The notes beneath the pieces are model-generated. The model was not told the origin of the DNA. It was given only the letters and a program-made list of their open reading frames with translations, and made no database searches. A stretch of DNA of 64,000 nucleotides from Protoeuglena noctilucae (Eukaryota). How positions within the stretch are numbered: position 1 is the first letter of the stretch; each line of letters starts with the position of its first letter. Both the position numbers and the translations under genes were made by a program. Positions 1 to 64,000 of the stretch are shown one piece after another. The stretch lies in assembly GCA_958009085.1 (NCBI GenBank), contig OY253684.1:1-64000 (forward strand). Reading direction: 5' to 3'.

Positions 1-212
1 CTAACCCTAACCCTAACCCTAACCCTAACCCTAACCCTAACCCTAACCCTAACCCTAACCCTAACCCTAACCCTAACCCTAACCCTAACCCTAACCCTAA
101 CCCTAACCCTAACCCTAACCCTAACCCTAACCCTAACCCTAACCCTAACCCTGCCCTGCCCTACCTAACCTGCCCTAACCCTTACCTTACCTACCTAACC
201 CTACCCTAACCC
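1..212. repeat. Telomeric repeat array (CCCTAA)n = TTAGGG type; perfect to ~150, degenerate variants 151-212
   Basis: About 25 perfect CTAACC units at the contig start, followed by variants CTGCC/CTTACC/CTACC. Confidence 0.98.
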
Positions 213-1547
213 GGCCTTCCAGCTCCTGGACGCAAAGGGAGCTCTGCGAGGGACACACACCGAGGTGCTTGGGCTCCAGCACCGCGTCGTCCTGCAATGA
301 GATGAGCAGCCGTGGAGATGTGTGGGTACCACGCCCGCTTGCCTCAACGGCGTCGGCCGCGTGCTGCTGCACGGCTGGTGTGCCCCAGCTGAGCGCGCGC
401 ACAGCAGCTCTGCTATGGCGCTACAGCTCGTCTCAACATGCACAGATCGGCGCTGCCCTCAGCCTTTCGAGCCCCCCGTAGCCACCGCAGATCCATGCAC
501 ACCCCCGCCACCTCTCGCCCAACTAAGGCATGCACGCGGTGCAACTGCCCTGCACCGTTCCAACGTTTCATACAGGCCAGGCCTGAGCCGATATCTCAAT
601 CACACCTGACCGGCGTCGCGGCGGGCATGCAGCTTGTCGAGACCGTCGTGCGCTCTGGCTCCCCCCAACAGCGGTGCCTGCCAACTCAGCGGTGGCGCTG
701 CAAAGGCAGAGCCGTACACAGATGCCGAGAAACACAGACTTACACCCAGCGCCGCCCCAGCCACGCCCCCAGCCCAGGTACGGCCGGGTGACTGTCGACC
801 GACCACAGGTGCGCCATGTTCCAGGCAAACGGCACGGCATCCGCGAGCACGCCGCCATATACACTGCATGGCGCTTGTCGATAGGGCGCATCCCCGCGCC
901 CCCTCACCCCTCACAGCAGCACCGCGCTCGGCAAGGAGCGTGGAGCGTCGCGGGCCCGGGTTGCCCCTGCCGCGGGTGCCGAGGATAGCTGCGTGGCACA
1001 GGCGACATCGAACCACCTCCGCGGACGCTGGTGAGATGGGCGGCGTGCTTGCGGGGGCAGGGCGGGACCCAGCACGCGAGGCGCAGCCCCGGAGCCGTCC
1101 AGAGGGCTCTGCGATTGCCTGCGCGCTTGCCCGCCTAGCACCCATCCCCACCGCCTGCGTTGCTCCGTCGCGAGCACAACTGCGCCTCTCACGCCCTCCG
1201 CATTGCCAAAACGGCGTGCCTGTCTTGCGTTTCTCGACACGCTGGAGTGCCAGCGCACCACAGGGGCCTGATTATTCGATGCTGCAGCCCGCTACCCCGC
1301 TTCCTCGACGAACCTCGCCCTCACGACTGCGCTGCGCCCGTCGCTCTTTGCTGGGTTTACTGCTTTGGCGAGTGCTGAGCCCGCAGGCTTTGCTGGTGCG
1401 TGTACGCATGGAATGCGCTCTGCATTCAGACAGTGCCGTGCTCCTTCTGCTAGGATGCATGACTCGGCATTGCCTGCTGGTCCGCGCTCGCGCCTCACGG
1501 ATCCTGCCATTTCGCATGCAGCCAGGGCCGAATCCAGCCAATCCATC

Positions 1548-3075
1548 ATGGCCGCCAACATGCTCCCGGAAGGTTTCCACGAACAGACCATACAGGACCT
1601 CAATAAGCGACTCGGACAGGCGGAAGCGAAGCTCGGCCCGCTCCAGCGCGCTCTCGCGGCCCGGTGAGGGCAGAGCGTGCCCGTCCGCGACGCGCATGGG
1701 CTCGCCCGGGGCCCGCGATCTTGACAGCACCTTTCTGCGAACTGTCCCGCAGCGATGCGGAGGTCGGCGAGCTGACGGAGCTGCTGCGGCAGCTGCGGTC
1801 AGTGCACGACGTGCAGGCGTCTCAGCTGGAGGCGTCCGCGAGCTCAAAGGGGGACCTGGAGCGCCGGGTGGAGGAGCTGCGGGCGCGGGCGGAAGGGGCC
1901 GAGGCGCGTGCGCAGGCGGCGGAGACGTCCCTGGCCTCGGCGCTGCGGGAGGGGGCGTCGCTGCGTGAGCGGGGGCAGGCACTCGAGGGGGAGGTGCAGG
2001 CGCTGCGGGAGGTGGTCGCGGAGCTGGATCGGGCGATCGAGAATGCGCGGAGGGGACCGGTCGGGGCGTCCGAGGAGCGCGCGGCAGGGAGCCCGCGGCG
2101 GGAGGCGGCGGGGGAGGAGGCGAGGGCGTTGCGGGAGCGCCTGCGGGAGGCGGAGCTGTCGAGGGCGAGGCTGGAGGAGGCGAACGGGATGTACAGGAAG
2201 AGGGAGGCGCAGCTGAAGGACGCGGTGCGGAGGCTAGAAGAGGAGCTCGAGGTGGGCGGCGTGGTGGATGGATGTAGAAGCCCTGGCTCATGCAGGGCGG
2301 CGCCCAGCGAGCAAACCCTCAGCTCTCCGTGCAGATGAGGCCACCTCTCGGCGCGGCGCCCTCCTCTCGGGCCCTCGGCAGGGCGGGGACGGGCGCCCCG
2401 GCTGCCGTGCCCCCGCCCGCGCCCGTGCCCCCCCAGCCGCGGCGGTCGGCGTCACAGTCCTCTCGGTCGGGAGGCGTGGCGAGGGAGGGCGGAGCGAGCG
2501 CATCGGCCGCCGCGAACCCCGGCAGGGCCGCTGCCTCCGCCCCCGCGCCCCTCAAGCGCCTCGGCTCCATGCGCGCCCCCAAGGGCCCCTCCCCCGCCCC
2601 TGCGCCGTCCCTGGCGCGGGCCCCCAGCGGCAAGGGACCGGGGGCGCTGGCGCCCGTGCGCGTGTCGCGCGAGCCCTCCGGCCGCCTGGATGTCCCTCAG
2701 GCGCTGCAGGACGTGCGGCGGCAGCTGACGGAGCGCCTCAACGTCACGCAGCCCAACTACCAGCCCATCGCGCTGACCGAGTTCGGGCCCGGCGGAGACG
2801 ATGTCAGCAGCGACGGCGACGGCAGCTACAGTGGCGGGGGTGGGGGCGCCAAGGGTCCTGCATCTCCGGTGCGTGTGGCAGGGGTGATGGCCTGGCCGGG
2901 CTGCGTCCGCACAGCGTCCTCAGCTGGGCGCTCATCCTGCCGTGCCGCGAGCTTCCGCTCCTCCGCCTCCCCAGGGTGCCCGCGACCGTGCCCGACAGCG
3001 CCTGCAAGACGAGGTCGGGGCGGCGCCTGCGTTCTGACAGGGTGCTTCTGGCGCTTGTGCCTTTGCCAGACCTAG
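1548..3075 (+). CDS. Uncharacterised coiled-coil protein with Pro/Ser-rich C-terminus (multi-exon; 5' end may lie further upstream, ~628-1036)
   Basis: Exons ~1548-1663, ~1753-2251 and ~2335 onward joined by GT-AG introns give a heptad-rich E/L/R/A stretch (ELTELLRQLRS...LKDAVRRLEEELE). Confidence 0.6.
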
Positions 3076-3372
3076 ATTGCATTCCGCGCCGCCTTCGTTG
3101 ACGCCATCTCCTCGCTCTGCTGCCCTACAAAACCGTTGGCGACGCCCTCACCGCCTTAAACCTCAGCGACTGTGACGAGCGTAGCTTCCGCGCCCTTTGC
3201 AAAGCACAGTCCCTCCTCCCGGCCGTTGTGCTCATCGCTGGCGTAAGCCTTTCCTAGACCACCACTGCCTCGGCTGAACCTGCGACATCGCTGACTGCGG
3301 GAGGCCTTCTCTCGCTCTCGCCAGCCTGGGCGCCTCGCGCCGCACGCCCTCCGGGCTCCACGGCCTGTCGCC

Positions 3373-4055
3373 ATGGCGCGTCACCATCCGGATCTCATCA
3401 TGTGCCGCAAGCAGCCGGGCATCGGTGCGTTGCCGGCGTGGTCGTGGCTTGGGGAGCGCGGCGTCGTGAAAGCGCCCCTACAAGCGCACGTCTCTTTCCC
3501 GCTTACCCTTTGGCGCGCATGTAGGTACTTGTGATCCGCTTGCACATCTCTGACCCTGTCACTTTGTCCCCCGACGCTCGCAGCCATCGGGCGGCTCTGT
3601 GAGAAGTGTGATGGGAAGTGCGTCATCTGCGATTCGTACGTGAAGCCGAGCCAGCTCGTGCGCATCTGCGACGAGTGCAACTACGGGACGTCGCAGGTGA
3701 TGCGCGGGTCGCTGCTGCGACGGGGCTCTCGGGGGCCGCGGCGCGAGCTTGCGTCTCTCCACGCCTGCCCCTCGCCCTCTTTTCTGCCCAGGGACGTTGC
3801 GTCGTGTGCGGCGGCATCGGCGTGTCGGACGCGTTCTACTGCAAGGAGTGCGTCATGTGCGAGAAAGACCGGGACGGGTGCCCGAAGGTGACGCGGGGCG
3901 GGGGACGTCCCGTCGACCTCCGTGGATTGATGCAGGGCCCTGCCCGCAACAGCCAAAGGGTTTCTTCGTTCCCCGGCACGCAGATCATCAACCTGGGCTC
4001 AGCGCGGACCGACCTGTACTACGAGAGGAAGAAGTACGGCTTCAAGAAACGCTGA
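3373..4055 (+). CDS. PHF5A: PHD finger-like domain protein 5A (SF3b subunit, Rds3), 4 exons
   Basis: Spliced product [37 protein letters not shown]...[26 protein letters not shown] is near-identical to the conserved family sequence. Confidence 0.97.
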
Positions 4056-4172
4056 GGAGTGGGACGAAGAGCCGTGGCAAGCTGGCTGGCTGGAGAGATC
4101 GCGCTCGTTGAACTGCGCTGCGCTGCCCTGTGACTGTCGGGCAGTGGCATCTGGCACTATCACCCACGGCCT

Positions 4173-5712
4173 CTAGCATCGCGCAGCGGTGGGTGCGCTC
4201 TTGCGCCGCCGCCGTGCTGCCTGCACCGGCACCGTCGCCGGCGTCGCCTGGCCGGGCTTGGGCGCGCCTGCCCAGCCCTGCGCTTCGGCGCGCTCGAGAG
4301 CCGGCCCCGCGGGAGGGCTGGCCATGGACCCCCTCGCGCCGCCCTCCCCCGCCGCGGCCGCGCTAGGCACGCTCCCCGCGGCCGGTGCCGCGCGCCCCGT
4401 CAGCGCCTCCACCAGCAGGGCGCACGACTCGTCGCAGAGGCCGCCCGTCGGCGACCACGGCATCCCGAAGGGGTCCCGGTCGCTGGGCGTCGCCGTGGCC
4501 AAGCTGTTGCCATGAGCGGGGGGTGCCTCGCCCAGCCGGGGCCGCTTGGGTGGGGGCCCGCTGGGCTGTCGCCAGCGGAAGCAGGGCTTCTTGGAGGACG
4601 ACGCGCCGGTGACCTTGTCGACGAGCCCCAGCGACACGAGCACGTTGGCAATGTCGTACAGCCGCCGCCCCTGCGTCTTGGCCTGGGCCCCCGACCCGGA
4701 GCCCCCGCCCTGGCGCTCCAGGCGCTGGTTGAAGGCCTCCAGGGACACGGCGGCGCCCGCGGTGGACGCCAGCTGCGCCACGAAGCGCCGCGACAGCCCC
4801 GCCAGCGTGCTGCCGGACCGCGACCCTGGGCGGGGCCGCTTCCCACCCACCTCCCCACCCTCGGCGCCCTCGGGCGAGGGGGCCGCGCTGGACCCCGGCC
4901 CTTCCGCGATGATCTTCTGGGGACGGGCGACGAGGGCAGGGGACGTGGGAGGGTGAACGCGGATGCGAGGCTGCCACCGCGACGTGGCACCTGTCCCCCT
5001 CACCTTTACTTCGGCAGTGAAATTGTCCCACCCGAGCCACTCGTACGCGTTCTTGGCCCTTTTCTGCACGAGTCCCACCGCCTCAAGGATGTTGACGACG
5101 TCGTACATGCGCCGGCGCTCGACCTGCAGGGCCGAGGCTGCGAGGGCAGGGGAGGGGGGCACGGCGTCAAACAGGCTGGCGACGCTCGCCTTGCACGTGC
5201 CACGGGGCGCGGCGAGGCCACTGAAGGGCCCCTCGGCGCCGGGCACCGCACCGGCGCTGTCGAGGGAGATGGTCCCATGGTTGTCCTGGCAGAGGCTGAG
5301 GAAGTTCTCGCACAGCAGACCCAGGCTCTTCTCCTTGCGCCGGTACGCCTTGCGCGGCGGGCCCACCGGCCCCCCCCGCTGCGACTGCCGCCGCGTCAGG
5401 GGCGGACCGGTCGGGGACAGGCGCGGGGTCGGGGCCTCTCCTGGATGCGGGGGAGGGGAGGGAAGTGGTGTGGGCAGGAGAGGATGAGTCGGAACGCGGG
5501 GGCTTGGGCAGGCCGGCCCGAGCATCGGATGGCATCAAGACTGGGCGCACTCGGCACAGGTCACCACTCCCCAGACCATGCCTGTCCCCAGACCATGCTT
5601 GCCGCGCCCCCGCCGTGCGCCATCCCTCGCCCATCTCACCTGCCTCCTCGCCGCTCCCTCCGCAACCCCCGCGACCTTCGGCACTCAAATCACCCAGGGG
5701 GTCCCTGGGCAT
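4173..5712 (-). CDS. DEL: Atypical E2F / DP-E2F-like (DEL, E2F7/8-type) transcription factor with two DNA-binding domains; start uncertain
   Basis: Two E2F winged-helix motifs: RKEKSLGLLCENF...VERRRMYDVVNILEAVG and STLAGLSRRF...RRLYDIANVLVSLGL...KPCFRW. Confidence 0.88.
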
Positions 5713-6508
5713 CGCGTGGCACCCTGCCTGGGACTGGGACCCGCCGGCAGCGACTCTCTCCTGGCCACTGGCCTCCGCGTCGTTCATCTCTCGAGGCGTT
5801 GAACGTTTGACGGGGATTGCCCACCCGGCAGCGACGCCGTCGGCGACCTTGCCTGCTCGCGCCCAGCACACGAGCCCAGGGACGCCGTCCCTCGGTTCCC
5901 CGGGCGGGATGCACACGCCTGCGCAGAGCCAGCGCAATGATAAGTATTTCAGCGAGCGTGTCCAGCCAGGTCGACCGCAACTGGCCCGCATAGACGCGGG
6001 GAAGTGTCCTCGCGCACTGCAGGGTACAGGGGTGCCGCGCGGCGAACTGGACGATCCATTGCACAATCCTTGCATACCACCGCGTTATTGAAACGTCAAA
6101 GAGTGCCTTGCATGCCCTGTGACTCCACCATTTTCAGCGATGGCGCCAGGCCGGGCGCACCCGCCATTTCAATCCGAAACGAGGGAACAGCCGGCGCGAG
6201 CGCGCGGGGCACCAGGCACCGGCTCGCAACGACCCGCGCGATCCAAACAATGTTTTCCTGCCCCGAAAGCACGTCTCAAGGGCAGGAATCGCGCACCTGA
6301 ATTCACGCTCCGTCTGCAGCTTCCCCCCAGACTGCGATCCGCGAACAGAGCGTTTCAGCGCAACCGATCGATGCTTTTCTGGAGCTCACGTCATCCAAAG
6401 TGCGCGCATCGCGATGGCCTGGCCACCCTAAGTCTCTGGCAAGTGCGGCTGCAGCACGCATTCAAAAACAGCTGCTCTACATCGACCCGCCCGCTACCCG
6501 CCGCTCCG

Positions 6509-9500
6509 TCAGCACGTGGACGGGAACCCCGTGACCTCGATGATTTCCTGGACCTTCTGGTTGCCCATGATGTCCTCGACCTCGAACTGCACCCGCAGCC
6601 GCATGGCCAGGGGCTTCTGCCCCACGAGGGAGTTGGTGACGTGCATGGTCTGCGTCACGGCAGCGCCACCTGCAAGCGAGGAGAGGGCGGTGGACATGGG
6701 CCCTCGTCAGCAGGCCCGACGCCGCGCCTTGCAACGCCATCAGGCAGGGCCGCGCGGCGCACCGGGCTGGATGGTGGTCCCGCTGGGGTGGTCGAGCTTG
6801 ACGGTGGCCGTCTTGGGCACGGCGGCCTGCAGGGAGAGCCCCACGATGGCGCCCATGCCCGTGTTGGTGCACGTGGCCGTGACGGTCGTGGCCGTGGGGT
6901 CACCCCCCGGCTTGGCGCAGGCGAAGACCACCTTGAGGCCCTGCTTGTCGTAGACGACGAACGAGGGGGAGGAGACGGGCACGGGGGCGGGGGCACCGCC
7001 GCCCAGCAGGTCGTCCAGCCCCCCCAGCATGCCGGGCGCGGGGGCGTAGGAGCCGTTGCCGGCCGCCCCACCCAGGAGGTCGTCCAGGCCGCCGAGAGCC
7101 CCGGGGGCGCGGGCCTCCGCGGGTGCCGCCCCGCCGCCGCCGCCGCCGAGGTCGAGGTCGAGGAGGGCGGCCAGGTCCTGGGCCTGGCGCTCCACGGCCG
7201 CCTGGACGTCCGCGGCGCCCGCCCCCGCCCCCGCCCCCGCGTCGATCGCCGAGGCCGCGTCCCCCCCCGCCATGAGCGCCGCGTAGGCCGAGTGCTCGAG
7301 GGGCGGGATGTGCTCCGACACGGCCGCGTGCAGGTCCTCCCGCTCCATCACCCGCAGGTACTCGCAGGCGCGCTTCTGCGTCTCCAGGCTGGGCGACGCC
7401 ACCAGGCGCTCCAGGGCGCCGCGCACCCCGCCCGACTCGGAGGGCAGCCACGCCGCCAGCTTGACCAGCGCCGTGCAGCACCAGTCGCGCACCGCCGCGT
7501 CCGTGCCCGCCTGCTGCATCAGGCCCAGCACCGTGCGGACCAGGGCGCCGGGGCCGCCGGGGAAGGAGCGGCCCGCCACATCGCCGAACTCGCCGGCGCA
7601 CCACTGCGGGGAAGGTGTTGCAAGGGGGATGTGCAAGGGGCGGTGCAAGGGGTGTGCCAAGCAGCGATGGGGCGTCGTGCGGGGTCGCGCGGGCGATGCC
7701 AGGCGAGGCTCACCGCGGCGGCGAGGGCGAGTGCGCGCGGGCACCCCGCCCCCTTGCGCTCCGCCTCGGTGAGGAGCTCCGGGGTGCACGCGGCCTGCAG
7801 GGCCGGGGACCGGCCTACCGTGGTGAGGAAGACGCGGAGGATCTCCTCGGGGACCACCTCCCCGGCGTCGCGGAGGACGCGGACCATGACGGAGCGGTAC
7901 CACTCGGCGCTGTCCGGGAACTGCTGGGCCAGGAGGCACACGCGCTTGGCCAGCTCCCCGCGGAAGGGCCCCTCGACGGCACTGAGGTGGGAGAGGAGGG
8001 CGTCGACCAGCTCGGGCGCCCCCTTGGCGTCCACGAGGCTCCCCAGCAGCTCGAGCGCCTTGCGGCGGATCGAGTCGTCCTCGTCCTGGACGCACTCGAG
8101 CACCGTGGCGCGGTGGCGCAACACGGCCTGGCGGTCGCGCACCACCACGCGCTGGAGCATGCCCAGCGCCACGTAGCGCTTGTTGTTGTCGCGGCTGCCC
8201 AGGAACTTGCCCATGATGTTGACGGCCAGCACCCGCAGCGACCCCACCGACTCGACGCCAATCACCGTCTGCACGCACTCGTACAGCACGGCGGCGCCGC
8301 CGGGGGCCGCGGGGTCGGCGGCGGACGCCACCTGGGCCAGGATGTCCGACATGGCGTCCGAGGCCTTCTCGTCGCCGCGGCCCACCTCGCGGAGGACCCT
8401 GGGAGGGGATGAAGAGCGACGATGCTCAGAGACACCCCAGCGACACCCACCCCAGGGACACCGGCGCACCGGAACAGTCGCAGTGAGAGCGGCTGCCGCG
8501 AGAGATTTTGCAAGAGCTGAGGGCTCCCGACGCCCGCGCATCGGTACCTTTGCTCGGCCAAGGGCGAGGAGTGCGATTGCGGGTGCGGTCTCACCGGAGG
8601 ATCTTGACCTGGAGGAAGGGGTCCGGTGTGGGCCCCACGTTGTGGTCGGACGAGTACTGGTTCTGCAGCAGGGCCTTCATGACGCGCACCAGGACCTCGA
8701 CCTTGCCGCGGTAGCGCTGGCGGGCCGCGTCGCTCTGGGTCGCCAGCTGCAGCATGAGGGTGGTGGTCGCCAGCAGCACGCCGTGGTTGCGGTCGGCCAG
8801 CAGCTCGGCCGCGGGGCTGCGGGGAGGGCGGGGCCACGCAACGTTGCTGCCAGGGCGCTCTCATCAACCATGCTCGCCACGCCTGCCGCGCCCCGCTCGC
8901 GTCCGCATCCTCACTCGATGAAGGCGTCGAGGATCTCGGGGCACTTGCGGGCGATGCGCACGGCGCACAGGGCTGCCTTCTTGCGCACGTATGCCGACGC
9001 CGACCGCATGAGGCGCTCGACCTCGGGGGCCAAGTCACGGGCCATGTCGGTGCTGCAGATGTTGCTGCGGGAGAGGGAGGGGGGAGGGAGGCGGTGGCGC
9101 GGGGGAACGCGGTGGCCATGGCAGCTGCACGGGACGCGCGCGCCCCCCCCGACCCACCCCAGGGCGTGGAGGGCGATGCCGACAATGTTGGAGTGGCGCG
9201 AGGTGAGGTCCCGCTTAAGGCAGTTGGTGACCATCATGAGGAGCTCCTGGCGCTCGTCCATCAGCACCATGAGCGCCAGGTACCCTGCGGTGGCGGGGGA
9301 GGGCGGGGCTCGAGGGGCGACGGCCGCACGACAGACGCGGCAGGTCGTCAAAAAGCACTGGGCGGCCCACCGATGCGCTTCTGGGGGAAGAGCGGCTCCG
9401 AGATGAGCTTGAGGCACTCCATCTGCCCCCAGTGCGTCGGGTACCCCAGCATGTGCATGTACATGAGCTTGGACAGGTTGCGGTGGCGGTACCCGGCATA

Positions 9501-10236
9501 CACCTGGAGCGGGCGGAGCAGGGGTCGGTTTTCTAATAAGGCGGGAAGTCGCACAGGAATCGCTGTCAATGAGAAGCGGGCATCGCGGGTGCGCATAGGG
9601 GGCAAGCAGCCCGCACGGTTGGCGGGATGAGACCCATCGCAGGTCTGTGGCTGAGGGGGGCTGGTGACAGCTGCAGCCCGAGTGCGGAACGCCTCTGCAT
9701 TCAACCAGCCCACCTTCTCCTCCTTGAACGCCGTGCGGATCTCCGCGGCCTCCTTTTGGATAACCGCGCGCTCCTCCGCTGCCGTCTTGCACTCCCGGAC
9801 GCGCTTGATCAGCTCCCTGCGTCGAAATACGAGGCGAATTAGCATCAAAGTTTCATCCACCCCCACCCGCCCGCATGCTTCGTTCTCCCGCGGCAGCTCC
9901 CGGGCCGATGCGCGGCACGCGGTCGCGAGACGGGAGAGGGAGGCGTCCCCGCCCGCTGGCAGCGATGCGGGCCCGAAGTGCAATGCGATGGGTCCAAGGC
10001 AGCGCGCAGCGGCGCCAATATGTCGGCTGGGCGGCGAAGGGGGAGGTAGCTGAAGCGAAATGCTCAAGCGCACTTCCCCCGCCTCACACGCAAACATCGG
10101 AGGTCTTTGGCCGCCCTCTGGAAAACCAGGACGTATATATATGGCACCGGGGTGCACCGACCGCCCTGAGGTCGCCCAGAGCCGAGGGTCGGGACCTCAG
10201 GTCGACGTTAAGGACCCACCTGAGCCGGATGCTCAT
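6509..10236 (-). CDS. AP1G1: AP-1 complex subunit gamma (gamma-adaptin), multi-exon
   Basis: MSIRLR-ELIKRVRECKTAAEERAVIQKE; KLMYMHMLGYPTHWGQMECLKL; DPFLQVKILR; DNNKRYVAL; C-terminal ear domain LQAAVPK. Confidence 0.95.
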
Positions 10237-10705
10237 CTCGCGCCGTCAGCACAGATCAGTGGGGACTCCACGTCGATACAACTTGCGATGCCGTCTCGGG
10301 CGCGCGTCGCGCCTTCTCCCGCGCCGCAGACGGGACAAGTCGCCGGTGCTAGAGAAATTCCGCGCCTTTTTGGTTCCCTGCACGGCCCCCGAACGACGTT
10401 CTTGAACAAGCACGCGATCTGCGACGGTCTCGCGGGCCCGCGCGGGCTTCGTCGCCCGCAACTGCCGTTCGCTTACTGGCAAGCGCTGACGCGTCTGCAC
10501 TGTTGCCCGCTGCTCCCATCGAAGCACATCCGTGGCTAAGACTGGGGTCACGGCAGGCGTCCCTGTGCACGGGGAGGCCCCACCTCTTCTCCATCTCAAG
10601 CCGATCGTCCCCTGCACAAGCCGTGGAGGGCTCGCGCCCCCCCCCTCGCGCCTTCGGGCGTGACGCGCGCGGCCACATCTAGTTCGTGAACGGTTATCGT
10701 CGTCC

Positions 10706-12210
10706 ATGCAACAGGCGAAGGCCCCGCCCGCGCCTGCCGGGTGAGCCAGGATGCGGGAGACGTCCGACCCAAGGCCGCGATGGTGTGCCGCGTCGACAGC
10801 GCCAGGGCCGCGTCCGCAGGTCGGGGAAGGGAGCCGGGTCCTCGTCCCAACCGTCTGGGAGTCAAGTCCCTGCACCTGCAGCCAACAAGGCCCCCGGGCC
10901 CGGCACGGCCCCGGGCCGCGGCACGGGCACCTCGAATGCTTCTACCGCGACGGCAGGGCAGGCCTCCTCTGAGCAGGGTTATTCCTGGCTTGCGAGGGCC
11001 TCCTTGCCCCTCTTCGCCTTCAAAGGGATTCCTTTCAGGCGTGTTCTGGGGCCGCCGTTGGGTGTGGGACACCACCCCGTGTCTCCCCTCTCACACCGCT
11101 CCCCCATGGTTCCTGCAGGCTCCATGTGTCCTTCGTCATCTTCTGGGTGGTCGTGAGCGTCCTGGCCCTGGCCAACTCCCCGGCAGACTGCGCGCTCACT
11201 GTATGTGAGTGGCGGTGTCGGGTGCTACGCCCCCCGTCTGCCCATGCTAGTGAGTCTTTCTTGAGCCCCGCAACACTCGCCCTCCCAGTGGTGATGGGCC
11301 CGTTCCTCCTGGGCCACGCCATCACGCGCGAGATCGTCGAGGTCCTCATCGCCCGCCAGCTGACCGAGCTGACCCAGGAGCGTGTGACGGTCGTGCCGTA
11401 CGGGGCGGCCGAGTTCGTCGGCAGGACGCGCGACGTCACCAAGGACAGCATCATTGCGGCGGCGGGTGCCCTGTGCATGCTCCCCGTCCTCCTCATCTGG
11501 TTCATCGTCATGGCGGCCATCTCTGCCGGGCGACTGCTGTCCAACAGGGGGTCCCACGCGTGGGTGTACTACAGCCCAGGTGCGGCGGTGGACGCCCTTG
11601 CTATCCGCCTGCTCGTTCAGCGCGCCCCTCCCACCCGCGCCCCTCTCTCGACCCCCCAGGGGACAACTTCGCCTGGGCCCTCGTGGATGGCCTGGCAGCG
11701 GTGGCCCTCCTCCTGCTCGTCATCCACCTCATCCTGCCAGTCTACCCCCTGGATGCCAGCCGAATCGTGACCAACATCATGCAGGTGCGTGAGGGTAGCA
11801 TGAGAACGCCTTTGTCCCACATGCGCACGACATCGCATGCGGCGCCCCTGGCTCGTCCCCCGCAGGCCCTGTCCGTGCCAGTGCGGCAGCAGGCCCTGGT
11901 GACGTCGTGCCTGGGGCTGGCGGTGGGGCTCATCTTCGTGCTCTGGGGTGCCATCGGCAAGCCCTTCAACCCCAGCCTTCTCGTCGCGGGGGTGTATGGG
12001 ATGGTCGAGTCCGGCCGCCTCCTCCACACCTGGCGCAACAACCAGGAGGAGAGCCACCCGCTCTTCAAATTCTCCGAGGCGGCCATGGAGACGCGGATGG
12101 CGCAGAGCAATGCTGCCATGGGGGGGCGTGGGTCCATGCTGTCGGGGCTGCCTATGAGCGCGAGCCTCTCGGGGCTGCGCGTGGCGCGTGCGATGCACAG
12201 CATGGTCTGA
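10706..12210 (+). CDS. Peptidase M50 (site-2 protease)-like multi-pass membrane protein, catalytic motif degenerate
   Basis: Spliced product has GIPFRLHVSF, AAAGAL (AGP-like) and LILPVYPLDAS (NLLPxxPLDG-like) plus several TM segments. No HExxH. Confidence 0.7.
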
Positions 12211-12272
12211 ACCCGCGGGTGGATGACACGAGTGCCCACGGGAGGCGCGGTGACTGCTTGGGTGCATCGTCG

Positions 12273-12417
12273 GGAGAGTCGCTGCCACTGCTTGCTTCAA
12301 CACAACAAACAGCAGAGTCACTGCTTCAACGCGACAGGAGAGTCGCTGCCACTGTGTGCTTCAACGCGTCAAACACGTCACTGCTTCCTTCAACGCAACA
12401 CACAGCCGCGTCACTGG
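12273..12417. repeat. Imperfect tandem repeat between convergent genes
   Basis: GGAGAGTCGCTGCCACTG occurs twice; CTTCAAC and GTCACTG motifs recur 3-4 times. Confidence 0.6.
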
Positions 12418-12426
12418 TCCCACGTG

Positions 12427-13199
12427 TCAGAAGAGCCGCACGTGCACGACGCACGCGGTGACGATGCCGAGGAGGCACCCCATGACGACCTGCAGGGGCG
12501 TGTGCCCCAGCACCTCCTTCAGCTGCTCGGTGCCCAGGTCCAGGTCCTGGGCGGACGACAGGAGCTTGTTGAGCACCTCCGCCTGCTTGCCCGCGTGGCG
12601 GCGCACGCCCGCCGCGTCGTACATGACGATGAGCGAGAAGGCCAGGCCCAGCGCGAAGGCGCTGCTGCGGAAGCCGTGCTGCAGGGCCACGGACGTGGTG
12701 ACGCCCACGCACAGCGACGAGTGCGACGAGGGCATGCCGCCCGAGTCGAGCAGGGCCCGCAACCGCCACTTGCCGTGCGTGAACCGGTACGTGAAGATCT
12801 TGCCCACCTGCGGGCAGGCGCCGAGGCGGGCGGGGTCTGTGGCACTGCGCCTGGCACCGACCCTTGGGCGTGCCCCACCCACCCACGACCCCACCTGCGC
12901 CAGCAGCCAGCCCCAGAACCCGGCCACGAATGCCTCGTTCGCCAGCAGATCCGACCACACCCGCGACCCCACCGGCAGGGCGGCCATGAGACCCAGGGGC
13001 GCTGCCTCCAACCGTAGCGCCCGAAGGGCCCCCACCAGATGGCGAGCCGCCCGCCAGGGCGAGCGTCCCTCACATCCCACTCCGTCGCTCCCACTGCGCG
13101 GCAAAATCGGCGATCGCAGGGTGCCAGCGTCGGAGCAAGGTCCGGACGACGGGGTGCGCAGGAACGCAGCGACCTCTCATCGGCGCCGCCCCATGGCAT
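12427..13199 (-). CDS. Divergent PAP2 / DUF212 (acid phosphatase/vanadium haloperoxidase-related) membrane protein; start uncertain
   Basis: SGGMPSSHS, IVMYDAAGVRRHAGKQAEVLN and LKEVLGHTPLQV signature motifs. Confidence 0.9.
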
Positions 13200-13826
13200 C
13201 GACCATGGAGCGCATCACCGGCAATGAGAGCGCGCGAGACGAGCAGTGGCAGCATCGAGCTGCCTTCTGAGCCCACGAACGAGGAGATACTGGAACCTGC
13301 GAGGCCCCGCAGGCACAGTCACCTCTCCCCCGTTCCCCGCGAATCCGATGGCGCGATCGCTGTCGCACTGCTCGTTTTCGTCAGGGATCGGGCCTGACGG
13401 ACGGCTAGGCGACCCGAAAATCCCGGCGAAAGGCCCACGGTCGCCACCGGCATGGGCGTGGTCGCCGGGCATGCACGCGCAGCGGCAGCAACAGTGCGCA
13501 ATGACATCTACGTGCACGGGGAATGGCGTCGCGCTTCCCTGGGAGGGCGATCAGAAGTGTCGGGTCCCGAGCACGACCCCAGCTGGACGGCGGGTACCAA
13601 GGGATAGGGGATCGCGGCGGCGGATGCGTTATTGGCGACTACAGGATGGGTGGGGAAGAGAGAGACGGTAAAGCATGAGCTCTGGCTTGTGTCAGAAACA
13701 TCCTTCCTTCAACCACGTTTCCCGCCAGCGACATGAATCTCACGGCAAGTGCTACGGAGCGCCCGTGGAGCAGCTGGTATCGCTGCAAGCCACGGCGTCC
13801 ATTGCCACTGCAGGACCCCATGCGCA

Positions 13827-15550
13827 TCACCGACGCCAGCCACCCTGTGCGAAGATGACGTTGCTGGGCAGCGTCACGACCTGGCCCTGGCTCTGCGGCA
13901 TCATCAAGGGCTGGCCCGGCATGGCCTGCAGGCACGGAGGGGGCGTCATCACCCCCCGGCGCGGCGGCCGGCAAGAGCGCGCGCTTCAGCGGGATCGTGC
14001 CACCCACCTGGTAGGACATCGGGACGGAGGCTGCCGAGGGCTGGGCCGCCGACATGCGCAGGGACCCCGCGTCCCCCAGGGACACCTGCCCGACGGGCGG
14101 GAGGGTGGCGGTGCTGGTGATGACGAAGGGCGACTGGCCGGACCCAGGGGGGAGCGACGCGCCCATGTGGATGGCGCCTTGCATTCCCTGTATGCCCGGC
14201 ATCCCCTGCACGCCCGCGGGCAGCATGATGGGGCGCGAGATCACCCCGCCCGGCATCATGACCATGTTGGGGAGGAAGGGCATGCCCCCGACCGAGATGG
14301 GCATGGACTGCATCATGGGCATGACGGCCTGGCCGGGCATGCCGGCAGATCCCACGACGGGCGCTGCGGCAGCGGGAGGGCGGAGGGCGAGTCAGGTCAC
14401 GTGAGGGCAGCAAGGTACCCGTATGTCACAACCCCAGCAAGAGGCGTGGGCGGTGAGGTGAGGCCGTGCATGCCTCACCCATCGGCATGGCGAAGGGCGC
14501 GGGGGCGCGGACTGCCCCCATCTGCGCCGCGGGCGCCCCCTGTCCCTGGGGCGTCTTGGGGGCCCCAAAGGCCTTGAACTCGGCAGCCTTGGGGTTGAGC
14601 TTGCTGCGGAGGGACGGGCCCGACGCCGAGGCCTTGCCCTGCGGGGAGGCAGAGCAGACGAGGGTGGCAACTGCGTCACTGGGATGGGGCGGAGGGGCGG
14701 GGCATGGTATGGTGGCTCGCTGGCGGGCGCACCTCCTGGGCGCCCGTGCCCCTCGACGCCGTCGACCCCGGCGCGGGCGACCCCGGCTTGGTGTCGGGCG
14801 CGGCCGTGGATGTGGCCGGGGACCGCGCGGGGGCCGGGGACGTCCCCTGGGGCCCCGCCTGCGCCTGGGCCGCGTGGGCAGCGTGGGCAGCGTGGGCCGC
14901 GTGCAGCTGCGCCTGCGCCTGCGCCTGTGCCTGCGCCTGCGCCGCCTGGACTGCCTGGGCCTGGGAGTGGGCCATCGCATGCGCCGCCTGGGCATGCATC
15001 ATGGCGTGTGCCTGCGCCTGCGCCTGCGCCTGGGCCTGCGCTTGAGCCTGGGCATGGGCCTGCACTTGTGCTTGCGTGGCCATCACAGGGCCCCGACCTG
15101 GCTGCACGGGCAAGGACACCTGCACAGGCACCGCCCCGGGCCCCGCCGGCCCCGTGGCCAGCGCCACCGGCTGGCTGCCCGACACCTGCGGGGGCGAGTG
15201 CGGCGGTGCCCATGAGCGCTGGACCAAGCGACCCATGCAGCAGGCTCAGGCCGTCCCCCACGCCTGCCACCCCCACGCACCTGCCCCGGCATGGCCCGCG
15301 CCGCGTCCCCCGGCATGCTCGCCACCAGCATGTGCTGCCCGGGCAGCGACACCAGCTGCACCGGCTGCCCCGCTGCCCCAGCCATGGCCCCAGGGTGCAT
15401 GGCCATCGGCACCGCGCCCCGCATGGCGCCCACCCCCGCCGCCGCCGCTGCCGCTGCCCCCGGCCCCGCCATGCCCACCATGCCCATGGGGACGCTGGGC
15501 GCCCCTTCTGCAGGTCCCTGCCCCGGGCCCCCGCGCGGCACGGCGACCCC
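13827..15550 (-). CDS. PAM2-motif (PABP-interacting, ataxin-2-like C-terminus) Gln/Ala/Met/Pro-rich protein; 5' part lost in N gap
   Basis: SKLNPKAAEFKAF PAM2 motif, (QA)n tracts and GT-AG introns; last exon ends VIFAQGGWRR*. Confidence 0.65.
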
Positions 15551-15750
15551 NNNNNNNNNNNNNNNNNNNNNNNNNNNNNNNNNNNNNNNNNNNNNNNNNN
15601 NNNNNNNNNNNNNNNNNNNNNNNNNNNNNNNNNNNNNNNNNNNNNNNNNNNNNNNNNNNNNNNNNNNNNNNNNNNNNNNNNNNNNNNNNNNNNNNNNNNN
15701 NNNNNNNNNNNNNNNNNNNNNNNNNNNNNNNNNNNNNNNNNNNNNNNNNN
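15551..15750. other. Assembly gap (200 N)
   Basis: Run of n characters. Confidence 1.
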
Positions 15751-16610
15751 CCGTTGCCGCTGGCGTTGGCGCGGGCGCGCGGGGGGCGGGGCGGGGGTGG
15801 CGGCGGGGGCGCGCGAGGCGGGGAGCGGGTGGAGGACCCATATGGTGGTGGCGGGCCCCGCGTGCTCCGGGTCGCGCTCCTTCAGCGGCACGGGCGCAAT
15901 GCGGAAGTGCGCCGCGAACGCCTCGCGGAACTGCACGTCGACATGCTCGTCCCTCGGCTCATGGGAGAGGACGACGGCCGTGCGGGGCCCGCAGAGGCGC
16001 AGGACGGTGCGCAGGAGGGGCTCGACCAGCTCCGGGGCGTAGACGCAGTCGGTGCCCACCACCAGGTCGAAGGGGCCGCCCTCCACCAGGCGCGCCGTCG
16101 CCTCGCCCTCGTCCCGCCAGTCCAGGGGCACCACCTCGGGGCGCGGGCCGGGGCCCCCCGCGGACAGGTTGGCGCGCACGTTGGCCTCCAGCGCCGGCAC
16201 GATGACGGGCAGGTCAGTGAAGGTCACGTGCGCCCCCAGCAGCGCCAGGGCCATGCCCGCCAGGCCACCCACGCCCGCGCCCAGCTCGATGCAGCGCTTG
16301 CCGCCCAGCTTGGCGCGGCAGAACTCACTCGAGCTGCGGTGCTGGTTCTGCGGACAGAGGGCGGGGCGGGCGGTGGGTGATGCAAAGGGTGCCCCCGCAA
16401 TTTGGACCGCCGGGACCGGCCCCCTCCTCCCCGCACCTTCTCCAGCCATTTCGCGAAGACGATCGAGGCGTCCCATACCGTCGTGCCGCAGTTCTGGGTG
16501 TTGGGGTCCTGCTGCACGCGCAGCTGCGTGCCCAGGAGGTCGAGCAGCACCTCGGTCTGGTTGTGCGTGTTCCAGCGCTCGTAGCCGTGCTCCTTGCCCC
16601 GGGCGCCCAT
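15751..16610 (-). CDS. METTL21-like (Methyltransf_16) protein-lysine methyltransferase; 3' end runs into gap
   Basis: GTTVWDASIVFAKWL, KRCIELGAGVGGLAG, VTFTDL, LDW and FDLVVGTDCVY motifs. Confidence 0.9.
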
Positions 16611-17502
16611 GGCCGTCGGGCCTTCCGCTACCCCGCCGTCCGGCAGAGTCCCGCTCCCTGCGTGCGACGGCGGGCGCGGGGAGCGAGTTGCGGTTCCGCG
16701 CCCATCCAGCACGCGCGCCCGCGACGGCCCGCGGCGCGCGGCGATGTGGGCGGCCAAGCGACCGCCCCTTGCGGGAGAAGCCATTCGACAGTCGTGCCCG
16801 GGTTGTGGCCGAGGAGGAGCCCCGGGTCGACCAAAAGTGGCCCAGGCAGCCCAAGAGGGGAATTGCGGACCGCAGGGGGGTCGTGTGCGCATCCCCGGAC
16901 ACGGCAGGCCCGCATTTGCTCTGAAAGATCGGAAACGGCGCGTGGACCGCCGAGAAAGTGGCCCGGTGCGGGCGGCGTCGTCCCGACACCCGGGACGCCC
17001 GCTCCGGCCGCGCCTGGACAGCCGGGGAACGTCCGCGCAATCGAGAGCGCGCGTATAGACCCCAGGTGTGGACGCCAGCCAGGGAGGGCCTCCAAGCGGT
17101 CGTCCCGGCACAGGGCGGAGGGGCGAGCTCCCGCAATCACCTCTGAGACCCCGTCGGAGATGGCCGAGCTACGATCTCCCACGGAGCTGCCGCGCGGGGT
17201 TCGCGGGGGGCCACAAAGCGAACCGTGGGGAAGCCAGGGCGAACGGGACTAAGGCGAAAAGGGCGCGACGATTGTCGCTTTTGTTCAGCGGCGATGTGCC
17301 TGCGACGAAGCTTGCTGGGCGGCAAAAGGGGCGCGTGTCACTGGCGCGCTGAGGCTGGCACGACGTTCGCGGCCACGAGATGCCTTCCTTTCAAGCGCGA
17401 TGCTTCAATTCGACAAAAATGCAGCCATCGGCAAGCTGCGAACCTTCCAAGCGGCGGCTCGTGCGCAAGGGGGTTGGCCTAGCTCCCAGGGCGCGCAGCC
17501 CA

Positions 17503-18462
17503 TCAACTGAGCTGTGCGGTGCGCCCCTTGGCACACTCAGCATGGCAGCGCTTCAGACACTGGTCGTTCCACGCAGGGACCTGCGCAGGTAGGGCCAGGG
17601 GGCAGCGTGGCACCAGCACCAGACGCTGAGCTATTCCAGAGCCATGTTTGCATGCACGAACTCGGGCCGCATGTCATCACGTATTCGCGGTGGGACACCT
17701 ATCCGCGGGGACCCAGCCGGGCCACAGCTCGAGACCAGGCAGCGTGGTCTGCCCTGATCGGGGGATTCCGGTGAAACTTGCACCACTTACGGGCCCATGG
17801 AAGTGCCTCCCACCCACTCACCTGGTGCACATTCGTGCACACCGCTCGCTGGCACGCGTCCGTGCACGAGTCCAAGCGGCTTGTCCCGCAAACTGTGACG
17901 CACGAATTGGGCATGACGTCCTTCGCCAGGCCTCCCATCCTGAGAGCGCGTGGCGAGAAGGAGTGCATCCCATCAACGCCAACGGACCCGCACGCCGCGG
18001 CTGGTCCAAAACGACAAGTCGTGGTTAGACCCACTATTAAACGACGCTGTGCACTGGGGCCGTCTCGGCCGCCCCTCGGGGGTCGTCATGCACATTTCGG
18101 GCCGCGACAAGCACAGCTGGGTATCAAGCCGCCAACCCTCCTCCCCGCTCGCCGAGAGCAGGGACCGTTCCGCACCTTCTCAGGAACCTCTCCGAAGTAC
18201 ACACCCTCTCGCACACAAAGGACGGATCACCGCCTACTGCCTTCTCCTCCTTGTCCCCATAGGCGTCCCTGCGCGGCGGGCCGGCAGCCACTTTGCTCTG
18301 CCGGCGGTCCGGACCAGCCACCGCGCTGCGATAGCCGGGGGCGCCGCTTCTGATCCATGATAACTGCTCCTCTCACTTGTCTTGCGCCACGGCGGCCCCA
18401 CCCCTGCGCAGGAAGACCACCGGCAGGGCAACCAAGCCCGCGACCCACAGCGGCGGGACCAT
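17503..18462 (-). CDS. Small cysteine-rich protein with N-terminal hydrophobic segment, 4 exons
   Basis: Phase-consistent GT-AG splicing gives MVPPLWVAGLVALPVVFLRRGG...FVCERVCTSERFLRRMGGLAKDVMPNSCVTVCGTSRLDSCTDACQRAVCTNVHQVPAWNDQCLKRCHAECAKGRTAQLS*. Confidence 0.75.
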
Positions 18463-18967
18463 GGCCGCCCTCCCTCCTGCCGCCCCCTCGGTCGCTGACC
18501 AAGTGTACCTACGAACACTTACAAGCTATCGAGAGACGTAACAGCCGCTGCCGGCCCTTAAGAGGGGGAGCAGAGACCGTGGAGTGCTGTCGTGCGTCCA
18601 GTGAGCGATGCGACGGGCGATCGAGGGAGCAACGATGGCGCCAGATTGACAAAAATGCAGCTATGAGCGACGCCAGCGCTCCTCTTTCCTGTTGCCAGCT
18701 GCCGGCGTCTGGCAGGGTTCACCCGAAGCGTGGAGCAATTTCTTTTTATCCAAGCACGATGACTTAAGGCAAACGCTGTGTCTCTATCTAACAGAGACCC
18801 AATCATGGCACTGTTGGCTTGTTCCTCCGTTGCTCCGCCCACATCACACCGCTGCGCAGTGCGGACTGAGCCAGCGAGGGCAGCAACCAGGCAGTCATCG
18901 CAGGCAGCTGCGACACGTGAGACCCTGAGACAGGTCCAGGCCCGCGAGTGATCGCTCCATGGCGCCG

Positions 18968-21900
18968 TCACGACCCCCGGTCCTGCAGGAACTCTTCGGC
19001 CGAGTGGTACGATGCGTGCTCCTCAAAGTAACGCACGAGGGTCTCGAGGAAGGGGTCGCGGCGCTGGGGGCGGGGGCGGAACAGCGCGGGTGAGGGGCGG
19101 GGCGGGTGCGCGGCGCGTGCGGCAGCGTCGCGTGCCGCGCCCTCACCACTGTCTCGGTGTCGCACACCAGGCTGCAGTGCCGCCTCGCCCGCGTCACGGC
19201 CACGTTCATGCGCCGCTTGTCTGCCAGGAACCCCACTTCCCCCTGGGTGTTGGACCGCACCATGGAGATGACGATGGCCTCCTTCTCACGACCCTGGGGA
19301 ACGGAGGATGCGAGACATCAGAAGGGGGCAGACGTCACGACGGGAAGGGGCAGGAAAAGGGTCGGTTGCGAGCTTATGACCGTGGAATCACCGTCGATGA
19401 CTCAGCTGCCTACGCGTCACCCTGACCCACCTGGAAGCCGTCGACCGTGCTGATCTCGAGCCCCGCGTAGTCGTCGCCCCTCAGGTCGCGGAGGAGGCCC
19501 ACCTGGGCGCTGTAGGGCGTGATGACGCCGATGTCCACGCACCGCAGGCCCGCCCCGCACAGCCGCTTGACCTGGGAGCACGGCGAGGGTCGCCAGGGTC
19601 ACCCCGCTCCCACATCACCAATCTTTGAAACCCCATGCCCGCATGCCCTCACCAGCGCCATGACCACGGCCGCCTCCCCCGGGTTCCCCTTGCTGTCGGC
19701 CTCGTCCGCCACCTCCCCCATGTCGCACCCCGCCGTGTCCACCAGCACCAAGGGGTCTGACGCCCACTCCACCTCCCCCCGCACCGCGCCCAGGTCCGCC
19801 AGGGTGTGGGCGGCCACGGAGGGGTGCGCGGTGAGCCGCCCCCCGTACAGCTGCTCCCCCGACCACTCCATGATGCGGGCGTGCATGCGGTACTGCGTCG
19901 TGAGCATCTCGCTCACCGACTCCCCGTACATGCCGTGCAGTCGCTCAAACAGCGTCTGCCCCAGGCCGCCCCTCTCCGCCTCGGGGGACAGCACCGTGGG
20001 TGGCAGCTGCAAATGGTCCCCTGCTAAAACCAGCTTGCGCGCGCGGAGGATGCCCGCCCAGCACGCCACCTCCAGCGCCTGGGCGGCCTCGTCAATCACG
20101 CACACGTCGAAGCGCAGGCGCCGGAGGGTGCGGGCCTGGGGTGGAGGGTGGGGAGGGGAGCGTCGCTGGCTTGCACATGTCGCGAGTTAGTCCATCGCGC
20201 CACCACCCCCGTTGCCCCTCGCCCCCTCGCCTGCAGCCCCGTGAGTGTGCAGCACGTGACCTGCGCCCCCCCCAGCACCTCGTCCACCGCCCTCTCCTGC
20301 CGCACGCGCTCGTCCTTGCGCAGCCGCCGCAGCTCCCCCTGCAGCTCCCTCCTCTCCGCCCTCTTCCACTTGTCCAGCTTCCCCAGCGCCGCGTTGACCT
20401 TGCGCATCTCGTCACGGCACTCGCGCGCCACTGCGGAGCTGTCCGTCCGCAGCACGTGAGTCTCCAGGGAACTGTCCAGGACCTGAGGGGAAAGAGTGCA
20501 AAGAACGAGTGGCAGTGGCTGGCGACGTGCAAGAGGGTGTGGCAGGCGCGAGAGCAGAGGGTCAGCGAGTGCCCCGTGTGAGGTGACCCAGCACATCTCC
20601 TCATCCCTCATCTCATCCAGCAGTCCCTCTCACCTGCGGGAGTAGCCTCGCCGGGTGCCCCACCCGCACCACTTTCAGTGCCGGGTCCGCCGCCACCAGT
20701 CTCTCCACCAGGTTGTCGACAGCGACGTTGCTGGCAGCCACGGCCAGCACGCGCGACCCCCGCGCCGCCTCCTGCCGCACCACCTCCACCACGGCCGTGG
20801 TCTTGCCGGTGCCGGGTGGCCCGTGGCACAGTGCGACGTCCTTGGCCGCCATCGCCAGGGACACGGCCGCACGCTGCGACTCGTCCAGGTTGGCGTTGAA
20901 GGGGACCCACTGGGGGGAGGAGAGTGGCTGAGATGCATGGTGTAGTGCATGGGGGTGTGGGTGGCTGAGATGCACAAGGCGCCAGTGGTGGCATGCAATG
21001 GTGGGGTGGGTTGTAACTGCACCTGCGCCAAACATCCACGTCGCCTTTTCCGCGCTCCTTCCCCTTTCATGAAAACTCGCAAGTCACCGTCCCCCCACTC
21101 GTGGCTCTCACCTCGACCTCCCCCTCCTCGAACTGTGGGTCCCTCTTGCCGAATAGCACGTCCACCAGGGCCGCCCCCGGGAAGGCCTCGGGGGACAGGG
21201 CGGGGTCCCCCAGGGCGGCCAGCGTGTCCCTCATCCTCTGGTACGTCACCTCGTTGGCCAGCTTCACCAGGCGCAGGGGCACGTCCATGCCGTCCTCTGG
21301 CACCTCGTCCACCGCTACCGTCACGGAACGGTCCTCCACGCGGCACACCACGCCCTCGGCCAGGCGGCCGCCGTCGCCCTTGTGCGGGCGGATCTCCACC
21401 ACGTCTGCGCGCGATGAAAGTGGGGTGGGGAAATCCGGACAGTGATACTGGGACAGTCACCGTGTGGGGTGCACGTGAGGGAGAGGAGGCGGGGACAGAG
21501 CTGGAGTCGTGATGTGCCCAGCCATGGATTCACCCACCGTTGTTGGACATGTTGTGAGGGGGTAGGGGGTCCTGCCCGTTGTTCTTGTTGCCGACCAGGG
21601 AGACCAGGAACCGCCCCAGCAGCCCCCCCTCCACGCCCGCGCACCGCAGGTTGGCCAGCACCACCCCCCGCGCCTTGGCGAACTCCAGCGACACCCCGGA
21701 CGCCAGCTCCTGCGCCTGAGACACCTCCGCGGCGCGCTCAGCCTCGACTGGGGGCGGGCAGAGGGGGATGATGGAGCAGGGTGGGGGACGATGGTTGGGT
21801 CGGGTCAGTGCACTATGACTGGCAGGGCGCAGGCGGGTGCTTCACTCACTGAGGGGCGCAGTCCTTGCCACGAACTCCTCCACTCCCTGGCACGGCGCCA

Positions 21901-22688
21901 GGCGTCGGGGCTTGCAAGGGACGCGGGTGCGTACGGGGGCGGGGGCAGAGGCGAAGAAGGGCGCAGGGTCGAATCCCAAAGCAGCGAGGACGGCAGAAGA
22001 AAGTACATCATCGGGGATGGACGCGGGGGGGTCGGGAAGAGTTGGGGTGGGGGCATCGGGCAGGGCGGGGTCACTGGGGGTGGGTGCAGGGTGGGGAGGG
22101 ACAAGGTAAGGGAACACACAAGCGAGTAAAGCAGGGGCAGAGACGACTCCAATTCCGCAAGGTTACCCGATCACGAGGTGCCTCTCGCTGCCCTCCCCGG
22201 TGCTTTCGTGGGGCAGGCCCGCTGCCGTGGCCGCCTCGTGCAGCACGGCCCTGGGGGCAACAGGGTGGAGGGGTGGGCGAGCGGGGCGGCGAACAGGATA
22301 GGCTACGCAGCGGCAGTCTCGGGCAGTGCCTGGCACCTTTGCCTGGGGGTCAGCGAGGGCGGGAGCACGAGCCTGCGGGGGCGGTGTTGGGTCGCAGTGC
22401 TGGCACAGGCGCAGGCGCAGCGCGATGGGCGCGGCGCCGCATCTAAGTGTCACTTGACGTCTCTCCGCACGTTCTCGCGATCGATGGCGGGCGGCTTGGG
22501 CGCCGCGGACGCCCCGGTTGAGGCATTCTGCACCGGAGAGGAACCCAAGCAAGTTACAGCCACGCTCTGGCGCGGGGAGGGAGGACAAAGCTTGGACCAC
22601 TGCCACTCTCGTCGCTCGCCTTGTCCGCTGGCGGCGGCGCGCGGCCCTTTTTGGCCGCTGCCTTCTTGAGCTTCGCGGCAGATGGCAT
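18968..22688 (-). CDS. IGHMBP2: IGHMBP2/SMUBP-2 (Hcs1)-type SF1 UPF1-like helicase with N-terminal R3H domain
   Basis: [52 protein letters not shown] and [12 protein letters not shown] motifs; R3H exons near 22165-22372. Confidence 0.9.
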
Positions 22689-23071
22689 CCCGGCGTCGCG
22701 GGAGCCGTGCGTCGCGTGGCAGTGAGGTCCTGACGGATGACAAGCTGGACGGTGCCGCTCCACAGCCCACTGAAATGCAAAAGCCAGCCGCTGGCAGTGT
22801 CGACGGTCCGTCAGGGCCGCCATCCGCTTAGATCGCGGCCTCCCAACGCATGATGCACGTCACTCTCCCTACGTTCGTATGCCAACAAGTCGTATCTGCA
22901 ATTCACTCGTGCAATCGCGCTTTTCTTGCGCTGTTTTCCCCCGTGCGCATTTCCGGGGCCCAACGCGGCTCGCGCGAGGGGTGGGGGCGCCGTTTCCTGG
23001 GCAGCGAGAGCACATCCCTCGGGCATGTCATCATAGCGCCATCGGTGCCCACGTGATAGGCGCGAGCGAGG

Positions 23072-24148
23072 ATGGGGCCGCTGTCATGGGTGACGGACGG
23101 TTTTGAAAAGCCCAAGAGGCGCTTTTCGCGCGCCGAGGGTATCCAGAAGGTGCGTCGAACTACATGAAAGCCTTTTGCGTCGCGGAGTCGGGCGCCCTGC
23201 CCGCGGACGCAGCGCACGCGTTCCCTGTGCCGCCTGTGGATGTTGCCCCGGCGGGACGGCTGGGACGCCGCGTGAGGGCGTTGATATGATCCCCTGCAGC
23301 CGGAGGTGAAGGCGGAGCCACTCATCAACATGTTCCCGCCCATGCGGGGGATCCGGACGGACGAGGAGTTCCAGGAGGCGCTCGCGAAGCACGAAAAGGA
23401 GGGGCAGCCAGGTGCCGCGAACTTAGCAGGGCTTTCTTCCTGCCTCTGCCGCTTGCTTTAACACGTTACTGTTGCCGCGACGTCCCTTGGCGAGCCCCCA
23501 CCCGCAGTGTGCGTCATGTTTGGGTCGTCCTGGTGCCACCGCTGCCACCAGATCTTCCCTCAGTTCCTTGCCGCAAGGAAGGTGCGTAGGCATGCGTAAG
23601 TTATTTCTGAACGTGCCGCCAGCATCCCACCCACGCCATCTTCCCGCTCATCTGTCACATACGCGGTCTGCCCCTGACGTACCGACAGCGTCACACGCCC
23701 CGTCTCTCATGTTCCTGTCCGAGTCGTAAGCTGCAGACCGTTGAAGTGCAGTCAGTGAGTCTCCTCCCATTTGTTCCCGCAGTCTGCCCCTGACGTGCGC
23801 TTCTTCGTTGCGGTGGTGGACCGCATGAGGGAGACGACAAGGGACGTGAGGTGGACGCCCTCGTTCGCCGTCTACAGGGGAGGGAAGCGAGTGGACTTCT
23901 TCTCGGGGGAGAGGGCGCAGGTGAGTGGGACAGGGGATGATTGATTGGAAGTGAGGAGCGTTGGGAAGTGAGGGTCAGTGCGCAGTAAGGGGCCCCTGTG
24001 TGTCCCTGCCCGGCGCCGTTGCCTGCAGCAGCGCACAGGGTGGCTGTGCAGACAGCGATCTCACATCAGAGTCTCTCTCTGCTTCCCACCCCAGCGTGTG
24101 GCCGACCGCATCTGGCTCCACTCGGACGCATCCGCGGACCTCCCATGA
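23072..24148 (+). CDS. Atypical thioredoxin-like protein (WCHRC active site; resembles plant Trx-like 3-3), 5 exons
   Basis: Spliced product ...VCVMFGSSWCHRCHQIFPQF...VRWTPSFAVYRGGKRVDFFSG...RVADRIWLHS. Confidence 0.85.
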
Positions 24149-24363
24149 TGTCCCATGACAACCCAGACCATCTGGCGACGCTGTCAGTGTCATGCGACCC
24201 TGTCTTTGTAAGTACCCTGTAACACTAGTCACTGACCCTAGTCACAGGCCGAGCGCCTGCTATTGCTAGCCGTCAGCACCGCCCTTTGAAGGCAGGCACG
24301 GCTGCGTGGCTCTATCGCCAGTTTCAATGGAGTTGCAGCGTGCAGAGCAACAGTAAGCTACCA

Positions 24364-27300
24364 TCATCGCCGCTCACCGACCAGCCCCCGCGACTGCGCC
24401 CATGCCACCAGGGCCGCCAGCCGCGGGACCGACCCCGTCCCACCCAGCGCCGCCACCAATGCTTGGCACCGCACCCACGCCCCCTCTGCAGCTGCCATGG
24501 CCCCCTCGGCTGCCATGTCACGCACAGCATCGGCCGCCACGCCTTCCCCGTCACCTCCCGCCTGCGATGCAAGCAGAGATGGGGCGTGGGTGCAGTGCGC
24601 TGTATGGTGGTCGGCACACGGCAGCATGTACGGGCCACACGCGCTGCCTCACCCGCTCCTCGTCCCTCACAGCCCCCGCGGCCATCGCTGCCGTCCATCC
24701 CTCCTCCCCTTGCATCCATGATCTCACAGCAGAGGCGCACGAAGACACGCGCGAGAGTGATTGGACGCTCACTGCAGCCGACGCCCCAGCCGCATCCTCA
24801 GCGGAACCTGCGCTGCTGGCAGCGACGTCAATGGCAGCGACGTCCATGTCCGCCTCCAGCCGCCGCCGCACATCGGAAGTGGCGGAGCGAATGCTTACTG
24901 CTATGCTGCCAGGTGCGTCGATCTGCTCCCCCATCCCCACCGCCTGTTGCTCTGCCTCCTGCTCCCCCTGCTGTGCCGCGTCCGCTGCGTCCGTGGCCGC
25001 CCTGGCCATGCACAGGACAGCGCTGGCGTCAAAGACGGGGTCCGGGGCCAGGCGGGGGCGGGACGGCGCAGAGGGGGACGCGGGGGCGGCGGCGCCAGGT
25101 GCGGGGGAGGAGAGGGCCCGGACGAGCGCCTGCCGAATGCGGGCGGCGTTGGTGGCGCGGGGGAGCGATGGGGCGGCGTAACTGTCGGGGCAGCCCAGGG
25201 CGCGGAAGACGCGGGAGCGGCCTGGGAGCGGGGAAGGCCAGCGCAGGTGAGAATATGCGAGGAGCTGCTGATTAAACAAACACTCGTATGTCGCATGGGA
25301 CAGTCATGGCGCCTTCTGCTCAACCACGCACCCTGGTCACGCAGGGCCCGGACGGCGCGAGCGGCAGCGGCCCTGGTCGCCACGTTGGCAGCCGCAGCCG
25401 CCGCCTCCCGCGGTACCCCCGGGGCCGCCGACAGCGCCGCCACCGCCGCGGGGGCGTGGCTCTGCGCGTGCACCAACGCCTGCTCCACCCACGCGCCCTC
25501 CATCTCCCCCACCGCCTGCGAGGGAAGCACCAGAGGCCGCGTCACCAGCCATTAACTAACCCACATGCTCCAAGAATTAAGAGTAGCATGGGTCGCTGTG
25601 TGTGTTGCGCAGTGATCGCCCTCGCCTGCTCGGCCAGTCGATCCTGCACCTCCCCCAGGCACGCGGCCGCTCGCTCCAGCAGCGCACCCACGGACACCGC
25701 CCCCACTGCGTCAGCCGCGCGCAGCGCATCCTCGCCCTTCGGCGCAGTCGCTGCGTCCGGGTGCGCGCCCCCCACCAGCAGCCGCGCCGAGACCGCACCG
25801 GCCAGGCTCTGCAGGGAGAAGGGCAGGGTCGTCAGACATGCCACACAGTGCGGCAGGATGCGATGAATGTCTGATGTTACATGACTGCTCTCGCCTTGAC
25901 CACCAGTCCCACGGCTGCCGTGTGTATCCGCCGCGCCCGCCCCACTGCGGCATCGCCACCCGCAGACGCCACGGCGTGGGCAGCGGCAGCCGGGCCGACC
26001 GTGGCAGCCACGGCATCCACCACGGCGCGCAGGGAGTGGCCATTGCCGACCGAGTACCTGCACAGGGGCACATGCAGTGTGTGTATGTCATCACCCGCAA
26101 GGGGCAGTGACACGGGCGTGTGATGCATGTCACACCCGCTAGGGTGGTAACAGGATTGTGTCGTGTTGGCCCGGCATACTTCTCGATGCCGACGTCTCGC
26201 GGCATAGAAACCTGAACGGGCCGTGAATGTGGGAGGCGGGGCAGCGCCGCGCGGTGGTTTGCCGCGTGGCGGGTATGCCGGGGGACGTGAGGGTATAACC
26301 CCACGCCACCCACAAAGAGGCACTGGATGCCCCTGCGCCGGGGGCCTTACACCCGGGCGACCTCCGTTGCACCGATGGACAGTGTCCGCACATGCGTGGC
26401 GCCCCTCACCTCTCCAGCAGCTCCCTCTGCAGCACCCCGCGTGGGGCAGCGTCCCCACTCTCCACTCTCGCCAGCACCGCCTCTGCCACTGACAAGGACG
26501 GCCCGTCGACCCCGCCATCGTCACTCCCGTTCCCTTTCTCATCGCGATGCAACTCGCGCCCAGCCCCACGCCCACCTCTCTCCCCCCCACCCCCGTCGCT
26601 CCCCACCCCATGACTCCATAGCTGCCCCACCTCCCCCGCACCAACAGCCCCCCTTTGCTGTCTCAGCACCCGCGCCACAGCCACCTCGGCCCATGCACTG
26701 CTCCACGCGCCCCCGAGGGCCCCCGCGGCCCCACCCCACACCGCATGCCAGCCATCTCGCAACCCCGCCCCCCACCGCTCCACAGCAGCGCTGGCAGCGC
26801 CTGCACCCCCGGGCACTCTCTGCAGAGCATCCTCAATCGCGAGACGGGCCGCCGCGTGGCCGGGGGAGAAGCCGGGGCTGCCTGCAGGGAGGGCGAGGGC
26901 GCATAGATGATGCACGGGACCATCATGTCACACCTTCATGTCGACCCCCCTCTCGTGTCCCCACCACCATGCTCTCACCCGGCAGCATCTCCGGCGCGGC
27001 CCAGAGGGCGGCCAGTCCCCTCAACAGAGGCTCCAGGGACGGATGGGGCATCGCAGCACTGGCACCTGCGCCCCCCAGCGAAGCAAGGGTGGCAGCACAG
27101 CACGAGGTAAGAAGAACCGCGGCTGCCAGCCGCGATGCCCCATTGTTACCCCCAGCGCCGTTTGCGGCAGTCCTAGGCACGCAGGCGGCGAGCAGCAGCC
27201 CCGCGCGACTGCCTGCCATGGGCGCCAACGCGTGACTCAGCCAGTCCCTGTCCGCGGCCGTGTCTAAGTGGCTGCCGTCGCTCGCGGCAGGGCGCGCGGC

Positions 27301-29574
27301 GTCGCCAGGCATGCCCAGCGGCAAGCTGACGGGGATGTCGCAGCTGCCCCACCCGCGTGCCATCCACGCCCACACAGCCGCCGTCGCCTCCAATTGGCGA
27401 GGGGCGGTGGGGGGGATGCCGGCGAGGGTGGAGGGGCCGGTGGGCCAGAGCAACGCGGCCACACGGTTTGCGAGGCCAGCCAGCACAGCCTGGGGTCAGG
27501 CGGGGAGCGTCGTGCGTGACACCGGAGATGTAAGGGAGAGACAAGCAGCGACGCTCCGAGCCGTGCACGCAGGTCACCTGCGTGAAGCTGGCGCTGTCGG
27601 CGGCCTCCACGACCGCCAGCAGAGACGCAGCGGCGGGGGGCAGCGAGTGCGCCGATGACCACACTGCCGCCATCGCCTCAACTGCCGCCGACTCCACCTG
27701 GGCCCCTGCGACGGCCGCGAAAGCACCGCTCGCCCTCGCCTGCGCTAGTCACATGCGTTTGCATCACCCCTACTTCCTCACCCGGCCCAGCCCCGCTGCC
27801 CGCGGGCGCAGGCGTCGCCACCACGCGCTTCACCGGCGCCCCTCCCCATCCCCGGCCCCTGCCCCTGCCCCCCGCCCCCGTCATCTTGTCGTGCAGCAGT
27901 CGCACCCTCTGCGCATCTGCGCCCGGCAGCGACGCCACCGCCGCGTCACCCCTGGCCTTCTCTAGCCCAGCCTCCCTCACCCCCGTGCCCTCTGCCCACG
28001 CCCACATCAGCCCCGCTGCCGCGTCACCCAGCGCCGCCACGCCAGCCCGCGACCCCGCCGCCCTCACCGCCGCCCTGCACCGATGCACAAACGCTGCCCT
28101 GTCCGCAGGCACAACCCCCGCTGCCCCCGGCCCCGGTGGGGGCGACGCGGCCTCTCGGAACGCGGCGCTGAGCTCCCACTGCGCCCCGGCGAGAGCGCGC
28201 AGGGGCCCTGGGTCGCCGTGGCTGAGGAGGTCCGATGGGGCTCGCATGGAGGGGGGAGGAGGGGGCGGGCGGGCGTGGGGCGGGGCCTGGTGGGCGAGGG
28301 ACGAGGGCGGCGCGCGGGAGAGACGGTCGAGCAGCGCGCGCAGGTCGCCGCGGGTGCCTGGGGGGGTGGCGACACTGGGCCGGTCGCATGCGGGTGTGGG
28401 TATCAGATGCATGTGTGGGCATCGTGTGCGGGCATTGGATGCTGCGCGCGGCCTCCGCGCCGCCTCACCCGGCAGTTCCATGATCGCCGACCAGAGCTGC
28501 GGCCCGAGTGCGGCCAGCAGGGACGGAAGGGCCAGCAGAGCCGCGCATGCGTACGCGTGGGCAGCCGCGGCGGATCCGAGGGGCAGGGACAGGCCAACGT
28601 CGCAGCGAGCCCCCTCCGGCACCGCGAGCAGCGCCACCAGGGCCGCCACGTGAGAGGCCAGCCCCACCACGTGCGCCGATGCCAGCACAGCGCCGTGCAG
28701 GGCCCCCACGCGTGCAGCTGCCTGGGCATCTGCCGGGGTGGGTGCCGCCTGCGATGGGCGCTGCCAGGGAGCGGCGTTTGAAGACACGGCGGGTGCGGGG
28801 AAGTTGGCGGAAGGGGGCTCCATGGCACGGGGGGCGGGGCGGCCGGCCGTGGCGGGCCGGGGTCCACCAAGTGCCGGGAAGTCCGACCCTGCGTGTGGCA
28901 CGGGCAAGCACGTGATCATAGCCATGTCATTGACGGACCTGGCGGCACTTGGGCATGGCCACAGTGCAAGGCGCGCCTCACCCGTGAGGTCGGGGACGCG
29001 GCCGGGGTTGCCCATGCGGCTGCCCAGCATCTTGATCTTGGCCTCCGCGGCGCTGTCGGCCACGTCACGCGCACGAGGGGCCGCCGCTGCGCCCGGGCCG
29101 GGCTCGCGGTCGGCATGGCCGTCGCACGCCAAGGCTGCCCCCGTCAGGAGCACGCGCTGTAGCAGCCAGCGCCCGACATCATCGGCGCTCGTAAATGACC
29201 TTTGATCGCGATCCCGGGCACCGTTTTTGCCTGCCCATCCTGCGGGGGATTGCGCGGGGACCATTTTTCCAGGCTTCACACTGTGGGTGATCCCTGAGGC
29301 GCCGGGGTTGCGGGAGAGCTTCGATGAACGGCATGCAGGTATTGGGACATTGTACACGCGTGCGATGCGAGCTCAAAGCAGGCAAATGCCAGCGCGGGTG
29401 CCCCAGTGTGGCACGCCGAAATGCTGCACGGTCGTTGCCTGATGTCGAGTTGCTCGACGTGGATGGCTGGTTTGCGAGAGATCTCAGCACTTCTTCAGCA
29501 GATCGCGACCCGCTGGATACGGCCCGCACGAGCCCTTCCACGCTTCTCGCGTCGGTCGGCTCTTCCAAGCCCAT
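24364..29574 (-). CDS. Large Ala-rich alpha-helical protein of unknown function, multi-exon
   Basis: A series of Ala/Leu-rich minus-strand coding blocks bounded by GT-AG introns. No motif recognised; start uncertain. Confidence 0.55.
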
Positions 29575-29868
29575 CTCCTGCTCAATATCCGCGAGCTAGC
29601 GCCTCCATGCCCGCTGAGGAGTAGACACGAGCATGAAGCAAGCATTGGCAATGAATTGATGGCCAGAGGTCTCTCGCAAACAGTCCTCGCGGGGCTCTTC
29701 CTGTGCTGCACCGCCTGACAGAACAAAATGCGGCGCGCTCTTTCACCGACGGCCACCAGGTAGCCCCGCAGAGTAAGTATTGCCTCCAGTAATCGTACCG
29801 CTGCCAGCGCTGGCTGGGCGGCCTCTCTTACGGGCCCCGCTGGGCGCCGCGAACGCGACACACTCGCA

Positions 29869-32800
29869 ATGCTGCGCCGGAAAGCCGGCGAGCTGGCTCG
29901 GGGAGCGTCGCGGCTTTCCGGGATGTCCGGTCTCATGGCAATGCAGGGGCCCATATCGGACCGCGCAAGGCTCCACTCGTTGTGCACACGGGCCGGCTGT
30001 TGGCAGCTTGGGCAGGCAGGCGCCGCCGCGGCTGGGGATGCTCGATGGGGCTTACAACGTTTCTCATGGCACCCGATGCATTATGTGCACTCGTCGGTAC
30101 ATGCGATGGGGCGGCCGGCGCACCCGCGGCGGCGGCAGAGGAGCCGCCCCCCTCCGCCCTCCCCGCCCCGTGCACCGACGCTGGCGTCGAGCAATCCTCG
30201 GCGATTCCCGGAGGGGATGCGGATATCAAACGAGATGCTCGACGCGGACGAGGCGAGGCGCGCCCTGGGGTTCGGGTGAGAAGCAGAGAGTGCTCAAGGC
30301 GTTGGGCTGTGCGTTGTGGCTCGTGGGGTCTATGCAGTGCATTTGGGGAGATTCACTGCGTTGGTCGCATCTGCGCCGTTGCGTGCAGAGCGGAGGACCC
30401 CACGGAGGTGCTGGTGCCCCGGTCCCCTCGCCACAAGCGCGTGACGGAGCGTGATGAGCGGCAGTGGCAGCGACGGGAAGAGGACCGTGTGACGGGGAGG
30501 GCGTGGAGGCAGTGGTCGGGTGCCACGACGGGAGAGGAAGCAATAGAGTCACAGCGTGTTTCCCGCATGGGGCGGGGGTCGCCGCACGCACTTGTGGGGG
30601 CTCTGTCGTCGTCATCAGAGAGCGACAGCGACAGCGACAGCAGCAGTGACGACGAGAGCGATGGCGAATGGGATGACATGGGCGCTGTAAAGTCGGGTCG
30701 CGGGGAGCGGGGCCGGCGGGGGCGGTCCTTCGGGGAGCGAGGCCTGGGGCGGGCGCGTGGGGTGGGGCGTCGAGATGGGGACGGGGGAATGGCAAGGGAC
30801 AGCGAGGAGGGAGAAGAGGAGGAGGTCGCGTTGGAGGGTGCGCCTGCCCCGGCAGCGCTGGTGCAGCGGGCGCAGCGGCTGACGCGGAGCGAGGCACGGG
30901 GCCCCACGGCAGGGCACCTCAGCTATCGCAGCCCGGACGCCGCGGGTGCAGTGGCGTGGGAGGCGATGCGCCGCGCGGGGTCCGCGGCCCGCCTGCTGCG
31001 GTGGTCCCGCGGGGCGGTGGGGGACCTGACCCCGGCGCTGGCATCGGCGACGGTGGCGGAGTTGGCGCGACTGGGGCTACGGGTGGGGCCATTGGGGGTG
31101 GTACTCCCGCCATCTCCGGACAGCATGGGGGGACTGGATGACGCCGAGTCGCTGCTAAGGGGAGTGCTGGGGGCGGCACGGGCGCTGGTGGCGGGGATGG
31201 GGGCAGGGGAGGTGGCGGCGTGCGCGCTGGGCGTGGCGAAGATGGGCGGTGGGTCAATGCCTGGGGAAGGAGGTGCCGGGGCGGCTCTGGCCTCGCTGAA
31301 GGGTGCGCTGCTGGACCGGGCGGAGGCGCTGCTGGAGGGCCGCCCGGCGGTGGAGGGTTTCGCGGGGTGGGCGGAGATGCAGTCGATGTGGCCGGGGGCG
31401 GCAGAGGACCTCGCGCGGAGGGAGAGGCGCACGTGAGAGCATAGGATACGGAGCTGCATGGGGAGCTGCAGTGCAGGCAGGCTGGGGCAGGTTTTACATA
31501 CTTTATCACCCTTCTTGCCCTCTCAGGTCCCTCCCGCATTACCCCAGCCCCGCTGCCGCCCTGGCGCGGCTTCGTGGGGGCAGCAGCGAGGCCACGCACC
31601 CTTTGGACCTGACCCGCCCCGTGGAGCATGCCGGGCGCGACTGGGACTGCGTTACTCTGGCACAGGTGGCGTCGGCGCTGTGCACGCTGGTGGGCGAGCA
31701 TGAGCGGGCGTGGCTGCGGGGGGCGGTGGCGGCTGAGGTGGTGGCGAGGGCGGAGGAGCTGGGGGAGGACCCACGGGCGCTGTGCTCGCTGCTGGTGTGC
31801 GGACGGTGAGTGGGGAATGGATGGTGGGAATGGGTGAACGGGTGTAACTGGGGCTGAGGTGTACCCCCTGTGTTGTCGCTCGCAGTCGGCTGGGGTGGGT
31901 GGATCTGCCCGCAGTCATGGCGCCCCTGGCCCGGGCCGCGGGGAAGGCGGTGGCGGTGTGCGACTCTCGGCAGCTGTGCATCGTGGCGGGGCACCTGGCC
32001 TCGCTGGTCAAGCACGGGGGAGGGCAGGTGCGGCAGCAGGCGGGGCAGGGAGGGTGGCGATGCGTGGACGTGATGAGCATGACGTGTGAGTCTCTATACA
32101 CAAGTGACCCGTGTGTCCCACCACCCATGTTCCATGCAGGCGGCTGGCATGGCCCTGCGCATCTCGCGCCGCGTGCGTGCCGACCCGTCCCTCCGTGCAC
32201 GCCCCCACCACGTGGCGGAGGTGGCGAGCGCGCTGGCGGGGGGGCGGGGGCTTCTGCGGCCACTGGAGGCCAGCCACGGCGCGACAGAGGCGGCGCTGCT
32301 CGTGGAGTGCGCGGCGGGGGCGCTGTTGAGGGAGCCGGCCTTGGCAGATAATGCACCAGGCGAGGACAGCAGGGCGCCCCGCTGCCGTGCAGTTTCACTC
32401 TTGCTTGCCTCCATGCCCCACGCTGAGCTTCAGATGCCTCGTCGCTGTTCCCAGGTGCATCGGGTCTCCCTCGCGCCTCCCCGCTGTCCCGCCTGGGTCC
32501 CTTCCATCTCTCCCTGGTCCTCGACGTGGCAGCGACCTACGCCACCACGCACAGTCGCGCGGGGAGCGCGGAGGGGGCTGCGGAGGTGCAGCGGATGGCC
32601 GGGGCGGCAGCGGCAGAGTTTTTGTCCGAGGGCGTGGGGCGGGCGGCAGGGCCACTCACAGCGGCGAGGGGGGTGGCGGCGGTGGGGACGCTGGCGGGGA
32701 GGGGCTGGATGCCGCCGTGGGGGTCGCTGGGCCTGGGGGAGGGGGCGGGGGCGGAGCTGGAGGCGCTGGCGGCACAGGCGATGGAGCGGGCGGTGGGCAG

Positions 32801-33083
32801 ACGGGGCCTGTCACGCGTTGTGGGGGTGTGCCACGCGCTGGCTTGGGGAGGACGGGGTTTGGGGTGCCTGGGAGGAGCCGACGCGGTGGCGGAGGCGGCG
32901 TTGGGGATGGCGAGGGGCGCGGAGGGGAGGGGCGCTGCAGTCGCGCGGGCGGGGCTGCGGGACGTGGCTCGGCTGCTGACCGAGATGGGTGGCGAGGAAG
33001 CAGCCCGGAAGCTCATGACAGCCGAGGCAGAGCTGGGGGAACGCACAGTGGGGGACCGGCAGAGTGCATCCAGCGCCGTGTGA
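29869..33083 (+). CDS. Probable organelle-targeted helical-repeat (OPR/RAP-like) protein
   Basis: Arg/Ser-rich N-terminus (MLRRKAGELARGASRLS), acidic Ser/Asp tract, then degenerate repeats such as WDCVTLAQVASALCTL, DPRALCSLL and DSRQLCIVAGHL. Confidence 0.55.
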
Positions 33084-33313
33084 TGGACACTCTGGCAGTG
33101 TCGATGCCAGCGTGGTTCTCATATATATTGAAAATCAACAGGCATTGAATCGCTCGTACGAATTATATCTGGCGCCCCGCGCCCTGGGCGTGGCTTCTCC
33201 TCCCGCCCAGAGGCAACTCTTCTTGGAAGCCCCCATTTGCGCGCCATGCCGACGCCTGTGCGCCGTCGATTTCTCGTATATCTACTTGAGGCTTAAAGAT
33301 ATGGCGCGCAGTC

Positions 33314-35568
33314 ATGGCCCGGTTTGCCGAGATCGCGCGCTCCGCCACAGAGGTGGGCAAGGCTTTCGACGCACAGAAGAACCTAAATTCTCTCTCGCCC
33401 TCGATAGATAGTGCTCCCTGGGCCACGCAGCGAGCAGTCGACGCTCAGTTTCACTCGCAGACGGCAGAGAGAGTTCTGTCGGCCACGTACCGAGCGGTCG
33501 ACGTGGGGTATAGTGCCATCGTGAACAAGCAGTTCGGGCCGCCCTTCTTCGAGTCGGGATGGGGCACGTTTCCCATTCGAGGCTTCGGCCAAGAAGCCAC
33601 CTTCATGCGGGAGTCGGTCGCAGACCCCACCACGTCGGTCCGCATCGACTGGAGGCGAGGTGAGGGGCGCTCCGTCATGCGTGGCACTGGGCCTGTCTTT
33701 GCTGCCTGTGTGCGTAGCCACTGGCCCCCACCGTCGCCACCGCAGTGGATGCGGGAGTGAAGGGCGGCCCAGACCTGGACGGCATCCGGCGCCGCACCCG
33801 CTTCGCTGTCTATGAGGCGCACATGCCCGCGGGAGCCCCGCCCTGGCTGCTGCCCCATCTGCCCGTCGAGTGCCACGTGGCGCGCGTCCGCCTCGTGGTG
33901 CCTGAAGATCGCCCAGGTGAGGCGACTCTCGTCAGTGGCACATGCCCATGCCCATATGAGTAGCCTCCCTTGCAAGTCCCCCATGCCAAGTCTCGACACT
34001 CACCCGGCCGCATCGCCCCCCCAGTGTGGGGCGCGCTCGTCCACCTCCCCGCCACGGGTGACCACACGCTCTCCCGCCGCGACTGGCTTACCCGGCGCCT
34101 GCTGCATCACGGCGTGGCGGCGCTGGTGCTCGAGGGGCCGTACTACGGTGCCCGCGTGCCGGAGGGGCAGGCCAAGTCGCGGCTGCGTGCTGTGACGGAT
34201 CTCTTTAAGCTGGGGCGCGTGACAATCGAGGAGGGCATGCGGCTGGCGTGCTGGGCCGAGGGACACCTCACGCGGCGCGTGGGGCTGGCAGGGCTCTCGA
34301 TGGGGGGCGTGCACGCCTGCATGGCCGCGTCCTTATACCCGCGACCCGTCGCCTGCGTGCCCTGCATCACGCCCCACTCGGCCGCGCCACCTTACGTCAT
34401 GGGTGAGACTGGCACATGCGTGGTCACTTGCCATCCATTTCAAGGTGCCACAAGAGAGTTTCATAGCCGCCATCTGCCTCTGCTCTTCAGGGCCCCTGTC
34501 AGCCGCCATTGCCTGGGATGCCCTGCGCCCCGCGCGGGCAGCCGAGGCGCTGCTGGAGCACTGTGCCAGCGACCTGGCCACGGCTCTCCCTGCCACGAGG
34601 GAGTGGAACGCGGGGAGGGACGAGAGGTGGGAGGCGGGGGTGCGTGGGCGCGCAAGGAGGGTTGCGGATCATGGATGGCACGCTTTGCGCTGACTTGACG
34701 CCACTGTCGCTGTTTGCCCCCGCAGACCCACGCACGGCTGCAGGACGCTCTGGCTGCGTCCGGCGTGCAGCCGGCAGCCACGGCCCCCGCGGCCGCAGCG
34801 ATCGAGGCGGAGGCGGGTGTCGAAGGTGGCACGAGTGACCTGGCGGGGCGCCCTCTCTCTGCCGTAAGACGGGACCGGGAGCTGATCGCCGCTATCCTGG
34901 GTGAGATGCGGTGCTGGTGGTTGTCATATATGGTGAGATTACGGCGATTGCCGTAGGGTACCACTATCACCCGCCACGAACATCACCACTCGTGTCCCCT
35001 GGCAGAGGCGAATGGCCCCGCTGCCGGGCCCTGGGAGTGGGACGCATCTGCCGACGCCTTTGGGCCGAGCGACCAGAAACAGGGCAGGCGCCCCTTCCTG
35101 GCGCCGCTCTCCGCGGAGCTCTACGAGGTCCTCGCCAGGTACACGGACGTGACGCAGGTGAGGATTGATCATGAGACATCGATGAGTCGCATATAGCGCA
35201 CAGGGTCCTGTCGTGCAGCCGGGCGCTAGGCAGGTGTTGGGCAGGACCGTGGCACGCCCTGACCCCCTCGACGGTCGCAGTTCCCTCGTCCCCTCGCGCC
35301 CCACGCCGTGGTGTCGGTGGCTGCCCTCGACGATGCGTATGTGCGACCCGCCTCGGTCCTCAAGGCGAGGAGCGGGGCACGCAAGGGGCTGCAAGGACTG
35401 CGTGGCTCGCTTGGCCGTCGCTGTCGACCACGCTCGTTCCTGCGCCCGCAGCTGGCTCGGGCGTGGGCGATGGAGGTCCGATGGGTGCCCGGCGGCCACG
35501 TCTCGGCGTTCGTCAGCCACCAGCAGGCCTTCCTCTCGGCCATGCGGGACGCTCTCGCGCGGTTGTAG
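33314..35568 (+). CDS. ABHD18: ABHD18 (C4orf29/DUF2048) alpha/beta hydrolase
   Basis: PPFFESGWG, VHLPATGDH, LEGPYYGARVP, GLSMGGVHA nucleophile elbow, DDAYV and GGHVSAF. Confidence 0.9.
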
Positions 35569-35998
35569 GGCCTGGGGGCGTAAAACCTCGGGAGGTTTTA
35601 AGACTGTGCTGCAGCTTGGCGACGCCTTCAAAAAAGCGCCCCTCAGCCAAGCCTGCGCACTACATCGGAAGAAGAGACCAATTACCTTTGTCACTGCGCT
35701 CCAGCATCGGAAGAGCGCTTGCGCCTGAGGCGTCGCAGGTGCTAACGGCAGCACTCCCCCATGTAACGGCGCCTGTCTCTGTGTACATGAAGTATTGCTT
35801 GATTTGTTCGTGTCGAACATCCCACCGCTTTCAGAAAGGCTTGCCGCAGTTTGCCTGAGCCTGCGGGGGCGTTTGCGGGGCTCCCTGAGCTACTTGGAGT
35901 GTGCTGCCTGTTTCGACATTGCACGGTTGCCTCGGTGTTGCTGCCTTGATCCGCAGGTCGTCCGCGAGAGGCGGCAGAGGGGTGGGACATTCAACGCC

Positions 35999-38775
35999 AT
36001 GGCGGTCAGTAGTACGGCCATCGCAGGCATCGTCGTGGGCATCGGGGTGTTCGCATTGCTGAAAATTTTGATGTACATTATGCTGCGGAAGGTGAGAGTG
36101 GCTGCCGCCTCTCAGGTATTTGACGATATATCTTCGCATTTCCGGCTCGGCGGGGGTCTGCGGGCGTCCCTGCTCCACAGGCCGTCCCAACCTGCAACGC
36201 TCGCAGGTTTTAGGCGAACGCGTGTGGAAAATTGCCGCACAGGACCTGGTGTACGCGACGCCGCGTGTTTTGCTAGGTCACGGCGCTTTCGGCGTGGTTG
36301 TGCTCGCGAAATACAGGTGTGTAATACCCGCGCGCAGCGGGTATGTTGGGCAGGGAGCCGCTAGGTCAAGGGCGCATGCGCTCAGCCTGGGTCGCTGCTG
36401 GTCGTCTGCAGGGGTACGCGGGTGGCAGTCAAGACGCTTCTGGTGGGCAACGAGGTCGGGAGCAACAAGGTGGCGGACGATGGGTTCGCGTCGGCGGTGG
36501 GCAAGGAGGTGAAGAGCGTGGGGACGCGCAGCACGACGACCATGGACAACAACAAGGCCAGCTCCGGGGGCACGGGCAGGGTGGAGAGGAGCATGGACGT
36601 GGAGCTGGGCGGGGGGGCGAAGGAGGGGGTAGCAGCTGAGGCGGTGGAGGCGGCTCATGTGAGCGTGCCGGAGTGGGTGCCGCCGGTGGCTGCAGAGGAG
36701 GCCGAGGACGGGCAGGGGGGCGGCCGTGGGGGTCCCCTGTCGGCACGCAAGAGCACGGTCAAGGTGGGGGCCAGGTCCGATGAGGACGCCAAGTGGGAGG
36801 TGTCCGAGGCAGCACGCGAGAGCCTGGCCGCGCGGGGGGGGTTCAGCAAGGTGCGCGTGACCAAGCGCAGCAACGGGCGCACGCTGGTGACGGTGGACGG
36901 CACGATGCGCCGCGCGAGCCGCCGCCGGGCGCTGCAGGACTTCCGCAAAGAGATCCGCCTGCTGAGCCGTCTGCGGCACCCCAACATCATGACGGTCATG
37001 GGCGCCGTGGTCGAGAAGGCGAGGGACGCGGGGCGGGGCAGGGCATGCCTTCCGAGCGAGCGCAGGTGTGACGAACAGCGCGAGACCCATGCCGTTGCGC
37101 TTTGTCCGCAGGGGCAGCTCCCCAGCTTGGTGATGGAGTTCATGGAGGCGGGGTCCCTGTACCACCTGCTGCACAACCGCTCGGTGCCTGTGGAGCCCCA
37201 CGTGGCGCTGGGCCTGCTCCAGGACGTGGCGTCGGGGATGACATTCCTGCACCTGTCGGGCATCCTGCACAACGACCTCAAATCGCGCAACGTGCTCGTC
37301 GATGCTCGCTTCCGCGCCAAGGTGGCCGACTTCGGCCTGTCAACGCTCCACGCCACGGCGCGCCACGTGGGCACGCCCCTGTGGATGGCGCCGGAGCTGC
37401 TGCGGGGGGAGCCGGCGTCCCCCGCGTCGGACGTCTACTCTTTCGCCATCGTGGCTTGGGAGGTGCTGACGCGGCGGGAGCCCTACGACGAGATGGACCT
37501 GGGGGCGGTGCTAGACGAGGTGGCCAACCCGTACCTGGAGCCGCCCACGCGGCCCTTCCTGCCCAGCATCTTCAACGAGGACATCACCAGCCTCATCCGG
37601 TGACGGAGCTGCCCCTTGCAACGCTCGCTGGCTGCTGGGTACCGAGAGTTCTCTCTTCTGACTGGGAACTGCGCGCCACCTGCGCCCGCAGGGACTGCTG
37701 GCACCGCAAGCCCCACCGCCGGCCCAGCTTCGAGGAGATCCAGTCCCGCCTGGCGCGCATGGATGCCTCGGCCCTCGTCCCGCGCGTGTGGTCCCCTGGC
37801 GCCCTGGCCGCCACCCCCGTGGCTGCCGCCTGGGCCGCGGCTGCCGAGGCCCACGAGAGCAAGGGCGGGGCGTGGGCCAGCGATGACGATGCGGCTGACC
37901 CCAAGGCCAGCGCCAGCGTCAGCTTGGTGCCCAAGCCGGGGGGCCGCCCGACCGCGGCCGAGCACGTGACGGCGGTGGTGGTGGGGCTGTCGGACGCCAC
38001 GCCGGTGCGGCGCCGGGCTTCGGGCCTGGCGAGCCCCGAGGAGGACGGGGCGTGGGCGACGCGGGCGGTCACGGGCCCTGTGGTGACGGCGGCGGCGTCG
38101 CTGCTGAGGCGCGTGGCCGACTCTGCCAGGGACGCGGGGCTGCGTGCCGTGGCGACGGGCGGCGCGGCCTTCGTCGCCGTGGCGGGGCTGCGGGGAGAGC
38201 TCCCCGTGGACCAGGCGCGCGCTGCAGGGACGTTTGCCCTGGAATGCATCCGGTGAGCGACTGACCCGCGGTTCGTTCAGCGTGAGTTCGTTTTCAAACC
38301 TCTCACGACCGCCTCGCTTTGCCCTCGCTCTCCCCCAGAGCCGCCACGGAGCTCGGCTTCGGTGCCAACGACCTCCGCGCCGCGCACGTTCGCGTGGGCA
38401 TCCATGGGGGCCCCGTCTCGGTGGCCGCGACGAGCCTGGGCGGTGCGGCACGCGTGTCCCTCTTCGGCGACACCATGAGCATCGCGGGTGCCATGGAGAA
38501 GGCGGCCCTGCCCGGACGCATCCTGGTGAGGGAATCGTGCGATGTCAGGCTGCGCGACAAGGTCAGGCTGCGCGACAGAGCTGCCGTGTGCTGCGCTCGC
38601 CCCGTCACGCCTGCCGCTCCGCTCCCTCCCTGTGCAGGTGTCGGGCGTGACGGCCCGGCTGATGCGCGCCCCACGGCCCCAGGGCCTGGGGCGTCGCTTG
38701 GAGCGGACGGACGAGGTGGAGGTGGCAGGCAAGGGGGACATCGAGGTCCACTGGCTCCTCGACGAGTCCGCCTGA
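35999..38775 (+). CDS. Single-TM TKL-type protein kinase fused to a degenerate class III nucleotide cyclase domain
   Basis: N-terminal TM; GHGAFG, VAVK, HNDLKSRN, DFG, GTPLWMAPE and SDVYSF; C-terminal VRVGIHGGPV...LFGDTMSIAGAME...GKGDIEVHWL. Confidence 0.88.
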
Positions 38776-39292
38776 CCGCAAAGAGACGTTTCAAACCAAC
38801 AGTTTTTCCTTTTCCGCATCGCCCGCTTTACAGTCGTCTTCCCGCATCGTTTGTGTTCCCAGAATGCGTGCCATGGGTCACATGCATTCAGACTGCCTGG
38901 TAGGAATGTTCTTTTCAGGACTAGGCGCTCGCTCGCACCCCACGCGTCGAGCAGCGCACCCAGACCAGCACGGCGGCCGCGCCAGTGCGTGCCGCATGCA
39001 TGGTTGGCGAGGGCGCAGTGGCAGACGCGACCGCCGCACATCTCGCTAGCATAGCACACCGGGCAGTTGGGTGCAGATCCAGTGCCGTGCTAACCAAGGG
39101 TTGGTAAGCACGCATAGAACAGCGGCTCGTGCCGCAAGGGTTAGGGCTCTGCTTGCTTCACACATACGGGGCACTAGGCGCAGTCATGCCTGTGCAGGCA
39201 GCCCAGCGCTCCTTTTAATACGTGACACCGTGACCCGAGCATTACGCCCGGTTATAAGCATGGTCGTTTCACAACGGTCTCGCATCGCCGCA

Positions 39293-40527
39293 TCACGGTC
39301 CCCTGCTTGGCACGACCTGGGCTTGTGCGCCCGGGTCTGCCACGCCAGCCAGCGACGCCAACACCTCCGCCCCCTCGAAATCTAGCGGCCTGAAGGAACG
39401 GAGAAGCAACTTATCCACCATGCCACGGCTGTGGCCGCTGTCACATCCAGCAGCTCCAATGCGCAGGGAAGAGCGTCTCACCGCGCCCACGCGCGCAGGG
39501 CCTGCACCACATGCTTCCGCCCCTCCGGGTCCGCCAGGTTCCCCGCCACCCACGCCCGCACGCGCCCCTCAGGCACCATCCGCGCCCGCTCCTCCGGCCC
39601 CGCCCGCACGTACGCCCCCGCCGCATCCGTGTCCCCCGCCGCCAACAGCATCGCCACCACTTGGGCCTCGCGCTGCGCCAGGGCTGGGAAGCGCCGCCCC
39701 TCGCACCGCAGCGCCGCCAGCGCCAGGGGACTTCGTTCGTTGCCGACGGGGGCGTGCAGCGCACCTTGCTGCACGTTGTACTGCAGCACTTCATTCAGCA
39801 TGACGCCTCCACTGGCATCCTCAGGCGACAGCGTCGCCCCCACACGCAGGCGCACGCGGGAGAGGCGGAGGAGGTGGTAACCCCCTTCCGTCTCGTGCAT
39901 GCGCTGCAGCTGCGGGGCCGTGAGGTAGGTGACGGCCAACTGAAGTCTGGCGCCCGGGCACCGCTCGAGGGTGGCGGTGACGCTGCCGTACCCCGCAATG
40001 CAGGGGCCGAAGACAGAGTCGAAGTCGTCTAAGACGCTCTGGGGGAGTGGCGAGGGGGGTCACAGTCAAGTCCGAAGAAGTGTTGGCGGAGTCAGGTAGG
40101 CCCGGCTGTGACTGCCTTAGTCTGGCTGAGAGTGGCTGGCGAAAGCACCACGGGCACACGAGCCATCGCACAGGCAGCCAGGCACCTGGACGACGGGGAT
40201 GACGTCAGGGCCCTCATAGAGCGCCGGAGCATACTTGCGCGCGAGGGCAGAGGGACTGGCGTTGCTGCCTATCGCGAGGACAGGAGTGCGGGGCTCGGCT
40301 GCGATGGCTTGCGGATCCATCCCCGCGCCGGCGAGCGCGTCACGCACGGACACGCGCCCCGATCCGTCGGGACGCTGCAGGGCCGCGTCCAACTCGAGCG
40401 CGCCCTTCCACGAGCGCGTGTCAAAGGGCCAGGCGCGGCCAGCGAGAAAGAGGAACGAAGTGTCCTGGAGATCGAAGGGGTAGCCGAGGGCGCGCTCGTA
40501 CTGCTCGTCCGACATCGCGCCCGCCAT
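39293..40527 (-). CDS. Gamma-glutamylcyclotransferase/AIG2-like fold protein, 3 exons
   Basis: RTPVLAIGSNASP (YGSN-like loop), YGSVTATL and QLQRMHETEGGY (LDxxEGY-like). Confidence 0.65.
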
Positions 40528-40888
40528 CCTTGCGCGCCTGGCCAGTGCGCGCCGAGACGGGCGCAGGCGCTGAGCTCGGCGCACAGCGGATGGAGAGGGC
40601 GCAGGGAGACGCAGAGAGCACGACATCGGGGATCTGGTGGACGAGGCGCAACGCAGCGAGGCAAAAGTGCTAGAAGAGTGACAGACAACGTCTCAGCTAG
40701 CGCCAACATCTGCGGTTGTATCCACACTGGCCAAAAAAAAGAAAAAATCGTGTACGGTAAAGCAACCCGTTGAGCGCAGCAGAGGCGAACTGCAGACGCG
40801 CAATTAGGCGGTGCAAGCCAGGCTCCCATTGCTTGTGCGTACTGTACGCGTAAGGTGGCATCGGGGCACGGCATCCGTCAGCAAGCTC

Positions 40889-41633
40889 ATGTCCATCCTC
40901 GCCTTGCTGCGCGCTACGAATCGCGGGCGGGGCCTGGGCTTGCTTCCTGGGGCCGCACGGGTGAGGAGCCCCAGCCGGAGCCCTGCCCTGATGCCCGAGA
41001 TGCGCGCTAAGCGAGCTAACGAGCTAACCAAGAACAGCACGGCTCTCGCAGGCCCTGCAATCGTCCGGTCCAGCCCTCGCGCGGGCTCGGGGGGGCTCCG
41101 AAGACTCCGCGTCGTCCTTGCCGACCGTAATCAACGTGAGCGCTGCGTCGCTGCCCTGGCCGCTCCAATGCATCCGCTTTTCCGTTCATACCGAATGCGC
41201 TGGATGCTTTCCTCCCTCGCCAGGGCAACGAGGTGCTCCCCGACCAGGCGCCCACCCAGCAGGACCCGTGGCTGGCCGTCAGGGACAAGGCGAGCGGCGG
41301 CATCTACTGGTGGAATCCAGGAAACGACCAAGTCACCGCCGTTGGGGACCCCAAGCCCCTTCAGCCCGTGCTCCCTCCAGCCTCGACCCCGGGGCCCTTT
41401 GACGCCTACCGTCAGGCAAGCGAAGGGGACATGACAGGGAGGGTCGGGCCGTGTTGAGGGATCCTCTGCTTATGTTACGTGGACCAGCTCCAGCATCATC
41501 TCGTCAGCGTTCATTCTCCCGCCCCTCGCAGTACCAGGCACAGGCGCCTCTGGGGGACCTCCTGAAGCAGAACCTGGTGATGGGACTGGGCTTCGGTGCT
41601 GCGGTCGCCTTCGTCGCCGCGCTCTTCCGCTGA
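40889..41633 (+). CDS. Small WW/OCRE-like domain protein with presequence-like N-terminus and C-terminal TM, 4 exons
   Basis: DPWLAVRDKASGGIYWWNPGNDQVTAVGDPKP; C-terminal MGLGFGAAVAFVAALFR. Confidence 0.75.
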
Positions 41634-41672
41634 CCGGTGCCCTCGTGGCTCGCTTGCGTCTGCACGCCACCG

Positions 41673-42503
41673 ATGGACGCGCCGTCCGCGTCGCCCCAAC
41701 GACGCACCTCCCGGCCTCCTCCAGCCCCCTGGTGGCCCCCGCGGGGGATGCCCTTCGAGGTCGTCGCCCCGTGCCCGACGCCCCCGCCGCCACGTGACGC
41801 CTATGTGTCGGCACGTGCGAGCGAGCTCCTCAACACTTGCCCTGGGGGACCGTGGGCGCAGGGGTGGCAGGCGTGGCCGGCGGCTGGTTTCCATGCGCCG
41901 TACGGATTTGCTTCGGGGGCATGGGGCCGTGGGGGGCAGTCAGCGTGGCCAGGGCAAGCCGCGTGGGCGTGGCCAGGCGGGATGGGCCACGGGTGGGGCG
42001 GGGCCCAGGGCACGCCCGTAGGAAAGGGCATGCCGGCGAGCAAGGAAAGGCCCGCGAGCAAGGGCGCCGCCCGCACCGCCCGTGGGGGCGACCTGAGGGG
42101 CGAGCGGTCGCGAGAAGCAAAGGGCGGAGGGACTCAGCCGGGGCATGCTGAGAGTGCTTCGCGGGTGCTTTTCTCGGTGACGCGGGAGGAGCTTATGGGG
42201 GAGATGGAGGTGAGGGAGCGACGGCGGGTGTGGTTGGTGCGGCTGCGCGACCGCCCGCCAGGTCGGCGACGATCGATTGCAGGCTGTCGTCGCACCCTGT
42301 TGCAGGGTATGCCGGAGGATTGGGACCCCATGGCTGGTGCCGGGGAGGTCTTGCCGGAGGAGTGGGAGCTGAGTGAGGAGTGGGCGATGCGGTTCGAGGC
42401 GACCGCCAAGCAGCGCGAGAGGCAGCTGGGCAAGGGGCGCGTCCAGGCGCTGCGCAACATCCTGCGCAAGCGACATCAGGAGTCCGGGGAGCCCAGCGCG
42501 TGA
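41673..42503 (+). CDS. Uncharacterised Trp/Gly/Pro-rich protein; C-terminal motif weakly reminiscent of Gemin8
   Basis: ATG at 41673, one in-frame GT-AG intron (~42210-42306), C-terminal EEWELSEEWAMRFEATAKQRER. Confidence 0.55.
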   Translation: MDAPSASPQRRTSRPPPAPWWPPRGMPFEVVAPCPTPPPPRDAYVSARASELLNTCPGGPWAQGWQAWPAAGFHAPYGFASGAWGRGGQSAWPGQAAWAWPGGMGHGWGGAQGTPVGKGMPASKERPASKGAARTARGGDLRGERSREAKGGGTQPGHAESASRVLFSVTREELMGEMEVRERRRVWLVRLRDRPPGRRRSIAGCRRTLLQGMPEDWDPMAGAGEVLPEEWELSEEWAMRFEATAKQRERQLGKGRVQALRNILRKRHQESGEPSA

Positions 42504-42666
42504 CGGTTTGCGGCGCTGCGTCAACCGGCTGACAGCCGGTTCCCCTGTCGGGCTGGCGGACCGGACTTGGGTTAGGGGACGCGATCGCACCTTCTTTGAA
42601 CACAGTCGAGGCCTATCGATTGAAACACCGCCGAGCGAACACCGGCGACCCCGCTCTCGCGACGAC

Positions 42667-45270
42667 ATGCCGCCCTCGATGCTGGGGATTGGCGCCCTGC
42701 TCCTCGCGGGGCTCGGAGTGGGTGAGTTCGAAGCGCAGTTGCACAGTTCAATGCGGTCGAGGATTCGCGGTCTTCAGGGAGGGGGCGGTGGGGAGCGGCC
42801 GTTTTGGGACGCGGCCTCCCAAAGTGGCCCCTCCCGCGCCTCGGCTGCGCACCCATTTGTCTCGATTGGCACCATCGCGATCATGAACAGCGTCCCTCTG
42901 GCTTGCGACGCCCCGAGCGTGACGCGCCGGCAAGACCTGCACCTCACCTCTAGGTCCCGCGGGCGCCTCATCCGCGGGGCTCCACCCCTCGGAGGGCTCC
43001 CGATCGTAGATTGGAGCCATGCTTGATCTCCCGGTCGCTTGGTGCCTTCGATGCGATGATCCTGCGGAGACGAGGTGGCGCTCCAGATGCGGGGCTCTCG
43101 CGCCTGCCATGAGCCGCCGTCCCCTCGTCCGCGCCCGCAGGCTGTCTCGAGCAGGTCGTGTCCATCCAGCAGCCAGGGCAGAACCTCTACGTGGGCCCCG
43201 AAGGTGCGCTTTGGGGGCTCTGCTGTACAAGCGTTTTTGGGCCCACGCCGGGCCACGAGAAGAGGCAGTGCCCGCGCCAGCCGCAGGCGTGTTCGTCGGC
43301 GGGAAGCGCGTCGGCTCGCCGGCCCTGCCCTCCGTGCCCGTGAAGCCGACCAAGACCTCCACCACGTCTTGCATCAGCTCCAACGCGTCCGTGCCGTCCT
43401 TCTCCCTCTACAATGCCTGCCAGGCGCTGACCCTCATCAACAAGGCGAGGCCGCGGCTGGATGGAGCCTGCGCGATGGCCAGTCTCGCGATACGCTCGTC
43501 TCGCAACACGCTGCGACGCGCTGCTTTACCCCCAGGGCGGCTTCAGCTCTGCGGCTGGGAACGACGCGGCTGGGCTCTACTGCAACGTGTGCAACCCCAA
43601 CCTCTCGTCCTCGGACGCCTTATCCATCTCGAGCGCCGCCGGCCACACCGTCACATGCAGCGGCGGCGGTGGCACCAGCATGGTGAGATGAGGCGGGGCG
43701 ACGGGACAGGGCCTGGCGTAGCGAGGGCGATGGCGCAAATACTCGGTGGTTGTTATCCTCGCATCCACCAGAGCCTCGTGTCCCCCCCGGTGCAGGTCAA
43801 CACGTCTTCCGGCGGCGGTGGCGGTGTCACGCAGGTGAACCGCGCCATGCTTCAGGACTTCGGGTACGGCAGCTACGGCGGGGGTGAGGAGGAGGAGGAG
43901 GAGGAGGAGGGCGGCTTCGTGCGCCGCCTGGCCAAGAAGAAGAAGAAGTCCAAGACCGGCCGCCGCATGGAGAGCGTGGACGCGGGCGACGCGGCCGAGG
44001 AGGGGACCTTCGCGCGCCAGCTGGCCAAGAAGAAGAAGTCCAAGCCCCAGCAGCCGCAGCAGTCGAAGCCCACGAACATGCGCCGCATGGAGAGCTTTGA
44101 CACGGGTGAGGGGCAGAGGGGCGCAGATGCGCGTGTGCCACGAGCGGGGGTGGCGGAGGGGGGTAGTGGTATCGCAGGGGCACCCACGGCTGAGGGGGGG
44201 GGGGGGGGGGGGGGGGGGTACCCGGCCCTGGGCATAGGGCCCGTGCTGCCCCCTTCCCGGGGCATGCGATGGCGGAGGGGTGAGTCCTGGCTGGCGTGCG
44301 TTGAGCGTGGTCATAGCACCCTGCAGCTGTGGGCAGTAGCACATCGACATTGGCAAGGGTGGGCATTGTCTCGCATCTCTGTTATCTATTCGCTGTCCTC
44401 GCAGACGGCGACGTGGCGAGTGCGCGCGTCCTGCGGGGCCGCAGGTGTGTCACGAGCGCATCCCTGGCGAGGCACTACATGCTACACGCGGGTCTGTGCA
44501 CGCGTCTTCCTGCAACAGCACACCCCCCCGCTGCTGTGTCTGCGCAGGGACCTGCGGGTGGTGCAGGTCAACAGCCCCGGTCAGTCGGTGCAGGAGTGCA
44601 ACGGCAAGACGGTCGTCACGCCCACCCAGGGATCGGCCGTCAACGTGTGCACCCCCAGCGGCAGCACCAGCACCACGTGAGAGCGGCGCCATAGCTAAGC
44701 GTGCCTCAGCCACGCATGCCTCGCTCGCTGCCACTTGTGCACCCACCCCCGTGTTCCCCGCAGAGCGCGCCGCCTGTCCGACACGCAAGTCAACCAGTCG
44801 TCTGGCAACACGGGCGGCGTGTCCCAGGTCAACGCCTCCCCCAGCGGGTCCCAGGTCAACACCAACCCCAACAACACCCAGGTCAACTCCAGCTCTGGGT
44901 CGTACTCTGGTTCCAGCTCGGCCGTGGGCGTCGGGGACGTCTTTACCACCTGCTCCTACATCCACGAGATGTGGTCCAACAAGTCCTACAGCAGCGGCAA
45001 GTGAGTGGCCGAGGCGACGCTATTGGTGCGCAAGTGTGCTGCCGATGCATGAGCACACTGCCGATGCACGAGCGCACACTTCCAGGCGCTTGATTGGCGA
45101 CGATGCACTTCCTTGGCAGCGATGCAGATGTCATTTGCTCATTCCAATGCTCCATCATTGCCCTCAGGTCGTACGCCAAGAGCCTGTACTGCGAGTTGGG
45201 CTGCGGCAACCTCTGCTCGGCCCAGAAGAACAGCCTGCGTGCTCAAGTGGGCACGCTCATCCAGTGCTGA
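42667..45270 (+). CDS. Secreted modular precursor protein (signal peptide, two Cys modules, QVN repeats, poly-E/poly-K blocks, RxL sites), about 9 exons
   Basis: Phase-consistent splicing from MPPSMLGIGALLLAGLGVGCLEQ to SLYCELGCGNLCSAQKNSLRAQVGTLIQC*; strong C/G third-position bias in exons. Confidence 0.75.
44194..44218 (+). repeat. Poly-G tract (~25 nt) in an intron
   Basis: Homopolymer G run. Confidence 0.9.
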
Positions 45271-45483
45271 GGGACTGTCCCTGACCCACGCATGTTGGTG
45301 CTGGCTGCTACGGAGCGGGTGCGGTGTGCATGTGCGTGCGTGCGCAGGCCTTGAAGGGTGGCGCTTGTGGAACCACAGCGATGCAAGCCAGGCCACGACG
45401 CAGCCAGTCACACGGTCCCACCCCGCCATGCTCAGGGCATGCATGCACCTCCCGCTCTGTGTCCTGGTCAAACGATAATTCAA

Positions 45484-47663
45484 TCATTCGACGTTATCCA
45501 GAAGGGCCCGGCGCAACCGCGGAGGAAGGCCCTCCACCCCCGGCGACCCACGACGCGCCGCCTGCCCCCCTCGCCCGTATCCATTCGCACCCGCACTCCC
45601 CGTTCCACCCCTCGCCGCGTCATTCCTGCCCCCTCGGCCCGCTTCGGCCTCAACCGCCTCCCCCAGCCCACGTTCCGCCCCGCTCCTCGCCCCGCCCACC
45701 TCCCCCGCACCCTCCGCTCCCAACCTCGCCCCATCGCTGCCCATCCCCGTCTCCGATGAAGACGCCCAGGGGTCGTCAGGCACTCGGAACGCAAACCGAT
45801 CCCCCACACCGGGACCCAACCCCTCCCGCGCAGCTGCTGATGCATCTCTGCCTACCGGCGCCACGCCTGCGCCCCCCTGCAGACCCTCTCCCTCCTCCCG
45901 CACCCACAGCACTCCACCTCGCTGCCCTGCGGTCCCCTCCGCCCCCTCCCCACGCGCAGTCGCCTCGTCCCCGTCCCGCACCCATAACACCCCTCCCGCC
46001 CCTCTCGCACTGGCCCCTCCTGGCCCCTCGACCTCACCAGCTGACGCTAACCCCGGCGCCACGGCCTCTCTCGTGGGCAGGGGTGGCGGTGGGGCCTGGG
46101 CCGGTGCATTGTCGGGTCCCGTGCCTATGCCCGCATCGTCACTCGTTGCTGGCGGAGTGCCCCGGGACCTGACGATCGCCGAAAGAGCCTCAGCTGCCGT
46201 GGCCACTCCGTAGGCGAGGAAGGCGGCGACGAGGCCAGGGCTGACTTGCACAAAGAGCCTGGGTGGCAGGGGGGGTGCGGGTGGTGCAGTGACACGACCG
46301 ATCGCAGACATGTCGCGGACACCCACGCGCATGCCCCTGCCTGCATCTCACCGCAGCGCTCTCGCCACACTGGCACCGGCATCCGTGTCCCAGACGCCAC
46401 CCTCCAACTCCGCCACCCACGCATTGGCAGCACGGTACGCGCTCAGCGCGCCACCCAGCACGCCGCCCCCGCCACCCCTCGCATCCGACGCCCGCTTCCC
46501 CTCTCTCTCTCGCCCCTCTCCGACTCCCCCCGCACCGCCCTGCCCCTCCTGCTCCTCTCTCATCCGCCGCACCAAGTCCATGAACGTCAAGCCACCCGGC
46601 TCGTCACCGTCTGCGTCCTTCGCCACCGCATCCGCCGCGGCACCAGAAGGGGGCGGAACGGGCGTTGCGGTGCCTGGAGACACGCCAGGCATCGCAAGGG
46701 CGCTGTTGCCGCCCGACGCGTCACGCGACGGCACCCTGCCCGTGGCTTCTGCTGCCCCGCCGACCCTGTTATCGGCCGGGGCGGGCGGCATGTCCACGCG
46801 CTCCCCCCCCTCGGGTGCAGGGCTGGCCAAGGGCGGGGCCGAGCGCGCACCCACCAAAGCCTGGGGCGCATGGGACGGGGCTTGGCATTTAATGCCGGAA
46901 CTCATGCGCCCCCATACACGACATTGTGTTGAAGATGATATGACTTTAGACTCCGTGTCCCACGCACCCGGGTCAGCTGCTCGAGGGGACCACTGCCCCC
47001 GCCCTGCCCTGCCAGGCCGCCCAGCACCCCCGCCAGACCCCGCGCCGTCCCCCGCTCGTCCGCCGTGAGCATCGCGTCCAGGAGGTCAAGGAGTTCCGAG
47101 TCAGACATCGTCGACAGCCGCTGCGCCACTTCCCTCTGCACAATGGCCTCCTGCACCCAGCGCAATGCGACTCAGTCGCTGAGCGGACTCACACAGGCAT
47201 TACTGGAGTCATACCAAGACAATAGCTGGCATGCGCACCACCGGGAGTGCCCACGCGCAGCCGGCGAAGGGGAGCAAGCCCATGCCGAGTCGCACCGCCC
47301 CACACGCACCAGCCGGGGACGGTCGGCGTTCACCCATGACAGAGCGCCCGCGTGGACGGCGTCCGCTCTCGCTGCCCACACCAGCGACGCCAGGAGAGCC
47401 GCGGCGAGGCCCGCTGAGCACGAAGGACGCGGACGGCCATCCCGGCCGCAGGCCGCGACGCGTCTCTCGGCGACTCGGCCACGGCGTGCGCGAGCTCGGT
47501 CAGCCCCAGACTGCCGGCCGGGACGGTGCGTCGGCGTGAGAGTGCGGCCGAGGAGGACCAAATGCGCCGGCATGGACGGCCCTCGAGAAAGGGCAGCGCG
47601 GTCGTCGTCTCCCCGAGTGCCTGCGTCCGATGGGTTTGGACTAGGCCTGACCAGATCTGCCAT
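45484..47663 (-). CDS. Uncharacterised protein, possibly plastid-targeted, with hydrophobic segments
   Basis: Arg-rich N-terminus followed by hydrophobic LAAALLASLVWAARA; exons WVQEAIVQREVAQRLSTMSDSELLDLL and VSPGLVAAFLAYGVA; ends RRALLDNVE*. Confidence 0.55.
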
Positions 47664-47840
47664 CCGCCTGGGACCGCTGAGGACCTCTGAGGACGCGCCT
47701 GGGAGCTGCCAGTGTCCGGCATGCGCAGGCCGGCAGCCGTGCCAGACAAGGCGGGGAGCTCGGCCCGCCTCGCGGGGGGCCGTGCGGCAAAACTAGCGCG
47801 CAAACACCGTCGCTGCTGGCCTTATGGGCACGTCGCGACG

Positions 47841-48300
47841 ATGGTGGAGCGCGCGTTCGTGATCAAGTGCCTCGTTTTGGCCGCGCTGGGAGCCCTGGGC
47901 CCGGTCCTCGTCGTTGCGGCCTCAGCGCGGGAGGGCTTCGGCAAATGGGCCTTGTACGCGGGCTATGCAGCGCTCAACGTGGGCATGACGGTCGCCACGC
48001 CGTCCGTGCTGGTGGGCGTCGCACCCAGCGCCCCGACCGTCTGTGTCGCTCTTCTATGAGCTCACGCGCCCTTCCCGGTCCCTGCCGCAGAGCTCCGGGC
48101 CCCCGCTGGTGGCCTCGGCCCTCCGCAGCTCCGCGGCCATGGTGCTGCAGGGTGCCTTCGCGTGGCTCTTCTTCGGCCAGGCGCTGTCGGCGCGCTGGGG
48201 GGCGGGGGCCGCGTGCATCGCGGCGGGCACGGCGCTGGTCACCGCGGCGGCCGAAGCGGGCGCGCCGCCCAAGCCCGGTGTGCCTCCCAAGCGCGACTGA
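47841..48300 (+). CDS. TMEM42-like (DMT/EamA-fold) small membrane protein, 2 exons
   Basis: Four hydrophobic helices; LVASALRSSAAMVLQGAFAWLFFGQALSARWGAGAACIAAG resembles the TMEM42 C-terminal half; intron 48012-48090. Confidence 0.7.
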
Positions 48301-48315
48301 CCCCCGCCGCGCGAG

Positions 48316-49439
48316 ACACCGACGCTTGTGTCCCCGCCTACCCCTGGGCCGTGCGCTGCTGGGCGGCCGTGGTCGCGTACGAGGGCACTGACTTTGCGGG
48401 CTTCCAGCTCCAGCTCCAGGCCGGCGACCCCCGCGCGCGCACCGTGCAGGGGGCCCTGGAGGCCGCGGTGGAGCGTGTCACGGGGCAGCCACGCGCGGCG
48501 CAGAGCATGATTGCGGCGGGGCGCACCGACCGCGGCGTGCACGCCCGCGGGCAGCTCGTCTCCTTCCTCACCGGCGTGCGTGGGCGCGGCGGTGCCCCGC
48601 TCGACCCCGACCGCCTCGCACGCGCCCTCAACGGCGTCCTTCCCCCGGACGTCCGCGTCGCCCGCGTCATCGCCGTGCCCCCGGACTTCTCCGCCCACTA
48701 CGCCTGCCTGAGCAAGATCTACGAGTACGACCTCGCCACGGGGCCCTACGTCGACCCGTTCGCCCGCCGGACGTGCGCGGCGTTCCCGGGGCCCTTCGAC
48801 GTCGACAGAGCAAGGGAGGCGTGCCGGGCGCTGGAGGGCGCCCACGACTTCACGCAGCTGTCGACGCGGGCGGCGGACGGCGCCGAGCGCGACCCCCGGC
48901 GCATGGTGCTGAGCTGCACCGTGCAGGCGCTGGCGGGGGGGCACGGGTGCCGCATTCGGGTGCAAGGCGCGGGCTTCCTCTACCGCCAGGTCCGGCACAT
49001 GGTCGGGGCGGTGGCGGCGGTGGCACGCGGGCGCTGCTCCCTCGCAGCACTGCAGGAGCGCCTGGCGGTGGGGGGCCGCGTTCCCAGGGGGGAGCTGCCG
49101 CCGCTGTGGGCCGTCGCGCCGCCGCAAGGGCTGACGCTCAGGCGAGGGCGGGGGCGAGTAGCGGGGGCGCTCTGCAGCGACGCTTTTCGCTCATATGTCG
49201 CCCTCCTCGCACGCAGCGCTGTGGAGGTCCCCGACCCTCTGCCGCTCCCGGAGGATCTGATGTTCCCTGGCCTGCCCCACGCCGAGTCGGGCTTGGTGGA
49301 CGGCGCAGCTGTCCTCGCCATGGACGGAACGCACCTGGAGGACGCCATAGGGGCATACCTGGGTCGCACAGGCTCTGGCACACTTCTAACGGGAGTTTAT
49401 TCGGATTCGCTGCATCCCTTGCCCTCTGAGGTCGCTTGA
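48316..49439 (+). CDS. truA: tRNA pseudouridine synthase TruA family; initiation codon not evident
   Basis: VAYEGTDFAGFQ, RTVQGALE, AGRTDRGVHARGQ (catalytic Asp), GAHDFT, GFLYRQVRHMVG and APPQGLTL. Confidence 0.9.
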
Positions 49440-49557
49440 AATGAGCATATGTGGTAGGTTTCCCTGGGGAGTTTCTAAGAGAGAAGACGAGTGCGCGGGT
49501 TCGGCGCATTTCGGGAAGCGGCGTTTGGGCAGTCCACGGGCGCGCGCGACTCGTAAC

Positions 49558-52255
49558 ATGGCACAGTCATTGAAGCACAAGAAGGTCTCGCTACCGGAGC
49601 AGGCGGATGCAGAGGCGCCCCGCAGCAAGGATGGAGCGTCCTCGGCAGGTGCGGCGCGTACACGTCTGGGCTAGGCGTGCCATCATAGCATCGTCAATTG
49701 AGCGGATTAGGGGCAGGAGATGGGATTCGGACGCCATCGTGTCCAGGGTCCTCGGGACACGTTTAGGGTCATTGGGCCCGAGGTTCCTTGAGATTTTCAC
49801 CGCCTCTTGACCCTCAGGATGCTGTCCCCTGGAACCCGAAGACCTTGTATCCCCGGATCTGTGGGCAGCCGGGGAGCGGCCTGCGAGGAGCCGCTGTGGG
49901 AGCCGAAAGAGCGAAGGCCCAGACCCTCGCATCGACTCGCGACGCCTGAGCTTCGGCAGCCGGGCGTCCTTTCGGGCCAACACGCACCCGGAGCTGCGGC
50001 CACCCACGAGGAGGGAGCGCCTGCTCAGCGCCGTCGCGGACAACGCCACCGCGATGCGCGCCCGGCCCGTCATCCCCCTGGCGGCCCTGCTTGCCATGGC
50101 TGCCGTACTGGGCACTATGCTGGCCCTGTTCTCGGTGATCGACTCGAGCGACCGCGCCCGGCAGATGGACTACACCCGCGCCATCGCGCTCCACGCGAAG
50201 GCCGCGGCGGAGACGCAGTCCAAGACGTGGGTACACCCGGCCGCGGCCATCGGTTCGATCATTCAGCTGGACCCGAGCGTGCCCGCCAGCCTGGCACACT
50301 TCGCCGAGGCGGCTCCGCAGGTCCTCAGCAGCCTGGGCATCGACGGAGACGCCTCGACCACGACGCTGCAGTTCGCCCCGGACACGGTCATCGCGGCCGT
50401 GTACCCGCAAACGGCGGCCACAGTGGGGGCCATCGGGTTGGACATGTTCTCCCTGCGTGGTAAGGGCACCCACGCGGCCATCACGGTAGCGATCCAGAGC
50501 GGGCAGTACTACTTCCGTGGGCCACACATGGTCAGCGGGGGAGACGCCGGCGAGGTGGAGCTGGCGGTGCGGTACCCCGTGTTCGTCAACGTGACGTCCG
50601 CCACCATATTGAGCTCGGATGGGTCCCAGGGGTCCACCACGGGGGCGCACTTCTGGGACGTATCGCCTGCTACTGACTCGGCGCCGGCGACGGTGTTCTG
50701 GGGATTCGTGAACGTGTTGCTGGACTGGGACGTGCTGCTCGCGTCCATGGGCCTCGACACGGGGGTGACCAGGCGAGGATGCGGGCTGGCATGGGTGTGT
50801 TGCGTGTGCTCGTGTCGCTGGGCACAGGCAAGAGCGCCCTTGCATCGCAGTGTGGGGTGGCGGCTCGTCAATCCCGCGCACAAAGCGGGTGCGCCCGACA
50901 CGGTCCTGGCCCAGTCGAGCACGCCAGCGACCGGAGTCGTCCAGCGCGTCAGCATCAACGTGAGGCGTGCAATGGTTTGACCTGAAGAGCCGCGTCCCCG
51001 GTTGCTTGACGGTGAATTTGAAGGGAGAGGATCCTCTCGTCTGCTACGCCCACCGCCCACCCCCGCAGCTCCAGCGCGACGCGTGGGTCCTGGAGGTGGG
51101 CCTCACGACGTCGCCCGTGCCGCGATGGATGCCGGCCGCCTGGACCGCGGCAGCTCTGGTGACCCTGGCTGTGGGCGCCCTTACCGTCGTGACGCTGCTC
51201 TCCCACAGACACGTTGCTCTGCTCGAGGCCTTGTTACCCCGCCGGGTCATCGCCGCCCTCTACCGTCGCGACTTCGTGGCTGAGGCACTCCCCGACGTGG
51301 CGGTGCTCTTCGTCGACGTGGTCGAGTAAGTCACGACAGCTACCTATTGAGCCAGCCACAGCGCGGTGCAGTGCGTCGCATGGTGCACGACATATGTCGT
51401 CTTCGGGAAGAGCCTACGAGACCTGTCATCGCCTGACTCGCCGCGCTCCGCAGGTACACGCGCCTCTCGTCCCGCATGGCGCCCATGGAGGTGCTGGCGA
51501 TGCTCAACACCCTCTACGACACCTTCGACGAACTCTGCAGCGGCTTCGCGCTCGTACGCAAGCTTGACATCATCGTGAGCGAGCTGCGGGGGCTTGCAGC
51601 CACTTGCACGCCGGCAGCGATGGCTGTCGGCTTTACTGCCCCATGCTGCGCGAAGCAGGCACAGAGCAAACGCCTGCTTTCCGTCGCAGGGGGATGCGTA
51701 CATTGCGGTCAGCGGTGCGGAGCCTGGCAGCGACCCGGTGGCGTCGGCCGAGCAGCTGGCGCGGCTGGCGCTGGCGATCGTGGCTGCGGTGGATGCTCAC
51801 CCCTACGTGCACCGGGAGAGGCTGCAAGTGCGCGTGGGCCTGCACGCGGGCCCGGTGGTGGCCGGGGTCGTGGGAGCCCGCAAGCCGAAATGGACCTTAC
51901 TGGGCGATACCATGAACACGGGTACGTGCTTGGTCGATGCAAGAAAGTAGGCTTAGTGATTTACCAGTGCTCTGACGCGGCCATCTCGGCTGCACGCGAC
52001 ACGTGCCCCATTGTGACAGCGACACACCCGCTGCCGCCCGCAGGCAGCCGCATGGAGAGCACGGGGGAGCCCGGGCGCGTGCACTGCTCGGAGGCTTTCC
52101 GGGATCGGCTGGCGGGGAGGACCGTCGACCTGCGCTTCGACCTGCGCGGCCACAGCGTGTTCGTCAAGGGCAAGGGCGCCATGACGACCTACTGGCTCAC
52201 GCGCGCCCCCGCCATCTCCGCCAGCGTCACCTCGGCCACGGTGCAGGAGGTATGA
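49558..52255 (+). CDS. TM-CHASE-TM class III adenylate/guanylate cyclase
   Basis: CHASE motifs LQFAPDTVIAAVYP, AIGLDMF, GPH, RYPVF and FWGFV; cyclase motifs LFVDVVEYT, IGDAY, VRVGLHAGPV, GDTMNTGSRMES and VKGKG. Confidence 0.9.
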
Positions 52256-52360
52256 GGACCCCTTGCAGCGGGGTCCAAGCCCAAAGCCCAAAGCTCCTCT
52301 GTTTCCTCGCTTTTCCATCTGTTTTAGGTCCGCAAGTGCATGACTACGCTTTCCTAGCCA

Positions 52361-52485
52361 GCTCCTGTCCCTCGCACACCTTTCGTGCTTTCCCTGGGCA
52401 GCTCCTGTCCGTCGCACACCTTTCGTGCTTTCCCTGGGAAGCTCCTGTCCCTCGCACACCTTTCGTGCTTTCCCGGGCAGCTCCC
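52361..52485. repeat. 40-bp tandem minisatellite, about 3 copies
   Basis: GCTCCTGTCCCTCGCACACCTTTCGTGCTTTCCCTGGGCA at 52361, 52401 and 52441 with 1-2 differences. Confidence 0.95.
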
Positions 52486-52943
52486 GTATTAGCTTCACTC
52501 TCAGCGTCGTGCTCTCGTGTGGCTGCCGGCGGCATGCACACACTCTGTTCCCATAGTCGCAGCGGCTAACGCAGCGCCACTCGCGACTTTCGGACAGCTT
52601 TGCGTCACACCAGTATCCTTTTCCACACCAATACACTTATATACACCAACACACTTGTTTTGGCATGCCCTGGGTCAGCGAGAATCGCACCTCATTTCTC
52701 TGCTGACCATCTTCGTGGCTGGCCCTTCCACAACCGTAGCGCAGGTGGTACCCTACACTCCCTGCTTTGGCATCCGGGTTTTTTGGTGCAGCAGAGAAAC
52801 CGCCTGCACTGCTTTGCACATCTCTTTTTCCGTCGTGCCTGTTCTCCTAGCGACTGCTAATCGCAAGGCCCCCTCCGGTGCAGTACGTACAATACTTGGC
52901 ATTTGCGCCTGCGACCTCGCAGTTTCAACATGGAAACGGTCCG

Positions 52944-53591
52944 TCACTCGAAGTAGAGACCAAAGACGTTAATGACGCAGTACATGGTGTGGGACTCGTA
53001 GCTGACCGAGGCAAAGCTGTCCGTCTTGACGTTCCACAGCGCACGCGACACCACGCGCATGGCCTGCCCCAGGCGCTGCCCCACGGTGACCTGCACGATG
53101 ATCTTGTACCGCGTGTACCCCAGCTCCTTCACCTTGGTCAGCACCGAGTCCGCCAGCATCTTGCTGCGCGCGGGGGGCGAATGGCACTCAAAACACGCCG
53201 GGACAACTTGCCTATCCTCGCGACGCCGGCAGCCCCGCAGTTGGGCTCCGCGGCAGCCCTCACCTCAGCGAAGGTCCTTTCCTGCCATCGTAGTCGTTCC
53301 CCTTCACGTGCTCGTCCACCACCGCGTTCAGAATGGCCATGACCTGCGAGGTGGCAACACGAGCCGAGCGCGTGCTTGCGACACAGATTCGGCATCGCCC
53401 GCATCGCGAGAGTGGAAAATACACGCAAATGTACGCGCGGAGCGAGCGATGCCGGTCCGGCGTCACACCTTGTGCCGCTGGAACTTGACACCCTCCCCGT
53501 ACCCCTCCGGCTCCATAATGTACGTGTTCTCGTACTGCTTTGACCCCTCCCCCAGGTTGGGGTCATCCATCATGACCACGTCCGCCGCCAT
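52944..53591 (-). CDS. Tctex1-family dynein light chain (Tctex2/TCTEX1D-like), 3 exons
   Basis: YENTYIMEP, RYKIIVQVTVGQRLGQAMRVVSRALWNVKTD and VFGLYFE* C-terminus. Confidence 0.92.
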
Positions 53592-54067
53592 CGCGAGCCC
53601 CCCTGCGACGCACGCGCGGGATAGCTCTCAGAGAGCGCAGGGAGCCCCCCGCGTCGGTCGCCGGGCTCACCGCTAGCCACAGACACGCGGCGAACATGAG
53701 GATTCCAGGAGTGGGAGAGCGCAGGCGAGCGCATCTGGGGCGCCCGCGCAGACGAGGCAATTGCAAACACGTGACATGCGAGCACCTTTGTCCTTCGCTC
53801 AGAGCAGGTCGAGGAGTCAGCCACCACGCGTGATCCTCCCCGTTCGTATACGCACTTCGCTGTGTCACGGCCCCCTGTTTTGGACCACCGTTCGCAAGAT
53901 CCAGCAATGAAAAGGCCCTTTGCGTTGAACAGTCACGAGCAGCGCGAGGAGATGCACTTTCAGTCGCCGGAGGCATTCATAGTCGCGCGCACAGACAGCC
54001 TTATGCGGGGGCCCGCGACGTTGAAATCACTGGCGCAGCGCCAGTGCGCGCTCGCAGCTTCCCCGCG

Positions 54068-57000
54068 TCACTGCAGCCCCTTCAGCAGCGCCTGGGCAAC
54101 GGTCTCTGCCTTGTTTAGGGACGCGAGTTTCTCCAGATAGGTGGCTGCGGGCGACGCACTCCCCAGGAGTTGCAGGCGTGAAGGAGGCGCGGAGGCCAGC
54201 CAGCAGGTTGCATCGGCGCGCTCACCCGGGCAATCGACGCTCGTGGATCCAATGAGGATGTCGCGCTCCAGCTGCGCCGACAAAACGTGCGCCACGCGCA
54301 TCTCGGCGTGCGTCATCCCCCCCACCATGAACACCACCAAAAGCCGCCCGCGTGGCTTGGAGCTGCTCTGCGCGACGCATGAAAAGACATCGTTGGGACA
54401 CAGTCCGCGCAGCTGCACATCGCTTTCGGAGCGAAAGCTCAGGCGCCACAAGTTTTGTCACTCGCATCCACCCAGCAGAGCGAGGGTGGCTCACCTGCGA
54501 GGCCGCATCGCCGCCCTGCGCCTCCAGCTCCCTCGCACGGCGCGCCCACCCCACCGAGTGGGGTCCCCGGTTGACGCGCGCGCTCTGCACCTGCAGCGGC
54601 GCCCCCGAGGCCCTCCCCGCCGCGCGCGCCTGCGCCACCGGGACTGCCACCCAGGGGAACTCCTCTCGGCTCAGCGTCCCCGCCGCCATCTCCTGCACGC
54701 GGTCCATCAGCACGGGCTGCACCCGCATGTGCTCCCACTGCCCCTCCTGCACGTTCGCCGGGCGGTTGGTGCGTGCCTTGCGGCCCCCGAAGCGCAGGAG
54801 TGCCGTGCGCCCCCGCTTGGACACCTGCGGCGGAGCAGGCGAGGTGGGTGAGTGAGGGGGTCTTTGATTGCAACAACGGCGGGGACTGCGATGAAAGAAG
54901 CAAGGCGTACAGGGTTTGGCAAGCGACAAAGTGTCTCTGCCGTCCCCCACTTCCCGCTCTTCATTCGTCCCTCCGCCTGCACTCCATCTACTCCCCTCTG
55001 TAACCCCCATGTGCGCCCTCCTGCTCCCCCCACCTGCACCCTTCACTCTCCCCTCACCACCCCACCACACCAACCCCCACCTACCCCATCCACTGTCCCC
55101 ATCACCTGCACCCCGAAGAACTCCAGGTTCTGCACGACCTGTATGTCCTGCGGCGTGATCCTGGCCACGGACTGCCACTGCATGGCTTTGCTCTGGTCCA
55201 TGCGATCGGGGTGGGCAGCCGAGTAACACATCAACAGCCGGACCTTCTCGTCTCGCGTCAGCCCGGGCAGGCGCTCCAATAGCGCAAACACCTCCTTGTG
55301 GCTCGCCTCGCCTAACAGCAGGTCCTGCTCCAGGGAACCCACCTGGGCCAGGCCACGCTCCTGAGAAGGGAGACGGGTGTGTAGGTGTGTGGGTGTTTAA
55401 CATGTGTGTAACAATACTGTCATGTGAGGTGGCACAGCGGGGGTGAGGGTGCGTGCAAAAGGATTCTGCTAAGCGAAAGAGTGCCAGAGGGCTAAGAGGC
55501 GAGGGGCAGAGAGAAGGGACGAGGCGCATGGGACGTGGGCAAGAGAGGGCACGTGCGAGCGTTGTGTGCACCAAGGCGTGCCCCCTCGCCTGGGAGTGTT
55601 TCATGAGTTTGCCGGTGATGTCGAGGTGCAGGGAGAGTCGGTTGAGGAAGTCGGTGAACTCTGGCAGGGCTCTGGCAGCAGCCGCCAGGTCGGACATCTT
55701 GGGGGCCGCGCCCTCGCCCTTCTTGCCCAGCACCGACTGCACCTTGGACTTTTGCAGGAAGTCCGCATTGGCCTTGCCCAGGTAGCTGCGGGGGCGATGG
55801 GTGCAATGGCAAGTGACGCACGCTGCTAATGATGCGCAAATGGATCGTCACGCTTGCCCCGCTGAATGCACCCATGCCTCGCATGGCTGTGGTAAACATC
55901 TGTGCCACCCCGCATGCCCTCATGACAGATGCTATGTCATCCCATGTTTCAGCCTCACTTGGTTGCCTCGGAGATGAACAGGTGCCGTATGTCGGCGAAC
56001 ATGGGGTCCCCCTCCCCAATGGCCACCTGCCGCGTCTTGGGCCCCTCCGCGGTCGTCACCGTGTGCTCGTACGTGACCGCATCTCCCAGCACCAAGTCAT
56101 GAGCCATGGCCTCGTAGGTCCACGGGTGCACGGCGGGGCCCACGGGGTCGATGGCCCGGTCGACCACCAGCAAGTCGCATGTGTCGTATTTGGGAAGCGT
56201 TGACCCCGGTGCCTGCGTGAGCGCCACCATGCGCTGGTGCAGGGCCTCGGCCACGCGCTGAGCGACAAGCACGCGCGCCCCCTGCCCGGGGGGGTCGTGC
56301 TCCTGGGGGACGGGGCCAGAGCGGTACCTGCGTGGGAGAGGGGGGGGAAGCTGGGGTGTGGGTGAGTGCTGTGTGGGTGAATGCAGGTGTGGCTGAGCGC
56401 AGAGAGCAGATGTGGGTGAGCGTAGCAGGTGTGGATGAGAGCAAATGTGGGTGAGCGTAAAGCGGAGGTACGGGTGAGGCTCTGCAAAATGATGACAGCA
56501 AGTCATCGCGTTGCATCCGGCACCTGTCCCAAACCCCTCCACCCCTTCACCCACCCCCTGCCCCTCACCGTATGGCCGGCACCTGCCCCAGGGACGCGAA
56601 CAGGCACGAGAGTCTCATGGCCACGTGGTCGATGCATTGGGTGTAAGAACGCGAGGCGTCGCACCCCTCCTCGAAACAATGCTGGAGTGCCTTGGGGTGC
56701 ATGGTGGAGAAAGACAGGGAGTCAACCACGGTGATCTCCAGGTTCGCCTCTCGCAGGGCGCGGAGGGCGTTGAGCAGCGGGGGGCTGCTCTTGACCATCT
56801 CCACCAGAGGGGCGGGGACGCTCGAGGTGAAAAAGACGTGGGCGTCTCTGCACCGGAGGGGGGGAGGGATGGGGGGAAGGGAATGGAGGGGAGCTTTAAG
56901 TGTTGAAGTGTGATTTTTTTTGAAGACATGTAGTAAAGAGGTAGGCTGGCTAAGGAGGTATCATTGGCAAGGGGTGGTGCGCATGACCCCCCCCTTGGGC

Positions 57001-57774
57001 ACCCCCACTGCAGGGGCGCCCCTCACTTGTACAGTGGGCCCCCCTCCCCAGCAAAGTCCCGGTTGAGCGCTGTCACGTTCTCCTGACTCGGCGCCAGGAA
57101 GTAGACTCCCGCCATGGCGCGGCATGGCTGGCGCTTCTGTGGGGATGAGGGGAGGGATGAGATACGTGGGTGTCAAGAAGGCAGCTGCTGCGCATGCTGA
57201 GGGAGATGCGTACTGGTTAAGAAGGCAGCTGCTCGGGTGGCGAGGAGATGTGCATGGGACACTGGCAGCTGCGTGTGAGGTGTGAGGTGTGACGCCCAGG
57301 GCCCTTGCCTTCGAGATGTCCTCCACGCAGCTGACGTTGCAATCGAGAATGTCTGGGGCGAGGGGCGAGCGAGGAATCGGTGAAATGCTGTCATGTTACC
57401 GCAACGAAGGCTCCGCATGCGATATCAGACTGCACCTCCGCACCTGTCATGGTGCACAGCGACGACACGATGCGCGTGGCCAGGGCGTCCATCACCAGCA
57501 CGCGCCATTCTCCAGGTCCCCCCGACGCAACGATGATGTCCGTCTGCGCGACGTGGGAATGCCGGCCGCGTCATCCGCTGCGCACGCGCGATGCCCCATC
57601 GCACTTTGGCACTCCGCCCCCTCCCGCAGCTCCCGGCACCCCGGCGACGGGGCCAGCAAACAGCCTCCTCTGTTAACGACAACGAGAATTCGCATGTGCG
57701 GTGGCCGGCGACGCTGCGGACCCTCAGCGCGCACGCACCAGGAACTTCTTCTTCAGCACCTCCTTGAGCCTCAT
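54068..57774 (-). CDS. SEC1: Sec1/Munc18 (SM) family protein, exocytic SEC1/KEULE type
   Basis: WRVLVMDALATRIVS, VEDISKKRQP, LLVVDRAIDPVGPAVHPWTYEAM, SLEQDL and VFMVGGMTHAEMR...IGST. Confidence 0.92.
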
Positions 57775-58177
57775 GGCGTCCCCGAGAGCAGCTGTCCCGC
57801 TGCCGGTAGAACGCGGAACACGACCTACGCAAGCTTATGCACGGAGGCAGGCACAGCGCCCCGCGGCATGGTAATAGGCCCTCTACTCTTGGGTCCCCTT
57901 ACTTCGTGCGTGGGGACGGGCCGTTCCGCTGCAGCTGGCTGATCTAGCAACAGTACCAGCTAGCTTGCGTGTCACTTTGCCACGCCTCGCTTTCTGAAAT
58001 GCACTAGATGGTTTCCAGCTGGCCACTGGCCAGCGTGCCAGGGAAACGGGCCCTGCAAGAATCGCTGGGACGCGGTCGTGAGGGTCTGCCGTCACCGGCT
58101 GGCTGTTATTTCCTGTGGCAGGAGGCCGGGGTAGAATTAGACCTAGCAGCCGGGACAGGCCAGCGGGAGTTAGCACG

Positions 58178-59198
58178 ATGCAGCAGTTAGGCCAATTACT
58201 TCGCCACCCTCTGCATGAGTTTGTTGAGGCCTGCGGTATCAACCTGGTGTCGGAGCTGGGCGACAAGACCTTCATCCTGTGCATTTGTGAGCACGCCGTT
58301 GGGCCTGTGCTCGGGCGCTCGTTCAAATTCCCTTAGAATCGCCCGCGTCCGCAACGCTGGCAGCGCGATCGTAATCCTTTCTTTGTTTTCTCAGTGCTCT
58401 CGGCCAAGCACAGCCGCATCACCGTCTTCGCGGGGTGCCTGGGGGCGATGGTCGTGATGACGGTCGCCGCGACGATCATGGGCTCCGTCGCAAGCCACCT
58501 GCTGCCGGCAACTCTGATTGAGGTGAGTACCAACTGGAGGACTGCTGCGGACTGCTTGCGCAAGTCGCGGAGGCCGCGCCCCCTTCTCCAATTCCCGGGG
58601 CGCACACCCAAGCGGAGTTTCCCGCGCCCACGCTCCCGCGCACCCGCCCCTGCGCGCGCAGGCAGTGTCGTGCGGCCTGTTCCTCTTTTTCGGGGTGGCG
58701 AACATCCGCGCCTACCTTCGCGGGGACGAGGACAGCGACGACGAAGACGAGGTGGAGGAGGAGATTGAGAAGTTCAAGCGAAAAAAGGACGGAATGGGGG
58801 CCCTGTCATCCTTCGTCAGGCGAGATGCAGGCGACTCGGCCTTCCCTCACAGCCCCGCGCTGCCCACCCTGCTGTGAGACGCGTTCGTGCACCCCCTCCG
58901 CCTCCGCAGCCCTGTGATGCTCCAAGCCTTCTTGATGACGGTGGTGGGGGAGTGGGGGGACCGCTCGCAGGTCGCGGCGGTGGGGCTGGCGGCGAGCAAA
59001 ACCCCACTTGCCGTCTGCCTGGGTGGCATTGCAGGGCAGGCCGTGGCGCTGGCGCTGGCGACGGTGGGCGGGCGGGAGCTGTCCCACATGATCTCCGAGC
59101 GGACCATGGGCCTCTTCGGGGGACTCCTGTTTTTGGCGTTCAGCTTGGGGTCCGCGTGGGAGCTGCTGGAGGTGTGGAGGGCGACTGGCGCGGTCTGA
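58178..59198 (+). CDS. GDT1: GDT1/TMEM165 (UPF0016) Ca2+/Mn2+ transporter
   Basis: Two signature motifs, ELGDKT and EWGDRSQ, with an acidic central loop. Confidence 0.93.
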
Positions 59199-59500
59199 CG
59201 TGCAGCAAGGACGCGAGACGGCGTTTGAGAGAGCGCTATCTGGCCCCCGAGCGATTGGAATTGGGAAGAACTAGCTCTTAGTTGAAAGTCGGGGTGAAAA
59301 GAACCGGCGCAGGTGGCTGGATGGCCCCGCAAATGTGCTCGGTGTCTCCTCGTCCCGCGTCGCGGGGCCCGAGCCTGAGCCTTAGCCGCTGTTCGGTGCT
59401 TCGTTAGTTGCACTAGCTCTCTCGGATTCGGTGGAACAGCGGCCCTCGCGCGGAGCCCTGCCACGCGCCCCGTGCGACTTTCCGACGCTCCGCCGCTCCC

Positions 59501-62500
59501 ATGTCGGCGCTGGAGGACTCGGTGGCTCGTGCGGACATTTTTGAGGCGCCGTCCCCACGTACCGGGAGGGCTCTGCCCCCCTGGGGCCCCGGCAGCGCTC
59601 GCGGGGGCCGCAGCCGTGGACGCGGGCCCCCAAACCAGCTCCCTTCCCGCCCGCCCGCCGGCCGCGGAAGTTTCCGCGGCCCTCCTCCCGGGCCGTACGC
59701 CTTCCGCTCCAGCGCGCCCGAGATGGGAGGGATGCCGCAGCCTTCCCCGGGCCCTGCTTTCGCTCGCCCGGTGCCCTTTGCTGCGCCTGCCAGGCTGCCC
59801 CCGGCCCACCCTCTCGCTGCCACCGCCCCGGACCACGCCATGCACGCCCCGCCCGGGGTCGCGACTCACGGCGACCCCCATGGCATGCCCCCGCCGCCCC
59901 AGCTCCACCGCCCGCCCCCTGCACCGTCGACCGGCAAGCCACCCAGGTGTGGGGTGGTGTGCACGTCATGACAGTGTATCCTTGGTGTCTCCCTGAGCCT
60001 ATCTGACTTTCTGTACCACCCCACGCAGATTGACGGCGGTGGAGGCGCTGGTGCGTTCCCATCAGCTGCAGGCGGTGCTGGCGGAGGCGGCGGCCAGGGC
60101 AGTGGCGCTGTTTGAGGGAGCGGAGAGGGCACGGATCGAGGCGCGGAGAGCAGCGGCGGCACAGGACCGGCGACGCATCGCAGCGGCACTGCAGTGAGCC
60201 ACAGCCACAGTTATCATGCCACGGACACTTTGTGCGATGACGGAACTAAGCCTGCCACCATCCCGTGCCGTGCTTTGCCACTGCTCTTGATATGGACTTG
60301 CATCCCTCTCGCATTCTTCACATACACCATCACCAGCACCACCACCCATCACCTCGCTTGCCCTCATCGCAGGATCGAGGAGGGTCGTCTGCGGGAGGCC
60401 GAGGACGTTGCAGCGGTGGAGGCGCTAGCTGATGAGGGGACGGCGGAGGCGAGGGGGGCGGCGGCGCATGCGGCAGAGGTGCGGGAGAGGGTGCAGGCGT
60501 TGCGGAGAGAGGCGGCGGAGGGGGCGAGGAGGGAGGGAGAGGCGGAGGCAGAGACGAGAGAAGGGGCGAGGCGGGCGGCAGCGGTAGCAGCTGCAGCAGC
60601 GAGGGTGGTGGCGACGGCGCGGGGGGAGGCAAATGCGGTGGCGACTGCGGCGACTGCGGCGGGGCGCGAGGGCGAGGCGTGGCGGCTGCTTGCATCGGCA
60701 GCAGATGGGTATCGTGCGGCCGAGAGCGCGCTGGGTATGGGCGCATGGGACAGGGCAGTTGGGGCTGAGGACGGCGTAGAGTTTGACTTATTGAGCTCGT
60801 CGGGTCCCATGGATGCCCGGTGGCGTGTCGAGGAATTGGAAGAGGAGCTGGGGCGAGTGAGGGCGGAGGCGGCGGGGGCGGTGGTGGCCGCGGAGGAGCG
60901 GTGGCGGGTGGAGGAGGCGAGGAGAGTGGAGGAATGTGCAAAGAGAGTGGAGGAGGCGGCGGAGGGGGAGGGGAAGGCCCTGGTGGAGCGCGTGGGGCAG
61001 GTGACGAGATCGGTGGTGCTGTGAGCGCAGGCCCGTCAGTGCTGTCATGGCGCGTTCCATGTTAATACATATTTGAGATCGATGCATCTAACCCTATGCA
61101 TCCTACAACCCCCGTTGTCCTCCCTTTCCCGCAGCTCCGCGTCCCTGCCACCTCAGGGGCCCTCTCCCCCCCAGGGGTGGTGGTGGCAGCGGTGGAGTTG
61201 GCGCTGCTGCACGGCCGCCGGGCTGCCAGGAAGCTGCAGGCGGTGGCGAGGGGCGCGAGTGCGGTGGGGGTGGGTGCGGCAGAGGACTATGAGGCATGGG
61301 CGTTGGTGGCGGGGGTATCGGGAGAGGGAGAGGCGAGGGCGGGGCGGGTGGTGCGTGGGGTGGAGGAAATCATAGAGGCAGTGAGGAGGGGGCACGTGGG
61401 GGTAACAGACCGGGATGCGCTCTTAGCGGGGCTGGAGGCGGTGGCGGCGGCGGGGAGGGCGGGGCACGGGGGTGGCGATGGGGACGTGGCAGCGGCGGTG
61501 GCGGCGGGGGGAGTGGAGGCGTGGGGTGGGTCGGACTGGCGGGGAGATGGGGAGGGGATGGGGCTGGGGCGAGCGGTGGGGGATGAGGGCGAGGAGGGCG
61601 ACAAGGGGTGGGCGGTGGGGCAAGGGGCGGGGGATGAAGGGAGCGTGGGTGTGCCTGCGCTGAGTGGTTTAAAAAATGCCCAGCTGAGCCCTGGGGAGAT
61701 GTCATTGCGGGTGACGGAATTGGAATTGGAGGTGCGGCATTTGAAAGCGAGGCTGCGGGCGACGGAGATCGACTTGGGCAGGGCGGAGGAGGAGCGGAGG
61801 AGGTGAGTGGATGTGTGGATGTGGATGTGGGGTGACTGGTGGTGGTGGTGCAAGAAGGGTCGCTGGTGGGCAGGAGAGGGAGGTGAGGGTTGTAGTAACC
61901 AACAGGGCAGCACAGTCGACAGCACGGTGCGCTTGCGTTACATGTTGAGAGTGATTTGCGTCCCTTCACGTCCCCTTGCAGGTTGTTGGGCGACGAGGGC
62001 GGCCTTCGTGCTGCGATGGAGGAGGTGGAGGAGTTGCGTGCGCAGGTGGAGGTGATGGGCAACTACGACCGCACGAGGGGTCAATTAGCAAAGGCCATGG
62101 CGGGGATGCAGGCGGAGAACGCCAGGCTCAGGGAGAGGCTCAAAGAGGCCACGGGTGAGTGAAGGGTGGGGGTGGCAGTGGGGGTGGTGTTAGGGGTAGC
62201 AGTGGGGGTGGCAGCAAGGGTGGCAGCAAGGGTGGCAGTGGGGGCAGCAGTGAGGGTAGCAGGGGGGGTGGCAGTGAGGGTGGTGTTGAGGGTAGCAGTG
62301 AGGGTGGCAGTGAGTGTGAGAGCGCGACTGTTGTGCAAGAGACAGTACCACTCACCGCCCCTCTCCCCGCTCTCCCCCCCCGCAGTGGAGGGTCCCGGTG
62401 CTTCCCGCCTGGTCCGCGAGTATCAGATGAACGACCAGCTGCAGCTGCAGCGGAGAGTGGCGCGGGCGGAGGCAGAGGCGGAGGTGCTGCGTCGGCAGAT

Positions 62501-64000
62501 GGAGCAGTTGCACGAGTGGGCGGCGGCCACGGGGGCCAGGAGCCAGGCGGAGATACGCAGGCTGAGGGCCGTGGTGGGGAGGTGAGAGAGGGAGTGGTGG
62601 TGGGGGTGGGGGTGGGGAGGTGAGGGGGAGGAGGGTTGTGGGGGTGGGGAGGTGAGGGGAGGACGGTGTGGGATAGAGTAGAGTGACTACATAGCAATGT
62701 GATACGGCATAACTTGCGTCGCCTCTCCATAACTGCACCCGTCTGCGCCCTTGTTAAGCTTATTATCAATCCACCCCACTCGTGTCTTCATATCCAACGC
62801 AGATACGAGCCCCAGTCGGTGTCACCACCCCCCGGCATGGAGTTGGCTCTGAGGCGAAAGCCACGCAGTGCGGGGGCACTGGGGCTGGCACCCATTGCAC
62901 GCCTGGGCTCTGCGGGGGGGCTTGGGACAGCGGGGAGGGGGTTTGATGTTGCGAGTGGCAGTGGCAGAGGCGGTGGGGGGGTTGTGGAGGGTGAGAGTGG
63001 TGCAACTGCGGTGGGGGGCAAACCCTGGGAGAGGGCGAGGCGTGGGGGTGACGGTGCAGGGACGGACTGGGCGGGGGTGGCGCATGCGGCAGCTGTGGTG
63101 GAGCACACGGGTGGGATGGGACTGATTACGGGGCTCATGAACGATCCGTCTGCTGCGGAGGTGCCGCGAGATCGCATACACAGGGGGGCGGGGGTGGGTG
63201 GGGGGGTGGCAACAGGGGCGGGTGCGGGTGGGGGGGTGGCGCCAGGAGTGGGGGCAGGGGCAGGGGCAGCAGCGGGGGTAGCAGTGGGGTTAGGAATGGG
63301 GGCAGGAACACAGGCAGCCCCTTCTGCAGTGCCTGGTATGGGCCCAGTGGATGGTGTGCCTGGCAGGGGCGGTGGTCGTGGGGTGCGTGGTGGGTCGTCG
63401 CTACGAGCGAGGGACGCTGTGGTGCGGCGGAGGGAGGTGGCGGCCTTGAAAGAGGGGTCTGGGGGTGTGGGGGATGCTAAGAGTGGTGGAGAGGTTGAGC
63501 TTGGGCCTGTGGATGTCGATGCGTTGCTGCGGGCGCCGGTGCTGGCGGGGCCAAGGAGCGAGGAGCGGTCCGCGGGTCGGCTGTTCGGTTTGAATGCGCT
63601 GGGGGAGCCTGAGCCGGAGCTGGCGTTCCTGCCGGGGCTGGCGATGTGGGCGGACGGGCCGGACGGGAAGGGCGGGACGAAGGCACTGCCCGAGACGGTG
63701 TGGAACCAGGTGGGATAGGTGTGGGGGTGGTGGGGATGAGTGTAGAGATGGTAGAGATGATGTGGAACCAGGTGGGGATGTGAGAAGAGACGGTGTGGAA
63801 CCAGGTGGGTGTGGTGGGTGGTAGAGATGGTGTGGGAGCAGGTGGGTTTAGTGGGTGTAGTGCGTGGGGATGGCATGAGCGAGGGTGATGGTATGCGTGG
63901 CACCAGTTAATGTTCACCACTTCATGTCCATTGCGATGCCACTACACACTCATCATGGTCACTCGTGCCTGTGCAGTTCGCCAGGGGCACGTCGATGACC
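59501..64000 (+). CDS. Large coiled-coil protein, multi-exon, truncated by the window end
   Basis: Pro-rich first exon, then E/A/R heptad exons (LRVTELELEVRHLKARLRATEIDL; MQAENARLRERLKE); acceptor at ~63976 continues past the end. Confidence 0.6.
62163..62320. repeat. Degenerate 12-bp intronic tandem repeat (GGGTGGCAGTGA-like)
   Basis: About 13 units in register, which generate the spurious VAVR/TATL ORFs. Confidence 0.85.

Follow-up and report, generated by a model that had tools for sequence, protein, structure and literature searches.

Several groups of secreted proteins carry short motifs of the RxL type; they are described here from excerpts of the cited papers. The precursors of the diatom silaffin Sil1p and of the silacidins consist of a signal peptide and repeats delimited by RXL-type motifs, and Lys clusters or acidic peptides are predicted to remain after processing (PMC4557024). 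The basic and acidic peptides come from separate precursors. They are Ser-rich and phosphorylated, and the lysines of silaffins carry polyamines. In 2017, RXL sites were said to have been found only in biosilica proteins so far (excerpt of PMC5647440).

Related motifs are found elsewhere. Sorghum Siliplant1 (Slp1) is a secreted protein of the green lineage that precipitates silica and combines RXL sites with positive and negative blocks (bioRxiv 10.1101/518332). It is rich in Pro, Lys and His, has seven repeats with three RXL sites at repeat ends, and yields pieces that stay zwitterionic. In plants, the site-1 protease motif RxLx/RxxL occurs in secreted precursors such as RALF23, CLEL6 and the PROSCOOPs, and substrates are cut after R or L; in those listed in the excerpt, a single peptide follows one or two sites (PMC13082318). 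In PEXEL and oomycete RXLR proteins, cleavage follows the Leu of RxL (PMC11754927), and a single motif, no further than about 40 residues from the signal peptide, serves effector export. As the examples from plants, oomycetes and Plasmodium show, the motif is general, and it does not point to silica.

A different kind of likeness is offered by the volvocine pherophorins. These have two homologous globular end domains joined by a low-complexity linker, a hydroxyproline rod, and are cleaved into stable domains (PMC6313938).

The window analysed here is a stretch of 64,000 nucleotides from one contig of Protoeuglena noctilucae. One of its genes (positions 42667-45270, forward strand) shares features with each of these systems. 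It encodes 413 amino acids in one open frame of nine exons, with a GC3 of 0.92 and a TGA stop codon at 45268-45270. Seven of its introns are GT-AG and one is GC-AG, and their lengths are 83-419 nt. The locus is real as a non-random secreted precursor with predicted processing at multiple sites. It is undescribed in the literature searched (which included few subscription papers), where neither this family nor an alternating-charge RxL precursor from a green alga was found.

Exon 1 (42667-42721) holds the start codon and the hydrophobic core of the signal peptide (residues 1-18) and is followed by a phase-1 intron. Exon 2 (43141-43203) contains the probable mature N-terminus and a QVVS motif. 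An N-terminal Cys domain is divided between exon 3 (43287-43444; C68 and C84), which ends at the GC donor of the GC-AG intron after the residues LINK, and exon 4 (43536-43682; C108, C111 and C133). Exon 5 (43796-44105) begins with a Ser/Gly and QVN lead-in and then encodes the bulk of a charged cassette. Exon 6 (44405-44444) is 40 nt long, and the frame depends on it. Exon 7 (44548-44676) includes a QVN module that contains a pair of cysteines (C275 and C292). Exon 8 (44764-45000) encodes (T/S)QVN repeats and then C364, the first Cys of a C-terminal domain, and exon 9 (45168-45270) the rest of that domain (C388, C392, C396 and C413) and the stop codon.

The N-terminus is signal-peptide-like, as judged by hydropathy and by conservation in a paralogue. 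KD19 hydropathy peaks at 1.85 at residue 3 and nowhere exceeds 0.75 beyond residue 30; it indicates no later transmembrane or hydrophobic segment. There are eight N-glycosylation sequons.

The only true paralogue lies at C12:729045-731275 on the reverse strand and was located by searches with both exon 3 and exon 9. Its model has 464 amino acids, with 26% identity to the target (blastp E=2e-27, filters off). It retains the signal peptide, the QVVS motif and all ten domain cysteines, five in each domain. Its first intron follows the signal peptide in the same layout, and its first and second introns are both phase 1. Further introns match the target in codon and phase, one after LINK and one, the last of the paralogue and intron 8 of the target, eight codons before the YC of the C-terminal domain. 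It is mainly this conservation of signal peptide, cysteines and intron positions that makes the gene model credible.

Confirmation of the exons, which the sequence-only reading had proposed to seek in RNA, was not obtained. In the four runs, of 11 listed, that were aligned to 39200-48400, none of the eight introns was recovered as a joint, which is no proof of silence. Two runs from the same species gave almost no signal. Two marine metatranscriptomes from one study contain near-identical contigs of both neighbouring genes, with six joints. Between 42884 and 45339 they have no joint and no listed contig, with bin depths of 0 to 1.3, and one contig extends to 42705. The upstream neighbour (40711-42633, forward strand) has a weak WW match and is spliced in a marine metatranscriptome. 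Its metatranscriptome contig stops 34 nt before the ATG of the target.

Residues 157-305 contain eight RxL or RxM motifs, starting at residues 157, 184, 197, 215, 237, 252, 257 and 303. These are RAML, of the RxxL type (43841-43852), RRL (43922-43930), RRM (43961-43969), RQL (44015-44023), RRM (44081-44089), RVL in exon 6 (44425-44433), RRDL (residues 257-260) and RRL in exon 8 (44768-44776), all present in the order in which the sequence-only reading had named them. Seven lie within one exon each; RRDL, the seventh, begins in exon 6, straddles intron 6 and ends in exon 7.

Counted by a definition allowing L or M that was set after the sequence had been seen, the eight motifs compare with 1.12 expected, and none of 100,000 composition shuffles reaches eight. 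Five are strict RxL (p=0.0009 in composition shuffles). A motif begins at 8 of the 17 arginines of the target. In 18 control stretches of the window that look like coding sequence, 28 of 235 arginines begin one (binomial p=0.0004). In all, 15 of the 17 arginines of the target lie in or directly beside the motifs, a placement that would be superfluous in a merely charged linker. Across the genome, the pattern RRLLQ is not enriched (36 matches, 29 in the control), and 30 of the 36 were inspected. Only one of these appears to have a secreted-type context: at C15:586617, RRLLQ precedes a Val-rich strand, as is seen in algal secreted proteins.

Between the motifs lie five middle segments, the first, third and fifth acidic and the second and fourth basic, with the switch falling at the motifs. 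The first acidic segment (43853-43921; 23 aa) has Tyr and Gly followed by eight Glu, with nine Asp plus Glu. The first basic segment (43931-43960) has six Lys in 10 aa, and its terminal Gly precedes RR. The second acidic segment (43970-44014) has five Asp plus Glu in 15 aa. The second basic segment (44024-44080; 19 aa) also has six Lys, with a Pro/Gln spacer, and the third acidic segment (44090-44424; 12 aa, four Asp plus Glu) is interrupted by intron 5. Ser is scarce throughout, with 1, 1 and 2 residues in the acidic segments and 1 and 2 in the basic ones. The degree to which the four internal sites separate charge is equalled in only 0.2% of 100,000 random four-cut placements. Over residues 161-254 the cassette has a net charge of +2.

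The acidic, basic and QVN blocks quoted earlier are thus all found in the 413-residue frame, and the earlier proposal of a secreted precursor with RxL-type sites holds, given their excess over shuffles, their position on charge switches and the hydropathy of the N-terminus. The duplicated FxRxLAK4-5SK...RRMES unit that it described is visible in the DNA as 60-nt copies 93 nt apart and 77% identical. A pattern search of the genome for RxL followed by KKK had five matches. Two come from the target gene and three are unrelated, so that no second secreted gene of this kind was found.

A search for paralogues with the same grammar had been suggested. After its N-terminal domain the paralogue has RRL and RQL, the latter aligned to RQL of the target; then come QANV repeats and a tail rich in Gly, Tyr and Pro. 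It has no lysine or glutamate blocks, with four Lys and four Glu in 464 residues. Its two RxL motifs are not in excess (0.94 expected, p=0.24), which counts against the best explanation given below. Since the charge blocks are absent while the domains are kept, the conserved core consists of the Cys domains and the repeats.

The two Cys domains, which the earlier description omitted, are this conserved part of the family. Each contains five cysteines in about 50-65 residues, C68-C133 at one end and C364-C413 at the other. Profile comparison indicates homology between them. With a profile built from the N domains, the C domains reach 18.3 and 14.2 bits, which none of 996 and 960 scored shuffles exceeds (their maxima are 9.8 and 10.3); hhalign of the N against the C domain gives E=0.0012 with a probability of only 19%. 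Four cysteines align between the two. The extra ones are C68 and C396, both of which are kept in the paralogue.

The (T/S)QVN repeats of exon 8 occupy 44777-44917 with a spacing of 9-12 residues. AlphaFold2 of exon 8 alone gives a mean pLDDT of 55 and only a C-terminal helix, and so lends a beta-solenoid no support. The genome contains 49 (T/S)QVN matches (37 in the control). Ten of these lie in clusters, found only on contig C1 and on the target contig (C17), one belongs to a gene on contig C18, and 38 are singletons with no family context.

The C1 gene (C1:2089151-2091930, reverse strand) encodes a protein of 538 amino acids with a signal peptide and with RRL at residue 39. The protein has 16 Cys, many SQVN repeats and recurring hairpin-like Cys/Asn-Gly units; the gene model has two GC-AG introns. 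The C18 gene (C18:883539-884061, reverse strand) is a short, partial model of secreted type with a signal peptide, QVN modules and RDL at residue 43, and its first intron also has a GC donor. Seven stretches of these two genes gave nothing above the curated cut-off in Pfam. Common ancestry with the target is not established, because they share with it only the QVN modules by which they were selected, a signal peptide and an RxL site.

Outside this genome no homologue was found, and the family may be lineage-restricted, a view held as part of the tentative best explanation given below. The queries were exon pieces and one unspliced frame, so the negative results are weaker than they look. With the unspliced frame, which covers exons 3, 5 and 7, the single match among 8000 scored was the frame itself, one exon of the paralogue found none of 270 longer proteins, and the ESM Atlas gave no usable match. 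A 33-position profile run against 1.84 billion representatives had four matches. Two are from the same genome, and the other two, driven by repeats over 10-12 positions, were rejected. One metagenome scan gave 0 of 589; the 4 of 172 in a second are matches of 13-16 residues in DNA of 28-32% GC and were taken as chance. Within the genome, three weak matches to exon 5 were set aside as low-complexity chance, and a LINK pattern search added a single, unrelated match.

How does this protein compare with the described systems? Like the silaffin and silacidin precursors, it has an N-terminal signal peptide, by hydropathy and by the paralogue, and repeat units that end in RXL-type motifs. Unlike them, it alternates acidic and basic segments in one chain, has one or two Ser in each segment, carries two flanking Cys domains and shows no sequence homology that could be found. 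In place of the Ser-rich KXXK of silaffins, KxxK occurs only trivially inside Lys runs and K-(S/G)2-K not at all, and the basic unit has two copies where Sil1p has seven. In place of the repetitive Ser-rich Asp/Glu peptides of silacidins there are three unlike acidic segments. By these compositional tests, the protein is neither a silaffin nor a silacidin, and the likeness is one of layout only.

Slp1 is likewise of the green lineage and has both charges. Its sites lie so that the pieces keep both, whereas those of the target separate them, and the target has Cys domains and QVN repeats in addition. With 2 His and 18 Pro in 413 residues, the target also lacks the Pro/Lys/Glu-rich and His/Asp-rich repeats of Siliplant1. 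The precedent of Slp1 keeps a mineral reading alive, and it makes the locus less than categorically new.

In contrast to the listed site-1 protease substrates, the target has eight sites and neither YISY nor another known peptide motif. Its last site, RRL-S-D, fits the RxLxE/D/Q form of PEXEL, yet its motifs are many and internal and its host is a free-living alga. The pherophorin-like plan is filled differently as well. Pfam searches with six of the nine exons (3, 4, 5, 7, 8 and 9) matched no family, including no pherophorin domain, and the linker is rich in Ser, Gly, Asn, Gln and charge rather than a hydroxyproline rod.

The genome (26.3 Mb in 27 contigs; the window has about 68% GC) contains genes for the chlorophyll a/b proteins LHCII and CP26. 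The top non-polyprotein entries in searches with these are presumably from Chlamydomonas. Together with the flagellar gene IFT46, a 101-kb plastid contig and the near-identical contigs in the two marine metatranscriptomes, they mark the host as a flagellated marine green alga.

An orthologue of site-1 protease (SKI-1/SBT6.1) is present at C4:404210-405191, with E=1.7e-39 to PDB 8uwc. It is one of 23 subtilase matches in the genome, another being tripeptidyl-peptidase 2. The earlier comparison with the plant enzyme is supported by this orthologue and by the six of eight sites that fit RxLx/RxxL. The two RRM sites do not fit, and they also fall outside the human motif R-X-(L/I/V)-(L/K) (PMC12067269). 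Nor is the P1 preference of the human enzyme borne out: the residues after the five strict RxL sites are A, A, R, R and S, none of them L or K. Given this poor fit, another protease that cuts after Leu, as for PEXEL and RXLR, is possible. Convertase-like sites as such are common, occurring in 756 of 771 soluble secreted Chlamydomonas proteins (PMC6313938).

The best explanation, held tentatively and at slightly less than even confidence, is that the protein is the secreted precursor of a small, lineage-restricted extracellular-matrix family, of a cell covering or an adhesive, and that the charged cassette is an excisable pro-segment. The precursor would enter the ER, where disulfides would form, and its cleavage at several RxL sites would follow in the Golgi, with the site-1 protease of the alga as the most likely enzyme. 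Nearly balanced in charge and thus self-neutralising, the cassette may keep the precursor soluble until it is excised. Its removal would free the Cys domains and QVN repeats, the conserved working parts, for assembly outside the cell. As each domain has a core of four cysteines and one extra Cys that the paralogue keeps, the N and C domains are predicted to stay linked through C68-C396 as a two-chain product. Because the family keeps its Cys domains and repeats and not its charges, the cassette is taken for a pro-segment and the product for a structural protein outside the cell.

The main rival reading, though rather unlikely, is that the released peptides are themselves working products in an organic covering. 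Lys-rich peptides could condense anionic polysaccharide or form complexes with the acidic peptides, with no mineral involved. The strict alternation and the cuts on charge boundaries speak for this, and five separate cuts and a duplicated unit, not obviously needed by a mere spacer, fit functional peptides better than they fit a pro-segment. There are precedents for the chemistry. RALF4, of a peptide family processed by site-1 protease, condenses wall pectin together with LRX8 in plants (PMC12605736), and the scales and thecae of chlorophytes are made of 2-keto sugar acids (PMC10762512). The peptides are, however, short, with six Lys each in the basic ones and 4-9 acidic residues in the others. 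Polyions as short as these complex weakly at the salt concentration of seawater. The absence of the cassette from the paralogue and of a second gene with RxL followed by KKK also weighs against working peptides of this kind.

Alternatively, the gene may encode a multi-peptide precursor for signalling or defence, such as a pheromone, a hormone-like peptide or a cationic antimicrobial, with basic peptides or Cys domains as the signals and acidic blocks that neutralise. Acidic spacers are familiar from the precursors of cationic peptides. Typical marks of a peptide precursor are its signal peptide, sites of paired basic residues and similar peptides that recur (PMC6313938), and two of the eight sites read Gly-Arg-Arg, a potential amidation signal. 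Exon-wise searches of the genome, run with no positive control, gave no match to the PAM-type monooxygenase domains PF01082 and PF03712. The long repeat linker and Gly/Tyr-rich tail of the paralogue and the repeat-rich C1 protein look structural, and the signalling reading is judged unlikely.

Also unlikely is a broader proposal that combines several of these elements. Released peptides that alternate strictly between polyanion and polycation, QVN modules and a two-chain head joined by disulfides might together organise the covering by charge complexation and possibly template mineral, so that the logic of silaffins and silacidins would have been reached independently in a green flagellate.

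That the protein remains uncut as an intact polyampholyte, that it is nuclear with its Lys runs as localisation signals, or that the gene model is wrong is very unlikely. The Lys runs do resemble nuclear signals, exon 6 is short, and no joint was seen in RNA. Against this stand the canonical splice sites, the high GC3, the features shared with the paralogue and the arginines gathered at the motifs.

Least probable of all is the suggestion of the sequence-only reading, convergence on a combined silaffin and silacidin precursor from which polycations and polyanions are released to template silica or carbonate: the layout is shared and Slp1 is a precedent in the green lineage, but the motif is general, the segments are poor in Ser, the paralogue has no charged blocks, no SIT silicon transporter family was matched in an exon-wise search of the genome (absence not being proven by this), and the excerpt of a 2023 review of green-algal matrices contains neither 'silica' nor 'calcif' (PMC10762512). 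Si has been noted in the walls of some chlorophytes (PMC7709012). Precipitation of silica in vitro is not a specific property, since poly-lysine brings it about generically (PMC4557024).

The locus may be useful in several ways. The family that it represents is undescribed and has a new small Cys domain, and little is known of the covering proteins of small marine green flagellates. Its predicted processing code is unusually clean, with eight sites and a flip of charge at each internal one, and precise predictions follow from it, namely the exact neo-N-termini and a two-chain disulfide product. The RxL-reading protease is called unknown in the available parts of the diatom papers (PMC5647440; bioRxiv 10.1101/518332), and the target is a natural multi-site candidate substrate for finding which algal protease reads RxL. 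If the charged peptides do act after release, the gene would open a route, outside diatoms, to polyelectrolyte materials from a single gene.

Other features of the window and genome were noted in passing. Positions 1-150 of the window are a telomere array of CCCTAA repeats, and a run of N occupies 15551-15750. A gene at 36385-38772 is presumably protein-kinase-like and cyclase-like, and one at 50102-52252 presumably a second cyclase-like gene, their translations having been judged by eye. The mitochondrial contig (C26, 45 kb) has a long, interrupted cox1-like frame in which Arg stands at some conserved positions when the standard code is used; it may contain introns or use a variant code.

Follow-up and report, generated by a model that had tools for sequence, protein, structure and literature searches.

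Loci such as CDKN2A (INK4a/ARF), GNAS (XLas/ALEX), and POLG (POLG/POLGARF) are dual-coding, with one exon read in two frames. In green algae, two proteins may also be produced from one bicistronic mRNA. These mRNAs carry a short first ORF (ORF1) whose ATG lies in a weak context, contain few ATGs ahead of the second ORF (ORF2), and are translated by leaky scanning, with stop and start codons sometimes overlapping (PMC11291117). Leaky scanning has been shown experimentally for such mRNAs (PMC7896298, PMC11291117).

Here, a nuclear locus is described in which a gene of the TruA family of tRNA pseudouridine synthases lies directly behind a small membrane-protein gene, within a 64,000-nucleotide stretch of DNA (the window). 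The favoured reading, whose likelihood is placed a little short of even, is an overlapping two-protein locus expressed as one transcription unit, with TruA starting at ATG 47945 inside the upstream gene. Held somewhat more tentatively is the fuller account, in which an ancient, bacterial-type TruA left without a start gained an organellar presequence of 116 residues when the alternate frame of the upstream gene was overprinted, so that one spliced nuclear mRNA would yield two unrelated proteins with starts 104 nt apart and 277 nt of dual coding. With the green-algal bicistronic mRNAs, the locus shares a short upstream ORF (126 aa) followed by a longer enzyme ORF on the same strand, no room for a promoter between TruA and ORF1, no ATG between the start codons at 47841 and 47945, and colinear, unspliced RNA contigs spanning both ORFs. 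It differs from these cases in a 277-nt out-of-frame overlap without any inter-ORF spacer under the favoured model, whereas the overlap in the published cases is confined to stop and start codons; in an ORF2 start only 104 nt past that of ORF1; and in an ORF1 ATG context that is not weak by the -3/+4 rule. As in INK4a/ARF, XLas/ALEX, and POLGARF, one nuclear stretch would encode parts of two unrelated proteins, and the newer frame gives a low-complexity, Arg-rich peptide. Unlike in those loci, however, the second frame would not create a new protein but add a targeting presequence to an old conserved enzyme, and translation would enter it at the next AUG on the same spliced mRNA, in place of the alternative first exon or CUG codon used there.

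Organization of the locus

The host is a GC-rich marine green alga. Frames are numbered such that ATG 47841 opens frame 0; exon 2 of ORF1 is read in frame 1 and TruA in frame 0. The features of the locus, all on the forward strand, are as follows.

47824..47862, + strand: candidate upstream ORF (uORF) of 12 codons (ATG 47824, frame 1, stop 47860-62), putative and read from sequence only
47841..48011, + strand: ORF1 exon 1, 57 codons in frame 0, two hydrophobic helices (codon log-odds, GC3)
47945..47947, + strand: proposed start codon of TruA (ORF2) (ATG map, frame joining)
48012..48090, + strand: predicted ORF1 intron, 79 nt, GT-AG, phase 0 (frame switch, splice scores, homologues)
48091..48300, + strand: ORF1 exon 2, coding in frame 1 (69 codons, then TGA) for the C-terminal half of the EamA-like protein
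48093..48350, + strand: frame-0 part of the proposed TruA presequence (composition, joined translation, AlphaFold)
48127..48128, + strand: alternative acceptor AG (acceptor score 6.8), through which, with donor 48012, ATG 47841 would enter the TruA frame
48278..48315, + strand: 38-nt intron suggested in the initial annotation, rejected (RNA contigs, acceptor score, length)
48351..49141, + strand: TruA catalytic domain, first coding block (PF01416, PDB matches, alignment A1, AlphaFold)
49142..49216, + strand: TruA intron, 75 nt, GC-AG (spliced RNA contig, run X3)
49217..49439, + strand: TruA C-terminal exon, ending in TGA 49437-39

ORF1 comprises two exons that encode an EamA-like membrane protein, running from ATG 47841 across the intron at 48012-48090 to the TGA at 48298-48300. 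The TruA frame is open from 48060 to 49439, and its VAYEGTDF motif begins at 48372, 72 nt past the ORF1 stop and in another frame, in agreement with the distance of about 70 nt reported initially. The ATG map likewise bears out the earlier observation that the TruA frame offers no start codon between the preceding stop and the internal Met, since frame 0 has no ATG between 48060 and 48507. The interval 48142-48506 is devoid of ATG in any frame; gaps of at least 365 nt between ATGs are found in only 8 of 828 cases in the window, and the probability of finding no ATG in this interval is 0.17 from local base composition alone. All ATGs able to open the TruA frame thus lie at or upstream of 48141, within the membrane-protein gene, which implies either that TruA and that gene have sequence, and probably a promoter, in common, or that TruA begins at a non-AUG codon. 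The initial proposal that TruA obtains its start through the upstream gene is upheld by these ATG positions, but neither of the two splice routes devised for it is needed, because the ordinary splice 48011|48091 would already link the TruA frame to ATG 47945. Its corollary, one promoter serving two unrelated proteins, is made probable by the ATG map, with a non-AUG start as the alternative. On a shared mRNA, five AUGs would precede TruA (47841, 47945, 47965, 47985, and 48139). The candidate uORF at 47824-47862 overlaps the ORF1 start codon and is relevant only if transcription begins upstream of it. In the surroundings, an Rfam search of 47000-50000 gave no match at E up to 1, and no Pfam family was found for the downstream ORF at 49811-50977.

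The upstream membrane-protein gene

Codon usage delineates both exons of ORF1. Exon 1 scores +41.6 in frame 0 over 57 codons, compared with -36.7 and -44.3 in the other frames, with a GC3 of 0.88, and exon 2 also scores +41.6, over 69 codons in frame 1, so that the coding frame changes from 0 to 1 exactly at the intron. The donor and acceptor of this intron score 5.4 (97.1st percentile) and 8.8 (97.6th percentile), and in alignments of exon 2 to its relatives the match begins at residues 4-17 of the exon, mostly upstream of its only Met (residue 17). Taken together, the frame switch, the splice scores around the 97th percentile, and the homologues aligning upstream of that Met support the intron, which would be removed to give a predicted product of 126 aa with four helices.

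The product is weakly assigned by sequence as EamA-like. PF00892 (EamA) matches exon 2 at 17 bits (E=0.0075), below the cut-off of 28.2, and no EamA match was obtained for exon 1 in Pfam. Relatives of exon 2 retrieved with HMMER have E values from 1.5e-7 to 9e-4; four of five of them match EamA, with only one (28.3 bits) reaching the cut-off. Atlas returned EamA-like fragments at 0.93 for exon 2, to be taken as a lead only. The Pfam matches of ORF1 included no TMEM42-specific family, and the protein database held no protein of at least 122 aa containing the exon-2 peptide.

The TruA gene and its predicted fold

Judged by sequence, the downstream gene encodes an intact member of the bacterial-type tRNA pseudouridine(38-40) synthase family with predicted activity. 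PF01416 (PseudoU_synth_1) matches it in two stretches at 96.2 bits, against a cut-off of 23.3, and PDB matches include 1vs3 (2.1e-23, aligned over residues 6-247) and 1dj0 (1.6e-18). In alignment A1, invariance across the eight sequences extends to the catalytic Asp of the GRTD motif (D134), whose codon follows shortly after Met 48507, and to 40 further columns; all the invariant residues are present here, those before Met 48507 included. An AlphaFold model, built on this shallow alignment of eight sequences (mean pLDDT 67, pTM 0.61), places the first strand (75-84) from residue 75 (48351), followed by the core fold elements, with pLDDT below 50 for the residues encoded by 48129-48347. Codon bias is coding-like upstream of Met 48507 (+34.2 over 52 codons) and is positive in frame 0 from about 48297 (+6.8 over 18 codons). 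The TruA intron at 49142-49216 is itself in frame and contains no stop codon.

The algal protein has PF01416 domains, the GRTD Asp, and fold elements in common with bacterial TruA (PDB 1vs3, 1dj0, and 2nqp), and E values place it nearer to bacterial TruA (2e-23 to 2e-18) than to the eukaryotic enzymes Pus3 and Pus1 (1e-11 to 1e-8). In contrast to its bacterial counterparts, it is nuclear-encoded, its gene carries a spliceosomal GC-AG intron, and the protein is extended at both ends, with a long stretch at the N-terminus and a tail of about 70 residues at the C-terminus. The nearest relatives are 41-45% identical, and the sole near-identical database entry (P0001) is a GTG-start call at 48351. 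No protein shorter than 252 aa in the database matched the N-terminal 150 residues of frame 0, and searches of JGI metagenome contigs found neither TruA relatives nor an exact match to a 27-nt segment at the end of exon 1.

Transcript evidence

RNA contigs were available from a study independent of the assembly (runs X1, X2, and X3). As assembled contigs rather than raw reads, they drop rare forms, and stretches without coverage, including 47637-47903, which no contig reaches, prove nothing and were not counted as evidence. Over 47904-48789, 47951-48659, and 48212-48429, the contigs are identical to the window (0 mismatches, 0 gaps). An assembly indel hiding an ATG, one of the objections raised initially, is ruled out by this identity. 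Two of the contigs, 47904-48789 (X1) and 47951-48659 (X2), run unspliced and colinearly across both ORFs, an arrangement that cannot prove one single transcript. A contig from X3 joins 49138 to 49214 with 3 ambiguous letters, fitting GC..AG at 49142-49216, which indicates that TruA is transcribed in the natural population and disposes of the further objection that the gene might be untranscribed.

None of the contigs contained a joint at 48011|48091, 48011|48129, or 48277|48316, and both contigs across the ORF1 intron (2/2) are colinear. Since X1 and X2 also retain the verified TruA intron, the unspliced state of 48012-48090 may reflect pre-mRNA or DNA in the libraries.

A proposed TruA start inside ORF1

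In the favoured model, ORF1 would be translated from ATG 47841 through exon 1 and, after removal of the 79-nt intron, through exon 2 to the stop at 48300, and TruA would be initiated at ATG 47945, which lies in frame 2 of ORF1 exon 1. Through the ordinary splice 48011|48091, this frame would pass into frame 0 of exon 2 and on, free of stops, into the TruA domain. With the GC-AG intron at 49142-49216 removed, ORF2 would encode 446 aa, the first 116 of which would form an acid-poor presequence rich in Arg, Ala, and Gly, and the two ORFs would overlap by 277 nt. Ribosomes might reach ATG 47945 by leaky scanning past ATG 47841, by reinitiation following translation of the short uORF (47824-47862) that overlaps this ATG, or on transcripts that start between the two ATGs.

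Joining 47945-48011, 48091-49141, and 49217-49439 by script gives 1341 nt, or 446 codons, without an internal stop, and ATG 47945 is the first ATG after 47841 in any frame. It is formed by an ORF1 Lys codon AAA and a following Trp TGG. AAA is a rare choice: a set of 60 confident coding segments uses it for 20 of its 212 Lys codons (9.4%), and the remaining three Lys codons of ORF1 are AAG. Among 20,000 synonymous resamplings of ORF1, a TruA-frame ATG with an open path arose in 25.7%, and in 9.1% it was also the next ATG. Chance alone would thus produce such a configuration in about 9% of resamplings, which counts against the model. Across exon 2, frame 0 contains no Asp or Glu in 69 codons (resampling P=0.013), and acidic residues are scarce over the whole presequence (resampling P=0.019), both tests being post hoc. 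In each of the four algal homologues inspected (P0002-P0005), a Met-initiated extension of about 36-66 residues precedes the AYDG motif; since these proteins are extended at the same N-terminal position, the 116-residue presequence is probably an organellar targeting peptide. Its length, about twice that of the homologues' extensions, counts against the model.

Two further properties weigh on this start. ATG 47841 is flanked by A (-3) and G (+4), and ATG 47945 has C at -3, implying that leaky scanning would be inefficient here; the contexts are judged by the -3/+4 rule, a Kozak consensus derived from the window having proved too noisy. Moreover, the codon bias of the overlap is that of ORF1 alone (frame 0 scores -25.5 over 56 codons), so that the overlap itself carries no positive coding signal for ORF2.

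Alternative explanations

A non-AUG start of TruA in frame 0, either on a bicistronic mRNA or on an mRNA with its own transcription start site inside ORF1 exon 2, is considered unlikely. Plant organellar proteins use non-AUG starts, and such starts have been discussed alongside transit peptides. Six in-frame near-cognate codons are present (GTG 48162, CTG 48195, GTG 48213, CTG 48297, GTG 48351, and GTG 48369), CTG 48195 and GTG 48369 having G at both -3 and +4, and the onset of positive codon bias near 48297 fits such a start; CTG 48297 overlaps the TGA of ORF1. On a shared mRNA, however, ribosomes would have to pass all five upstream AUGs; an mRNA with its own start site would have its first AUG at 48507 and give a protein without the first strand and helix; from 48297 onward, any start would leave at most 25 residues before the fold, compared with 36-66 in the homologues; and the available AUG solution is simpler. 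Rather unlikely, too, is an alternative 3' splice site, the first route of the initial annotation, in which donor 48012 is joined to acceptor 48129 and exon 1 is read from ATG 47841 into TruA, so that, depending on the acceptor, a single promoter and AUG would serve the membrane protein or a TruA with 57 hydrophobic N-terminal residues. Both initial routes are frame-compatible as claimed, and this one contains no stop; its acceptor scores 6.8 (95.6th percentile), above the RNA-verified TruA acceptor 49217 (5.6), its 117-nt intron is near the median of inferred introns (115 nt), and the acid-poor frame 0 of exon 2 fits it as well as it fits a start at ATG 47945. The junction 48011|48129 nevertheless appears in no RNA contig, and a TruA with two N-terminal transmembrane helices would be odd for a soluble tRNA enzyme and unlike its homologues. 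From 48065 to the acceptor, adenines occur only at 48089 and 48091, which makes CTCAC at 48061-65 the likely branch site; the canonical AG at 48089-90 is the first to follow, which speaks against acceptor 48129. The chance of a frame-compatible AG of this quality was estimated from the splice-score data at roughly 15%. An AG 2 nt past the canonical one (acceptor 48093) was also tried and set aside; it is frame-compatible, but scores only 1.9 as a GAG acceptor.

A separate upstream first exon for TruA would resemble the alternative first exons of INK4a/ARF, with exon 2 read in two frames, and is regarded as very unlikely. The best candidate begins at ATG 47721 and uses donor GTGCGG 47782 with acceptor 48091, skipping ORF1 exon 1. 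It is frame-compatible and free of stops, its donor hexamer is the same as in an RNA-supported intron of the downstream gene, and 47721-47781 scores +7.6 in frame 0 over 20 codons. This coding signal is weak under a stricter background (+4.3), however, the donor scores only 3.1 (91st percentile), and the 309-nt intron would be near the top of the inferred range (maximum 320 nt). A second candidate, ATG 47336 with donor 47526, would require a 565-nt intron in a region without coding signal, and two RNA contigs run colinearly across it. That TruA is a start-less relic, or yields only a truncated product from Met 48507, is suggested by the lack of a colinear in-frame ATG before 48507, yet it is highly improbable given the coding-like codon bias and the invariant residues upstream of that Met, the transcription and splicing of the gene in a natural population, and the loss of the first strand and helix of the predicted fold that such a product would suffer. 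Scarcely credible is the second route of the initial annotation, a membrane-protein/TruA fusion through a 38-nt intron at 48278-48315. Although it is frame-compatible and has a branch-like CTGAC motif 15 nt before the AG, 3/3 RNA contigs are colinear across it, one of them from X3, the run in which TruA's own intron is spliced. With a score of -5.4, its GAG acceptor stands at the 39th percentile among all the window's AGs, GAG acceptors occur in only 2 of 66 inferred introns, and 38 nt is shorter than the shortest of these (47 nt; 5th percentile 58 nt). Inspection by eye revealed no slippery heptamer for -1 frameshifting at the end of ORF1. Readthrough of TGA 48057 on intron-retaining RNA, by which exon 1 and TruA would be joined in frame 0, was considered and set aside, since a shared frame is expected in 1 of 3 cases and G follows the stop.

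Implications for annotation and evolution

Standard eukaryotic gene finders assume that each mRNA carries a single ORF opened by an ATG, and would drop TruA or truncate it at Met 48507, and prokaryote-style callers start it at GTG 48351, as in P0001. If the favoured model holds, a single synonymous change in ORF1, from Lys AAA to AAG, should abolish TruA. Polycistronic expression in green algae would then extend from side-by-side ORFs to a long out-of-frame overlap, and the TruA targeting peptide, made by overprinting an existing gene, would provide a concrete example of a presequence derived from non-homologous sequence.

Sequence Setting and Frame Layout

The window has a G+C content of 62-72% and abundant short introns, and it carries an assembly gap of 200 N at 15551-15750. 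The closest relatives of its TruA gene, which encodes a tRNA-modifying enzyme, are found in green algae, and the RNA contigs matching the window originate from marine metatranscriptomes. TruA adjoins ORF1, an EamA-like membrane-protein gene initially annotated as TMEM42-like.

Features of the locus (window coordinates and reading frames)
ATG 47841 to GT 48012, + strand: ORF1 exon 1, frame 0, 57 codons
After AG 48089-48090 to TGA 48298-48300, + strand: ORF1 exon 2, frame 1, 69 codons
48060 to TGA 49437-49439, + strand: TruA open frame, frame 0
Starting at 48372, + strand: VAYEGTDF, conserved TruA N-terminal motif, 72 nt past the ORF1 stop

A sequence scan finds no ATG in frame 0 between 48060 and 48507, and the ATG map shows none in any frame across 48142-48506. 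Frame and ATG scans bear out the initial annotation, coordinates included, in placing a TruA gene without its own ATG next to ORF1.

The Upstream EamA-like Gene

Frame-specific codon log-odds are +41.6 for both exon 1 (frame 0) and exon 2 (frame 1) of ORF1, whose EamA match lies below threshold (17 bits; cut-off 28.2) and whose Atlas leads are EamA-like fragments at 0.93. Searched exhaustively with HMMER, exon 2 matched six proteins at E <=0.001, comprising one strain variant (99% identical) and five relatives (41-62% identity), four of which match EamA, one attaining the cut-off. Most of these relatives align from residues 4-16, ahead of the only Met in exon 2, and one begins at Met 17; exon 2 therefore requires exon 1 and the 79-nt intron. 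That Met (ATG 48139-48141) is internal to ORF1 and has a near-perfect Kozak context, GCGGCCATGG; homologue fragments called prokaryote-style begin at its equivalent (P0079). Database entry P0078, a protein of 85 aa, matches the frame-1 translation of unspliced exon 2 at 99% identity; the single difference, Gly to Arg at 48199, shows that there is a very close strain variant. In the predicted TruA presequence, base 48199 falls in the middle of a codon.

Identity and Integrity of TruA

TruA scores 96.2 bits against PF01416 (cut-off 23.3), and its top solved-structure matches are bacterial TruA (1vs3, 2.1e-23; 1dj0, 1.6e-18), with eukaryotic Pus3 and Pus1 matching more weakly. All 41 invariant columns of an eight-sequence alignment are kept, including the catalytic Asp of GRTD. 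In an AlphaFold model with a mean pLDDT of 67, built on an alignment of eight rows, the first strand of the fold falls at 48351, and all residues encoded 5' of that position have pLDDT <50. A codon log-odds model whose training set combined the TruA core (48510-49139) with other coding segments of the window gives +34.2 for the 52 codons 48351-48506, which lie 5' of the sole colinear Met (48507), and this Met occupies an internal Val or Ile position in homologues. The start of TruA translation must therefore lie 5' of about 48350.

RNA Contigs

The RNA data consist of assembled contigs from three metatranscriptome runs (X1, X2, and X3) over 47200-49800, from a study different from the assembly's probable source. 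Contigs at 47904-48789 (X1), 47951-48659 (X2), and 48212-48429 (X3) reproduce the window sequence exactly, free of mismatches and gaps. This exact match rules out an assembly indel at the TruA 5' end and, with it, the hidden ATG that the initial annotation had named as a possible refutation. Absence of transcription, also named there, is refuted as well, since an X3 contig connects 49138 to 49214 with three ambiguous letters, consistent with a 75-nt GC-AG intron at 49142-49216, and TruA is thus transcribed and processed. This intron is retained in X1 and X2, the only runs with contigs crossing 48012-48090, both unspliced there; given that they keep the TruA intron too, they neither confirm nor refute intron 48012-48090.

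Contigs of the next downstream gene (ATG ~49558) start at 49350-49383, ahead of the TruA stop at 49439, so neighbouring transcripts overlap or abut. A loose X3 end at 49649 resumes at ~49818, indicating a GT-AG intron of ~169 nt (49649-49817); a Pfam search with the ORF 49811-50977 found no family. Contigs from two runs (X3 47347-47617, X1 47430-47636) cover 47347-47636, a stretch with coding signal absent on both strands that sits between a minus-strand gene (first coding block ending ~47110) and the ORF1 start. A long 5' UTR of either flanking gene or a separate non-coding RNA may account for these contigs.

Splice Sites

Donor and acceptor matrices were derived from 66 introns inferred from codon-bias segments elsewhere in the window, with lengths of 47-320 nt (5th percentile 58, median 115) and acceptors that are CAG in 61 and GAG in 2.

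Splice-site scores, with percentile rank among all same dinucleotides in the window (percentiles are rough, as the 66 introns lack RNA verification and were chosen using the matrices themselves)
Donor 48012: score 5.4, percentile 97.1
Acceptor 48091: score 8.8, percentile 97.6
Acceptor 48129 (alternative in the initial annotation): score 6.8, percentile 95.6
Acceptor 48093: score 1.9, percentile 80.5
Acceptor 48316 (38-nt intron in the initial annotation): score -5.4, percentile 38.9

GC-AG introns look unusually common in the window: GC donors occur in 14 of the 66 inferred introns, a set without RNA verification, about 7 of them being GCGAG, and the RNA-verified TruA intron opens with GCGAGG.

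A Candidate TruA Start Within ORF1

All ATG, donor, and acceptor combinations entering the TruA frame stop-free were enumerated. Through the ordinary splice 48011|48091, the TruA frame extends back through exon 1 in frame 2 as far as ATG 47945, the first ATG downstream of 47841 in any frame. The resulting join (47945-48011, 48091-49141, and 49217-49439) spans 1341 nt and encodes 446 aa with zero internal stops. The best reading, held at slightly less than even confidence, is an overlapping dual-coding locus in which TruA would initiate at ATG 47945 within ORF1, the two ORFs overlapping by 277 nt. The 116 residues preceding VAYEG would include 17 Arg and 4 Asp/Glu, with Gly and Ala commonest. 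Since all four algal homologues inspected have a Met-initiated extension (about 36-66 residues) at the same position, an organellar presequence is expected here.

The initial annotation was correct in making TruA dependent on ORF1; its two splice routes fared less well. Fusion of ORF1 to TruA through a 38-nt intron (48278-48315) is rejected by three colinear contigs out of three crossing it, by the score of acceptor 48316, and by a length below the 47-nt minimum. Joining ORF1 exon 1 to TruA through acceptor 48129 is possible, as the site is sound and frame-compatible, but it is unnecessary where the ordinary splice suffices, would give TruA two transmembrane helices, and lacks support in the contigs. 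TruA may instead begin at one of the non-AUG candidates in its frame, but ribosomes on a shared mRNA must then get past five AUGs, and with a separate transcription start Met 48507 would take most initiation. A frame-compatible upstream mini-exon (ATG 47721, donor 47782) is a weakly supported source of the start. Conservation, codon bias, and splicing contradict the view of TruA as a relic or truncated product. ORF1 exon 1 lies in frame 0, as does TruA, and the two are parted by one TGA (48057-48059) inside the intron, whose readthrough on the intron-retaining RNA of two runs would join them; the shared frame is probably a coincidence, at one-in-three odds.

The overlap configuration exceeds chance only modestly. 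ATG 47945 is built from Lys AAA and Trp TGG of ORF1; in 60 confident coding segments, 20 of 212 Lys codons (9.4%) are AAA, and the remaining three ORF1 Lys codons are AAG. When ORF1 was resampled synonymously 20,000 times, 25.7% of the resulting sequences had an ATG with an open path to TruA, and in 9.1% this ATG also directly followed 47841. That frame 0 stays open across exon 2 carries no information (P=0.63). Post hoc tests gave P=0.013 for its zero Asp/Glu there and P=0.019 for the scarcity of acidic residues in the presequence as a whole. Within the overlap, codon bias tracks ORF1 alone (frame 0, -25.5 over 56 codons), which overprinting predicts, and gives no positive ORF2 signal.

Translation of the Putative Bicistron

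Green-algal bicistronic mRNAs are described as having an ORF1 that is short, with few ATGs preceding ORF2, as being translated by leaky scanning, and in a few cases as having overlapping stop and start codons (PMC11291117; PMC7896298); the portion of PMC7896298 consulted makes no mention of a pseudouridine synthase or of overlapping ORFs. The present locus resembles them in ORF1 size and in lacking any ATG between 47841 and 47945 but differs in Kozak strength: ATG 47841 is flanked by A at -3 and G at +4, whereas the -3 base of ATG 47945 is C. Ribosomes could reach ATG 47945 by leaky scanning past ATG 47841, by reinitiation after a candidate 12-codon uORF (47824-47862) that overlaps ATG 47841 and stops 83 nt ahead of 47945, or from a transcription start between the two ATGs, with none of the three preferred. 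The dual-coding reading would represent a new variant of polycistronic expression in green algae.
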